A stretch of 64,000 nt of DNA from Mobula hypostoma (Eukaryota), in contig NC_086097.1 in assembly GCF_963921235.1 (NCBI RefSeq), forward strand, positions 18,540,001 through 18,604,000, read 5' to 3'. Shown one piece after another: positions 1 through 64,000 of this stretch. The notes under the pieces are model-generated. The model worked only from the letters and a program-made list of their open reading frames with translations, was not told the DNA's origin and searched no databases. Positions within the stretch are counted from its first letter, which is position 1. Every line of letters starts with the position of its first letter. The position numbers were made by a program, and so were the translations under genes.

Positions 1-190
1 GTCTCCCAGATTCACCTATCACCCGTCACCTTGTACTTTTTCCTCCACTCCCCAACCTTCTTAATCTGACATCTCCCATTCTTTTCCAGTCCCGATGAAG
101 GGTCCCGGCCTGAAACATCAACTGTCTGCTCTTTTCCATAGATGCTGCCTGGCCTGCTGAGTTCCTCCAGCATTTTGTGTGTGTTGCTCT
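1..190 (+). mobile_element. Penelope-like element 3'/pLTR fragment with degenerate hammerhead motif (87-124)
   Basis: Pyrimidine-rich tract, then cagtc-ccgatga-agggtcccggcct-gaaa-catc-aactg, then gatgctgcctggcctgctgagttcctccagcattttgtgtg. The same cassette follows a GIY-YIG C-terminus at 29960-30533. Confidence 0.7.
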
Positions 191-204
191 GAATATTCCA
201 CTCC

Positions 205-650
205 TATGCTAAAATGTAGCTAACTGTGTCTTAAGTGTACTTGATATGATAGCTTCCAATAATTCCTTAGGCAGCAAACTCCATAGTTCCACTACACTCT
301 GGGAAAAGCACTTTCTCCGCATCTGCATTCTAAACCTATTCCCCTTAATCTTAAGACTCTGTTTTCCAGTTCTAGTCTCACCTACAACTGGAAACAACTT
401 TCCTGCCTCTATCTATCCTTTTCATAATTTTATGCAGTATGTTTCTGCAGAATATCCTTTCATTCTTCTGAATTCCGGTGAGTATAGTCCCAGGCGACCT
501 AATCTCTCCTCATAGGCTAACCCCCTCGTCACCGGAATCAACCTGGTGAAGCTCCTGTGCACCACCCCCAAAGCTAGTATGTCTTTACTCAAGTAAGGAG
601 ACCAGAGCTTCATGGAGCACTTCAGATAACTGCGTGCAGTACTCCAGGTG
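205..650 (-). mobile_element. CR1 LINE 3' fragment (RT C-terminus), degenerate
   Basis: Minus-strand ORFs WSPYLSKDILALG..RSFTRLIP..LGLYS and FSQSVVELWSLLP resemble the 3' part of the intact CR1 ORF2 in this window. Confidence 0.85.
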
Positions 651-694
651 GAAACCTCTTTCCCTGTGACTGGCCCTTTAAATCACGTGGCTAC

Positions 695-870
695 AATGAA
701 CAAAATGTTCTGGTACTTGGCAGGTCAGGCAGCATCTATAGAGAGGAACAAACAATCGATACTTCGATCCAAAACCTGTCATCAGACTCAGCCTAAAATA
801 CTGGTCTTGGCCTGAAATGTTGACTATTCATTCCTCTCTACTTGACCTGATGAGTTCCTCCAGCATTTTG
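695..870. mobile_element. Head-to-head (inverted) pair of Penelope-like pLTR fragments
   Basis: caggtcaggcagcatcta... in minus orientation, followed by ggtcttggcctgaaatgttgac...gagttcctccagcattttg in plus orientation. Confidence 0.6.
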
Positions 871-871
871 A

Positions 872-3800
872 GACCATAAAACCATAAGACATAGGAGTAG
901 AATTAGGCCATTTGGCCCATTGAGTCTGTTCTGCCATTCAATCATGGCTGATCCTGTTTCTTCCCTCCTCAGCCCCACTCCCAGCCTTTTCCCTGTAACC
1001 TTTAGCCTTGTCCAATCGAGAACCTATCAGTTTTTGCCTCAAATATACCCAACGATCTGGCCTCCACAACTGCCAGTGAAAATAAATTCCACAATTCACC
1101 ACCTACTGGCAAAAGAAATTTCTCCACATTTCTGTTTTAAATGGACACTCCTCTGTTCTGAGGCTGTGCCCTCTTGTCCTGGACTCCTCTACCATGGGAA
1201 GCATCCTTTCCACATCTACTCTGTCATTCGAAAGGTTTCAATGAGATCCCCCCTCATCCTTCTAAATTTCCGTGAGTACAGACCCAGAATTATCAAACGT
1301 TCCTCGTATGATAACCCTTTCGTTCCCAGAATCATCCTCATCCTTGTGAACCTCCTATGAACCCTCTCCAATGCCAACACATCTTTTCTTAGATGAGGAG
1401 CCCAAAACTGTTCACAATACTCAAGGTGAGGCCTCACAAGTGCTTTATAAAGCCTCAGCATCACATCCCTGCCCTTATATTCTAGACTCCATGAAATGAG
1501 TGCAAACATTGCATTTGCCTTCCTCACCATTGACTCTACCTGCAATTAACCTTTAGGCTGCTCTGCACAAGGACTCCCAAATCCCCTTGCATCTCAGGTT
1601 TTAGGATTTTCTCCCCCTTTAGAAAGTAGTCTGCATATTTATCTCTTCATCCTTTGATTTCATAACCATGTATTTTCCAACATTGTATTTCATTTGCCAC
1701 TTTCTTGCCCAAGCTCTGCCCCAGAAGGCTGTGAAGGCCAAGTCTCTGGATGCTTTCAAGAAAGAGATGGATAGAGCTCTTAAAGATAGCGGAATCAAAG
1801 GTTATGGGGATAAGGCAGGAACTGGATACTGATTGTGGATGATCAGCCATGATCACAGTGAATGGCGGTGCTGGCTCAAAGGGCTGAATGGCCTACTCCT
1901 GCACCTATTGTCTATTGTCTATAAGCTCCTGATCTGTCTAAGTCCTTCTGTATCCTACCTGTTTCCTCAACACTACCTGCCCCTCCACCAATCTTCATAT
2001 CATCTGCAAACTTGGCACCAAAACATCTGTTCTATCATCTAAATCGTTGATATACAGCAGAAAAAGAAGCCATCCCAATGCTGACCACTACAGAACACCA
2101 GTAGTCACGGGCAACCAACCAGAAAAGGATCCTGATGTGTGGCATCTTGTCAAAGGCTTTCTGAAAGTCCAAATATACAACATCCACTGCATCCCCTTTC
2201 TGTATCCTGCTTGTAATCTCCTCAAGGAATTCCAACAGGTTCATCAGGTGAAAATTACCTTTCAGGAAAACATGCTGACTTTGTCTTATCTTGCCCTGTA
2301 TCACCAATAACTCCATAACCTCATCCATAACAATTGACTTCAACATCGCTGAGGTCAGGCTAACTGGTCTATAATATTCTTTCTGCTGCCTTTCTTCTTT
2401 CTTAAAGACTGGAATGACATCTGCAATTTTCAGTCCTCCGGCACCATGCCAAGTTCCTCCACAATCTCTACCGCTACCTCTTTCAGAACCCCAGGGTGCA
2501 GTTCATCTGGTGCAGGCAATTTATGTACCTCAGGTCTTTCAGCTCCTTGAGCACCTTCTCTCTTGTAATAATAACTGCACTCACTTCTCTTCCTTCAGAC
2601 CTTTCATCATCTGGCCCTATGCCAGTATCTTTCACAGTGAAGTCTGATGCAAAATACTCATTTAGTTCATCTGCCATCACTTGTCCCCCATTATTATTCC
2701 TCCGGCCTCATTTTCTAGTAGTCCTATATCCACTCTCATCTCTCTTTTATTTTTTACATACTTGAAAAAGCTTTTAGTATCCACTTTGATGTTGTTTGCT
2801 AGCTTGCTTTCATCTTTCATCTTTTCTTTTCTAATGATTCTTTCAGTTGCTCTCTATAGGTTTTTTAAAGCTTCTCAATCCTCTGTCTTACCACTAATTT
2901 CTGCTTTGTTGTATTCCCTCTCTTTGCCATTACATTAGCTTTAACTTCCCTTGTTAGCAGCGGTTGGACTATTTTGCCATTTCTTTGCTTTTAGAATACA
3001 TCTGTCCTGTACCTTCCTCATTTTTCCCAGAAACTCACATCATTGCTGTTCTTTTGTCATCCCTGCCAGCAGGTCCTTCCAATTGACTTTGGTCAACTCC
3101 TCTCTCATACCACTGTAACTTCTTTTACTCCACTGAAGTACTTCTACATCAGACTTTACTTTCTCCTTATCAAATTTCAAGTTGAACTCAACCATATTGT
3201 GACCACTCTCTCCCAAGGGTTTCTTTACCTTAAGCTTCCTAATTGCCTCTGGGTCATTGCATAACAGCCAATGCAGTATAACTTATCCTTTAGTAGGTTT
3301 AACAACAAATTTCTCTAAAAAGGCACCTTGTAGGCATTCCACAAACTCACTCTCTTGAGATCCATTACCAGCCTGATTTTCCCAATTGAACTGCATGTTG
3401 AAATTTCTCATGACTCAAAACATTGCCATTTTGATACACGTTTTCTATTTCCCATTGTAACCTGTGGTCCAGCTACTGTTGGGTGGCCTGTATATAACTG
3501 CTATCAGGGTCCTTTCACCCTTGCAGTTTCTTAACCCAACCCACAAGGACTCAACATCTTCCAATCCTATGCCACATATCTCTACTGATTTGATGCTACT
3601 CTTTACCAGTGGAGTCACGTCTCCCCCTCTGTCTACCTTCCTGTCCCTCTGATAACCATGTAACCGTGGACATTCAGCTCCTAACTGCAACCATTCTTCA
3701 GCCATGAATCAATGAGGGCCACAACATCATATCTGACAATCTGTGAAAGTGCAACATGATCATCCACCTTATTTCTTTTCTTCTGCGCATTGAGATCTCA

Positions 3801-4125
3801 CACTTCGAGTACTGTATTTGCTGCCATATTTGATTCTGCATCCTTAATGCACTGATACTCATCTTGCTGGCTGCAATTTTGTCCTATCATCTGCCTTCCC
3901 TTCCTGATAGACCGACTGCATGCTACCTTCGCTTTCTTACCATCCGTCCTATCCTGCGTCCCTTCACTCCAGTTCCTATGCCCCTGCCAAATTAGTTTAA
4001 ACCCTCCCCAACAGCTCCAGCAAACCTGCCCATGGGAATATTGGTCCCCCTCAGGTTCACGTGCAACCCGTTACTTTTGAACAAACCATACCTCCCCCAG
4101 AAGAAATCCCAATCATTCAAGAACT
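872..4125 (-). mobile_element. Degenerate CR1 LINE spanning the end of ORF1, the endonuclease, RT and 3' tail
   Basis: Reverse-complement tail accataaaaccataagac at ~872. Fragments LYKALVRPHLEYCEQFW, VDVVYLDFQKAFDK and VIYRPPNS; esterase-like ORF1 end at ~3992-4125. Many stops and frameshifts. Confidence 0.9.
1717..1922 (+). mobile_element. Short 5'-truncated CR1 3' end inserted antisense into the older CR1
   Basis: CR1 3' UTR (gatgatcagccatgatc...gcctactcctgcacct) with a (ctattgt)n tail, flanked by aagctc at 1711-1716 and 1923-1928. Confidence 0.85.
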
Positions 4126-4229
4126 TGTGTTAGTTCCTCTTTACGTACATTTGCAGTATCTCTTGTTTGTATGAAATGCTGTGAAACCCGTTTCCCTGTA
4201 AGTGTTCAAAAACTTCCGTAAGGCCGAAG

Positions 4230-4680
4230 TACAATCAGTGGCCACTTTATTAGGTACACTTGCACACGTACTTGCTAGTGGACATATCAAATCCGCCAAT
4301 CATATGGAAGCAACTCAATGCATCAAAGCATGCAGTTATAGTCAAGAGATTCAGATCAAGTACTGTACCAGGGTAGTGAAGAAACATGATCCTAGTGACT
4401 TTGATAGTAGAATGATTGTTGGTGCCAGATGGGGTGGTCCAAGTATCACAGAAACTGCTACTCTTCAGGAATTTTCACAACACTTTCTAGAGTATACGGG
4501 AAATGGTGTGTGAAACAAAAAAACCTCCAGGGAGAGGTGGTGCTGAGGAGATCTGAGGAGAATGGCCAGACTGGTTCAAGCTGACAGGAAGGTGACAATA
4601 ATTCAAATAACCATGCATTACAACAGCGGTGTGTGGAAGGGCACCTCTGAATGCCCAACATGTGAAACCATGAAGTGAAT
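4230..4680 (+). mobile_element. Tc1-like DNA transposon 5' fragment (left TIR and transposase N-terminal HTH)
   Basis: TIR-like tacaatcagtggccactttattaggtacac; translated DFDSRMIVGARWGGPSITETA...RRMARLVQADRKVT, typical of Tc1 transposase N-termini. Confidence 0.8.
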
Positions 4681-5745
4681 TTACTGAAATTGGTTTCACA
4701 GGTAGAAAGGGTCATTAAGAAATCTTTTGGCACATTGGCCCTCATAAATCAAAGTATAAGAGTACAGGAGATAGGATGTTATGTCGAAGATGTATAAGAC
4801 CTTGGTGGAGCCTAATTTGGAGTAGTGTGTACAGTTTTGGCCACCTACCAACAGGAAAGATGTAAATAAGTTTGAAAAAGAAAATTTACAAGGATGCTTC
4901 TGGGTCTGGGCGACCTGAGTTATAAGGAAAGACTGAATAGGTTAGAACTTTATTCCTTGGAACATAGAAGATTGAGAGGAAATCTGATAGAGTTACAGGT
5001 GTCCCTCGCTTTTCGAACGTTCGCTTTACGAAACCTCACTGTTACGAAAGACCTACATTAGTTACCTGTTTTCGCTAACAGAAGGTGTTTCCACTGTTAC
5101 GAGAAAAAGCAGCACGTGGAAAAAAAAGGCAGCATGCGCCCCGAGCAGCCACTCTCCCCCGGATTCAGAACGGCATTCTGGCCGATATTGCTTAAACACG
5201 TACCTGTGAGCAGCCATTTGCAAGATGAGTTCTAAGGTATCAGAAAAGCCTGAAAGAGCTCGTAAGGGTGTTACACTTAGCATAAAACTAGACATAATTA
5301 AGTGTTTCGATCGTGGTGAACAAAGGAAGGACAAAGTGAGTTTGGCTTGTGGAAGTTGACGAAGATGATGTTGAAGAGGTTTTGGCATCCCATGACCAAG
5401 AACTGATTGATGAAGAGCTGAAACCGAATGCAGTAGCGAAAGGACCGAAAGTGACTGCGTGAGATTTTCGCTGCAATGATAAAGTACACCTTTGATTTTG
5501 AAAGGGTACGTCGGTTTAGGGCATATTTGCAGGATGGTTTGAGTGCTTACAAAGAACTGTATGATCTAAAAATGCACGAGGCTAAGCAGTCAAGCAAACC
5601 TTCCACATCAGCCACAGCAGACGACGAACCTCGACCTTCGACATCAAGGCAGGCAGACATAGAAGAAGATGAGCTGCCTACCCTCATGGAAACAGATGAC
5701 GAGATGACACCCCAGTGTCCCACCACCCCAAACCCCGGGCCGCGG

Positions 5746-6035
5746 ACAGATACCGATCCGCGAAGAATGCAGCGGTAGCCGGGAGGCACCCAGCACATCT
5801 TTAAGAAAAGAAGCCGAAATAAACAAGCTAATTAATTAGGTACCGCCCGGCACGTAAATGTCGGCCCAGATCAGAGACAATTGCCGAATGCGTCGCCTCT
5901 GATATGGGTCGACATTTACGTGCCGGGCGGCACCTAATTAATTAGCTTGTTTGTTTCAGCTTTGTTTCTTAAAGATGTGTTGGGTGTGTCCCGGGCACCG
6001 CTGGACCCCTGCATGCTTCGCAGATCGGTATCTGT
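5746..6035. repeat. Long imperfect inverted repeat (~130-bp arms) inside the Tigger element
   Basis: Left arm acagataccgatc...aaacaagctaattaattaggtaccgcccggcacgtaaatgtcggcccagatcagag pairs with right arm ctctgatatgggtcgacatttacgtgccgggcggcacctaattaattagcttgttt...gatcggtatctgt. Confidence 0.95.
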
Positions 6036-6174
6036 TTGCTGCCAGGAGGGTGGGGGCCACTGCACGACTCCGACCTCCGATGACTCAGCCTAACACACCA
6101 TCATCAGTGTGCTCGGCGCTGTCTTCCCGATTCCGGTAGGTTATACTACACTGTACATACAATATTTCTACTTT

Positions 6175-7335
6175 CACACAGGAGATTAGTGTGCAAACTT
6201 AAGCACACGGTATTGGGGGTAAGGTATTGATGTGGATGGAGAATTTGTTAGCAGACAGGAAGCAAAGAGTGGGAATAAATGGGACCTTTTCAGAATGGCA
6301 GGCGATGACTAGTGGGGTACCGCAAGGCTCAGTGCTGGGACCCCAGTTGTTTACTATATATATTAATGACTTGGATGAGGGAATTAAATGCAGCATCTCC
6401 AAGTTTGCGGATGACACGAAGCTGGGTGGCAGTGTTAGCTGTGAGGAGGATGCTAAGAGGATGCAGAGTGACTTGGATAGGTTGGGTGAGTGGGCAAATT
6501 CATGGCAGATGCAATTTAATGTGGATAAATGTGAAGTTATCCACTTTGGTGGCAAAAATAGGAAAACAGATTATTATCTGAATGGTGGCCGATTAGGAAA
6601 AGGGGAGGTGCAACGAGACCTGGGTGTCATTATACACCAGTCATTGAAAGTGGGCATGCAGGTACAGCAGGCGGTGAAAAAGGCGAATGGTATGCTGGCA
6701 TTTATAGCGAGAGGATTCGAGTACAGGAGCAGGGAGGTACTACTGCAGTTGTACAAGGCCTTGGTGAGACCACACCTGGAGTATTGTGTGCAGTTTTGGT
6801 CCCCTAATCCGAGGAAAGACATCCTTGCCATAGAGGGAGTACAAAGAAGGTTCACCAGATTGATTCCTGGGATGGCAGGACTTTCATATGAAGAAAGACT
6901 GGATGAACTGGCTTGTACTCGTTGGAATTTAGAAGATTGAGGGGGGATCTGATTGAAACGTATAAGATCCTAAAGGGATTGGACAGGCTAGATGCAGGAA
7001 GATTGTTCCCGATGTTGGGGAAGTCCAGAACAAGGGGTCACAGTTTGAGGATAAAGGGGAAGCCTTTTAGGACCGAGATTAGGAAAAACTTCTTCACACA
7101 GAGAGTGGTGAATCTGTGGAATTCTCTGCCACAGCAAACTGTTGAGGCCAGTTCATTGGCTATATTTAAGAGGGAGTTAGATATGGCCCTTGTGGCTACG
7201 GGGATCAGGGGGTATGGAGGGAAGGCTGGGGCGGGGTTCTGAGTTGGATGATCAGCCATGATCATAATAAATGGCGGTGCAGGCTCGAAGGGCCGAATAG
7301 CCTACTCCTGCACCTATTTTCTATGTTTCTATGTT
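6175..7335 (+). mobile_element. Young 5'-truncated CR1 (RT C-terminal half) nested in the Tigger element
   Basis: ORFs 6227-6940 and 6913-7242 (GVPQGSVLGP, FADD) are almost identical to 49862-51025. One-base deletion near 6910; (ctatgttt)n tail. Confidence 0.95.
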
Positions 7336-9406
7336 TATATCGGCTGTGTATTTTTACGTGTTATTTGGTATGATTTAGCAGCTTCATAGCTTAAAGGTTA
7401 CTGGAGAGCGCTTGCGCCGTGTTTTTGCCGAGAGTGCTTGTGTGAGATTTTCGCTACGGAGAACAGTGCAGGCAATTATTGTGGAAAAGTATTTCTACTT
7501 TATATAGGCTGTGTATTCATCATATAATTCCTGCTTTTACTACATGTTACTGTTATTTTAGATTTTATGTGTTATTTGGCATGATTTGGTAGGTTATTTT
7601 TGGGTCTGCAAATGCTCACAAATTTTTCTCATATAAATAAATGGTAATTGCTTCTTCGCTTTACAACATTTCAGCTTACGAATTGTTTCATAGGAACGCT
7701 CTACCTTCGGATGGCGAGGGAAACCTGTATACAAAATTATAAGTGGTACAGATAGGGTAAATGCAAGCAGGCATTGTCCACTGAGGCTGGGTGGGACTAC
7801 AATCAGAAATCATGGGTGAAGTGTGAAAGGTGAAAATTTTAAGGGGAACATGAGGGCAAACTTCTTTACTCAGAGGGTCATGAGAATGTAGAACGAGCTG
7901 CCAGCACAGGTGGTGCATGCAAGTTTGATTTCAATGTTTAAAAGAAGTTTGAATAAGTAGACGGATGTTAGGGGTATGGAGGGCTATGGTACCGGTGCAG
8001 GTCGACGAGAGTAGGCAGTTTAAGTGGTTCGGCATGGACTAGATGGGCTGAAGGGCCTTTTTCCATGCTGTACTTTTCTATGAATAGGTGACAGCAGCAG
8101 AAGACCACAAGCATACACTCACCTGGCAACATTTAGAACTAGCCACACATCATGAAAGACACAGCTCTGTGTACGTCCCATTTATTCAGCCTTTGGCATG
8201 GGATGCATCTGAACAGGAAGCACTGGCCTGCATCTTCTGTACTGAAGGATTCATGAGTCTTACTCACCTCCCTCCACAAAACATCATCTTCCAGTCATAA
8301 AGTGCTTAAAAGCACAGCACAAGGTGATAAGCCTTCAGGCATTTTTTTTGAAAGGCTTGGAAGACTACGACATCACAAAAATTTAGTGTTTAGCTGCCAG
8401 AGCTTCAGCAATTGGATAGATGCCAGTTAAAGCAGATTATTTTTAAAGCTTTGATGTTTTTCTGAGACTGAAGGAGATTGTGCAAGAATAGATGAAGTTG
8501 TGAAATTGTGAAGTGATTTCTGACTGGGTTCAGTCAGACGGGCACTGTTTCAGTGCCTTCGTTCAATTATGTACAAGATGATAAGAGGCATTGATCAAAT
8601 GGACAGTCACAGAGTTTTTCCCAGGGGGAATTGGCTAAAGTAAGGTGGCATAATTTGAGGGTGTTTGGAGGAAAGTATGAAGGGCTCATGTCCATAAGAC
8701 CATAGGACATAGGAGTAGAATTGGGCTATTTGGCCCATTGAGTCTGCTCCACTATTCAACCATGGCTGATCCAGTCTTCCCCTCCTCAGTCCCACTCCCC
8801 AGCCTTCTCCCTGTAACCTTTGATGCCGTGTGCAATCAAAATCCTATCAATCTCTGCCTTAAATACACCTAATGACCTGGCTTCTACAGCTGCCTGTGGT
8901 AATAAATTTCACACATTTACCACCCTTTCACTAATGAAATTTCTCCACATCTCTGTTTTAAATGGACGCCCTCTATCCTGAAGATGTTCCCTCTTGTCCT
9001 AGATTTCCCCGCCATGGGAACCATCCTTTCCACATCCACTCTGTCTAGGCCTTTCAACATTCGAAAGGTTTCAATGATATCCCCCATCATCCTTCTAAAT
9101 TCTAGCGAGTACAGACCCAGAGCTATCAAATGTTCCTCATATGATAATCCTTTCATTTTGGGAGTCATTCTTGTGAACCTCCTCTGAAAACTCTCCAATG
9201 TCAGCACGTCTTTTCTTAGATAAGAATCTCAGAACTGTTCACAATACTCAAGGTGAGGCCTCACCAGTGCCTTATAAAGCCTCAGCATCACATCCCTGCT
9301 CTAATATTCCAGACCTCTTGAACTGAATGCTGACTTTGCAGAAGAACTCCCAAGTCCCTTTACATCTCAGATTTTTGGATTTTTTTGCCCATTTAGAAAA
9401 TAGTCT

Positions 9407-9662
9407 TGTAGTCGCACTCATACGCAACGAGTGAAAGCAGCACACTGAGTCGAGCAGGGTCTGGTTGAACTGTTTACTGTTTAAATCCGCACGCACTTAA
9501 GTGCCCGCTCCCAGCATCCCCCGCTCTTTGCGGGGCGGATGTGACATCGGCTTTCGGGCCGAAATCTGCCCCGCACTCAGAGCCTTCTCGGTTGCCGCTG
9601 GCTGCGGACTCCCCCGGCGACTGCTGGAGACGGTTCGCTTGCCGCGTGGGCGAGCCGCCACA
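9407..9662 (-). repeat. 3' LTR of the Gypsy element
   Basis: Direct repeat of 13440-13677. The adjacent C run at ~9666-9677 is the polypurine tract on the minus strand. Confidence 0.95.
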
Positions 9663-9679
9663 TGACCCCCCCCCCCCAC

Positions 9680-11000
9680 CCAGAACCAGTGCTAGGAGGT
9701 GCAGACTCCACAACCTGCACACTGTCAGTTCTTTTACGTGGCCGGCCTCGTCGTCCTGGGGGTGGCACCGCAACCGGGCGTTCAAGGTCTAGATGCGCCG
9801 GTTTGAAACGGTCAATGGTAAAAGTCTCTTCATGGCCGCCGATGTGGAGAACGCAGGTCGTCCCATTATGGCGCACCACCTTATAGGGTCCTTTGTATGG
9901 TCGCCGCAGGGATGGTCTGTGCGCCCCTCGGCGAACGAAATCATATTTGCTCTGTTGCGGGTCCCAGGGCACGAAAGAGGGTGCTGTTCTGTGATGGGAT
10001 GTCGAGACTGGGGCAAGTGTTCCAAGCCGCTCCCGGAGTTTAGTTAGGACCGCCGTAGGTGTGTCCTCCTGGCCACGGGGTGCTGGCACAAACTCACCGG
10101 GAACTGTGAGCGGGGCACTGTAAACAAGTTCAGCCGATGATGTGGCCAGGTCCTCCTTGGGTGCCGTGCGGATGCCAAGCAGCACCCAGGGGAGTTCGTC
10201 AACCCAGTCTGGCCCTCGGAGGCATGCCATCAGGGCTGACTTCAAGTGCCTGTGGAAACGTTCCGCCAGGCCGTTGGGGACTGCAGGTGGTAAGCAGTCG
10301 TTCGGTGGAGCTGGGTTCTGAGGAGTTGTGCCAGTGCAGACCACAAAGCCGATGTGAACTGCACACCCCTATCTGAAGTGACGTGGGCTGGGAGTCTGAA
10401 CCGTGCCACCCAGGTGGTAATCAGGGCTCTGGCACATGTCTCCGTGGACGTGTCAGCGAGTGGGATAGCTTCCAGCCACCTCGTGAACCTGTCCACCATG
10501 GTGAACAGGTATCTCGCTCCTCTCAAAACCGGCAGTGGGCTGACGATGTCCACATGGACATGTTCAAACCTCCTATGTGTCAGCTGGAAGGGTTGCAGTG
10601 CGTGCATGTCCTGGCCCAGTGCCCGACCTGCTTGTGTAGGTCGTGCCACACAAACCTGTCTGCGATCAGCCGGATGGTCACCCGGATGGAAGGGTGGGCT
10701 AAACCGTGCAAGGCGTCGAAAACCCGGCGCCCCCAAGCAGTCGGGACAATGGGCTGAGGTTGCCCGGTGGACACATCGCAAAGGTGCTCAATACTTTTGG
10801 ACCCAATGGGTATGTCTTCGAGGTGGAGTCCTGAGACTGCGGTTCAGTACGCCAGCATCTCGCTGTCCAGTCGTTGCGCCTCAGCTAACGCCGCATAATT
10901 CTCCCCTGGAGACAGAGAGTGCACTGATTAGACAGAGGTGTGTGACAGCGTGTCGACTACCACATTGCCCTTCCCGGAGATGTGCTTGATCCTGGTGGTA
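9680..11000 (-). pseudogene. Gypsy integrase, frameshifted
   Basis: HGLAHP..W.RTCTHC zinc-binding motif; HVHVDIVSPLP..YLFTMVDRFTRW, VTSDRGVQFTS, NGLAERFHRHLK; GPY/F-type LRRPYKGPYKVV. Confidence 0.9.
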
Positions 11001-12376
11001 AGCTCTGAGATGTACGACAGGTGGCGTTGCTGGCGGCCTGACCATGGGTCCGGCACTTTGGCAAACACAAAAGTGAGGGGCTTGTGGTCTGTGAAGACCG
11101 TGAACTCTCTCCCTTCCAGGAACTACCTGAAGTGCCGGATGGCAAGGTACAGGGCCAGCAGCTCCCTGTCGAAAGGGCAGGACTTAAGTTCCAGGGGTCG
11201 TAGGTGCTGGCTGAAAAAGGCGAGCGGCTTCCACTGACCTTTGATGAGCTGCTCGAGCACACCGCCAACTGCCGCGTCGGAAGCATCCACAGTGAGGGCA
11301 GTGAGGACATCGACTCGAGGGTGGACCAGGAGCGTGGCGTTTTCTAGCGCGTTCTTGGCTTGTTCAAAAGCCACTGTCACCTCCTCTGTCCAGGTGACCT
11401 CTTTGACCCTGCCAGACATCAAGCTGAAAAGGGGCCGCATGATCTGGGCCGCTGAGGGCAGGAAACGGTGATAAAAGTTAACCATCCCAACAAATTCCTG
11501 CAGGCCTTTAAGTGTGCTGGGTCTGGCAAATTGGCGGATGGCGTCAACTTTTGCCGGCAGGGGCAGAGCTCCATGGCGGCCGATCCGGTGTCCCAAGAAG
11601 TCGATGGCGGGTAGGCTGAACTGGCACTTGACAGGGTTGATAGCCAGGCCGTAGTTGCTTAGGCGGTGGAAGAGCAGGCGTAAATGTGCTAGATGTTCCT
11701 GGTGGGAGCGGCTGGCGATAAGTATGTCATCCAGGCAGATGAACAGAAAGCCCAGATCTCGCCCTACTGCGTCCATCAGGCACTGGAACATCTGTGCTGC
11801 GTTTTTGAACCCAAACGGCATCCTGACGAACTCGAACAGGCCAAAGGGGGTAATGAGGGCCGTCTTGGGTACATCCGGGTGGACTGGGATCTGATGATAC
11901 CCTTGTACCAGGTCAATCTTCGAAAAGATGCGCGTCCCGTGCAGGTTGGCCGTAAAGTCCTGGATGTGCGGTACTAGATAGCGATCAGACATGGTGGCGT
12001 CGTTCAGCCTCCTATAGTCGCCGCACGGTCTCCACCCTCCCTCGGACTTGGGCACCATACGGAGTGGGGAGGCCCACGGGCTGTTGGAACGCCGCACAAT
12101 CCCCATCTCCTCCATCTTCTTGAATTCCTCTTTTGCGAGGCGGAGCTTGTCGGGCGGATGCCTGCGGGCCTGGGCATGAAGGGGAGGTCCCGGTGTGGGG
12201 ATGTGGTGCATCACGCCATGCTTGGGGTCTGTTGAGGAAAACTGCGGCGTGATGATAGATGGGAACTCCGATAACACTCTGGCGAACTCATCGGAATAAA
12301 TGACGGAATCCAGGTGTGGAGCCGGTAACCTGGCCTCACCGAGGGAGAAAGTCTGGAACGTCTTCGCATCGACCAA
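11000..12376 (-). pseudogene. Gypsy reverse transcriptase-RNase H
   Basis: WASPLRMVPK..WRPCGDYRRLN, FSKIDLVQGYHQIP, MPFG, CLDD (degenerate YLDD), TVDASDAAVGGVL, DRELLALY. In-frame stop at 11123. Confidence 0.92.
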
Positions 12377-12700
12377 TCAACGTCCCTTCAAATCCACAAG
12401 CAGGCAGTGCACGCGGAGGAAGTCCAAACTTAGCAATGGCTGTGATACTGTGGCCAGCGTAAATGTCCGTGTAAAGTGGCTGGAACCGAACTGCAAGGGG
12501 GTGGTTCTTGTGCTGTAGGTGCAGATGGTGCTGCTGTTGGCTGCCGTAAGTTCTGGTCCTGTTCTTCTAGTTCGGGTATCATGGCTAGAGGGGGGTAGGA
12601 CACTGATTTCCGCCCCCGTGTCCACCAGGAATCTTTGCCTGGAGAGCTTGTCCCAAACATAGAGGAGGCTATCACGGTGACCAGCCGCCGTAGCCATCAG
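12377..12700 (-). pseudogene. Gypsy aspartic protease
   Basis: FLVDTGAEISVLP active-site motif; in-frame stop before RT. Confidence 0.88.
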
Positions 12701-12918
12701 CGACGGCTGGTCCTGGCGTTTCCCTGGAACGAGCATGGCGGTCGGCAGTGGCGGGCCCCGGAACCCCACTTTTGATGGTAAAAACACCAAGACTCAGAAG
12801 TGGTGCCGTCCCTTGGTGTGAGTGTTACATGCTCTGCTGCTGGGGTGTGGGAGGGCTGGGCTTTTGACCGTGCTGCAGCACTAATTTCGATGGCGGTTCC
12901 GCCATTTTGTTTGGCGCG

Positions 12919-13401
12919 TCAAAGCACGTCCGCATGGGCAGCCACCCTGCGCGGGTCTCTGAAGTCTTCATCTGCTAGCAGGAGGTGGATGTCTTCTGGA
13001 ATTTGCTCCAAGAAGATCTGTTCAAAAAGCAGGCAAGGCTTATGGCCGTCTGCCAGCGCTAGCATATCGCTCATCAGGGCTGGTGGCATGCGGTCGCTTA
13101 GGCTGTCCATATGCAGTAACCACCCGGCCCGTTCACGGCAGGAGAGGCCAAATGTGTGGATTAACAGGGCCTTGAGTGCTTCGTACCTGTCTGTTGCCGG
13201 GGGCTGATGCAGAAAGTCGATAACGTGGCCCGCTGTCTCCTGGTTGAGGGTGCCCACCACGTAGTAATACCTGGTGGCGTCTGAGACAATTTGCCTGACC
13301 TGGAACTGGGCCTCTGCTTGCTCGAACCAGACCGGGGGTTGAGTGGTGCAGAAGGTTGGCAGTTTAAGGGAAACTGCATTCTGCAGAGCCGAGTCGTTCA
13401 T
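12919..13401 (-). pseudogene. Gypsy gag (N-terminal part)
   Basis: AVSLKLPTF....P.VWFEQAEAQF...RYYYVV motif immediately downstream of the PBS; premature stop. Confidence 0.85.
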
Positions 13402-13420
13402 GTCGGGTCCAAGTGCCATT

Positions 13421-13438
13421 GGACCATCAGGGTCACCA
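13421..13438 (-). promoter_or_regulatory. Primer binding site, tRNA-Trp-like
   Basis: Minus strand reads TGGTGACCCTGA one base after the 5' LTR, similar to the complement of the tRNA-Trp 3' end (TGGTGACCCCGA). Confidence 0.75.
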
Positions 13439-13439
13439 A

Positions 13440-13677
13440 TGTGGTCGCGCTGATACCCAACTGAGTGGAGCAGGATCTGGTTGAACTGTTTACTGTTTAA
13501 ATTTGTGCACGCTTAAGTGCCCGCTCCCAGCATCCCCTGCTCTTTGCAGGGCAGAAGTGACGTCGGCTTCCAGGCCGAGGTCTGCCCCGCACTCAGAGCC
13601 CTCTCGGTTGCCGCTGACTGCGGACTCACCCGCGACTGCTGGAGCCGGTTCGCTTGCCGCATGGGCAAGCTGCCGCA
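13440..13677 (-). repeat. 5' LTR of the Gypsy element
   Basis: Direct repeat of 9407-9662 with substitutions and a ~17-bp indel. Confidence 0.95.
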
Positions 13678-13934
13678 GTCTCCTCGTTTATTTCTACAAC
13701 CAAAGTGCATGACCATGCATTTTCCAACTTTGTATTTCATTTGCCACTCTCTTGCCAGTTCTCCCAATCTGTCTAAATCCTCTGCAGCCTACCTGCCCCT
13801 CCACCAATCTTTATATCATCTGCAAACTTGGCAACAAAGCCATCTATTCACTAAATAATTGATATACAGCCTAAAAAGAAATGGTCCCAACACCGACCCC
13901 TGTGGAACACCACAAGTTACTGGCAGCCAACCAG

Positions 13935-16351
13935 TACTATTGGAAGGCATGGTGTTGAAGTCATGAATGACAATGGTGAAAGACTTTGTGACCTTGTGAA
14001 ATGAACCGTCTTACAGTAGGAGGCACCATTTTCCAGCATAGAGATATCCACAAACTTACGTGGAAATCCCCAGATGGGAAAACAGAGAGTCAGATTGACC
14101 ATATCATTATCAACAACAAATGGAAGAGATCGCTCAACGATGTTTGGGTAAAAAGGCTAGTGGATGTTGGCAGCGATCACCATCTCCTTGCAGCAAAAGT
14201 GAAACTAAAATTGAGGAAAGTGAGAATGGGCTTAGGCAGAGGCCGACGCTTCGATTCCAGCAAACTTCAAAACTTCGAGATACAGAGAAAACTTACACTC
14301 AAACTTACAAATCGATTTAGCATACTTGGCAAAGATACTGATATGACAATCCACGACTTTAATAATGTGATGAAGGAGACTGGGATACCAAAAGAAATGG
14401 AAAGAAGAATGGATTAGTGAGACAACCTGGATGAAAATAACGAAACGGAAAGAAACCAAGAGAAAAATGCTGAGTACAACTTCCCGTCGCCTGAAGGAGA
14501 GACTTGCTGCTGAATATGCCGAGAATGACAACGATGTTAAATGAAGCTGCAGAAAGGACAAGTGACAGTATTTTGAGACACTTGCCTCAAAAGCTGAAGA
14601 AGCTGCAAAAAATATGGATATGAGAACATTATACAAAATAACCAAGTGCATGAAGGGGAACTATGGAAGTAAGCATGATATCCCTATAAAAGCAAAGGAT
14701 GGCAATATTATCAAAAACGAGAAAGGAATAACCACCAGATGGAAAGAACACTTTGAAGCAGTTTTGAATAGACCAACACCTCGAGAAACCGCTGAGATTT
14801 GAGAGAGTAATGAAGACCTTGATATCTCCACGGAACCACCTACAGTTGAAGAAGTCCAGCAAGCCAACAAGAAAATGAAATCAGGAAAGGCACCTGGAGA
14901 AGATGAGGTAAGTGCAGAAATGCTTAAGGGTGAGGTGGCAGAGAAATATGCCGTGTGCTGTGTCAAATCTTTAACACCATCTGGAAAAGTGAAAGAATGC
15001 CTGAGGAGTGGAAAACTGGACTTATTGTAAAACTGCCAAAGAAAGGAGATTTAAGTATATGCAACAACTGGAGAGCTGTTACACTCCTCTCAATTACAAG
15101 CAAAGTTTTCAGTTGCATCTTGCTAAATTAGCTTTCAGAGGTTGTGGAAGATATCATCCGGAAAGAGCAAGCTGGCTTTAGAAAAGGTCAATCTTGCATA
15201 GACCATATATTCGTACTAAGACAAATTCTCAAACAATCTGCAGAGTGGAACAGCAATCTTTATGTACTATTTGTGGACTTCAAAAAAACATTTGACACTC
15301 TGGAAAATTTTAAGAAGATACAGATTTCCCCAAAAAATTGTAAACATTATCCAAATGATGTACAGCGACTTTCAGTGCAAGGTGATTTCTGGAAAGCAAC
15401 TGACAGAAAGCTTCAGGGTATGCACAGAAGTTAAACAGGGATGTGTACTATCAGCTTTTCTCTTTATTTTAGCAATGGATTGGCTTATGAGGGAAACAAT
15501 CACAGAAAAGAAACGAGGTATTCAATGGACACTTACCTCAACACTTGAAGACCTAGTTTTTGCTGATGATATCAGTCTGCTAGCGAGTCGTCATTGTGAC
15601 ATTCAGGAGAAATCAGACAGACTTACATCATATGGATTGCAACTTGGGAAGAACATTCAAGTGAGAAAAACAAAGATCATGAAGATGAATGCTTCCAACC
15701 TCCAACCAGTAATCATCAATAATCAGCAAGTGGAAGAGGTAGATGAGTTCACGTACCTTGGGAGTAAAGTCAGCACTGATGGAGATAGTGGTAAGGACGT
15801 CTTAGCAAGACTATCTAAAGCAAATCAAGCTTTTGGCAGCCTCAATGCAGTTTGGAAATCCATACAACTCAAACTTAACACCAAAATCAGAATTTTTAAA
15901 AGCAATGTCCTAAGCGTGCTACTTTATGGAAGTGGATTTTGGAAGATGACGAAAGACATCTGCAAGAAACTTGATATATTCCAGACAAAATGTCTACGAC
16001 GTATCAAGAAGATCTTCTGGCCTGAGAAAATCAGAAACCAAGACTTGCTTACATCTTGCAATATGGAATCAATCTCAATTTGTGTGAAAAGAAGACGATG
16101 GAGATGACTGGGCCATGTAATGAGAATGCCAAATGATCAACTAACAAAAGTAGGACTAAGGTGAACCCCACAGAGAAAGCGAAGTACGGGCAGGCCCAAA
16201 ATGATGTGGTGAAGATCAGTGGAAGCAGAACTGAAAGAAGTAGGCATGAACTGGGTAACGGCGAGCAGCAGAGCGAAAGACTGGCAGAAATGGAAGACCC
16301 TTGTGGAGGCCCCATGTGCCACCTAGGCACTTAAGGGTTCAGACGACGACG
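13935..16351 (+). mobile_element. RTE-clade LINE, 5'-truncated within the endonuclease, decayed
   Basis: HRDIHKLTWKSPDGKTESQIDHI (APE endonuclease end), RKEQAGFRKGQSCIDHIFVLR, QGCVLS, FADD, SVLLYGS. (gac)n tail; TSD aaccag at 13929-13934 and 16352-16357. Confidence 0.9.
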
Positions 16352-16809
16352 AACCAGAAAAGGATCCTTTTATTCCCACTCACGGCCTCCTAACAATTAG
16401 CCAGTGCTCTAACCATGCAAGTAACCTTCCTGTAATACCACGGGCTCTTAACTTGGGAAGCAGCTTCATGTGTGGCACCTTGTCAAAGGCCTTCTGAAAG
16501 TCCAAATATACAACAGCCACTGCATCCCCTTTATCTATCCTCGAAGAATTCTAACAGGTTCATCAGGTGAGATTATCCCTTCAGGAAACCATGCTGACTT
16601 TGTCTTATCTTGTCCTGTGTCACCAAGTTCTCCATAACTTCATGCTTAACAATTGACTCTAACATCTTCCTAACCACTGAGGTCAGGCTAATTGGTCAAT
16701 AATTTCCTTTCTGCTGTCTTCCTCCTTTCTTAAAGAGTGGGATGGCATTTGCAATTTTCCAGTCCTCTGGCACCATGCAACAGTCCGATGATTTTTAAAA
16801 GACCATTTC

Positions 16810-17350
16810 TTTCTTTCTTTCTTTCTTTTTTTTAGATTTTAAATTTACAAAATTACAAAAAACAAACAAAAAACAACAAAAAAAATTACAGCACATCCAC
16901 AAAAACCACAATCATAACAAAATCAAATTAAATATAGAGCAGCAAAAGGGAGAAAAATATAAAGGCAAAAGTAAACACACACAGCAGAGGTGCACCGCAC
17001 CAAAACATCTCAGTCCTCACCCCGTGAGAAAGCCAATACAGGACCCCATATCCTTTCAAAGATGTCCCCTCTGTCCTCACTACATAGTCTCTGTCTCTCC
17101 AAATGTAAAGTATTTGCCAGTTCTCTTCGCCACAGATAGTACGTAGGCACAGAGTCCATTTTCCATATTTGCAGGATTAACTTCTTAGCAATCACTATTC
17201 CAAACAAAACAGCCATTTTTTCATACATATTGGCTGAAGATAGGGAGTTTGTTGCTCCAAGCATGGCTATGAGCGGGTCTGGTTCCCACCGCTTCCCAAG
17301 AGCCTCAGAGAAACAGTGAAAAATACTTTTCCAGTATGCATAAAGCTTAC
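16810..17350 (-). mobile_element. L1/Tx1-type LINE 3' end
   Basis: ORF 17010-17264 AKKLILQIWK...W..EL...LE......IWGP resembles fish-type L1 ORF2 C-termini; T-rich tract at ~16810-16833 is the poly-A on the minus strand. Confidence 0.75.
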
Positions 17351-17779
17351 ACTGGGCATTCTTTCTAGACAGTGACGCTACCTGAACGCCAAGGCATTAC
17401 AGAATGGGCATGACCGGGTCTCTATAGTGCCCCCTAGTGACTCAGGTGAGGATGATGGTTATGAAACAATAAGATTGGGAGCTCTTTGTATCACTGCTTG
17501 CTCCAATAAAGGAGAAAGCAGCGAAGATATGTGGGACTGAAGATGAATCCCATGAAAGCAGACTAACAGTGAATTATCAGGTTGCTACTCAATGTATTGG
17601 CAAGCTAACCCATATAGTGATAGGTCCATTCACTATTGCTCAACCACTCAACAATCTGCTGAAAGGCTGTAAGTGCTCAAGCAACCCTGTGACTTAATGA
17701 AGGACAATTAGAAGTATCTCAGACTTTAAACGTGTACTGCAACTGCATTAAGAGTCTCTGATACAGAAAAGTCATTTAC

Positions 17780-19060
17780 TCTGTGTGTCAACGAGAAACA
17801 CATGATGGTAGTCGTAACTCAAACACATGCAGGCTGACAGTCTCCATTGATTTTCACTCTGTCAAAGGTCAATATCCTGATGGTTCCTTAATAATTGAGA
17901 GAGGAACTATGACTCCTGGTATCTTTACACAACAAGCAGAACAAAAAGCTCTGATCGAATGCTGTAAGTTGGCAGAAGGAAGATCAGCTAATATCTACAC
18001 TGATTTTTGATTTGCCTTTGGAGTTGATCATGATTTTGGAAACTTTTGGAAACAAAGAGGATTTCTTACAGCTGTAGGAACCCCAATCAATAATGGCCAA
18101 CTACTACAAGAATTCATGAATGTCATACAACAGCCATCAGAAATTGCTGTATTAAAATGTAAAAGTCACCGCAAAATGACTGCAAGGGAAAGCCATGGAA
18201 ATGAATTTGTGGATGAAATTGAAAAAAGAGCAACACAGGCAAGGGTAAAAGAAGTTAAAAAGGTCAAAGAATTGGAAGAAGTACCGAGAACGTATCCAGT
18301 GAACCTAACAACTGAAGTTATGGAAACAATGTTGAACTCTGTGTCAAAGGCAAACATACAAGATTGAAGAGATGAGAATTCGATGCTCTAACTGTGAAAA
18401 GTGGTTCTGGATGGAGAATGGTGAGAAGTTAAACAGAGATGGAGTATGAAGATCTGGCACTAGTTACAGACTAGTAGCTCCAACTATGTTGCTTCCTTAT
18501 CTGGCACAGCAGATACACACCTTAGTACACATTGCAGTGGAAAAGATGATCAACAGATTTTCCCAGTGATGATGGAATCCAAAATAAAGGGCCCAAGCTT
18601 GACAAATGCTTGAAAGATGCATGACGTACCAGAAAATGAATCATTAAGTAACAGAAAAGCTACCACAAATAAGTGCTTCTGCTCCACCTGGTCCATTTTT
18701 ACACTTCTAAGTGAGATTTATTACTTTGCCAAAGTGTCAAGGATATTCAGATGTACTGGTAAAAGTGGACAAGATTTCAAGGTAGTTGGTAGCTATTCTA
18801 GAAAGGAAAGCCACTGCCATACACACAGCAAAACTCTTTTATTAGGAGGGTTTGTCAGGAATTATGTCAACTGGTGAACTTTGAACATCGTCCACATCAC
18901 CCAGAGTCATCAGGAAACGTTGACTGAATGAATGGAGCCATCAAACAATGACTGACTAAGTATCATGAGGAAGGTGTCCTCTGGTTTTATGTAGCATCAG
19001 GGCAAACCAAACAAGAAAGTTAAATAAAGTCCATTTGAGGTCGCATGTCCCACAGTATGT
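17780..19060 (+). pseudogene. Endogenous retrovirus pol remnant (RNase H and integrase N-terminus), class I-like
   Basis: One frame reads QQAEQKALIECCKLAEGRSANIYTDF*FAFGVDHDFGNFWKQRGFLTAVGTPINNG..PSEIAVLKCKSH..HGNEFVD, followed by integrase-like LVAP..IHTLVH..WNPK..RCMTYQK and APPGPF. Confidence 0.8.
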
Positions 19061-19244
19061 CCCTGCTGGATACTACCTCAAGTATCTAACACTACACTGT
19101 ACTGCTGCTCAGAGGTCCCAACCTGACACTTTACAAAGCTCAAAATTGAATTCAACAACTTCAGGTTTCTATTAGTGCTGACCAGTTTTGGTGAAAGATC
19201 ATCAAACTCTTCCCAGATGTTGCCTCATTTATTTTTTTTATTTA

Positions 19245-20957
19245 TATTTTTCTTTTCCAATATTTTTTATTGATTTCTATATAGAAGAATACAGAGTTCA
19301 AGAGAATACATATAAAACAAAAGAAAAAAATATAATAATACCAGATACAGTATATTAAATCACATTAATAAACTCCTTACTCTATATTCATATGGATTAG
19401 ATTAATTTGTATATTAGAATATAAACAGTTTTATTAAAAAAAGAATCTACACCCACTACCAAAGTCGAAGCTGTTTGGGAAAAAAAAAGAAGAAAAACCT
19501 TATCAGATAATAAAATAAACTATTAATCACCTTCTGTACTTTAAAACGAAGTCAAAGATTATGAAAATAATTTTAAAATGGCCCCCACAAATTTTGAAAA
19601 TCTTGGTTAGATTCAGAAATTGAACAATGAATCTTTTCTAAATTTAGGCATGCCATAACATCCCATAACCACTGAGCATGATTAGGCGGAATATCATCCT
19701 TCCATTTAAACAAAAGCGCCCTCCTAGCCGTAAGCGAGATAAAAGCCCGAATGTGCAGATCAGATGTCTTCAAGATGATATCTTTCCTTCCAACAATACC
19801 AGATAGGGCAGTCAAAGGATTAGGCTTAAAATTTACTTTAAAGAGTACAGAAAAAGTTTGGAATACTGCCTTCCAATATTTTCCAAGACTTGGGCACATC
19901 CAAAGCATATGAATAAGTGAAGCTTCTCCATTGTTACATCTATCACAGAAGGGAGATATATCCCTATAAAAACTAGATAACTTATCCTTGGTCATATAAG
20001 CCCTATGAACCACTTTAAATTGCAGGAGGGAATGATGAGCACACAGTGATGAAGTATTAACCAACCTAAAAATCTCATTCCAAGTTCCTTCAGAAATTGA
20101 GGTCTGTAAATCTTGTTCCCAAAGATTTTTAATCTTGTCTAAAGATTCATTTCTCATTCTCAACTACTACTACTACTACGTCGACTCAGGCCTAGGGGCC
20201 GGCGTCGGGCACGATGACGGACTCTCCACTTCTCCCTCTCCCTCATCAGTGTGTTCAGTTCATCTACATTAGCCGGGCCGCTGTCTTCTAGGAGCGTATT
20301 GACCATCGTCTTGGGAGAGCGCCTAGGGTTCATCCTCTCATGCTTGGGCTCCCATATGATGACTAACTAGGCTGGCAGGTAGCTCGGGGTGGCGTAGACA
20401 GTGCCCTGATAGTTGCAGTCTTCTCGCCTCGATTTTAGTGGTGAGCATCGGTAGGTTGTTATAGAGCCCGATGTTTGTCATGTGTTGTTGCCAACTCACG
20501 TCAAGAGCCATCCGGACATTCGTGTATAGCAACCATCTAGAGACTTTCACATAGTCTTGGTGAGTGTCCACGTCTTGCATCCGTACGTGAGAATAGACTC
20601 TATGACTGCTATGAAAATCCTCTTTTTAAGCCCTCTGGTCAGGTTCGACTTCCAGATTTCCTTCATTCCCATCAACATATCATAAATATTGGATATTGAG
20701 CCATTAGAGAATGGTTTCATATTAAGAATTTCATCTAATACGTTCTTATCAGGTCTATTAGGAAATGTATATAATTCAGATCGCAGAAAATCTCTGAATT
20801 GTAAGTACCAAAAAAAATGGGTTTTTGGTGTACTATATTTAGTTGACAATTGTTCAAACGAAGAAAGACTTCCTCCCACAAACAGATCCCGGAAACATAT
20901 AATGCCCAATCTTTCCCATTGTTTAAAGTCTACATCAGTCATAGAAGGCTTAAAAAA
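19245..20957 (-). mobile_element. L1/Tx1-type LINE 3' portion, interrupted at 20163-20662
   Basis: ORF 19573-20163 has a C-terminal zinc motif (LLQFKVVHR..CDRC....SLIHMLWMCP..YW) and continues upstream as FKQWERLGIICFRDLF..HFFWYLQFRDF. Confidence 0.85.
20163..20662 (-). mobile_element. RTE/RTEX-like LINE 3' end with (TAG)n tail
   Basis: KEIWKSNL..KKRIFIAVIESILTYGCKTWTL and RRLQLSGHCLRHPE; (cta)n at 20163-20177; flanks tcattctca (20154-20162) and tcattccca (20663-20671). Confidence 0.8.
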
Positions 20958-20984
20958 ATTTTTTTTTTATATTTTTATCCAGAG

Positions 20985-21180
20985 ATTCAGCTGGGTAGCA
21001 GGCCCTTCTGGCCAACTGGCCCGCACTGCCCAATTACATCCATGTGACCAATTAACCCACTAACCCTTACATCTTTGGACTGTGAGAGGAAACTGGAACA
21101 CTCAGAGGAAGCCCATGTGGTTACAGGGAGAACATACACACTGTACTCCATTCGGACAGCTGGGGGAATTGAACCCAGGT
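20985..21180 (-). mobile_element. tRNA-derived SINE (V-SINE/HE1-like)
   Basis: Reverse complement of the SINE body (gggttcaattcc...tgtatgttctccctgtaacc...ttcctctcacagtccaaagatgt) shared with 29487-29730. Confidence 0.7.
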
Positions 21181-21526
21181 GTACTGAGTCTTTCATTTCA
21201 AATTCCTGACATCTTCAGTGTTTTATATCTCATAATTCCACTATTGCATTTCTCTTTCTTTGGTCTTCAATCAATCCTTTTATTTCCTTGTATGCCTTCA
21301 CCATGTGCTCTCAACTGGCAGTACCATTGGTGTCATTCAGTTTCTTTCACTCCCCACCCTATCATAGACATCCCATGTTCTCAACTCCATTGTTCTCCCC
21401 ATATCCTCCCCTTCTCTGGAACTTAAAACATGTTTCATTTCCAACCTTTCCTTGTTCTGATAAAAGACCATAAAAGTGAATTATTAACCCTGTTTCTCTC
21501 TCCATGGCTGCTGCCTCATCAGTTGA

Positions 21527-21980
21527 GCATTCTGGGAATGAAAGGGTTAACATATGAGGAGCATTTGGCAGCTTTGGGCCTGTACTCACGGGAATGTAGA
21601 ATAATGTGGAGGGGGGGATTTCATTGAAACCTGCCAAATGTTGAAAGGACTAGATAGGGTGGGTGTGGAGAGGATGTTTTCTGTGGTGGGGGTATCTAGG
21701 ACTAGAGGGCACAGCCTTGAAATTGAGGGGCGACCTTTTAGAACAGATGTAAGGAGGAACTTCTTTTAACCAGAGAGCAGTGAATTTGTGCAATACTGTG
21801 CCATAGACTGCATGAGGGCCAAGTCTGAGAGTGTAGTTAAAGCAGAAGTTGATAGTTTTCTAATTGGTCAGGACATCAAAGGTGAGAAGGCAGGTGTATG
21901 GGATTGAGTGGGATTTGGGATCGGCCATGATGGAATGGCAGAGAAGACGATGGGCTGAATGGCCTAATTGTGCTCCTAGG
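21527..21980 (+). mobile_element. CR1 3' fragment
   Basis: GMKGLTYEEHLAALGLYS, followed by a CR1 3' UTR (cagccatgatggaatggc...tggcctaatt-like). Confidence 0.85.
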
Positions 21981-22403
21981 AGTAGAAGTAGACCAATCGA
22001 CACCCTTAGACTACTCTGTCATTTAACAAGATCGTGGCTGATCTGAATGGAAGACACATTTCTGCCTATCTTCAGCAACCTTTTAAGACTCCACCCCAGC
22101 TGATTAAGAACCCAGCTACCAGATTATTTCAGAATCTCAAGTCTCTACATACTCTTATTAGGCAGACCATTCACATTGGTCACCAACTTTAGCCCTAGCT
22201 GGTCCCTCTTGGACATTGGTCCACAAGTTCCACAGTGGTTAGCTTAGGAATGTAGTGGTGAACTCTCTCCCATCCCAATATGATTGCGACAAGGAACATT
22301 GAACATCTAAACAAAAGGTTAAGAAGAGCCATTAAAGATACCTTATGAAAACACTGATACAAATGTACAGAAATTGATGTAGAGCATAATTTTCTGGTCA
22401 CTT

Positions 22404-22785
22404 TGGGTGGTGGGGTGAATATACACCTCTATCAAAGGGATGTAAAGTGCTCCTTCTCTGCACTAGCCTGCTGATCATTCTTGGACAAGGTGTATCATCT
22501 GCTTAGCTTCCCCAGTCAGTGTTACATGGAGCCATGGGAGCAGGTGGTGGATGGTCGTATGAGTCGCTGGTGCATATCACAAGTCCTGGTTATGTGACCA
22601 CTGACACCAGGCAGACAATCTCTGTAGAGTATTGACAATGGTTGGGGGTCACCCATCTTACAAAGACATTGCCCAGAAGAAGGTGATGTCAAATCATTTC
22701 TGTAGAAAACTTTGACAAGACCAATCATGGTAAAAGACCATGATTGCCCACGTCATACAGCACAGTACATATTGGTGATGATGAA
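22404..22785 (+). mobile_element. Non-autonomous SINE-like repeat with an RTE-related segment (copy 1)
   Basis: Homologous over ~370 bp to the reverse complement of 54995-55366; (gat)n tail. Confidence 0.65.
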
Positions 22786-22984
22786 GAGAGGGTCATTAGC
22801 TTATGGAGATAGCAAGGTTGGTGCAGAACGCCCCATCACTGATGCCACTTTAGGAGTACCTGCTAAGAGGTTGGTTTAATTCAGATATGTGTATTAATAA
22901 AAAGTTATTGAATTACAGATGTTACAAGTTGTCTAAGTCAGGATTGTGTCATATCAAGGTTACTGTGTTTTGTAGTCATAAATT

Positions 22985-23480
22985 CACAGCCATATAACAT
23001 GTAAACAGGCCCACTGTCCTATTCAGTCCATACCAAACAAAATCCCACCTAAGCTCTCCCCAACTGCCTGTGTTTGGCTCATAGCTCTCCAAACTTCTCC
23101 CATCCATGTCTCATCCAAGTGACTTTTACATCTGGCTCCACCACTTCTTCTGACATTTCATTCCATATCTGCACCACCCACTGTGTGAAGAAATTGCCTC
23201 CCAGGTTTCTATTAAATCTCACCCATTTCACACTAAACCTATGCCCTCTAGTCTTGATTCCTCAACTGTAGGAAAAAGACTGTGCACATTCACCCTGTCT
23301 ATGTCTCACGTAATTGTGTACACCTCTGCAAGATCTCCCATCATTCTCAAATGCTCCAACGAAGGAAATCTCAACCTGATCAACTTCTCTCCTTATTCTC
23401 TCCCTCGAGTTCTGGCAACAACCTTGTAAATCTCCTCTGCACTCTTTTCAGCTTAATGTCATCTTTCCTTTACTAAACTG
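22985..23480 (-). mobile_element. Old CR1-like 3' fragment
   Basis: caccacccactgtgtgaagaaattgcc and ttgtaaatctcctctgcactc are reverse complements of FFTQ.VV and VQRRFT motifs. Confidence 0.7.
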
Positions 23481-23775
23481 AACAAATCTAAACTTGTATT
23501 AGAGAATCTCTGGGACAAGTAAAAGAGGAACTTTGACAGAGTAATTGGGACCAGTTAACATGAAGGCAAAAGCTCACTGTTTTGTTTATTAGCTTGGCAA
23601 GGCTCGCCGGAAAGTACAGACGGCAGTGAAGTACATGATGCCCAATGCAAAACAGACTTGATGTAAGTGGAGAGTTACTTGAAATGAACTAAGTTAAAAA
23701 TTCAGGTATCAGGCGTCACCAAGGAGCATTGTATGAAAGAACTGAAGATCCATGTTTACTAACTCTTCCTTCAGT

Positions 23776-23813
23776 TAGTCCTGCCGAAGGGTCTCGACCT
23801 GAAACGTCGACTA
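23776..23813 (+). ncRNA. Minimal type-I hammerhead ribozyme motif with a core variant (CUGCCGA)
   Basis: tagtc-CTGCCGA-agg(gtctcga)cct-GAAA-cgTC^gacta: 5-bp stem I, 3-bp stem II, ACGU palindromic mini stem III, GUC site ending at 23808. Confidence 0.65.
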
Positions 23814-24232
23814 TACCTCTTCCTAGAGATGCTGCCTGGCCTGCTGCATTCACCAGCAACTTTAATGTGTGTTGCTTGAATTTCCAGCATCTGCAGAATT
23901 CCTGTTGTTTGCGTTTTAAAATTCACTACTGCAAAGCCTCTTCCGGTGATGCCTACACCAAAGAAGTTGTCTTCGACGGGAGTTCAGTGAAACCATCTCT
24001 CACTGCTCCCCATCTGTAATTTCTTCGGCTCTTCAACTTTTCGACCACATTTTGACTCAGACTCGCTATCACAGCCATATATCCTTTCTTGGAACGTGAT
24101 CCTCTCATATTCCCTTTGCCAATCACCTGTCCAGCTCTTGGCTCCATCCCTCTCCCTCCTGTCTTCTCCTATCATTTTGGATCTCACCCTCCCCCTCCCA
24201 CTTTCATATCTCTTACTAACTCTTCCTTCAGT

Positions 24233-24270
24233 TAGTCCTGACGAAGGGTCTCGGCCTGAAACATCGACTG
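24233..24270 (+). ncRNA. Minimal type-I hammerhead ribozyme motif with intact CUGANGA/GAAA core
   Basis: tagtc-CTGACGA-agg(gtctcgg)cct-GAAA-caTC^gactg; predicted cleavage after 24265 (AUC triplet). Confidence 0.75.
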
Positions 24271-24479
24271 TACCTCTTCCTAGAGATGCTGCCTGGCCTG
24301 CTGTGTTCACCAGCAACTTTGATGTGTGTTGCTTGAATTTCCAGCATCTGCAGAATTCCTGTTGTTTACATTGTGTTGTTTTCCTGAAGGCGATGTTTTA
24401 CATAATGGTCCACAGTTTTGGTTATTTCAGTTTGAGCTATGAAATGAAATACAATCCTACACCAGTGGGATTCACCAAT

Positions 24480-25016
24480 TGTGAACAGTTTTGGATCCCT
24501 ATCTTCAGGAAGGGTGTGCTGGCATTGGAGGGTCCAGAAGAGGGTCACCAATTTTATCCCGGGAATGAAAGGGAGAAGTGTTTGATGGATCTGGGCTTGT
24601 ACTCATTGGAGTTTTGAAGAATGAGAGGAATCTCATTGAAACCTATTGAATATTCAAAGGCCTAGATAGAGTGGATGTGGGGAGGATGCTTCCTACAATG
24701 GGGAAGTCTAGGAACAGAGGACACAGCCTTAGAATAGAAGGACATCCCTTTAGACTAGAGACAAGTATGGATTTCTTTAGCCAGCGGATGATGGATTTGT
24801 GGAATTCATTGCCACAGACAGCTGTGGAAACCAAGTCATTGGATATATTTAAAATGAAGGTTGATAGGCTCCTGATTAGTATGGGGTCAAAGGATATGGG
24901 GAAAAGGCAGGAGAATAGGGTTGAGGGGGTAATAAATCCACCATGATGGAATGGTGCAGGGGACTCGATGGCCTGAATGGCCTAATTCTGTTCCTATTTC
25001 TTATGGTCTTATGGTT
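24480..25016 (+). mobile_element. CR1 3' fragment
   Basis: CEQFW..LGLYSLEF..RGHSLRIEGHPF..FFSQRMMDLWNSLP; (tcttatgg)n tail. Confidence 0.85.
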
Positions 25017-25904
25017 TTGTGGTCAGTTCAGAACTTCTTAGCAGCCAGCTTCAAATGGTGAAGTTGACGGTCAATATTCAATGAATGAGGCACTGAGAAA
25101 GCAAGCCTTCAGGGACGCCAAATATTACTTTGAATATCAAGTCCCAAATTTTATTCTGAGCCACAGATCATTACGACACTTCATGATAGGTTATTCCTGC
25201 AGCAACACTGATGCATAGAAGATTGTGGATATCTCAGAATCTTGCAGCCTTGTATGGAAGCGAAGGTGGAAGAAAGGCAGTCGATAAAAAAGCTTGAAAC
25301 AGAAGAGTTTTGGATTGCATGATAAAGTTTGCGTGCTGACAATACTAGACAGGTGAGATGTGAGAAAGTGGGAAATTAGAGAGATCACAGCAGCATATAG
25401 CTGCCAGAATTATCGCAGAAAGAGATTTGGAAAGGTTCACAAAGATGACGACCTCAGATGAAGTTTTACCCGAGAGAACGTGATGGTTCTGATGTTAAGT
25501 CTGATTTTACTCATTGTGATTCCTACAATAAAAGATTTGATGCAGAACATGAGTGTCAAGAATCGATGCTTTCAGTGACTCTGATGATGGTTGCTATGGT
25601 AACATCTGCCAAGATCCCAGCATCAACATAAGCAACACATGGAATAGAATGGTCCTTTCCGGCTGGAGAGATGTAATTAAAACAGTTTTAAAGGGGGAAA
25701 GCAGGGTAGAGTATGTGATGCTGTGTACAAAAAAGGTAATTCTCAGCAGCTCAGGAAATACCTTCGGTGACAGAAACGGAGTTAGTGTTTGAAGTTGATG
25801 ACCTTTCACTATAAGAAAGTATGTATGGTATCATTTGCAATATATGTATATATTGTTGTGCCCACATGCTTATTCTGAGACGTCACAACATATGGTGTTC
25901 TCTT

Positions 25905-26100
25905 AAACACAAGAGATTTTGCGGATGCTGGAAATCTTGAGAAGCACGCATAAAATGCTGGTGGTCAGGAATAAGCAGTTAATGTTTTAGGCTGAGACCC
26001 TTCATCAGAATTAGAAAGGAAGAACGAAGAAGCCAGAATCAGAAGATGGGAGGAGAGGAAGGAATACAAGCTGGCTGGTGATAGGTGAAACCAGATAAGA
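25905..26100 (-). mobile_element. Penelope-like pLTR fragment with degenerate hammerhead
   Basis: Minus strand reads ctgatga-agggtctcagcct-aaaa-catt-aactg at ~25976-26013. Confidence 0.65.
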
Positions 26101-26544
26101 AAGAAAATGTACAAGCTACAAGAAATGCTTGCTCTGCTTGTAAATTCCTCCGTATTGTCTGTAGTAAATCACATCATTAAGAATGCACAAGTCCATTTCT
26201 TACAGTCTGAGATATTGACAGTTTCTCTCTCCACAGACACTGCCTGCCGTATTGTATATTCCCAACATCCTTCATTTTGAAATCATCATAAACCCATGTC
26301 CGTTGATAACTTCATGTTCTGTAGAGCTCTAGGTAATGCAGATAGGTATAGACCAACTCAAATGAAAGTATGAACTCAGTTAGCAAAATTCTGGCCACAG
26401 TTCAAAAGGTAAGGATGAGGAGAGAGATTCGAGTATGTCTCAGAATGGCAAAAGCTGGGAGCTACAGACTGCAGAAAGAATTAAGGATCCCATGGGTGGA
26501 GTCACTCATATAATTTAAATCAATTACTTACATGTTACATAGTC

Positions 26545-26990
26545 AAAATACAGGAGGAACTCAGCAAGTTAGGGAGCATCAGTGGAGGGGAGTGAACAGT
26601 TGTTGTTTCAGACTGAGAACCTTCATCAGGACTGGAAAGGAAGGGAGAAGAATTCAGAATGAGAAGGCAGGGAGGAACACAAGCTGGCAGGTGATGGGTG
26701 TGATCAGGTGAGGGGGAAAGGTGGGCTGGTGAGGGAGGGTGGATGAAGTGAGAAACTGAGACGGAATAGTTGGAAGCGGTAAGGGGCTGAAGAAGAAGGA
26801 ATCTGATAGGAGATGACAGTGGATCATGGAAGAAAGGGGAACCAGATGGAAGAGATGGGCAAATGAGGAGAGGAGAGGGGGTGAGAGGGGAATTAGAATG
26901 GCAAACGGTAAAGAGAGAAGGAGGGAGGGATGGGGAAATTACAAGTTGTTGCAGAAATCAATGTTCATTCAGGGCATCAAGTTGGAAGGT
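26545..26990 (-). mobile_element. Penelope-like 3' end (ORF terminus, pyrimidine tract, hammerhead motif)
   Basis: Minus strand cagtc-ctgatga-aggttctcagtct-gaaa-caac-aactg (26597-26634); atgaacattgatttc (MNIDF) at ~26953-26967. Confidence 0.7.
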
Positions 26991-27719
26991 TTATCTCAAT
27001 GGGAATAGATTACATTTCTGTATACAATGCCCTGGATTGACCTCTTTTACTGTTCTGAGCACTGCACCATGGGAAGAGTATGTTGGCACATTTTTTCAGT
27101 ATGACAGTGATGGAAGGTTAAATTGTGAGAACAAGTTACATGGTCTACACCTCAATACTGAAGTGACAGGTGATTTAATAGAAAGGTTTAAGGTGATAAA
27201 ATAATTATTTGGATAGATAGAGTAAAAATTAAGTTTATTGTTTTCCTTTGTATAGGATATCAGCAACTGAGCAAATGGGATGTTAGGGATATGTTTCAAA
27301 TCCATAGCAAAAGTTAATCAACACACATAAAATCTTGGAGGAAATCAGCAAGTTAGGCAGGGGAAAAACCAGTTGACATTTCAGGCCGAGACCCTTCAAC
27401 ACGACTGGATAGGAAAGGAGCTCTTTCATTGAACGCCAAGCTACAATCTATAAGCAACAACCTAATGCAAGTTTTGCTGTTGTCTAGGTCAGCTCATTCA
27501 TGAATACCTAAATTCCTCTGAACAACACTGATTTTCAGTCGTTTTCCATTTAGACCGGGTGTTCCAACCTGGGGTCCATGGACCCCTTACTTAATGGTAT
27601 TGGACCTTGGCACAGAAAAAGGTTGAAGCTAAAGGAATAGCAAAGTTGCTGCCTGATGCACCACGAGGCATGAAGAGGAACAACAGCAATAAAAACAGGT
27701 TGGGAAACCCTGAATTAGA

Positions 27720-28500
27720 GAGTAATTGTCCTTTCGATTCCTCTTACCATGGTGGATGACCTCACATTCATCTCCATATTCCAGGTTACATAAAGCAAAA
27801 TGCTGGAGGGGCTCAGTTGGTCAGGGTTTAGACCTGAAACATCGACAAGCCTTCTGCTTCCATAGATGCTGCCTGACCAGCTAAGTTCTTCCAGCAGTTT
27901 TTGTGCTCCAGATTACGGCAATTGCAGTCTCTTGTATCTCCTTTTCACCAAAAGTTTGTCCAGTCACAATCTACCTATATCCCATTGCAGAATTACAATG
28001 TCTTCATTACAATGTAACCTTTCATCTATTTTCATATCATCAGCAAACTTTGAAACCTTACATCCAGTCATAATTTAAGTAGTAAACACAACTAAGGATC
28101 AATGACTAATATCTGGAGTACTTCAGTAGTTACCTCCCTCCAATTGGAAAAGGACCTATTTATTCCATGTGACAGCCACTTTTCAGTCTTTGCCAAAGCA
28201 CTTCCTCAAGCATTTTGACTTCTTAGTTCATGCATCAGCTTGTTATGTGGCAACTAATCAATTGCTATTTTGAAATCTAAATATACTACATCTATAGGTT
28301 CTCCTCTATCATCTATCCCTGATACATCTTCAAAGAATTTGAGGAAATCTGTCAAACATGAGTTATTTTTCTAAAACCATATTGACTAGATTTGATTACA
28401 TTCAGATTTCCTAATGATTAACGACTAGCGTCAGTAAAACAACCGGATAAATAATTCTCTGCTAATGTGACGCTCCTTTTGAAACAAGAGAGTCACATTA
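27720..28500 (-). mobile_element. Very old CR1-like RT remnant with an inserted PLE fragment (~27795-27935)
   Basis: atcatcagcaaacttt (reverse complement of KFADD) and ttttgaaatctaaatatactacatc (reverse complement of DVVYLDFK). Confidence 0.6.
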
Positions 28501-28524
28501 GCTGTATTTTTTAATCATGCTGTA

Positions 28525-29050
28525 TGGTAGTATAATTATTAATGCAACACTTTACAGTGGTGTTTGCACGTGGCCAAGTGGTTAAGGCGTTCGTCTAGTG
28601 ATTCGAAGGTTGCTAGTTCGAGCCTTGACTGAGGCAGCGTGTGTGTCCTTGAGCAAGGCACTTTACCACACATTGCTCTGCAACGACACCGGTGCCAAGC
28701 TGTATGGGTCCTAATGCCCTTCCCTTGGACAACATCGGTTGCGTGGAGAGGGGAGACTGCAGCATGGGCAACTGCTGGTCTTCCATACAACCTTGCCCAG
28801 GCCTGAGCCCTGGAAACCTTCCAAGATACAAATCCATGGTCTCGTGAGACTAACGGATGCCTATAAGAAGAAATTTACAGTGCCAGCAGTAAGAATGGGG
28901 TTCAATTCCGGCTGCTTTCTGTAAGGAGTCTGTATGTTCTTGTCATGACAGCATGGGTTTCCTCCCACATACCAAAGATACATGGTTAGGCTCAGTGAGT
29001 TGTGGGCATGCTATGTTAATGCCAGGAATGTGGCGACACTAGCGAGCCGC
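28525..29050 (+). mobile_element. V-SINE-like element interrupted by a second SINE
   Basis: The head resumes after the insertion as tttacagtgccagc...ggggttcaattccggctgctttctgtaaggagt. Confidence 0.65.
28560..28873 (+). mobile_element. tRNA-derived SINE with CORE-like body (copy 1)
   Basis: A box tggccaagtgg, B box agttcgagcc, CORE-like gtgtccttgagcaaggcactt; 9-bp TSD tttacagtg (28551-28559 and 28874-28882). Confidence 0.85.
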
Positions 29051-29486
29051 CAGCCCAATTGGCTGGAGGAACTCATCAGATCAGGCAGCACTTATGGAAA
29101 TGGATAAATATTTGATGTTTTGGGCCAAGATCCTTCACCAGTCTTGACTTGCTGAGTTTCTCCAGCATTTTGTGTGTGTTGTTTTGGATTTCCAGCATCT
29201 GCAGACCTTCTCGTGTTTAGGCCAACAGAATCTGATTTAATTTGATGTAATCACCACATTTCATTCTGTTTCAATGAAACAAATGAAACTAATCTTTAAT
29301 CATCATTATCCGGCTCCCTCCAGGAACTTGGTGAGTCCTGAATAGCTTCAACCCATGGATCTACAAACTACAGCCATGGTGGGACAAATGGTTTGTTTCC
29401 AAGTAGTGTAACACTGCAAAAAAATCAGGGTACAGGCTATTAATATGCCACTTTCCTCCATCATAATAAAACACAAATAGACGTCA

Positions 29487-29730
29487 GGGTAGCATAGCGG
29501 TTAAAGTAACTGTATGAAAACACCAGCAATCCAGGTTCAATTCCAGCACGACCTGTAAGGTGTTTGCACATCCCCACTATATCCCCTTAGGTTTTCTCCA
29601 GGTGCTCTGGTTTCCCTACACATTCCAAAGACGTTCGAGTTAGTAGGTTAATTGACCACATGGGTATAATTTGGCAGTGAGGGCTCGTTGGCCCAGAAGG
29701 GATTGTTACTGCGCTGCATTTCTAAATAAA
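29487..29730 (+). mobile_element. tRNA-derived SINE (V-SINE/HE1-like)
   Basis: A box tagcatagcgg, B box ggttcaattcc, body ggtgctctggtttccctacacattccaaagacg; (aaat)n tail. Confidence 0.75.
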
Positions 29731-29959
29731 AATAACAATGGATCAATATTTTGTTGCCAGCAGCATAATTTATCCCAACACATATGTTTGGGAGAAACAA
29801 AATTGTATTTCCATTTAGAAGGATGCAGGAAAATTATACGTCTTAAGCTTTGGGACTTGAATCCAAATCCAGTCCCAAAATGCTTGCCAATGGCCACCTT
29901 TCCAGAGGTGGGCACTGAGGACAAATGGAAAGACCTAAACCATACTTATATCCATATTA

Positions 29960-30533
29960 AAACACACAAATGCTGGAGGAACTCAGCGGGTCAGGTAACT
30001 TCAATGAAAAGGAATAAATAGTCGGCGTTTCCAGCTGAGACCCTTCATCAGGAATGGAAAGGAAGGGGGAAGAAGCTAGAATGAGGAGCTGGGAAAAGGG
30101 GAAGGAGTACAAGCTAGAAAGTGGTGGGTGAAGCCAGGTGAGCGGGAAGGTGGATGTGCGAGGGGGGACGAAATGAGAAGGTGGGAGGTGATAGGTGGAA
30201 AAGGTAAAAGGCTGAAAAGAAGGAATCTGACAGGAGATGAAAGTGGACCATGGGAAAAAGGTAAGGAGGAGGGGCACTGGGAGGAGGGGATAGGCAGGCG
30301 AGGAGAAGGTAAGGGGGGAGCCAGAGTGAGGAATGGAGCAAAAGGGAAGGGTGATGGGGGAAAAATTACTGGAAATCAGAGAAATCGATGTTCATCCCAT
30401 CAGATTGGAGGCTAACCAAATGGAATATGAGGTGTTGCTCCTCCAACCAGGGGGTGGCCTCATCATGACAGTAGAGGAGGCCATTGACCAACATGACAGA
30501 ATGGAATGGAAATTGGAATTAAAATGGTTGGCA
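29960..30533 (-). mobile_element. Penelope-like element 3' end with GIY-YIG endonuclease C-terminus and hammerhead motif
   Basis: Minus strand encodes ANHFNS..HS and GLLYCHDEATPWLEEQHLIFHLVSLQSDGMNIDFS, then a pyrimidine tract, then cattc-ctgatga-agggtctcagctg-gaaa-cgcc-gacta (30019-30056). Confidence 0.85.
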
Positions 30534-31084
30534 TCCTGCTTGTTGTGGACATATTCATATTGGCAGTTATATGAAGAACTGTGAGTGCTGTGAGGGGCAG
30601 ATCATGCAATAGTTTTGATGCCCCCACAGGTGCAGAGATCAAGCACAATTTGGGATCATGGTGAGGTCGAAGCACAAGCACTGCATTATGCCCAATATTG
30701 AAGCAACGTCTGACTTTGAAGGATGGGCAGAAGAAGACGCTGATAACAAAACCCCCCTCTCCTTCTGATGGAGGTGAGACAATCCCAGTCCTGGTGGGTG
30801 TGAATATGTGGGTACAGTGCAAAATGACACACAATGAGATGTGAGAGGTAGGAGTTAGTATGCTACATTTTTGTGCTATGGGAATGCTTTTCAAGATTGA
30901 AGTCTATTGCTTTGACAAGGTAAAGGCAGTTTCCCTGAATGTTTCACCCATGGGATGAATCTGACATTCAGTACCAAATGTGTTATTTTTCAGCAATGCC
31001 GTCGTTTATGTTAGTGAGAACAAAATGTTCCCTGTCCAAAGTTGAAAGAAATTGCTGAGAGTTGTGAACTCAGCCAAGATCACA

Positions 31085-31332
31085 AAACCATAAGACATAG
31101 GAGCAGAATTAGGCTATTCTGCCCATCAAGCCTGATCTACTATTCCATTACAGCTATTTTATAATTTCCCTCATTCTCCTGCCTTCTCCTCATAACCATT
31201 AACCCCCTGTATTAATCTAGAAATGATCAACCTCCTCTTTTAATATACCCAATGACCCAGCCTATACAGCTGTCTGTGGCAATGATTCTACAGATTCACC
31301 ACCCTTTGGCAGAAGAAATTCTTCCTCATTTC
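31085..31332 (-). mobile_element. CR1 3' end fragment within an old Rex1-like 3' remnant (~31050-31710, plus strand)
   Basis: accataagacataggagcagaattagg tail; the flanks contain Rex1-like gagagttgtgaactcagcc and aggctcaaggacagcttctatc. Confidence 0.65.
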
Positions 31333-31849
31333 TATAAGGCCAAGTTCATCACGCAGACCACGCTGCCCACCAATGATTCTACATGCACTGCCTCAAGAAA
31401 TCACCCAACTAATCAGGACCCCACCAACTCTGGACATTCTCCCTTTTCCCCTCTCTGGACAGAAGATACAAAACTCTGAGAGCACGTACCACTAGGCTCA
31501 AGGACAGCTTCTATCACACCTTCATCTTGAATAGACTTCTCATGAACTTACAGGTGAACGCTTTATCATCCAATCTATTTTTTCTGGTCCTTGCAATTTT
31601 TTGTCTACCTGCACTTCCCTTTCCTGCTGACAGCAATACTACATTCTGCATTCTGTTTTCTTTTCACTACCTCAGTGTGATTATGTATGGATTACCTTGT
31701 CTGGATGACTGAAGTGATTAAAGATTAAAGGTTAGATTTACCTATCACATATACATTGAATCATCAGATCTCAGGATTGTCCATGGTCGCATATATGCTC
31801 TTTGATAATAAATTTACTTCGAACTTTGAAATGCGTGGTTTGCATCATT

Positions 31850-32070
31850 ATCCAACACGAGGGCGTGCTGGGGGCAGCCTGCAAACGTTGCCACACTTAG
31901 CAACCCTAAATTGTATATTTTTAGGATGTTGAACGAAATGGAACACCCTGTGGAAATCCATACATTCATGGGGAGAATGTACAAACTCCTTACAGACAGT
32001 GGAGGGAATTGAACTCTAATCACTGGTGCTGTAAAACGTTGCGCTAGCCACTACACTAACGTGCCACCCT
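31850..32070 (-). mobile_element. tRNA-derived SINE (V-SINE-like)
   Basis: gggagaatgtacaaactccttacagacag...gaattgaac...cgctagccactacact is the reverse complement of the SINE head and body. Confidence 0.7.
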
Positions 32071-33036
32071 GTAAATTAAACAGAACTTTTCACTGTCATG
32101 CTACAGTTTCTGAAGCTCTTCTCCAACCTCCTCTGCCTCTTCACCTTCTTCTCCTATGCTGCTGACAGTCTGACCCTCAGCACACCCCCTCACTCCATCA
32201 CAGATCACGTCTTCAGTTTTCTGCCACTTCTCATGTCATTCTTCATTCATCTCATCACCATCCCTCTCTCCATGACTTCATCCAGAACTTTGCTCACATC
32301 ATCTTCTGACCATTGAGTTAAGAAGTTCCCCTTCCATATAGTTACAGAAGCACTTCCGATATAGTCGAGGGTTTGCAAGTATTTCGTTCAACTGCTTGTG
32401 AAAACGATGCTTCCAATTGGATTACTTGGTTCATTCCTATTTTCCTTTGATCTGCTAGCTGATCAAAATGCAGTGCTGAACCGGTGAACATTCTCTACTG
32501 TAGCAAGTTTCAGATTAATATGGAATAGATCAATCAGTTTTATTCTCCTTTGCGGGGGAAATAACTCCATGAAATAACTTTGCCATCTCCTTTCAGAAGA
32601 AAGCCTCCATTGAGGTTTTGCACAATGCAGTGATACACTCTTTAAATCTGGGGCTCTACTTAGTTCAGCTCCTGATGTTGCTTACTCCTTTATCAAATAT
32701 CGCACCCAACACAGCAATAGTTTGGGCAGTGAGGACCAGTTATATTGCCCTTTATTTTATCCTCTTCTAAGTCCTTCATCCACAATGAGTCTTTTCTCAA
32801 GAGCAAAGGAGCTTGAACTGCAAACATGATCATTTATTTAATATTTATAGAGCTGATGAGAACAGTTTTGTATTTTTGTATTCCTCAACTTTAATGTTGA
32901 GTGGAGGTGCAGCATCTTGCAAGGGGGAGAGTTTATGGGGTAGGCTTTTCCTGGCCTGGATCATGTGAGCGAACTTCCCATAGCTCAGAAGAAGGGTAAA
33001 CCTCTGTCAGAGATTTACATTGAGCTAAAGAAGGTA

Positions 33037-33354
33037 GTGTGGGCACATGGCCAAGTGGTTAAGGCATTGGACTAGCGACCTGAAGGTCGTGAGTTCGAGC
33101 CCCAGCTGAGGCGACATGTGTTATGTCCTTGAGCAAGGCACTTAACCACACATTGCTCTGCGGCGACACTGGTGCCAAGCTGTATGGGTCCTAACGCCCT
33201 TCCCTTGGACAACATTGGTGTTGTGGAGAAGGGAGACTTGCAGCATGGGCAACTGCTGGTCTTCCATACAACCTTTCCCAGGCCTGCGCCCTGGAGAGTG
33301 AAGACTTCCTAGGTGCAGATCCATGGTCTCGCAAGACTAACAGATGCCTTTACT
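33037..33354 (+). mobile_element. tRNA-derived SINE with CORE-like body (copy 2)
   Basis: Homologous to 28560-28873; 12-bp TSD ctaaagaaggta (33025-33036 and 33355-33366). Confidence 0.88.
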
Positions 33355-34227
33355 CTAAAGAAGGTAAAACAAGAGAAGGCCATGTCAAGACAATGCAATG
33401 AAAATCACTTCAAGATGGAGTCTGAAAGCAGATATAGAAGTTAAGTGACAAGAATAATGTTCCAGATTATTGAGATCAGAATCAGGTTTAATATCACCGT
33501 CATATGTCATGAAATTTGTTAACTTTGCAGCAGCTGTAGAATGCAATACTTAATATAGTAAAAACAATTACAGAATTCAGTCTTCAATAATTATAGTTCT
33601 AATGTGAAGTAGTGTTCGTGGATTCAGTGTACATTTAGAAATTGGATGTCAGAGGGGAAGAGGCTGTTCCTGAACCTCTGAGTGAGTGCCTTCAGGTGTC
33701 ACTACCTCCTACCTGCTGGTAGGAATGAGAGGAGGGAAGTCCTGGGTAGTGGGGGTCTTTAATGATGGACGCTGCCTTCTTGAGGTACCGCTTCTTCAAA
33801 ATGTCTTGGATACTACAAAGGATCGTACCCATAATGGAGCTGACTAACTTTACAACTTTCTGCAGCTTACGTTGATCTTGTGGAGTTGCACCCACCCCAC
33901 TCCCGCCATACCAGACAGTGATGCAGCCTGTCAGAATGCTCTCCATGGTACACCTATAGAAGTTTTCAGGTATTTTAGGTGACAAACCAAATGTCCTCAA
34001 ACTCCTGATATAATATAGTCACTGCCTTGCCTTTATAGCTGCATCAATGTATTACGATCAGGTGAGGTCCTCAGAGATATTAACACCCAGGAACTTGAAA
34101 TTGCTCGCTCTCTCCGCTTCTGATCCCTCTATGAGGATTGGTTTGTGTTCCCTTGTCTTACCCCTTCTGAAATCCAGAGTCAGCTCTTTGGTCTTACTGA
34201 CACTGAGTGCAAGTTTGTTGTTGCGAC

Positions 34228-35433
34228 TGTCACAGTGGGGTGCTGGGAACAGACCTAAGTGCAAGACACAGACACTGAAGTACAAGGAACAGGACTTGAC
34301 TGGAGAAGGGATGTGACGGGATACAGGCAAGGAGCAGGGACAAGAACGCAAACTTGGGCTAGGGAAAGCAGGACCAGAACTAGGTACCATGGACTAGGAG
34401 ACAAGGCTTGGACTCCGAGCCCAAGACTGGACAAGATCCCAGAACCTGGGTCTTGCCTCGGGCTCGGACCCCAGAACCAGGCAAGGACAAGACATGGCTT
34501 GAGGTTGGAGTCTTGGGTCTTGAGCTTGGCTTGGGATCCTCCAGGCTTGGGGTCTTGGGTCTTCAGCATGGCTTGGGATCCTCCAGGCTTGGGGTCTGGG
34601 GTCTTGAGCTTGGCTTGGGATCCTTGAGGCTTGGGGTCTTCACCTTGAAATGCAGAGGCTGATAACTCAGAGACTGGAGCTGAGAGACAGACTGGGAACT
34701 GAACATCAACATAGAGCTGGGAGTTATCCTTCGACAAGCCAGGACTCATCCTTAACACAACACAAGCATGAGACTGGACAGAACATAGACATAGAGCCGG
34801 GATTTATCCTACGACAAGCCAGGACTCAACTTCATTTCCACACCAAGGTGGGACAGATCTCTCCATCAGTTAACAGCAGAATGGAGAGACTTACCCAACA
34901 GAGGCAAGGACAAGACAAGACAGGTCCCCCCACAGGGCAACAGCAAAACAGCCTGGCTGACCCCAGAGGCAAGGACAAGAAGAAACAAACACCAAAGAAC
35001 AACAGACAGTTCCATCTCTGCTCCAGGGAAGCTCCGAGTCTCAGTTCAGCCAGCAACCTCAGCTGGCTAAGGAAACAGCCAGAGCCCTACCTAGCTTGGA
35101 GTGGCTGGCAGCCACTCAGCTGGCCTAGGAAACAGCCACAAAGACCACTCCAACAAGTGGCACCAAGGCTCCATGAAGCAGTGGTCCTCCAACCAGACCT
35201 AGAGATCACAAATGGTATCACTAGCCTTCCATCAACAGGTTACTCCAAGAAGGACTAACAAGACAAACCAGCAGCCCACACTCAATCCCAAGGCTACTTA
35301 TATTGCAAGCCCAAAGGTGGGAATCAGGTGCCTTTGATTTAGTCAAACAAGGGACAGCTGGAAGACCCGGAGTCCTGAGTCCATGGACCGGACCGTGAAC
35401 CGGAATGCAGATTTCACGGACCGGACCATGACA
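34228..35433. mobile_element. Probable solo LTR or LTR-derived insert (1206 bp)
   Basis: TGTCA...TGACA termini; 5-bp flanks gcgac (34223-34227) and gcaac (35434-35438); the host LINE rejoins exactly; no recognisable coding domain. Confidence 0.75.
34510..34640. repeat. 42-bp tandem repeat, about 3 copies
   Basis: gtcttgggtcttgagcttggcttgggatcctccaggcttggg units starting at 34510, 34552 and 34594. Confidence 0.9.
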
Positions 35434-35730
35434 GCAACACCACTCAACTAGCTGGTATATCACACTCCTATATGCCCACTTGTTCCCATCTGAGATTCTG
35501 CCAACAATGGTTGTATCATCAGCAAATTTATAGATGGCATTTGAGCTATGCCTAGCCACACAGTCATGGGTGTAGAGAGAGTAGAGCAGTGGACTAAGCA
35601 CACGTCTCCGTGGTGCTCCAGAGTTGATTGTCGGCAAGGTGGAGATATTATTTCCAATCTGCACAGATTGTGGTCTTCTGTTAGGAAGTCAAGGATCCAG
35701 TTGCAGAGGGAGTTATAGAGGCCCAGGTTC

Positions 35731-36854
35731 CAAACATAGAGCATAGAAACATAGAAAACCTACAGCACAATACAGGCCTTTTGGCCCACAAAGTTGTGCC
35801 GAACATGTCCCTACCTTAGAAACTTCTAGGATTACCCACAGCCCTCTATTTTCCTAAGCACCATGTACCTATCCAAAAGTCTCTTATAAGACCCTATCGT
35901 ATCCGCCTCCACCACCATTGCCGACAGCCCGTTCCACGTATTCACCATTTTCTGAGTAACAAACTTACCCCTGACATCTCCTCTGTACCTTCTCCCCAGC
36001 ACCTTAAACCTGTGCCCTCTTGTGGCAGCCATTTCAGCCCTGGGAAAAAGCCTCTGACTATCCACACGATCAATGCTTTTCATCATCTTATACACCTCTG
36101 TCAGGTCACCTCTTGTCCTCCGTCGCTCCAGGGAGAAAAGGCCGAGTTCACTCAACCTGCTTTCATGAGGCATGCTCCCCAATCCAGGCAACATCCTTGT
36201 AAGTCTCCTCTGCACCCTTTCTATGGCTTCCACATCCTTCCTGTAGTGAGGTGACCAGAACTGAGCACAGTACTCCAAGTGGGGTCTGACCAGGGTCCTA
36301 TATAGCTGCAACATTACCTCTCGGCTCCTAAATTCAATTCCACGATTGATGAAGGCCAATACACCGTATGCCTTCTTAACCACAGAGTCAACCTGGGCAA
36401 CTGCTTTGAGCGTCCTATGGACTCGGACCCCAAGATCCCTCTGATCCTCCACACTGCCAAGAGTCTTACCATTAATACTATATTCTGCCATCATATTTGA
36501 CCTACCAAAATGAGCCACTTCACACTTATCTGGATTGAACTCCATCTGCCACTTCTCAGCCCAGTTTTGCATCCTATCAGTGTCCCACTGTAACCTCTGA
36601 CAGCCCTCCACACTATCCACAACAGCTCCAACCTTTGTGTCATCAGCAGATTTACTCACCCATCCCTCCACTTCCTCATCCAGGTCATTTATAAAAATCA
36701 CGAAGAGTAAGGGCCCCAGAACAGATCCCTGAGGCACTCCACTGGTCACCGACCTCCATGCAGAATATGACCCGTCTACAACCACTCTTTGCCTTCTGTG
36801 GGCAAGCCAGTTCTGGATCCACAAAGCAATGTCCCCTTGGATCCCATGCCTCCT
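35731..36854 (-). mobile_element. Relatively young 5'-truncated CR1 with a 330-codon open RT C-terminus
   Basis: ORF 35832-36824 has GVPQGSVLGPLLF, SADD and RPHLEYCAQFWSP; (aaacatag)n reverse-complement tail; host ttc duplicated. Confidence 0.92.
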
Positions 36855-38359
36855 TTCTGTAGCTTTGTGATCAGGACTGTAGGAATGATGGTGCTAACCA
36901 CTGAGTTATAATCAATAAACAGCATCCTGACATAATGTATTGTCCAGGTGATCCAAATCTGTGAGGCGAACAATTAAGATTGTGTCTGCCATAGACCTAT
37001 TGGGGTGATAGACAAATTGCAGTGGGTCCAGGTCCGAACTGAGATGGGCGTTGTTTCTAGCCATGACTAACCTCTCAAACCATTTCATCACTTGTAGGTG
37101 TGAGTGCTACTGGATGATAGTTGTTAAGGCAGCTCATCCTGCTCTTCTTGGGCACTGGTATAATAGCTGCCCTTTTGAAGCAGGTGGGGACTTCCAACCA
37201 TAGTAGGAGAGACTGAAAATGTCTTTGAATGTACTCGCCAGTTGGTTGGCACAGGTTTTCAGCGCCTTGCCGGGTACTGCATTGGGGCCTGTCACTTTGT
37301 GAGGATTCACCCTCCAGAAAGACCACCTGATGTTGGCCTCCCAGACACAGATCATAGGGCCACCAGGTGCTGCAGGGATCCTCAGAGCTGTAGTTTTATT
37401 CTCCTTTTCAAATCAAGCATAAGCTCGTCTGGTCCATGAAGCATCACTACCATTCATGATGTTGGGTTTTATAGGAAGTTAATATGCATCTGACGTCACC
37501 TCCAACCTCACTTGGAATTGTTTCTTAGCTCTTGAAATATCCCTCTGTAAGTGATACATGGTTTTCTTGTACAAACCTGGGTCACCAGACTTAAATGCCA
37601 CAGATCTAGCCCTCAGCAGACGACGGACTTCCTGATTGATCCACTGCGTTTAGTTTGGGAATGTATAGCAAGTTTTCATCAGCACACTTTTTAATTAAGT
37701 CAGTGACAACTGCAGCAATCTCATCCAGACTTGGAGAAGGCTCCGCGAATACAGTCCAGTCTAATGATTCAAAGCAGTCCTACAGGTGCTGCTGTGCTTC
37801 CCCTTGTCCGTACTTTCTTGGTCCTCACTACTGGTGCTGCAGTCCTCTACCTATACTCAGGGAGTAGAAGTTCAGAAGATCAGACTTTCCAAAGTGTGGA
37901 CATGGGATAGTATGGTAAGCACTCTTGATCTTAGTGTCCACTGTGTTATTTCCTCTCGTGCTACAAGTGATTTGTTGATAATAATTATTTAGAGACCTTT
38001 TCAAGCTGTCTTGGTTAAAATCCATCAAGTTGATGGGGAAGGCATCAAGTTGTGCAGTTTCATGCCTTTTGATGGCTTCACTCAGTTTGTCTAGAGCTTG
38101 TACAGCACCAGAAAAATGATCACTGAAATCTCCCATGAAGGGAAAATGGCTGGCACATAAATGAGAGATTTTCCAGGTCTGGTAAGCAGGACTCTGAAAG
38201 CACTGCTATGTTTGTACAGGTGATCATGATGCATGCACCTCTTACCTCTGCGTTTGAGAGACTCGACAGACCTATCTTGGAGGTGTATAGTGAACCTGTC
38301 TATTCAAATCACTGCATCTGGTATGGAAAGGGTTAACCAAGATGTGACTGGGTGACCAT

Positions 38360-38692
38360 ACTGGGTCTTATTCAGGGACTGAGGTCCTTTAACACCTGCC
38401 GGACGATGCTGAGGATGTTCTACAAGTCTGTGGTGGCCAGTGCTATCATGTTTGCTGTTGTGTGCTGGGGCAGCAGGCTGAGGGTAGCAGACACCAACAG
38501 AATCAACAAACTCATCCGTAAGGCCAGTGATGTTGTGGGGATGGAACTGGACTCTCTGACGGTGGTGACTGAAAAGAGGATGCTGTCCAAGTTGCATACC
38601 ATCTTGGTCAATGTCTCCCATCCACTACATAATGTACTGGGTGGGCACAGGAGTACATTAAACCAGAGACTCATTCCACCGAGGTGCAACAC
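38360..38692 (+). mobile_element. Rex1/Babar-like 3' fragment from a second family
   Basis: LRSFNTCRTMLRMFYKSVVASAIMFAVVCWG..RINKLIRKA. Confidence 0.8.
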
Positions 38693-39594
38693 AGTTCTGG
38701 TAGTTTTTATACTGCATACGCAATTCTGTCCATACACAAGGGTGTGAATTGGAAGTTAAACTGAGATTGTAACAGCAAGAACTGGTTGTAAATTCGTTCA
38801 CTTTGTTTCGTGACCCTCTACTGGCACTTAAACATCGAAAACCGATAAAGGAATTAAAACCCGAAAAAGGTCCTGAGCGTGTACTTTTCCCCAGGCTACA
38901 AAGATTCTGTTAAGCACAATGTACCCCTGACAGAGCACCCTAGCTCTGAGCTCTTCAGTTTTATTTACCAGAGACTGAACGTTTGCCAGCAAGGTATTCA
39001 GTATTGTGAGTCAAAAACATCGTTTTTTTAAAGTGCACCGTTAGCCCAGTGTGACAACCTCACTTCCACCACTGTCTTAAATGGGCAATACACCAATCAG
39101 AGTCCAAATTATTTCCATCAGTTTTGAGCAGTGATGGATTGTTTAATAGCATTCAAATGTTGTTACTGACTGTACACACCTTAGGTGCAGTTGTGGTTCT
39201 CAGCTGCAGCAGACTGAAACAAGGGTATTCAGTGATTTCTATCATAGCTGCCGCACTGAGTCCTTGTTTTAAAACTCCATCATTAATGAAGGGATTAACA
39301 TTTGATAACTAAGTCAATCAGGTGGAAGTTAAAATTTTGATTAAGGAAAATATCTGGTTCCGTCATTTCAGGAAAAGTCATAAGTTCATCTTATTGCCGT
39401 TTGCACAGGTGCAATGAAAAACTTACCTGTAGCAGCATCACAGAGACATTGCATCAGGTAAGCTGCAGTCACAAGAAAAACATAAACATAAAACTTATGA
39501 GGAAAACATATGGAACAGAAAAAACAAAGTCCACTTGTTTGCAAAGTGCTTGAAGCGGTCACAGTATTGCTAAACAGTAGTGATCAGACTTCTC

Positions 39595-39996
39595 GGAGGA
39601 CCGTCACCTTGCAGTGGTGGAGAGGCTTGAGAGTTCCTGAGATCTTGAGAGTGATGTGGTCTGGAGCTTAGCTCCTCGTAGGGTCACCCACGGAAGTAAG
39701 GTCAAGCATGAGGTTCCAGACAAAGAGCGATCCAGCCTGTAAGTCATCGGTGAGACTGAGGGGAGATGATGACACATTGCAATGACAGTGAAGTCAGAGG
39801 AAAGCTGTAGCACTGAATGGTCCCCAGACGTGTTGGATGCAATGCCATTGGACAAGGACTGCAAGCTGTCAAGGACCATGTGGTGGCTGCCCTTGCGTCA
39901 CCCTACCCACGTTAAATAAAGTCAAGCACAAGCATTCTCCATGAAGAGAATAACCCCTTTGGAGAACATCATACTCAACTTGAGTGATCGAGTGAT
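39595..39996 (+). mobile_element. Non-autonomous element beginning with an RTE-type 5' UTR
   Basis: ccgtcaccttgcagtggtggagaggcttg...tagggtcacccacgg..aggtc..aggttccagacaaagagcg resembles my recollection of RTE (Expander/BovB-type) 5' UTRs; (gagtga)-like tail. Confidence 0.55.
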
Positions 39997-40249
39997 TAGG
40001 TTTTTCCTGTTGGTTGAAGGGGTTTAGCTGTTCTTGAACCTAGCGGTGTGAGACTTCAGACTCCAGTACTCCTGCTAGATGGTAGCTACAAAAAGATGGC
40101 ATGGCCGAAATGCTGGGGATATTTGACCTGGCATGTATGCTTCAGCAATGTGACTGTTACCATACTCAGTTGTGTCTTCTGCACTGGCATTTTAAGAGGG
40201 TAACTCACCACCACGTTCCCAGTGTGATTTAGGGGTCAGTGGAACTATG

Positions 40250-40892
40250 GGAAGATGATGGAACATCACAACAGCGGTGAAGTTGGAGGAAGGCTGCAGC
40301 AGTGAAGTGTCTGCACCACAACGAACCAACCCGCATCCTCAGACCTGCCGGCCAGTAAGCCAGAGGAACCGGGTTGGGTTTGGAGGAGCTGACCTGGATG
40401 CAGACCGTGCTGCCGCCGGCTACTCAGAAGGTGTCAGAGTTGGTGCGCAAAAGCGGCGTGCAGCGTAACCCTGAGAAACAGTCCTGGACGTTTCTCTTGT
40501 GATTGCAAGACCCTGTTGGACATTAAGAGTGTAAGATGCCACAGGCCTGTTTACCTTGTTCGGTGACGTGACAGATGGCAAGTTGCGGCTGCAGTCCAGG
40601 TGAGGAGATGCCAGAGGCGGTGTAGTGTGGCATCCATGTTCGGTTGGGGGCTGGCCTCCAGAGTTCGATTTGTGGAATGATACTCTGGATTGCCAGGAAT
40701 GGTACCATCAATTTGCAGGACATACCGCCTGGGGTCTGGAATATACAGGTATGTGTGTTTTTTTCATATTTTGAATATGCTGTGTATGTTTTGCACTATG
40801 GCCCAGAGAAACCCTGTCTCAGTTAGCTGTATCCATGTATGGATGATTGGTAATTAAATGTGATTTAATTTGATTTTGATTTTGATTTGATT
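40250..40892 (+). repeat. Unclassified CpG-rich interspersed repeat ending in a (tgattt)n tail
   Basis: GC- and CpG-rich body followed by attaaa and a (tgattt)n microsatellite at 40860-40892, a LINE/SINE-type tail. Confidence 0.45.
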
Positions 40893-41764
40893 TGGATAGG
40901 TAATAGATTCTGGCCTTGTCAGTCACACTCACATGCTCAGAGACTAAAGTTAAAAATAACGGGCAGTGTTATCAAAACTATTTTTAAAGAACAGCATAGT
41001 TTTTTAGAACAGTAAAAAGCATAACATCAGTGCTGTTCATTGGAGAGGGAGATAAATATGCAAACCCTGAAGTAACAATTGAACTTCACTACTTTGCTGA
41101 GTTGGAGATAAGAACATTAAAAATAGAAATGAGTAGATCCTTTGTGCATGTGGCACCATTCAGTCTTTTCCTTCTGTCATTCCCTACATTATCCCTGTAT
41201 TCCTTTCTTCCTTTAATATCTAAAAATGTACTGAACTCTGTCTTGAATATACTAGACACTGAGTTTCCATGGCTGATTTTGGTAGAGAACTCCAAAGATT
41301 CACCAGCCTCCCTGTGAAGAAATTTCCTTTTATTTTGTCCTGTATTTGAAATTGTGACCTTAGTTCTAGAAACCCATGTCAAGGGAAATTTCATCCTTGC
41401 ATCTACCATGACGGTATTCCTAATAAATATTCGGAGATCACCCCCATACATCTAAACCTTACAGAGAATAGGCCCAGTCTGCACACACAACAAGATTCAT
41501 TGTGGTGAACCTTCTCTGTAGTCCTTTCACCCTCCATATATTTCTTTTCATAGAGGAAGCACACTTACAAAACTATCTATGAAGATCCTTGAAGCATCTC
41601 TGAAGAAAAAAGAGTTTGACACCAGAAGAGGTTTTCACAATGAAGAAACCTCCTTGATCTCTCTGGATGAGAGATCCTCCCACCTTGAGTAGCCTCACCT
41701 CACTCAGTCAGCCAAAATGGAGAATAGAGAAAGGAAAGGAAATTACAATGAGTATGTAATTATA

Positions 41765-41982
41765 AACATGAGATTATGCAGACACTGGAAGTCCAGAGGA
41801 AGATACACAAGATGCTGGAGGAACACTATAGTTCAGGCAGCATCTATTGAAGTTCTCAGCCCAAAACATTGACTGCTTATTCTCCCCACAGGTGCTTCCT
41901 CGCCTGCTGATTTCCTCCAGTATCTTGTGTGTGTTCCTGTGTGGATGCTGCCTGACCTGCCGAGTTCCTCCAGCACTTTGTC
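41765..41982. mobile_element. Inverted and partly duplicated Penelope-like pLTR fragments
   Basis: aagatgctggaggaac..caggcagcatcta (minus), then tctcagcccaaaacattgactg..cctgctgatttcctccag and gatgctgcctgacctgccgagttcctccagc (plus). Confidence 0.65.
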
Positions 41983-42572
41983 AGAATCAAAATCAGAATC
42001 AGGTTTATTATCACTGGCATGTGTCATGAAATTTGTTAACTTAGCAGTAGCAGTTCAATGTGATACATGATAATATAGAAAGAATAAGTAAATAAATAAA
42101 TTACAGAAAGTATTTATATGTATATTGAGTAAATGAAAAATAGTACAAAAATAGAAATAATATACTGTATATTAAAAAAAAAGTGAGTATTGCTCAAGGG
42201 TTCAATGTCCATTTAGGAATCAGATGGCAAAAGGGACGAAGCAGTTCCTAGATCACTGAGTGTGTGCCTTCAGCCTTCTGTACTGCCTACCTGATAGTAT
42301 CAATGAGAAGAGGACATGCCCTGGGTGATGGGGGTCCTAAATAATAGACGCTGCCTTTCTGAGGCACCGCTCATTGAAGATGTCTTGGGTGCTGTGGAGG
42401 GTAGTACCCAAAGTGGAATTGACTGATTTTACAATTTTCTGTAGCTCATTTTGGTCCTGTGCAGTAGCCCCCTGCCCCATATATCAGACAGTGATGCAGC
42501 CTGTCAGGATGTTCTCCACGGTACATATATAGAAGTTTTTGAGTGTTTTAGTTGACAAACCAAATCCCTAGC
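41983..42572 (-). mobile_element. Rex1/Babar-like 3' end, same family as 33475-34227
   Basis: (aatcag)n tail; cagacagtgatgcagcctgtcaggatg is shared with ~33912-33938. Confidence 0.85.
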
Positions 42573-43299
42573 TCCCCTATAGATCCTGCCTGATCTGCTA
42601 AGTTCCTCCAGCATTTTGTACGTTGCAATGAGCAGGTCTTTCCTTGACCAATGCATGCTATCTTTGTCCACTGGTTTGTGCCTTGAATGTTACAGTCATT
42701 AGAGTATTTACCATTGCCCATCAAAGTAGTGATTTGGTACACCTATCACTATCTTCAATTTTATTGAAGCAGACTGAAATGCTGAGATTTTCTGTCTTTA
42801 TTTTTGATTTCTATAGCAAAAAAAAATAACTTAAAGTTAAACACCATGAAGGTCAAAATGTCTTCAGCCGCCAATTTGCACAAGGTGAAATAATTTAACG
42901 TGGCAACTTAAAGTTGAAGGTGATCCATGTTCTTGAAACATTGATAAGTGTGAGTGTAATTTCTGGATCTATTTCTTTTAGAGAAATGACTGACCCCCCC
43001 CTTTAGCACTATGTATTGATCAGTAGTCTGCGTATGTGTGTCGTTTCCTCAATCTCTTTCTCTCTCTCACTGCAATGTGAATACACCAGTTAAAGCTATC
43101 TTCCAAGTTTATTTAATTGATATGTAGTTGTGCACAGACACAATAAATTGGTGACGAGTACGAACCTGAATGTCAGAGACTATCACCAACTGCACTGACG
43201 GTTACAGGATGAAACAGAAAGTGTCAAACAGCATGAGAAAGCCGAAGGACACGTGAGTAACAGTGAAAGATGCATTAAATTTAAAGTGAAAATAATGTG

Positions 43300-44576
43300 G
43301 TGATGGCTTCAGTCGGGAAAGTTGATGCATGTGATAGCGCTAATGAAGGCTGAGAGGGTTGAACTGTATTGTAATGTGAACAATGTGGAGGAACAAAAGA
43401 AAACCCTAAGCTTCTTAGCTTAAAGGGCGTATGGCCTCTTATGCAACCTAGTAACCCTTGAAAAGCTCGCAAGCAAGATGTCCAACAAAATTGTTATAAT
43501 TTTACAAAATCACTTGAGCCTTAAACCATTGATAATAGCTAAAAGATTTAGATTTTACAAAAGGAACCAGTCAAAAAATGAAAGCCTTTCTGAATACTTG
43601 GCGGAACTGCACAAACTTTCCCAGTACTGTAATTTTAGAGATGGACTTTCTGATGCATTAAGGAACAGGCTTTTATGTGGCATGCATAGTCAAAGCACTC
43701 AAACAAGGCTACTGTCAGAAAGAGACCTAACCTTAGAATGGGCTTTGACCATTGCAATATCAATAGACCACAGCAAATGATGCAGCAGAATTACAGAGAA
43801 GGGGGTGAAATAGTCATAGTCATACTTTATTGATCCCGAGGGAAATTGGTTTTCGTTACAGTTGCACCATAAATAAATAGTAATAAAATCATAAATAATT
43901 AAATAGTAATATGTAAATTATGCCAGGAAATAAGTCCAGGACCAGCCTATTGGCTCAGGGTGTCTGACCCTCCAAGGGAGGAGTTGTAAAGTTTGATGGC
44001 CACAGGCAGGAATGACTTCCTATGACGCTCAGTGTTGTACAAAATATACCTGAATAGTGCAAAGAGCCAAAAACGTTATCAATGTGGCATATCCTCCCAT
44101 GATGCAAATTACTGTTGGCTCAAGAAAAAAGTGTGCAGAGAGTGTCACAGACAAGGCCACACAGAGAGAGTGTGCAAGGCAGACAAAAAGCACAACTGAG
44201 TGAAAAGTCTCAGACACAAAACTAAGCAAATGCATAAAGTTACCAAATGTAAAACAGAATCAGACAAAGCTAAACTGTCATGCCTAGAACTCCATAGTAT
44301 GACTTAAGCAGATCACAAAATCATCTGGATCATAAATGGAGCTGGATACAGTTTAGCTTTGTCCATAATTCTAGAGGCTGACTACAGCATACTGTTTTCT
44401 AAGATAACATTATAGAAGACCTCAGTGATGCTAGAGAATTACACAGGCAGAAATGTGTCTGCCAAAGGTGAGGTGAAAGTAAATGTGATATACGTAGGCC
44501 AAACACAACAGTTAGAACTTTATGTATTGAAAAGTGGAGGGCCAACACTTCTCAGGTGTGAATGGTTGAGAAAACT
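43300..44576 (+). pseudogene. Gypsy (Mag-like) gag with two CCHC knuckles and a protease remnant
   Basis: KPLIIAKRFRFYKRNQ..ESLSEYLAELHKLSQYCNF..ALRNRLLCG; YQCGISSHDANYC..VCRECHRQGHTERVC; LENYTG..GPTLLRCEWLRKL. Confidence 0.85.
43810..44038 (-). mobile_element. Short Rex1-like 3' end inserted in gag
   Basis: (atagtc)n tail plus tttatt; reverse complement of RHRKSFLPVAIKLYN. Confidence 0.7.
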
Positions 44577-47419
44577 AGACCATAAGACCATAAGATATAG
44601 GAGCAGAAGTAGGCCATTCGGCCCATCAAGTCTGCTCCGCCATTCAATCATGCGCTGATCCAATTCTTCCAGTCATGCCAACTCCCTTGCCTTCACCCCA
44701 TACCCTTTGATGCCCTGGCTAATCAAGAACCTGTCTATCTCTGCCTTAAATGCACCCAATTACTTGGCCTCCACAGCCACTTGTGGCAACAAATTCCACA
44801 AATTTACCACCCTCTGACTAAAGTAATTTCTCCACATCTCTGTTCTAAATGGATGTCCTTCAATTCTGAAACCTCTTGTCCTAGACTCCCCTACCATGGG
44901 AAATAATTTTGCCATATCTAATCTGTTCAGGCCTTTTAACATTTTGAATGTTTCTGAGATCCCCCTCATTCTCCTGAACTCCAGGGAGTACAGCCCAAGA
45001 GCTGCCAGATGTTCTTCATACGGTAACCCTTCCATTCCTGGAATCATTCTGGTGAATCTTCTTTGAACCCTCTCCAATGTCAGTATATCCTTCCTAAAAT
45101 AAGGAGCCCAAATCTGCACACAATACTTCAAGTGTGGTCTCACAAGTGCCTCGACATCACATTCCTTCTCTTATATTCTATACCTCTAGAAATGAATGCC
45201 AACATTGCATTCACCTTCTCCACAACCAACTCAACCTGGAAGTTAACCTTTAGGGTATCCTGTACAAGGACTCCCAAGTCCCTTTGCATCTTTACATTTT
45301 GAATTCTCCTCCCATTTAAATAATAGTCTGCCCATTTATCTCTTCCACCAAAGTGCATGACCATACACTTTCCAACATTGTATTTAATTTGCCACTTCTT
45401 TGCCCATTCCCCTATACCATCTAAGTCTCTCTGCAGGCTCTCTGTTCCCTCAACACTACCTGCTCTTCCACCTATCTTTGTATCATTGGCATATTTAGCC
45501 ACAAATCCATTAATACCATAGACCAAATCATTGACATACGTCGTAAAAAGTAGTGATCCCAACACAGACTACTGTGGAACTCCACTGGTAACAGGCAGCC
45601 AGCCAGAATAGGATCCCTTCGTTTTCTGCTGGTCAGCCAATGTTCCACCCATGCTAGTAACGTCCCTGTAATTCCATGGGCTCTTATCTTGCTAAGCAGC
45701 TTCATGAGTGGCACTATGTCAAAGGCCTTCTGAAAATCCAAGCACACCATACCTACTGCATCTTGTTTGATTACCCTGCTTGTAATTTCCTCAAAAAATT
45801 ACAGTACGTTTGTCAGGCAGGATTTTCCTTTCAGGAAACCATGCTGGCTTTGGCCTATCTTGTCTTGTGCCTCCAGGTACTCGGTAATCTCATCCCTAAC
45901 AATCGATTTGAACTATTTCCCAACCACTGATGTTAGGCTAACAGGTCTATAGTTTCTTTACTGCTGCCTCTCACCCTTCTTAAATAGCGGAGTAACATTT
46001 GCAATTTTCCAGTCATCGGGTACAATGCCACAATCTATCAATTCTTGAAAGATCATTGTTAATCCCTGCAAAATCTCTCCAGCTACTTTCTTCAGAAACT
46101 TTCCATCAGGTCCAGGAGATTTATCCACCCTTAGACCATTAAGCTTCCCGAGCACCTTCTCAGTTGTAATTTTCACTGCACATACTTTACTTCCCTGTGA
46201 AGACTGATGCAAAATATGCTTTCAGTTCCTCTGCCATCTCTGTATCTCTCATTACAATATCTCCAGTGTCATTTTTATTAGTCCTATATCTACCCTGAAC
46301 TCTTTTACCTATTATATACATAAAAAAGCTTTTAGTATCTTCTTTGATTTTAGTCGCCAGCTTCCTTTCATAATTCATCTTTTCCTTCCTAATGACCTTT
46401 TTAGTTTCCTTCCACAAGTTTTTAAAAGCTTCCCAATCCTTTATCTTCCTACTAGCTTTGGCTTCCTTGTATGCCCTCTCTTTTGCTTTTTCCTTGGCTC
46501 TGACTTCACTTATCAGTCATGATAGTGTCTTCTTCCATCCGAAAATTTCTTCTTATTTGGAATATATCTGTCTTGCACTTCCCTCATTTTTTGCAGAAAC
46601 TCCGGCCATTGCTGCTCTGCTGTCCTTCCTGCTAGTGTCCCTTTCCAGTCAACCTTGGCCAGTTCCCCTCTTATGCCATTTCCTTTATTCCAATGAAATA
46701 CTGACACATTGGAATTTAGTTTCTCCTTCTCAAATTTTAAAGTGAACTCGAGCATGTTTTGATCACTGTTTCCCAAGGATTCCTTAACCTTAAGCTCTTT
46801 TATTTCCACCGGATCATTGCAGAACATCCAATCCAGCACAGCCGATCCCCTAGTCGGCTCAACAACAAGCTGTTCTAAAAAGGCATCCCTTAGACATTCT
46901 ACAAATTCTCTCTCTTGAGGTCCAGTTCTGGTCTGGTTTTCCCAATCCACTTTTATATTAAAATCCCCAACAATTATTATGACATTGCCCTTCTGATATG
47001 TTTTTTTATCTCCTGGTGTAATTTGTAATCCACATCCCGGCTGTTGTTTGGAGTCCTGTATACAACTGCCATTAGGGTCTTTTTACCCTTGCCATTTCTT
47101 AACTCAACCCATAGAGACTCTACACCTTCCAATCCTATGTCATCCCTTTCTAATGATCTAATATTATTTCTTATTCACAGGGCAACACCACCCCCTCTGC
47201 CTACTAACCTATCTTTCCGAAACACTGTATATCCTTGGACATTCAACTCCTAATGGTAGCCATCCTTCAGCCAAGTTTCAGAGATGGCCACCATGTCGTA
47301 CGTGCCAATCTGTAGATGCATTTCAAGATTGTCCATTTTATTACTTATGCTGCGTGCATTCAAATATAACACTTTCAGTCCAGTATTTGTAGGGTAGGGC
47401 AAGGAAGAGGAGGGCAGTT

Positions 47420-47920
47420 GTGATAGGGGACTCAATAGTAAGGGGGTCAGATAGGCGATTCTGTGGACGCAGTCCAGAGACCCGGATGGTAGTTTGCCTC
47501 CCTGGTGCCAGGGTCCGGGATATTTCTGATCGTGTCCAAGATATCCTGAAGTGGGAGGGTGAGGAGCCAGAGGTCGTGGTACATATAGGTACCAATGACA
47601 TAGGTAGGAAAAGGGATGAGGTCCTGAAAGAAGAATATAGGGAGCTAGGAAGGGAGTTGAGAAAAAGGACCGCAAAGGTAGTAATCTCGGGATTACAGCC
47701 TGTGCCACGCGACAGTGAGAGTAGGAATGCGATGAGGTGGAGGACAAATGCGTGGCTGAGGGATTGGAGCAGGGGGCAGGGATTCAAGTTTTTGGATCAT
47801 TGGGACCTCTTTTGGTGCAGGCGTGACCTGTACAAAAAGGACGGGTTACACTTGAATCCTAGGGGGACCAATATCCTGGCAGGGAGATTAGCGGGGGCTA
47901 CTGAGGTGACTTTAAACTAG
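47420..47920 (+). CDS. CR1 ORF1 C-terminal SGNH/GDSL esterase domain (partial)
   Basis: IGDSIVRG, PGA, HIGTND and DGLH blocks, uninterrupted to TAG at 47918-47920. Confidence 0.9.
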   Translation: MIGDSIVRGSDRRFCGRSPETRMVVCLPGARVRDISDRVQDILKWEGEEPEVVVHIGTNDIGRKRDEVLKEEYRELGRELRKRTAKVVISGLQPVPRDSESRNAMRWRTNAWLRDWSRGQGFKFLDHWDLFWCRRDLYKKDGLHLNPRGTNILAGRLAGATEVTLN

Positions 47921-47925
47921 AATGG

Positions 47926-50925
47926 TTGGGGGGTGGGAATCAAATTAAAGAGGCTAGGCGTGAGGAGGTTAGTTCACAACAGAGGGATGGGAACCAGTGC
48001 AGAGAGACAGAGGGGTGTAAAGTGAGCGTAGAAGCAAAAAGTACAAAGGAGAAAAGTAAAAGTGGCAGGCCGACAAATCCAGGGCAAGCATTAAAAAGGG
48101 CTAAGAGAGTTGTAAAAGAGCGCCTGAAGGCTTTATGTGTCAATGCAAGGAGCATTCGTAATAAGGTGGATGAATTGAAAGTGCAGATTGTTATTAATGA
48201 TTATGATATAGTTGGGATCACAGAGACATGGCTCCAGGGCGACCAGGGATGGGAGCTCAACGTTCAGGGATATTCAATATTCAGGAGGGATAGACATGAA
48301 GGAAGGGGAGGTGGGGCGGCGTTGCTGGTTAAAGGAGAGATTAACGCAATAGAAAGGAAGGACATAAGCCGGGAAGATGTGGAATCGATATGGGTAGAGC
48401 TGCGTAACACTAAGGGGCAGAAGACGCTGGTGGGAGTTGTGTACAGGCCACCTAACAGTAGTAGTGAGGTCGGAGATGGTATTAAACAGGAAATTAGAAA
48501 TGTGTGCAATAAAGGAACAGCAGTTATAATGGGTGACTTCAATCTACATGTAGACTGGGTGAACCAAATTGGTAAAGGTGCTGAGGAAGAGGATTTCTTG
48601 GAATGTATGCAGGATGGTTTTTTGAACCAACATGTCGAGGAACCGACTAGAGAGCAGGCTATTCTGGACTGGGTTTTGAGCAATGAGGAAGGGTTAATTA
48701 GCGATCTTGTCGTGAGAGGCCCCTTGGGTAAGAGTGACCATAATATGGTGGAATTCTTCATTAAGATGGAGAGTGACATAGTTAATTCAGAAACAAAGGT
48801 TCTGAACTTAAAGAGGGGTAACTTTGAAGGTATGAGACGTGAATTAGCTAAGATAGACTGGCAAATGACACTTAAAGGATTGACGGTGGATATGCAATGG
48901 CAAGCATTTAAAGGTTGCATGGATGAACTACAACAATTGTTCATCCCAGTTTGGCAAAAGAATAAATCAAGGAAGGTAGTGCACCCGTGGCTGACAAGAG
49001 AAATTAGGGATAGTATCAATTCCAAAGAAGTAGCATACAAATTAGCCAGAGAAAGTGGCTCACCTGAGGACTGGGAGAAATTCAGAGTTCAGCAGAGGAG
49101 GACAAAGGGCTTAATTAGGAAGGGGAAAAAAGATTATGAGAGAAAACTGGCAGAGAACATAAAAACGGACTGTAAAAGCTTTTATAGATATGTAAAAAGG
49201 AAAAGACTGATAAAGACAAACGTAGGTCCCCTGCAGACAGAAACAGGTAAATTGATTATGGGGAGCAAGGACATGGCAGACCAATTGAATAATTACTTTG
49301 GTTCTGTCTTCACTAAGGAGGACATAAATAATCTTCCAGAAATAGTAAGGGACAGAGGGTCCAGTGAGATGGAGGAACTGAGTGAAATACATGTTAGTAG
49401 GGAAGTGGTGTTAGGTAAATTGAAGGGATTGAAGGCAGATAAATCCCCAGGGCCAGATGGTCTGCATCCCAGAGTGCTTAAGGAAGTAGCCCAAGAAATA
49501 GTGGATGCATTAGTGATAATTTTTCAAAACTCGTTAGATTCTGGACTAGTTCCTGAGGATTGGAGGGTGGCTAATGTAACCCCACTTTTTAAAAAAGGAG
49601 GGAGAGAGAAACCGGGGAATTATAGGCCGGTTAGCCTAACGTCGGTGGTGGGGAAACTGCTGGAGTCAGTTATCAAGGATGTGATAACAGCACATTTGGA
49701 AAGCGGTGAAATGATCGGACAAAGTCAGCATGGATTTGTGAAAGGAAAATCATGTCTGACGAATCTCATAGAATTTTTTGAGGATGTAACTAGTAGAGTG
49801 GATAGGGGAGAACCAGTGGATGTGGTATATTTGGATTTTCAAAAGGCTTTTGACAAGGTCCCACACAGGAGATTAGTGTGCAAACTTAAAGCACATGGTA
49901 TTGGGGGTAAGGTATTGGTGTGGGTGGAGAATTGGTTAGCAGACAGGAAGCAAAGAGTGGGAATAAACGGGACCTTTTCAGAATGGCAGGCGGTGACTAG
50001 TGGGGTACCGCAAGGCTCAGTGCTGGGACCCCAGTTGTTTACAATATATATTAATGACTTGGATGAGGGAATTAAATGCAGCATCTCCAAGTTTGCGGAT
50101 GACACGAAGCTGGGTGGCAGTGTTAGCAGTGAGGAGGATGCTAAGAGGATGCAGAGTGACTTGGATAGGTTGGGTGAGTGGGCAAACTCATGGCAGATGC
50201 AATTTAATGTGGATAAATGTGAAGTTATCCACTTTGGTGGCAAAAATAGGAAAACAGGTTATTATCTGAATGGTGGCCGATTAGGAAAAGGGGAGGTGCA
50301 ACGAGACCTGGGTGTCATTATACACCAGTCATTGAAAGTGGGCATGCAGGTACAGCAGGCGGTGAAAAAGGCGAATGGTATGCTGGCATTTATAGCGAGA
50401 GAATTTGAGTACAGGAGCAGGGAGGTACTACTGCAGTTGTGCAAGGCCTTGGTGAGACCACACCTGGAGTATTGTGTGCAGTTTTGGTCCCCTAATCTGA
50501 GGAAAGACATCTTTGCCATAGAGGGAGTACAAAGAAGGTTCACCAGATTGATTCCTGGGATGGCAGGTCTTTCATATGAAGAAAGACTGGATGAACTGGG
50601 CTTGTACTCGTTGGAATTTAGAAGATTGAGGGGGGATCTGATTGAAACGTATAAGATCCTAAAGGGATTGGACAGGCTAGATGCGGGAAGATTGTTCCCG
50701 ATGTTGGGGAGGTCCAGAACGAGGGGTCACAGTTTGAGGATAGAGGGGAAGCCTTTTAGGACCGAGATTAGGAAAAACTTCTTCACACAGAGAGTGGTGA
50801 ATCTGTGGAATTCTCTGCCACAGCAAACTGTTGAGGCCAGTTCATTGGCTATGTTTAAGAGGGAGTTAGATATGGCCCTTGTGGCTACAGGGGTCAGGGG
50901 GTATGGAGGGAAGGCTGGGTTCTGA
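47926..50925 (+). CDS. CR1 ORF2: APE endonuclease plus reverse transcriptase
   Basis: 999 codons without a stop: NARS, ITETW, YRPP, GDFN, SDHN; PGPDG, NYRPVSL, LDFQKAFD, PQGSVLGP, FADD. The track start is TTG; the first in-frame ATG is at 48529. Confidence 0.97.
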   Translation: MGGGNQIKEARREEVSSQQRDGNQCRETEGCKVSVEAKSTKEKSKSGRPTNPGQALKRAKRVVKERLKALCVNARSIRNKVDELKVQIVINDYDIVGITETWLQGDQGWELNVQGYSIFRRDRHEGRGGGAALLVKGEINAIERKDISREDVESIWVELRNTKGQKTLVGVVYRPPNSSSEVGDGIKQEIRNVCNKGTAVIMGDFNLHVDWVNQIGKGAEEEDFLECMQDGFLNQHVEEPTREQAILDWVLSNEEGLISDLVVRGPLGKSDHNMVEFFIKMESDIVNSETKVLNLKRGNFEGMRRELAKIDWQMTLKGLTVDMQWQAFKGCMDELQQLFIPVWQKNKSRKVVHPWLTREIRDSINSKEVAYKLARESGSPEDWEKFRVQQRRTKGLIRKGKKDYERKLAENIKTDCKSFYRYVKRKRLIKTNVGPLQTETGKLIMGSKDMADQLNNYFGSVFTKEDINNLPEIVRDRGSSEMEELSEIHVSREVVLGKLKGLKADKSPGPDGLHPRVLKEVAQEIVDALVIIFQNSLDSGLVPEDWRVANVTPLFKKGGREKPGNYRPVSLTSVVGKLLESVIKDVITAHLESGEMIGQSQHGFVKGKSCLTNLIEFFEDVTSRVDRGEPVDVVYLDFQKAFDKVPHRRLVCKLKAHGIGGKVLVWVENWLADRKQRVGINGTFSEWQAVTSGVPQGSVLGPQLFTIYINDLDEGIKCSISKFADDTKLGGSVSSEEDAKRMQSDLDRLGEWANSWQMQFNVDKCEVIHFGGKNRKTGYYLNGGRLGKGEVQRDLGVIIHQSLKVGMQVQQAVKKANGMLAFIAREFEYRSREVLLQLCKALVRPHLEYCVQFWSPNLRKDIFAIEGVQRRFTRLIPGMAGLSYEERLDELGLYSLEFRRLRGDLIETYKILKGLDRLDAGRLFPMLGRSRTRGHSLRIEGKPFRTEIRKNFFTQRVVNLWNSLPQQTVEASSLAMFKRELDMALVATGVRGYGGKAGF

Positions 50926-51859
50926 GTTGGATGATCAGCCATGATCATAATAAATGGCGGTGCAGGCTCGAAGGGCCGAATGGCCTACTCCTGCACCTAT
51001 TTTCTATGTTTCTATGTTTCTATGTTGCTTTCTGTTTTAACTGCACCATGCCTCTATTGCCCTGTAACTCATCCCACTGGCTGTGAATATGCCTTATCTC
51101 CTGCCTGTCCTTTCTGTCATCTCTGTTGCATGCTATCTTTGATTTATTTCTGTTTTTCCCTTCCTCAGCCCTATCACTCCAGTTCCCACCCCCCTGCCAA
51201 ATTAGTTTAAACCCTCCCTAACAGCTCTATTAAACCTGCCCCTTTGAGCTCAGTGTAACCCGTCCTTTTTGTACAGGTCATACCTCCCCCAGAAGAAACC
51301 TCAATGATCCAGGAACCTGAAGGCCTGCCCCCTGCACCAGCCTCTCAGCCATGCATTAATATGCCTGATCATGCTATTCTTGCGCTTGTTAGCACGTGGC
51401 ACAGGCAGTAATCCTGAGATTGCTACCGTGGAGGTCCTGCTTTTCAGCTTCCTAGCCAACTCCCTGAATTCTGTCTTCAGGACCTCCTCCCTTTTTCTAC
51501 CTATGTCATTGATACCAAAGTGTACCAAGACTGTTCATCCTCTCCCTTCAGAATACTCTGCACCCAATCTGAGACATCCCATACCCTGGCAACACCCCAT
51601 GCAGGTATCTCTGTCAGGCTGACAGAACCTCTAGTCCGTTCCCCTAGGTTAACTCCAACTGGATTGGCACTCAATCAAAGCTCTCAGTGTGACTCCAACA
51701 GGCGACGGCAGCCCAAATGGTAGCACTAACCAGAGACTGGCACAGCTGCTTAATGCTAATGACAACCGCATGAGAAGAGAATAGATAAACAGATCAAAGA
51801 CCTGGCCATAAGCAGTTCAGGATGCTAAAAAAAACTCAAAAGTTCACCCCTACTGGTTC

Positions 51860-52560
51860 TGTTACACCCATGGGAGTGAGCATGGCAAAGAGTACATATT
51901 GACTTTGTCGGGCCATTCATGGACTCAATGTTCCTGGTTGCTGTGGATGCTCATTTGAAGTGGCTGGAGGTTATAACATGAAGTCAACCACCTCAGCAAA
52001 GACTGTCTCCACCCTGAGGACTATCTTCACCAGAAATGGCTTACCAGAGCAAACTGTGAGTGACAACAGACCACAGAACTTGTCAGAAGAATTCCCACTG
52101 TTCATGAAGGAAAATAGCATCAGACATTTCAAGAGTACTCCCTCATGACCCAGCAATGAATGGGTTCGCTGAAAGGTTTATCCAAACCTTCAGGAAGTCC
52201 ATTAAATCGATGGACAAAGAGTATATTTCTCTACAGAACAAGGTGAACAGCTTCCCTTTTGTGTATTGGAACTCTGTTCACGTGACGACAAATCAAACAC
52301 CTGCAATGCTGTTCATGAACAGAAATCTGAGATCTCACATAGATCTCTTGAAAGCAGATCTGTGGGGGGAAGATCAGAATAAACAGTTCAGCAAGCAGCT
52401 TCCAGCTTGGACAGCAAGTCCTAGCACGTGATTACCAAGAAGACGAGTGGGCACCTGGTGGGATAGCTACAAGAACTAGACCACCGATGTACACAGTCGA
52501 TGTTGGAGATCAGTCATGGAGACGTCATGTGGACCAGATACTGGATACTCAAACAAAGAA
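51860..52560 (+). pseudogene. Gypsy (Mag-like) integrase core
   Basis: WQRVHIDFVGPFMDSMFLVAVDAH; MKSTTSAKTVSTLRTIFTRNGLPEQTVSDN; NGFAERFIQTFRKS. Confidence 0.88.
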
Positions 52561-54464
52561 CACACCTGAGTCAACTGCATCCAACAAGACGGGCACATTA
52601 CAGCCACCGGACTTACCTCTCAGTGATGCTATCTGACAGCAATGTGACACTGGCAACCGAGAACATTGTCTTAGACAAGACACCTAACAAACCTGATACC
52701 ACTCCACAGGTCCAGAGGCGTGATGAGAATGTTATCATTGACTAGGTACCTGCCAAACCTGAATCCACTGCACAGGTCCAGAAGTGCTATCCTGAAAGAA
52801 AAAGAGCACCACCCAAAAGACTGAATCTTTAGGACTGTGAAGTTAGTTATGGACTGTTATTATGAAGGCATGTTTATTTAGAATATTGGTTTATGGAAGG
52901 GAAATTGAATGCTTTGTACATATACAGTTTTATGTTGCATTAATCCAACCAAGGGAAGGAAGTGTCATGTATGGATCTATTTCTTTTAGAGCAATGACCT
53001 CCCCCCCCACACTTTAGCACTACATATTGATCTGTTGTCTCTGCATGCACTGTTGTTTACACATGCACATTGTTTTCCCCCCTCTCCCCCGCCATGATGT
53101 GAATACACCAGTTAAAGCCATCTCCCCCGTGCATACTTCTATGCAATTGATACATAGTTGTGCACGGAGACAACAGTGAAGTTGTGGACTGGAATTTACT
53201 TTTAACAGAGTGCTTTCCAATTGTCTCCTTTTTTCTCAGTTATCTGTGGAGTTTAATGCGACCTAATCTTCCCAGTTTATATTAATCTCAGACTATCAAT
53301 ACAACTTGGAATTTAATAGTCAGTGATCCAGTCTTACTTAAAAGTTATACAGCTTTCCCAAAGTCCTTCTGGCTTTGTGAGTTAACTGTGTCAATATTTA
53401 GTTGTCTGTATTGCCATTCAAGAGTGTTAAGTTAGTGAACAATTGTTAGTGTGCAACTTAGTTTATGAGTTGGAGAACAAGGATTGATTTATTTGCTCAG
53501 GATCCCATGGATATTCCCAATGGAAGCTGACTCAGGCAGACCTGCATTCAATCTGATGCTTCACTGAACCAAACATTGGCATCATTCAGTCATATGTGTA
53601 ATTGGGAACGTAAACCCCACATGGTTCCTTACTTACAAGTTAACGAGAAGGGGTTCAGAAATTCTTTGCCAGGCTATCAACCCAATCCATCTTAATCGGC
53701 TGCCATTATTAAGCCCTGTGTAGTGAATTGTCACAGTAAGTTTCTTCTCTCATTTCTTTTCATTGAAGCCTAGGAACTCCCATAGCAAGTGGACCAAACC
53801 TGTATTTAAACTGCATCAATCAATAGCTGTGATAAATGGAAGAGTAAATTCTATTTGATACGGGGTTCATGGCTCACAGAGTGTTTTGATAAGTCCGTCC
53901 TGGAAAGGACTACTCCATGTTCAGATCAGCAAATTTGGACTGAATGGGGTTGGAACCTAGTTATTATCCCGTGCCAAAGAAAAATAAGCTAACATGCCTC
54001 AGTGACTATCACGATGGTGGAAGTCACTGGCTCTGTTCATGGAAAAGCATTCTATCCAGATGCATTGTGGCTTGGGTTGGCAACAACCCAAAATTCAAAG
54101 ATTTGAAGGACATTTATTCTCAAAATATATATGCAGTATACAATTTGTCTTCCCTACTGACAGTCACAAAACAAAGAGGAGCCGTGGATGCAATACACAA
54201 AAAAAAATCAAAACTCCCCCCCCCGCATGTGCAAATGGCAACAAAAAAAGAGCGAAACTGCAGAAAATTAAAACACGCAAAATCAAAAGGCCTGTTTCAG
54301 TAGAGTTCAGCTCAGTGTTCATTATTTTCAAGCTGCCCTGGTTCTAACTAAAAAAACATGTCATTTGCCAATTTCTCCTGCAATTCCCACTGAAGTGTAT
54401 GGAGACACTAATTTCTCCGGGTCTGTGATCAATGGAAAGCAAGGGATCCTCGGTGAGGCACAGT

Positions 54465-54830
54465 CACAGAACACTACAGGAAAGAAACTGTCCCTTTGGT
54501 CACCTTGTTCATGCTGAACTGAGTCCGATCACATTGCCCTATATTCCTTTAAATGTTGCAATCAAATCTGCAGCCACCACTTCTGCTGGCAACATGTTCC
54601 ACACTCTCATCACTCTCTAGTGAAGAAGTCCCCCTTAAATATTTTATCTTCCATCCTTGGCCTGTGACTTGTAGCTCTGGTCTCACCCAACCTCTGGAAA
54701 ATCCTGCTTGCATTAATGCTATCAATACCTCTCATATTTTTACACCTCTGTCCCATCTTCCCTCATTCTCCCACACTCCAAGTAATAAAGTCCTAACCTA
54801 GTCAACCTTTCTCTATAATTCAGGCTCTGA
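54465..54830 (-). mobile_element. Old CR1-like 3' fragment
   Basis: gttccacactctcatcactctctagtgaagaagt is the reverse complement of an FF...RV..VWN motif. Confidence 0.65.
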
Positions 54831-54994
54831 TTTTGCTGCTGGACTGCGTCCAGCCAAGGCACAGGAGTTTCAGATGCGCAGAACCTATCACTGAGAACAT
54901 TCTTGTCCTACAGCAGATCGATTTGCTTCTACAAGAACGATGAACGATAGCTATTCCCTTCTGAATCTCAGCTCGATTTCACCCATTAGAGGGT

Positions 54995-55366
54995 TCGTTC
55001 ATTCATTCACTATGACATGGGTGATCATGGTCTTTCCATAATCATGGTAAATTTTCCTATAGAAGTGGCTTGCCATTGCTTTCTTTTGGGTAGTGTCTTT
55101 ACAAGATAGGTGACCCCCAGCTGTCGTCAATACTCTTCAGAGATTGTCTGGAATCAGTGGTTGCGTAATTGGGACTTGTGATAAGCACCAGCTGCTCATA
55201 TGACCATCCACCACCTGCTCTCATGGCTTCACGTGACCCCGATCGGGGGTGTGAGGGGTGGGGTAGGGTGGTGCTACCTCTGGCCCAAGAGTGACCTGTA
55301 GGCTAGCAGAGGGAAGGACTGTCTTACACCTCCTTTGGTAGAGACATACCTCCACCCTGCAACCCA
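54995..55366 (-). mobile_element. Non-autonomous SINE-like repeat with an RTE-related segment (copy 2)
   Basis: Reverse-complement homolog of 22404-22785; minus strand contains gcaatggcaagccacttct. Confidence 0.65.
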
Positions 55367-56759
55367 TATTAGAAGGTATCAGGTGCTCAATTTGGAAGGC
55401 CTTAACCTGAATAGCAATCTGATGCCGGCATATCAGACCAAAGATCTGAAATAAAAAAAGAAAATATTGGAAATACTCAGCAAGTATTGATATTGGTTTA
55501 TTATTATTACTGAAAAACTTTTGTTTTGCCTGTCACCAAACAGTCATGTCATATATAAGCACATCGAGGTAGTAAAAGAGAACAGAATGCAGTGTTGCAG
55601 CTGTAGAGGAAGGCAAGTAGACAAATAAATTGAAATGGCAGCAGTGAGGTAGATTATGTTATGAAGAATTCATCTTTAATGTATAAGGTATTTGCTCAAG
55701 GTCAGAAAGTATCTGTGGAAGGAAGAAGCCAAGGCCATGCTTCAGGTTGATAGCATGTAATCTCCACCACCTGAATTATAGTTTGCAATTGAGATCCACA
55801 CAATTGTCCATGGAATTTCACTGTAGAGATAGACAAAATTTAAATCTTGCCATGGTCATAGTTAGGTGTTAAAAATATCCTGATGATTAAGCAACAAGAA
55901 ATTATTATGCATAGATCCCCAAAACCAGTCAAAATTCTGCTCAAGCCATTGACAAGCTGCAAAAGCAGCATGAACCTGGCTCTAAAATTCAGTTACAGCA
56001 ACAGAGCTGAAAAGCTGAAGGTTTGCTGGACTACAGTCAGAGAACAACACAGCTTCCTGAAAAAATTGAGGAATATATTCCTTCTGCACAGTTCCAGTTG
56101 ATGACTCTGTCCACCTTCACTCTCCTCAGTGATTAGCACTGCCTTCATCTGTACAGACCTGATTAATCAATTACAGTCTTGGAGCTGTGTGCAAACACAA
56201 ATAGGGAGATAAGAGACAGAGGGAGAGTATAAATAGGACACTAATTCTCCCAGCTCTGGTAAATGATGAGTGACTTGTGTAGATTAAGTTCTTTCTCTCT
56301 CAGGATCAATGCAATGAGCAACTTGTAAACAAGCTTCAAAGTATAATGTGAAATTCAGAATCCTCCAAGCTGCTGCAGTCAGGGTTGTCAAAGGGGAAAT
56401 GTCTTCATAGTTCATTCCAAGGAAAGACATTTTCCAAGTAGTGCAGTTCCCATCTCAATGTAGCTTTAGCTCAAATGTACCTCCTGCTGGAATTGTGTTG
56501 TCATAAGAGTCTACAGAACATAGAACAATGCAGCACAGTACAGGTCCTTCAATCCATAATGTTGTGCTGACCTATTAACCTACTCTAAGATCAATCTAAC
56601 CCTTCCCTCCTACATAGCCTCTATTTTTCTACCATCAATGTGCCTTTCTAAATGTTCTTAAACAACAAATCCACCCAAGAAAATTTTCATCCACTGGTTA
56701 TGGAGTCATGGAAAGATACAGCATGAAATCAGGCCTTTTGGCACACCAAGTCCACACAG

Positions 56760-57178
56760 TAAACTCAAGAGATTCTGCAGATGATGGAAGAGTAACAAAG
56801 ACAAAATGCTAGTGGAACTCAGCAGATCAGGCAGCATCTCTGGAGAGAAATGAAGAGATTTATGTTTCAGGCTGAGACCCTACATCAGGACTTCGCACTT
56901 GTCTGCATTAAATTCCATCTACCATTTTTTAGCCTATTTTTCCATCTGGCCCAGATCCCGCTGCAAGCCATGATAGCTTTTCTCACTGTTCACTGCACAC
57001 TCCATTCGCAAATTTGCTGATCCAGTTAACCATATTATGATCCAGATCACTGATGGATCTCAGCCCGAAACATCGAATGTTCATTCATTTCCATCGATGC
57101 TGCCCGGCCTGCCGAGTTCCTTCAACATTTTGTGTGTGTTGCTCTGGATTTCCAGCCTCTGCAGTATTTCTTGTGCTT
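56760..57178. mobile_element. Head-to-head Penelope-like pLTR pair enclosing a short CR1-like piece
   Basis: Minus copy ~56760-56892 with agtc-ctgatgt-agggtctcagcct-gaaa; plus copy ~57050-57178 with tctcagcccgaaacatcga. Confidence 0.65.
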
Positions 57179-57619
57179 ATGGTGGCACATATGTACCTTG
57201 ATAATAATTTCCATTGAAATTTGAACTCTGAAACTGCGGTTTAGAATATCTGGCCATACTATATAAATAACTGAGAAGATCTGAGGAGACATTTAACTGC
57301 TTCTACTGATGGGAAAATGAAGATCAAAAGATCTTAAGTGCATCATCTTAAAATCTGTGATGAAATCAGAGAACACTGAAAGTACTCTATCAATGCTACT
57401 CAACTATTTCAAATAATGAGCATTTCTGCATTCTTTCCAAGTTGACAACAACATTATTCAGTGCACACAGAAATCATTGACAGCTCATTGGCTAACTTGC
57501 ACTTTCTCTGAGATAAACCATTTAATTTGTCTTTATCATCCAATCTCTGGAGGGATTTGAACAGTAGGATCACAACAAACTCCCTTAAAGTTTCTTTTAG
57601 GATATTATACTTTGGTAAA

Positions 57620-57917
57620 TGTGGTAAACCATATATATGTTGTAACTGGGTTAACTTTGTGGACACGCCCCTCTGCTGACTGCCCCTGTGGCTCCTCCCA
57701 CAGATCCCTGAATAAGGGTGATTTCGCCGTGCCCCTCCTCCTCAGTCCAGGGGCAGACACTCAGCATGGAAGTCGTATTGTACAGCGAATAAAAGCCTTT
57801 CAGTATTTACCCTAGCAACACACATCAAAGTTGCTTGAATTTCCAGCATCTGCAGAATTCCTCGTGTTTACAGTATTTACCCTACTTCAGTCTTTTGGAG
57901 TTATTGAAGGTGCTTCA
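57620..57917 (+). mobile_element. Probable solo LTR containing a 56-bp PLE micro-insertion
   Basis: TG...CA ends, flanks gtaaa and gtaat, AATAAA at 57788. The insert at 57815-57870 is flanked by cagtatttacccta on both sides. Confidence 0.55.
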
Positions 57918-58089
57918 GTAATACAGATAATCGTTCTGTATTTACACCTTCTCTAAGTTTTTTTAAAAATCAGTCTTACACTATTAAATGATAATGTGAT
58001 AGATTAAATGACCCTTGTCATTTAACCTTTCACCTTCCAAACAGCGGTAGACATTTTGTTTACTCCGCACCACCCCGCCCGTGTACTTC

Positions 58090-58365
58090 TTTCTTTATTT
58101 AGAGCTATAGTATGCCACAGGCCCTTCCGGCTCAACATGCCGCAGCACCCAGCAATTCTCCTATGTAAACCTAGTCCAACTACAGGACATTTTATAACTA
58201 CCAATTAACCTATCAACCGATACGTCTTTAGACTGCGTGAGGAAACTAGAGCACCCAGAGAAAACACACACACTCATGGGAAGGACGTACAAAGTCCTTA
58301 CAGATGGCGTCAGAATTTAACCCCATACACTGGCATCCCATATTGTAATAACACCGCGCTATTGT
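58090..58365 (-). mobile_element. tRNA-derived SINE (V-SINE-like)
   Basis: caattaacc..tacgtctttagactgcgtgaggaaactagagcaccc..gtacaaagtccttacaga. Confidence 0.7.
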
Positions 58366-59202
58366 GGTGCTGCTCTTTCCTATCTGTCTCTACCTTTTTG
58401 CTCTTCTCACCTAATATTATCTCTGATTTTCTTCCTAAACGTGTAGCCTGTCCAGTTCAGCATTCACATATTTATTTCAGGTTTACAGCAACTGTAGTAT
58501 TTTGCTGTACCATTAAATTGGCTGTACTTCAGGGTAAAGGTGGAGGAGAAGCAGTTTTGTACTCCAAGGGCAGCAGATTACCGAAACTGTCCATAGCCAC
58601 CAAGTAAGTTAGAATCTTCAATAGATGTGTGAAGTCAAAGCTCAGGTCAGTTGGGAGTAGTGTCGATGTCATATTTTGTCTCACAGTGCTCATTTAATCA
58701 TCAGTTTAACAAATCCCAATCTCACTTCCAGCTTGCTTGCCACAAACCTTTTTAAAGTGATTGAATAATTTAACACAAACTAATCTTGATAGAAGCATAT
58801 TCCTCATAGTTAAACCTCTGCAGGTAAAAGCAATCCCCAGATCTCCAGCATTCTGTGAATCTGGTTAAATATTCCTGCAGAGAATAAACACAGTTTAGGG
58901 AATTGTAGGAAAGCATAAGGAACATTTGGCCCTTCAAGTCTGTTTACTATCCAGCAATCTCCTGACTTGTACTTTAGCACTATTTTCCTATAATATCCCC
59001 ATAACCCTTAATTCATTTGATATCCAAAAATCTATAGTTAGAATTACTGAGCATCTTCAGTTTTCTAGGGGAGAGAATTCCAAAGATTCATCACCTTCTT
59101 GTGAAGAAATTTCTTCTCATTTCAGTCATAAATGGCCTCTCCAAAATTCCAAAACTAGACTCTATACTCCTCAGCTAGAGTATACATCCTCCTTGTACCC
59201 AT

Positions 59203-59430
59203 AAACGCAGGAGATTTGGAAGATGCTGGAAATCCAGAGCAACACACATATAAAGTGCTCATGGAACTATGAAAGATAGGCAGCATCTAAGAAGAGAAAT
59301 AGAGAGTCAATGCTCTGGGCTGAGACCCTTCATCAGGACAGGAATGTAAGTGGGGAAGAGGCAGAATCGAAAGGTGAGGAAAAGGGATGGAGGACAGGCT
59401 GGCAGATGATAGATGAGACCAGGTGAGGCG
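59203..59430 (-). mobile_element. Penelope-like pLTR fragment with degenerate hammerhead
   Basis: Minus strand tgtc-ctgatga-agggtctcagccc-agag-catt-gact. Confidence 0.65.
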
Positions 59431-59669
59431 GTGGCTTGATCCCAGCCTACTGAGGCCACTAAATATGTTACAAATTTCATTGAGATTTCCTGCATTCTTC
59501 CAGTGTAGGCCAACTCAATTCAATCTTTCTGCATGTGTCAAACCCTCCATTCTTGAACTCAGTGTAATGCTAAGTATATCCATGTTGAGGAAAAGGAAAC
59601 AAGACTCTACTTTGCAGGTGGGGTCTCTCCAAGTCTTTATAAAACAGCAGAAAGCCATCTTTACTCTTG

Positions 59670-60232
59670 CACAGAGTCCTAGAGTACAGCACAGAAATAG
59701 GCCACGCTGACTGGGATGCCTATCTACGTTAATCCCATTTCCCCGCATTAGGCCCATATCCCTCTGTTCCTTTTCCTTTCAAGTTCCTGTCCAAGTGACT
59801 TCTAAATGTTGTAATTGTATTGCTCCCACCATCTCCTCTGGCATCTCATTCCATATAACCACCAGCCACTGTGTGAAAAACTTGTCCCTGAGATCTCTTC
59901 TTAAATTCTCACCTCTCAACTTAAACTGATGCCAAGTTTTAGATTCCCCCACCCTCGTAAAAAGACCCCTTCTATGCCCCTCATAGTTTTATAAGCCTGT
60001 ATTGGGTCACCTCTCAGTTCTCTGCATTCCAGTGAGAATAAGCCCAGCCATTCCAAACTCTCCTCTATAAGTAAAACCCTGCATTCTAAGCAAAATTCTA
60101 ATGAATCTCTTCTGAGCTCTTCCTCACGCTAACACCGCCTTCCTGTCGTGTAGCAACCGGAACTGTACCCACTATTCCAAGTGCAGCCTGAACAGTGATT
60201 TGTACAGCGGTAATATAGATTCCCCAACACTT
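59670..60232 (-). mobile_element. Old CR1-like 3' fragment
   Basis: caccagccactgtgtgaaaaacttg and gaactgtacccactattccaagtg are reverse complements of FFTQ and HLE..VQF motifs. Confidence 0.7.
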
Positions 60233-60239
60233 ACACACA

Positions 60240-60500
60240 AGGCAACGCACACAAAATGCTGGGGGATCTCAGCAGGTCAGGCAGCATCTATGGAAATGAA
60301 TAAACGCTCGATGTTTTGGGTCGAGACAATTCTCCAAGGCTGAAAGAGAAGGGGGAAGATGCCACAATAAAAAGGTGAAGGGAGAGAGAAGGTGATAGAT
60401 GAAGACAAGTGGATGGAAAAGGTAAAAAGCTAGAGAGGAAGGCATCTGATACGGGAGGAGAGTGGACAATAGGAGAAAGGGAAGTAGAAGGGGGAAGTGA
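60240..60500 (-). mobile_element. Penelope-like 3' fragment
   Basis: cacacaaaatgctgg..cagcaggtcaggcagcatctatgg..gatgttttgggtcgagac plus a purine-rich tract. Confidence 0.65.
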
Positions 60501-61335
60501 AGGGCAGTTCTTAAAGCCTCAGCCTATGAAAACAAGCAAGTTGAATATCTCTATCAATGTGTTACTATTTTCAGTGTGCTATGAACTAATAGCCCCCCAC
60601 CCCAAGATACCTCTACATGAACAGTTGTGAGGTCTCCGCCATTGACAGTTTATCTGCTGTTGGTATCTGAAGTCCTAGACAAGATACCATTTGGCTTCCT
60701 ACAAGTTAGTGATTGTGGCTTTGGCACATGATTACCTAGGCCCCCTTCATTAGCAATTTTTTATCCTATTTCTCAAAGTTTAACAAATGCTCCAATCTTA
60801 TATATTTTCAACCACAGATGATCACATCACATTGTTCTACATTATGTTACCTCTGATATGTTCTTGGCCACATGTTGACCATATTGCATTGAAACTTCTT
60901 TACCTCCTTCTCCCTCACAATCCTATCTAAGTTTCTACCATCAGCAAATTTGTCCTCAGTCAAGTCGTATACTGCGATCATTCCCCACGCTACCTATTGC
61001 ATCACAACCTGATAATATCAAGATTCTTACTCTTTTCTTTCTGCCTGCTGACCATTTCTATGTCAGTATATTGCTCCCAGGTCTGTGTGCTCTGACCTGG
61101 TTGACTGAGTCCGCATATGTGTGGGCACGAGGCTTGGTGGATGGTAGGGAGGAAAGGGGCTTGTTTTTACTGTTGTTGTCTTGCTGTGCTCTGTGTTGTT
61201 CTGCTGAGCATTCTGGGCCGTCTATGTTGGGCACTGGAAAGTGCGGTGACACTTTCAGGCTGCCCCCAGCTCATCTTTAGGTTGTACTGATTGATAACAC
61301 AAAATGACACATTTGACTGCATGTTTTGATGTACG

Positions 61336-61950
61336 TTAGATTATGAGGGCACACAGTCCTCTTTTATTGTCATTTAGTAATGCTTGCATTAAGAAATGAT
61401 ACAATGTTCCTCCAGAATGATATCACAGAAACACAAGACAAATCAAGACTGAAAAACTGACAAAAACCACATAATTATAACATATAGTTACAACAGTGCA
61501 AAGCAATATCGTAATTTGATAAAGAACAGACCATGGGCACGGTAAAAAAAAGTCCAAAGTCTCTCAAAAGTCCCATCATCTCACGCAGACGGTAGAAGGA
61601 AGAGAAAAACTCTCCCTGCCATGAACCTCCAGCACCGCAAACTTGCCAATGCAGCACACTGGAAGCACCCGACCACAGCCGACTCTTGAGTCCGTCCGAA
61701 AACTTCAAGCCTCCGACACCGAGCACTACCTCTGCCGAGCGCTTCGACCCCGGTCCCAGCAACAGGCAATAGGCAAAGCCAAGGATTTGGGGCCTTCCCC
61801 TCTGGAGATTCTCGATTGCACAGTAGCAGTGGCAGCGAAGCGGGCATTTCAGAAGTTTCTCCGGATGTTCCTCTGTGCTTCTCACGTCTGTCTCCATCAA
61901 ATCAGGATTGTGCACGGCCCCTACTTAACAAATATGATATCATTTCGGAG
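61336..61950 (-). mobile_element. ~600-bp non-coding retroposon (copy 1)
   Basis: Colinear with 63212-63838; AATAAA and a short TCTAA tail on the minus strand. Confidence 0.75.
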
Positions 61951-62654
61951 CGGCAAAAAGGTGGCATCCATCATTAAGGACTCTCACCATCCAACTCATA
62001 CTCTCTTCTCATTAATTCCATCATGGAGGAGGTAGAGCAGCCAGAAGACCCATATTCAACATTTTAGGAACATGTGATTAATAATGAATCTGAATCTAAA
62101 GTTTCAGTGTGGGACATTATTAAAGGCCTTCTATAAATTCAAATCCATCACTATCATTAGGTTTCTGCTTCTACTTGTCAAAGAACTCCAGTAGATTAAT
62201 CAATTCTGATGTTCCTTTCATAAATGTATACTGGCTTTGATCAATGCTGATATTCTTTTCTTGGCGTCCTGTTATTACATCCTTCATTCGAAATTTCAGT
62301 GTTCCCCTGTTGCCTGTGCTACAGTAACAAATTGATAGTTCCATTTTCTCTCTTGTGTCCATCTAAAGGCATTTCCTGAATTCTTTAACCCATAGCAATA
62401 GTTCTGGAATCGATAGAATTTCAGAAGGTGATATCCAGAGTGCTTACTACTTCCATAGAAATCCCTTTCAAGGATCTTCAGATCATTAGGATTTATCATC
62501 TTTTAGACTCACCAACCTCTTTCATGCTAAGACTTTTTTCCTTCAGTTCCTCATTCTTGCCAGTCCCTTGGTTCTCTGGTATTCTTGGTAGGCTTTTGTT
62601 TTTAAATTCTGCTTCTATGAAAACAGAAAGTTATGTGGAATTTTTTCATTCCAG

Positions 62655-62860
62655 GACAGAAGAAACTGCAGATGCCGGGACCTGGAGCAACACAAAAAGC
62701 TCTGGAGGTACTCAACGGGTCAGGTAGCATCCGTGGAGGAAAATGGAGAGTTGACATTTTACATTGAAACGTCTCAGGTTCAGATGAAAGGTCTTGACCC
62801 TAAATGTCGACTGTCTCTTTACTCCAGAGATGCTGCTGAGTTCCTCCGGTGTCTATTGTA
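62655..62860. mobile_element. Head-to-head Penelope-like pLTR fragments
   Basis: ctgcagatgccggga..caggtagcatccgtgg (minus), then cagatga-aaggtcttgaccc-taaa-tgtc-gactg..gatgctgctgagttcctcc (plus). Confidence 0.6.
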
Positions 62861-62894
62861 GATATTTAATTTCTTTGCCATTTTGTTATTTTTC

Positions 62895-63980
62895 AGAATC
62901 AGGTTTATTATCACTGACCTATGTTGATTTGCTGCAGCAGTGCAGTGCAAGGCATAAAAATTACATAAAAAAACAAATAAATAGTCCAAAAGAGGTGGAG
63001 CAAAGCTGTGTTCATGGGTTCTTAGACCGTTCAGAAATCTGATGGCAGAGGGGAAGAAGCTGTTCCTAAGATGTTGAATATGGGTCTTCAGGCTCCTCTA
63101 CCTCCTCCATGATGGTATCAAAGAGAAGAGAGCATGAGTCGGATGGTGAGAGTCCTTCATGATGGATGCCACCTTTCTGGCGCACCACCCGTTGATGCCC
63201 TTAATGTTTCGATTAGATTAGATTAGATTAGATTATGAGGACACTCAGTCCTCGTTTATTGTCATTTCTTAATACATGCATGCATTAAGAAATGATACAA
63301 TGTTCCTCCAGGGTGATATCACAAAAAAAAAGGACAAACCAAAGACTAACACTGACAAGACCACATAATTATAATATATAGTTACAGCACTGCAAAGCAA
63401 TACCATAATTTGGTAAGGAGCAGACCATGGGAATGGTAAAAAAAGTCTCAAAGTTCCGATTGACTCCCGATAGTAGGCGACAGAAGGGAGAAACTCTCTC
63501 TGCCATAAACCTCCAGGCACCGACAACTGTTGATGCATTGGAAGCACCTGACCACAGCCAACCCTGAATCTGTCCGAAAACATCGAGCCTCCGACCAGCC
63601 CTTCGACACCGGGCACCGAGCACCATCTCTGCCGAGCGCCTCGATCTCATCCCGGCCGCCGAGCAACAAGCAAAGCCAAGGATTCGGGGCCTTCCCCTCT
63701 GGAGATTCCGGATCACACAGTAACAGCAGCAGCGAAAAAGGCATTTCAGAAATTTCTCCAGATGTTCCTCCGTTCTCTCACGTCTGTCTCCATCAAATCA
63801 GGATTGTGCACGGCACCCTACCTGACAGATTACAGATATTGGAAAGTGTTGTGTCTGTGATGGAGCTGTTTGAGTCTACAACCATCTGCAAACTCTTTCA
63901 ATCTTGCACATTGGAGCCTCTGTGCCAGGCGAAGATGCAACCAGTCAGAATGCTCTGTAGAAATTTTGGTGACATCCCTA
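62895..63980 (-). mobile_element. Rex1/Babar-like 3' end interrupted at 63212-63838
   Basis: cagaatcaggtttattatcactg tail; gatggcagaggggaagaagctgttcct; gatgcaaccagtcagaatgctct. Confidence 0.75.
63212..63838 (-). mobile_element. ~600-bp non-coding retroposon (copy 2)
   Basis: (ttaga)n at ~63212-63235; colinear with 61336-61950. Confidence 0.75.
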
Positions 63981-64000
63981 TCATAGATTCACCCATCTCT

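What the first reader, a model, noticed from the sequence alone, without database searches (positions are those of the whole stretch)
23756..24367. Retrozyme-like unit: two hammerhead motifs in 155-bp direct repeats, cleavage sites 457 nt apart
Seen: 23756-23910 repeats at 24213-24367, and each repeat contains stem I - CUG(A/C)CGA - stem II - GAAA - C(G/A)UC - stem I'. Stem I is tagtc/gacta in the first copy, whereas other copies have cagtc 5' arms and (g/a)actg 3' arms, which fits pairing-preserving change. The spacer joins an ORF-like start to the PLE 3' pyrimidine tract, with no RT or endonuclease. Established: Penelope-like elements carry minimal type-I hammerheads with a very short palindromic stem III that are thought to cleave as dimers, and non-autonomous retrozymes release monomer or circular RNAs between tandem hammerheads. 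Inference: this is a miniature non-autonomous PLE derivative whose transcript could release a 457-nt RNA (23809-24265). Caveat: the first core has CUGCCGA and the second lacks the ACGU palindrome, so this copy may be inactive or may need the two motifs to complement each other.
Basis: partly seen in the sequence, partly recalled or inferred. Interest (0 to 1): 0.8.

Follow-up and report, generated by a model that had tools for sequence, protein, structure and literature searches.

The report
Internally deleted Penelope element, twin hammerheads
This 612-base insertion in a cartilaginous-fish genome consists of the two hammerhead-bearing end repeats of an abundant element, likely a Penelope-type jumping gene, with nearly all of its protein gene missing between them; it is likely an old, decaying by-product, not a working circular-RNA retrozyme.

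Summary
23756-23910 repeats at 24213-24367 (155 nt, 7 mismatches), and each repeat has a minimal type I hammerhead with predicted cuts after 23808 and 24265. The unit is one insertion, flanked by a 7-nt target duplication. The spacer joins a frameshifted ORF start (ATG 23949, shark homologues) to the element's 3' tract at a 2-nt microhomology (24097-24098). In public contigs other family members leave the unit at that point on either side, so this is an internally deleted element, likely a Penelope-like element (PLE). The retrozyme reading is not supported. There are only 1.34 units, no listed contig bridges the junction, covariation is not above shuffle, the 457-nt RNA is not unusually self-paired, and both motifs are damaged (A6C in copy 1, broken ACGU palindrome in copy 2). 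Junction copy number could not be measured. The insertion appears shared by two species 3.6% apart in flank. PLE hammerheads, microhomology-deleted PLEs and PLE-derived vertebrate retrozymes are all published. This scan had already noted gutted and tandem PLE copies elsewhere in this genome, with other unit sizes. Verdict: ordinary.

The parts
23753..23759 (+). Left copy of a 7-nt target-site duplication or microhomology (TGTTTAC), overlapping the element's first 4 bases
   Evidence: 122 of 20,000 random flank pairs give a spanning match this long
23756..23910 (+). 5' terminal repeat (pseudo-LTR): 20 nt of 3' tract, hammerhead, then 97 nt to the family's usual 3' end
   Evidence: loose ends behind 23911 in 126 and 111 contigs of X1 and X2
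23776..23813 (+). Minimal type I hammerhead 1; core CUGCCGA (A6C in this haplotype), intact ACGU palindrome, predicted cut after 23808
   Evidence: effect of A6C from PMC7151607
23911..23948 (+). Leader between the pLTR end and the start codon
   Evidence: Sequence
23949..24098 (+). First 150 nt of the parent element's ORF, frameshifted near 23969 (reads MPTPKKLSS, then continues in another frame to ...HSHISFLGT)
   Evidence: 7 shark proteins match at E 4.5e-11 to 2e-4; loose end before 23970 in 3 contigs of X9
24097..24098 (+). Deletion junction: 2-nt microhomology TG shared by the ORF side and the 3' tract side
   Evidence: Loose ends before 24097 (122, 63, 7 contigs in X1, X2, X9) and behind 24098 (2 contigs in X9)
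24097..24212 (+). Pyrimidine-rich 3' tract of the parent element
   Evidence: Summed contig depth 3.7-4.8 million in X1 against 0.05-0.14 million over the ORF start
24213..24367 (+). 3' terminal repeat (pseudo-LTR) ending at the family's standard 3' end
   Evidence: 5 of 5 flank-joined ends matched by the script's pattern are followed by A; the internal end at 23910 by G
24233..24270 (+). Minimal type I hammerhead 2; core CUGACGA intact, ACGU palindrome decayed to ACAU, predicted cut after 24265
   Evidence: family letter at 24263 is G in 76% of X1 depth
24363..24369 (+). Right copy of the 7-nt target-site duplication or microhomology
23809..24265 (+). Hypothetical 457-nt monomer between the two cut sites; not shown to exist
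   Evidence: Linear fold z -1.34, 8 of 100 shuffles as good; circular fold z -1.24, 5 of 60

Best explanation
The unit is a single insertion made of two near-identical hammerhead-bearing end repeats, the first 150 bases of a protein gene and that element's 3' tract, joined at a 2-base microhomology; it is likely a Penelope-like retroelement copy that lost its middle by a template jump during reverse transcription or by later repair, and it is likely inert and decaying. Shown: repeats, motifs, ORF start, junction, target duplication, and that other family members continue differently at the junction. Inferred: a tandem parent transcript, uncut at both hammerheads, was copied from the usual 3' end (24367) for about 270 nt. 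Copying then resumed in the ORF start through the TG microhomology (or a full-length insert later lost the interval), ran through the upstream repeat and stopped at 23756. The two hammerheads lie 457 nt apart only because the coding interval between the two pseudo-LTRs is gone. In this haplotype a transcript would at best be cut slowly at 23808 and would not release the 457-nt RNA efficiently.
For: Junction: contigs of three organisms enter the 3' tract at 24097 from other sequence (122, 63, 7 contigs), and 2 contigs of X9 leave the ORF at 24098 into a continuation that, read by eye in frame, matches the shark homologues' next residues. None of the 32 listed pieces bridges the junction; 4 lie in the ORF start, and they stop short of the junction or leave it (table 8). 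The ORF start carries about 1-3% of the summed depth of the 3' tract, so the deleted form cannot be a large part of the family (the tool warns this is not a copy number). Table 5 lists 15 of 321 joints, at depths 8-132 and many different positions, so ad hoc rearrangements of this family look common (the tool warns that such joints can come from repeats). One insertion event: 7-nt duplication, 122 of 20,000 by chance. Age and decay: the upstream flank contig runs 28 nt into the element in both X1 (0 differences) and X2 (11 differences, all in 306 nt of flank); 3 of the 7 repeat mismatches lie at CpG sites; the ORF start is frameshifted. A6C lowered a type II hammerhead from 0.30 to 3.6e-6 per min at 0.3 mM Mg2+ (PMC7151607). 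The double-hammerhead fold costs 26 kcal/mol against the free ensemble in a nearest-neighbour model, with helix III probability near 0 (no active control was folded). Precedent: a microhomology-deleted, pLTR- and TSD-flanked Penelope derivative in Adineta (PMC3846280).
Against: Junction copy number was not measured. 185,824 contig pieces were not shown, and a bridging contig between two high-copy parts would be short whether it is single or multicopy, so its absence from the list of longest pieces is weak evidence. The depth ceiling at 24060 (42,424 in X1, against 7.25 for the flank) still allows many copies. A 457-nt circle copied 1.34 times would give the same anatomy. A6C may be private to this haplotype: in X1 and X2 the flank contig's last letter, at 23784, is left unaligned, which suggests a letter other than C (inference). 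A6C also recovers at 1-10 mM Mg2+ (0.067-0.33 per min) and with Mn2+. The 28 nt of element in the flank contigs fall under the tool's 31-letter bar for bridging. No RT or GIY-YIG domain was linked to this family by a database hit.
Confidence: 0.72

Rival explanations
1. The unit is one copy of an amplified non-autonomous PLE family: a deleted master element was transcribed and moved in trans by the parent's RT-endonuclease as an uncut linear RNA, the hammerheads riding along.
For: It keeps both end repeats, the standard 3' end and a target duplication. pLTRs alone suffice for mobilisation in trans (PMC3846280). Hammerhead cleavage is not needed for PLE insertion in vitro (PMC11167929). Putative non-autonomous PLE families with pLTRs exist, such as MRC1 (PMC8557442). 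The depth ceiling does not exclude it.
Against: 0 of 32 listed pieces bridge the junction; no second copy of the spacer in 64 kb; none of 4 proteins found with a frame that crosses the junction extends across it. Earlier scan notes report other deletion and tandem forms in this genome with other unit sizes (unchecked leads).
Confidence: 0.18
2. The unit is a true non-LTR retrozyme: family transcripts are cut by paired hammerheads, the 457-nt RNA is circularised, and this insertion is a 1.34-turn rolling-circle copy of that circle.
For: The anatomy fits a more-than-unit copy of a circle. Unit length is within the 51-972 bp range of vertebrate retrozyme families, and these were found in the one chondrichthyan tested (10.64898/2026.07.22.740005). 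The family majority has an intact core and ACGU palindrome. Core 1 may be intact in other individuals (inference).
Against: Not a tandem array: Tandem Repeats Finder calls no 457 period. The monomer is not unusually self-paired. The motifs are of the PLE minimal type, which cut poorly even as dimers (PMC4209133), whereas the coral retrozymes with shown circles carry canonical motifs (PMC7229834). Only 1 of 9 PLE-related Xenopus dimers cleaved in vitro. No covariation above shuffle.
Confidence: 0.07
3. The unit is an assembly misjoin or two independent neighbouring insertions.
For: No contig was laid over the right flank 24393-24474 and none spans the unit (the tool says a hole proves nothing).
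Against: A 7-nt duplication spans both outer junctions (0.6% by chance). The left junction is present in two other organisms' contigs. The upstream part runs 188 nt past the family's normal 3' end into the ORF, which a separate normal insertion would not do.
Confidence: 0.03

Closest known systems
Minimal hammerheads (min-HHR) in the pLTRs of metazoan Penelope-like elements (Cervera and De la Pena 2014, PMC4209133; parts 1-2 of 4 read)
   Same: Type I motif in both terminal repeats, short helix I, bulged base between 9 and 10.1, helix III reduced to a palindrome, thought to need a dimer; mostly dispersed single copies from truncated elements.
   Different: Helix II is only 4 bp and closes with G-U rather than the conserved G10.1-C11.1; the two motifs are 457 nt apart in the same sense rather than about 3 kb; both are damaged here.
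Microhomology-deleted Penelope derivatives flanked by pLTRs and a TSD (Adineta vaga Pen2 derivative, PMC3846280; passages read)
   Same: Internal microhomology-mediated deletion, terminal repeats kept, target duplication of similar length (8-10 bp there, 7 here).
   Different: Direct rather than inverted pLTRs; almost the whole ORF is gone; vertebrate host.
Non-LTR retrozymes of animals (PMC7229834, parts 2-4 of 6 read; bioRxiv 10.64898/2026.07.22.740005, parts 1-3 of 5 read)
   Same: Non-coding unit of a few hundred bases between two type I hammerheads, GC under 50%, TSD longer than 4 bp, PLE ancestry.
   Different: Those are amplified tandem repeats with, in the tested cases, efficient cleavage and abundant self-paired circles; this is 1.34 units with minimal, mutated motifs and no shown amplification or RNA.
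Poseidon of Anolis carolinensis, PAc (PMC11167929; parts 1-2 of 4 read)
   Same: Insertions end about 90-100 nt downstream of the hammerhead cut site, at an internal RT start; AT-rich targets; the template is copied through an uncut hammerhead.
   Different: In PAc the ORF starts inside the hammerhead; here the ATG lies 141 nt downstream of the cut site, outside the repeat.

Membership tests
Penelope-like element (EN+) derivative | Direct pseudo-LTRs from a partial tandem, each with a type I hammerhead | tested here: met
Penelope-like element (EN+) derivative | Heavy 5' truncation with a common 3' end and AT-rich targets | tested here: met
   Depth gradient from pLTR to ORF start and loose ends behind 23911 with AT-rich consensus
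Penelope-like element (EN+) derivative | Parent ORF with telomerase-like RT and C-terminal GIY-YIG endonuclease | tested here: inconclusive
   The ORF start has 7 shark homologues, none with a Pfam family. A longer search found 3 proteins, none with RT. A sister copy at 30369-30518 (-) ends in a stretch I recall as the PLE GIY-YIG C-terminus, but Pfam, Atlas and PDB gave no hit. A recalled N-terminal PLE motif fits a shifted frame of 1 of 2 homologues; 55 of 2000 shuffles also do.
Penelope-like element (EN+) derivative | Clade placement (Poseidon, Neptune) by RT phylogeny | not testable with these tools
   No RT sequence of the family was obtainable
Minimal type I hammerhead (min-HHR) | CUGANGA core, helix II, GAAA, palindromic 15.1-16.1, UH site, helix I | tested here: inconclusive
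   All parts are present, and the family majority letters are intact; copy 1 has A6C and copy 2 lacks the palindrome, so neither copy is complete
Minimal type I hammerhead (min-HHR) | Compensatory changes among family copies | tested here: not met
   387 of 500 shuffles reach the covariation score on 11 window copies; small and decayed sample
Minimal type I hammerhead (min-HHR) | Self-cleavage as a dimer | not testable with these tools
   Needs an in vitro assay
Non-LTR retrozyme | Tandem repeat of at least two consecutive units, each with a complete hammerhead | tested here: not met
   1.34 units; no 457 period by Tandem Repeats Finder; both motifs damaged; criterion
Non-LTR retrozyme | The unit is an amplified family | tested here: inconclusive
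   0 of 32 listed pieces bridge the junction, but 185,824 pieces were not shown
Non-LTR retrozyme | Highly self-paired monomer | tested here: not met
   z -1.34 linear, -1.24 circular, 47% of bases paired
Non-LTR retrozyme | Expressed as linear and circular monomer RNA | not testable with these tools
   Only contigs were laid; they cannot show ends, strand or circles
Non-LTR retrozyme | Non-coding, no LTR, PBS or PPT, TSD longer than 4 bp | tested here: met
   No coding domain and a 7-nt duplication; PBS and PPT were not searched for

The most novel reading that the evidence does not exclude
An amplified ray mini-element caught at the step from Penelope-like element to retrozyme: a deletion brought the two pLTR hammerheads close enough to pair in cis, intact copies release and circularise a 457-nt RNA, and this locus is a decayed 1.34-turn copy of that circle. 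It would give a defined parent, breakpoint and product with which to test whether minimal PLE hammerheads cut in vivo.
Probability: 0.07. Interest if true: 0.5.

Novelty: new member of a known kind. Interest (0 to 1): 0.15.

Why it matters
As best read, it matters little: one more rearranged, ageing copy of a very abundant element whose hammerheads, deletions and link to retrozymes are already published. It does show in one locus how a microhomology deletion can turn a PLE into a retrozyme-shaped unit, which is the proposed origin of animal retrozymes. If the junction proved multicopy and a circle were found, it would become a direct test of whether minimal PLE hammerheads cut in cells, which remains open (low activity in vitro, no reads at the cut site in Anolis RNA-seq).

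Tried and rejected
No genome is held for this window, so the junction could not be counted. Rfam at E<=1: no hammerhead family, one weak miRNA-model match elsewhere. Junction pattern in metagenome contigs: 0; family hammerhead patterns in metagenome, viral and prokaryote contigs: also 0, so the control failed and these blanks say nothing. No RNA holder listed on record. Run X11 is only guessed to be RNA; it covers the family but not the flank 23450-23736, which is no evidence on expression. No cover over 24393-24474 in any of the 4 runs: not interpretable. The word-index protein search with the 48-aa ORF start found nothing; the HMMER search did, with 2 of its 9 hits being repeat-rich noise (P0002, P0003). 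The antisense frame across the junction hit 4 gene models, all within the terminal repeat only. Atlas, Pfam and PDB gave no usable hit for the ORF start or the sister copy's C-terminus. A candidate host exon at 23593-23662 (+) has splice-like ends by eye but no Pfam hit and no cover in X11; rejected as unsupported. Look-ups of earlier findings by sequence returned 0 even for the high-copy repeat, so they are insensitive. Paper searches for a description of this shark or ray family: 0 papers with all of Penelope-like, shark, Neptune, and none specific among the listings; Repbase and Dfam could not be searched.

Full report
Observation. The 155-nt repeat is there as stated: 23756-23910 and 24213-24367, ungapped, 7 mismatches, offset 457. 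Each copy has stem I (5 bp), a CUGANGA-type core, one bulged A, a 4-bp stem II closed by G-U with a CUCG loop, GAAA, a 4-nt stretch ending in UC, and the 3' arm of stem I; predicted cuts fall after 23808 and 24265. Copy 1 has CUGCCGA (A6C). Copy 2 has ACAU in place of the ACGU palindrome. A fuzzy scan finds 11 such motifs in the window, these two included. Rfam finds no hammerhead model match in the window.

Host and family. The ORF start has 7 homologues, all from sharks, and the antisense repeat appears in Mobula gene models at 78-92% identity, so the host is a cartilaginous fish; earlier scan notes call it a ray (unchecked). No genome is held. I laid contigs of 4 of the 24 listed public runs on 23450-24650. 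Summed depth in X1 is 7 over the unique left flank, 7-9 million over the downstream repeat, 3.7-4.8 million over the 3' tract and 0.05-0.14 million over the ORF start. The tool warns that these are not copy numbers, but the gradient is that of a very abundant, mostly 5'-truncated retroelement. Many contigs end their match at 23911 into AT-rich sequence (126 in X1, 111 in X2), the family's usual 3' end. That end lies 102 nt past the cut site, close to the internal RT start of the anole element PAc, 111-118 nt into an ORF whose cut site is at +26 (PMC11167929, parts 1-2 read).

The spacer. An ATG at 23949 reads MPTPKKLSS, matching the MPxLKKL starts of the shark proteins; the match continues in another frame up to 24096. 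Three X9 contigs differ upstream of 23970, which places a small frameshifting loss near 23969 in this copy (size read by eye as a net 8 nt). At 24097, 122, 63 and 7 contigs of X1, X2 and X9 enter the 3' tract from other sequence, and 2 contigs of X9 leave the ORF at 24098 into sequence that continues the homologues' reading frame. The two sides share TG at 24097-24098. The unit is therefore repeat, ORF start, deletion, 3' tract, repeat. The same 7-mer spans both outer junctions; 122 of 20,000 random flank pairs do as well. This points to one insertion at one target.

PLE membership rests on architecture, not on a domain hit. Two direct repeats with minimal hammerheads, heavy 5' truncation and a fixed 3' end fit PLEs (PMC4209133, parts 1-2 read; PMC8557442, passages and section 6). 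A sister copy on the minus strand ends at 30369 in a stretch that I recall as the PLE GIY-YIG C-terminus, but Pfam, the Atlas and PDB gave nothing for it. No RT-bearing protein was reached from the ORF start. A recalled N-terminal motif fitted a shifted frame in 1 of 2 homologues, with 55 of 2000 shuffles doing the same: weak.

Age and decay. One 356-nt contig in X1 matches 23450-23783 with no difference, and one in X2 with 11 differences, all in the 306 nt of flank. Both run 28 nt into the element, just under the tool's 31-letter bar for bridging, so the insertion appears to predate the split of two organisms 3.6% apart. Three of the 7 repeat mismatches lie at CpG sites, and both copies carry their own departures from the family majority. 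In both contigs the last letter, at 23784, is unaligned. I infer that those individuals lack the C there, so A6C may be private to this haplotype or an assembly error. This counts against my reading and is not proven.

Would it release a 457-nt RNA? Minimal hammerheads are thought to work only as dimers and cut weakly even then. In the dimer, core 1 pairs with the stem I arm after site 2 and core 2 with the arm after site 1 (inferred; pairs listed). The shared helix III has 3 of 4 pairs, with a C-A mismatch next to core 1's closing pair. A6C cut a type II hammerhead's rate from 0.30 to 3.6e-6 per min at 0.3 mM Mg2+, with recovery at 1-10 mM Mg2+ and in Mn2+ (PMC7151607, passages and Table 1). 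The forced dimer fold costs 26 kcal/mol in ViennaRNA, a figure with no active control and no tertiary terms. Release needs both cuts, so it is unlikely from this haplotype. The monomer is not unusually structured, unlike described retrozyme circles (PMC7229834, parts 2-4 read). The insertion also begins 53 nt upstream of the first cut site, so its template was either an uncut linear RNA or a circle copied 1.34 times; PAc inserts from uncut RNA.

Is the deleted form amplified? Not settled. For a rare form: 0 of 32 listed pieces bridge the junction, the ORF start is about 1-3% of the 3' tract's depth, the spacer has no second copy in 64 kb, and 15 listed of 321 joints sit at varied positions and low depth. 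Against: 185,824 pieces were not shown, bridging contigs would be short, and the depth ceiling at 24060 is thousands of times the flank's. Pattern scans of microbial and viral collections found neither the junction nor the family, so they do not bear on it.

Comparison. It works like a dead partial-tandem PLE insertion. Microhomology-deleted, pLTR- and TSD-flanked Penelope derivatives are described in Adineta (PMC3846280, passages). PLE-derived non-LTR retrozymes are described across vertebrates, including the one chondrichthyan tested (mean unit 363 bp), with only 1 of 9 Xenopus dimers cleaving in vitro (10.64898/2026.07.22.740005, parts 1-3 read). By that paper's definition, two consecutive units each with a complete motif, this locus is not a retrozyme. 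That preprint's supplementary family tables could not be seen and may already hold this family. Earlier notes of this scan report a gutted copy with a 278-nt monomer and a tandem 460 nt apart in this genome, and a 618-bp rearranged copy in another; these are unchecked leads that agree with my reading but add no independent evidence.

Verdict. One-off or rare internally deleted PLE copy 0.72; amplified non-autonomous family moved as linear RNA 0.18; true circular-RNA retrozyme 0.07; artefact or two insertions 0.03. New member of a known kind, interest 0.15.

Noticed in passing
window 23784: The A6C change in hammerhead 1 is the natural core variant reported to favour Mn2+ over Mg2+ (PMC7151607); here it is likely a private neutral mutation, since the flank contigs of two other organisms leave this position unaligned.
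   Followed up: partly
proteins P0010-P0013 (match window 24213-24367, minus strand): Four Mobula gene models (Tim8 A, mago nashi, TMEM160, one uncharacterised) contain a translated antisense piece of this terminal repeat, suggesting exonisation of the repeat or annotation artefacts.
   Followed up: no
window 24234-24236: Hundreds of contigs begin their match at the 5' edge of hammerhead stem I (288, 127, 138 in X1), some with long low-agreement AT-rich loose ends: a possible 5'-truncation hot spot, mixed with sister-subfamily divergence.
   Followed up: no
window 24367, 29193-29219, 57153, 57844, 59228 (-): All 5 flank-joined repeat ends matched by the script's pattern are followed by A, the internal end by G, hinting at a TTT|A-type target preference.
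   Followed up: partly
window 30369-30518 (-): An older sister-subfamily copy keeps the last 50 codons of its ORF, recalled as the PLE GIY-YIG C-terminus, about 315 nt upstream of its hammerhead; no library hit.
   Followed up: partly
window 5770-6003: 107-nt inverted repeat, 89% complementary with 20 nt between the arms; weak Rfam MIR2871 match (E 0.0099, far below gathering); possibly a MITE.
   Followed up: no
window 57814-57872: Short close copy of the repeat's 3' end with a 22-nt inverted piece at its 5' side, the inverted-arm form typical of PLE insertions.
   Followed up: no
window 47905-50925 (+) and 6203-7340 (+): A 1006-aa open LINE-type endonuclease-RT frame (CR1-like by recall) with a 97-98% identical partial copy 43.7 kb away; a young LINE family.
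   Followed up: no
window 9577-13512 (-): Broken Gypsy-like gag-protease-RT-integrase frames, recognised by recall from the translations.
   Followed up: no
window 23593-23662 (+): 70-nt stretch with splice-like ends 93 nt upstream of the insertion; no Pfam hit and no cover in the guessed RNA run, so unsupported as an exon.
   Followed up: partly
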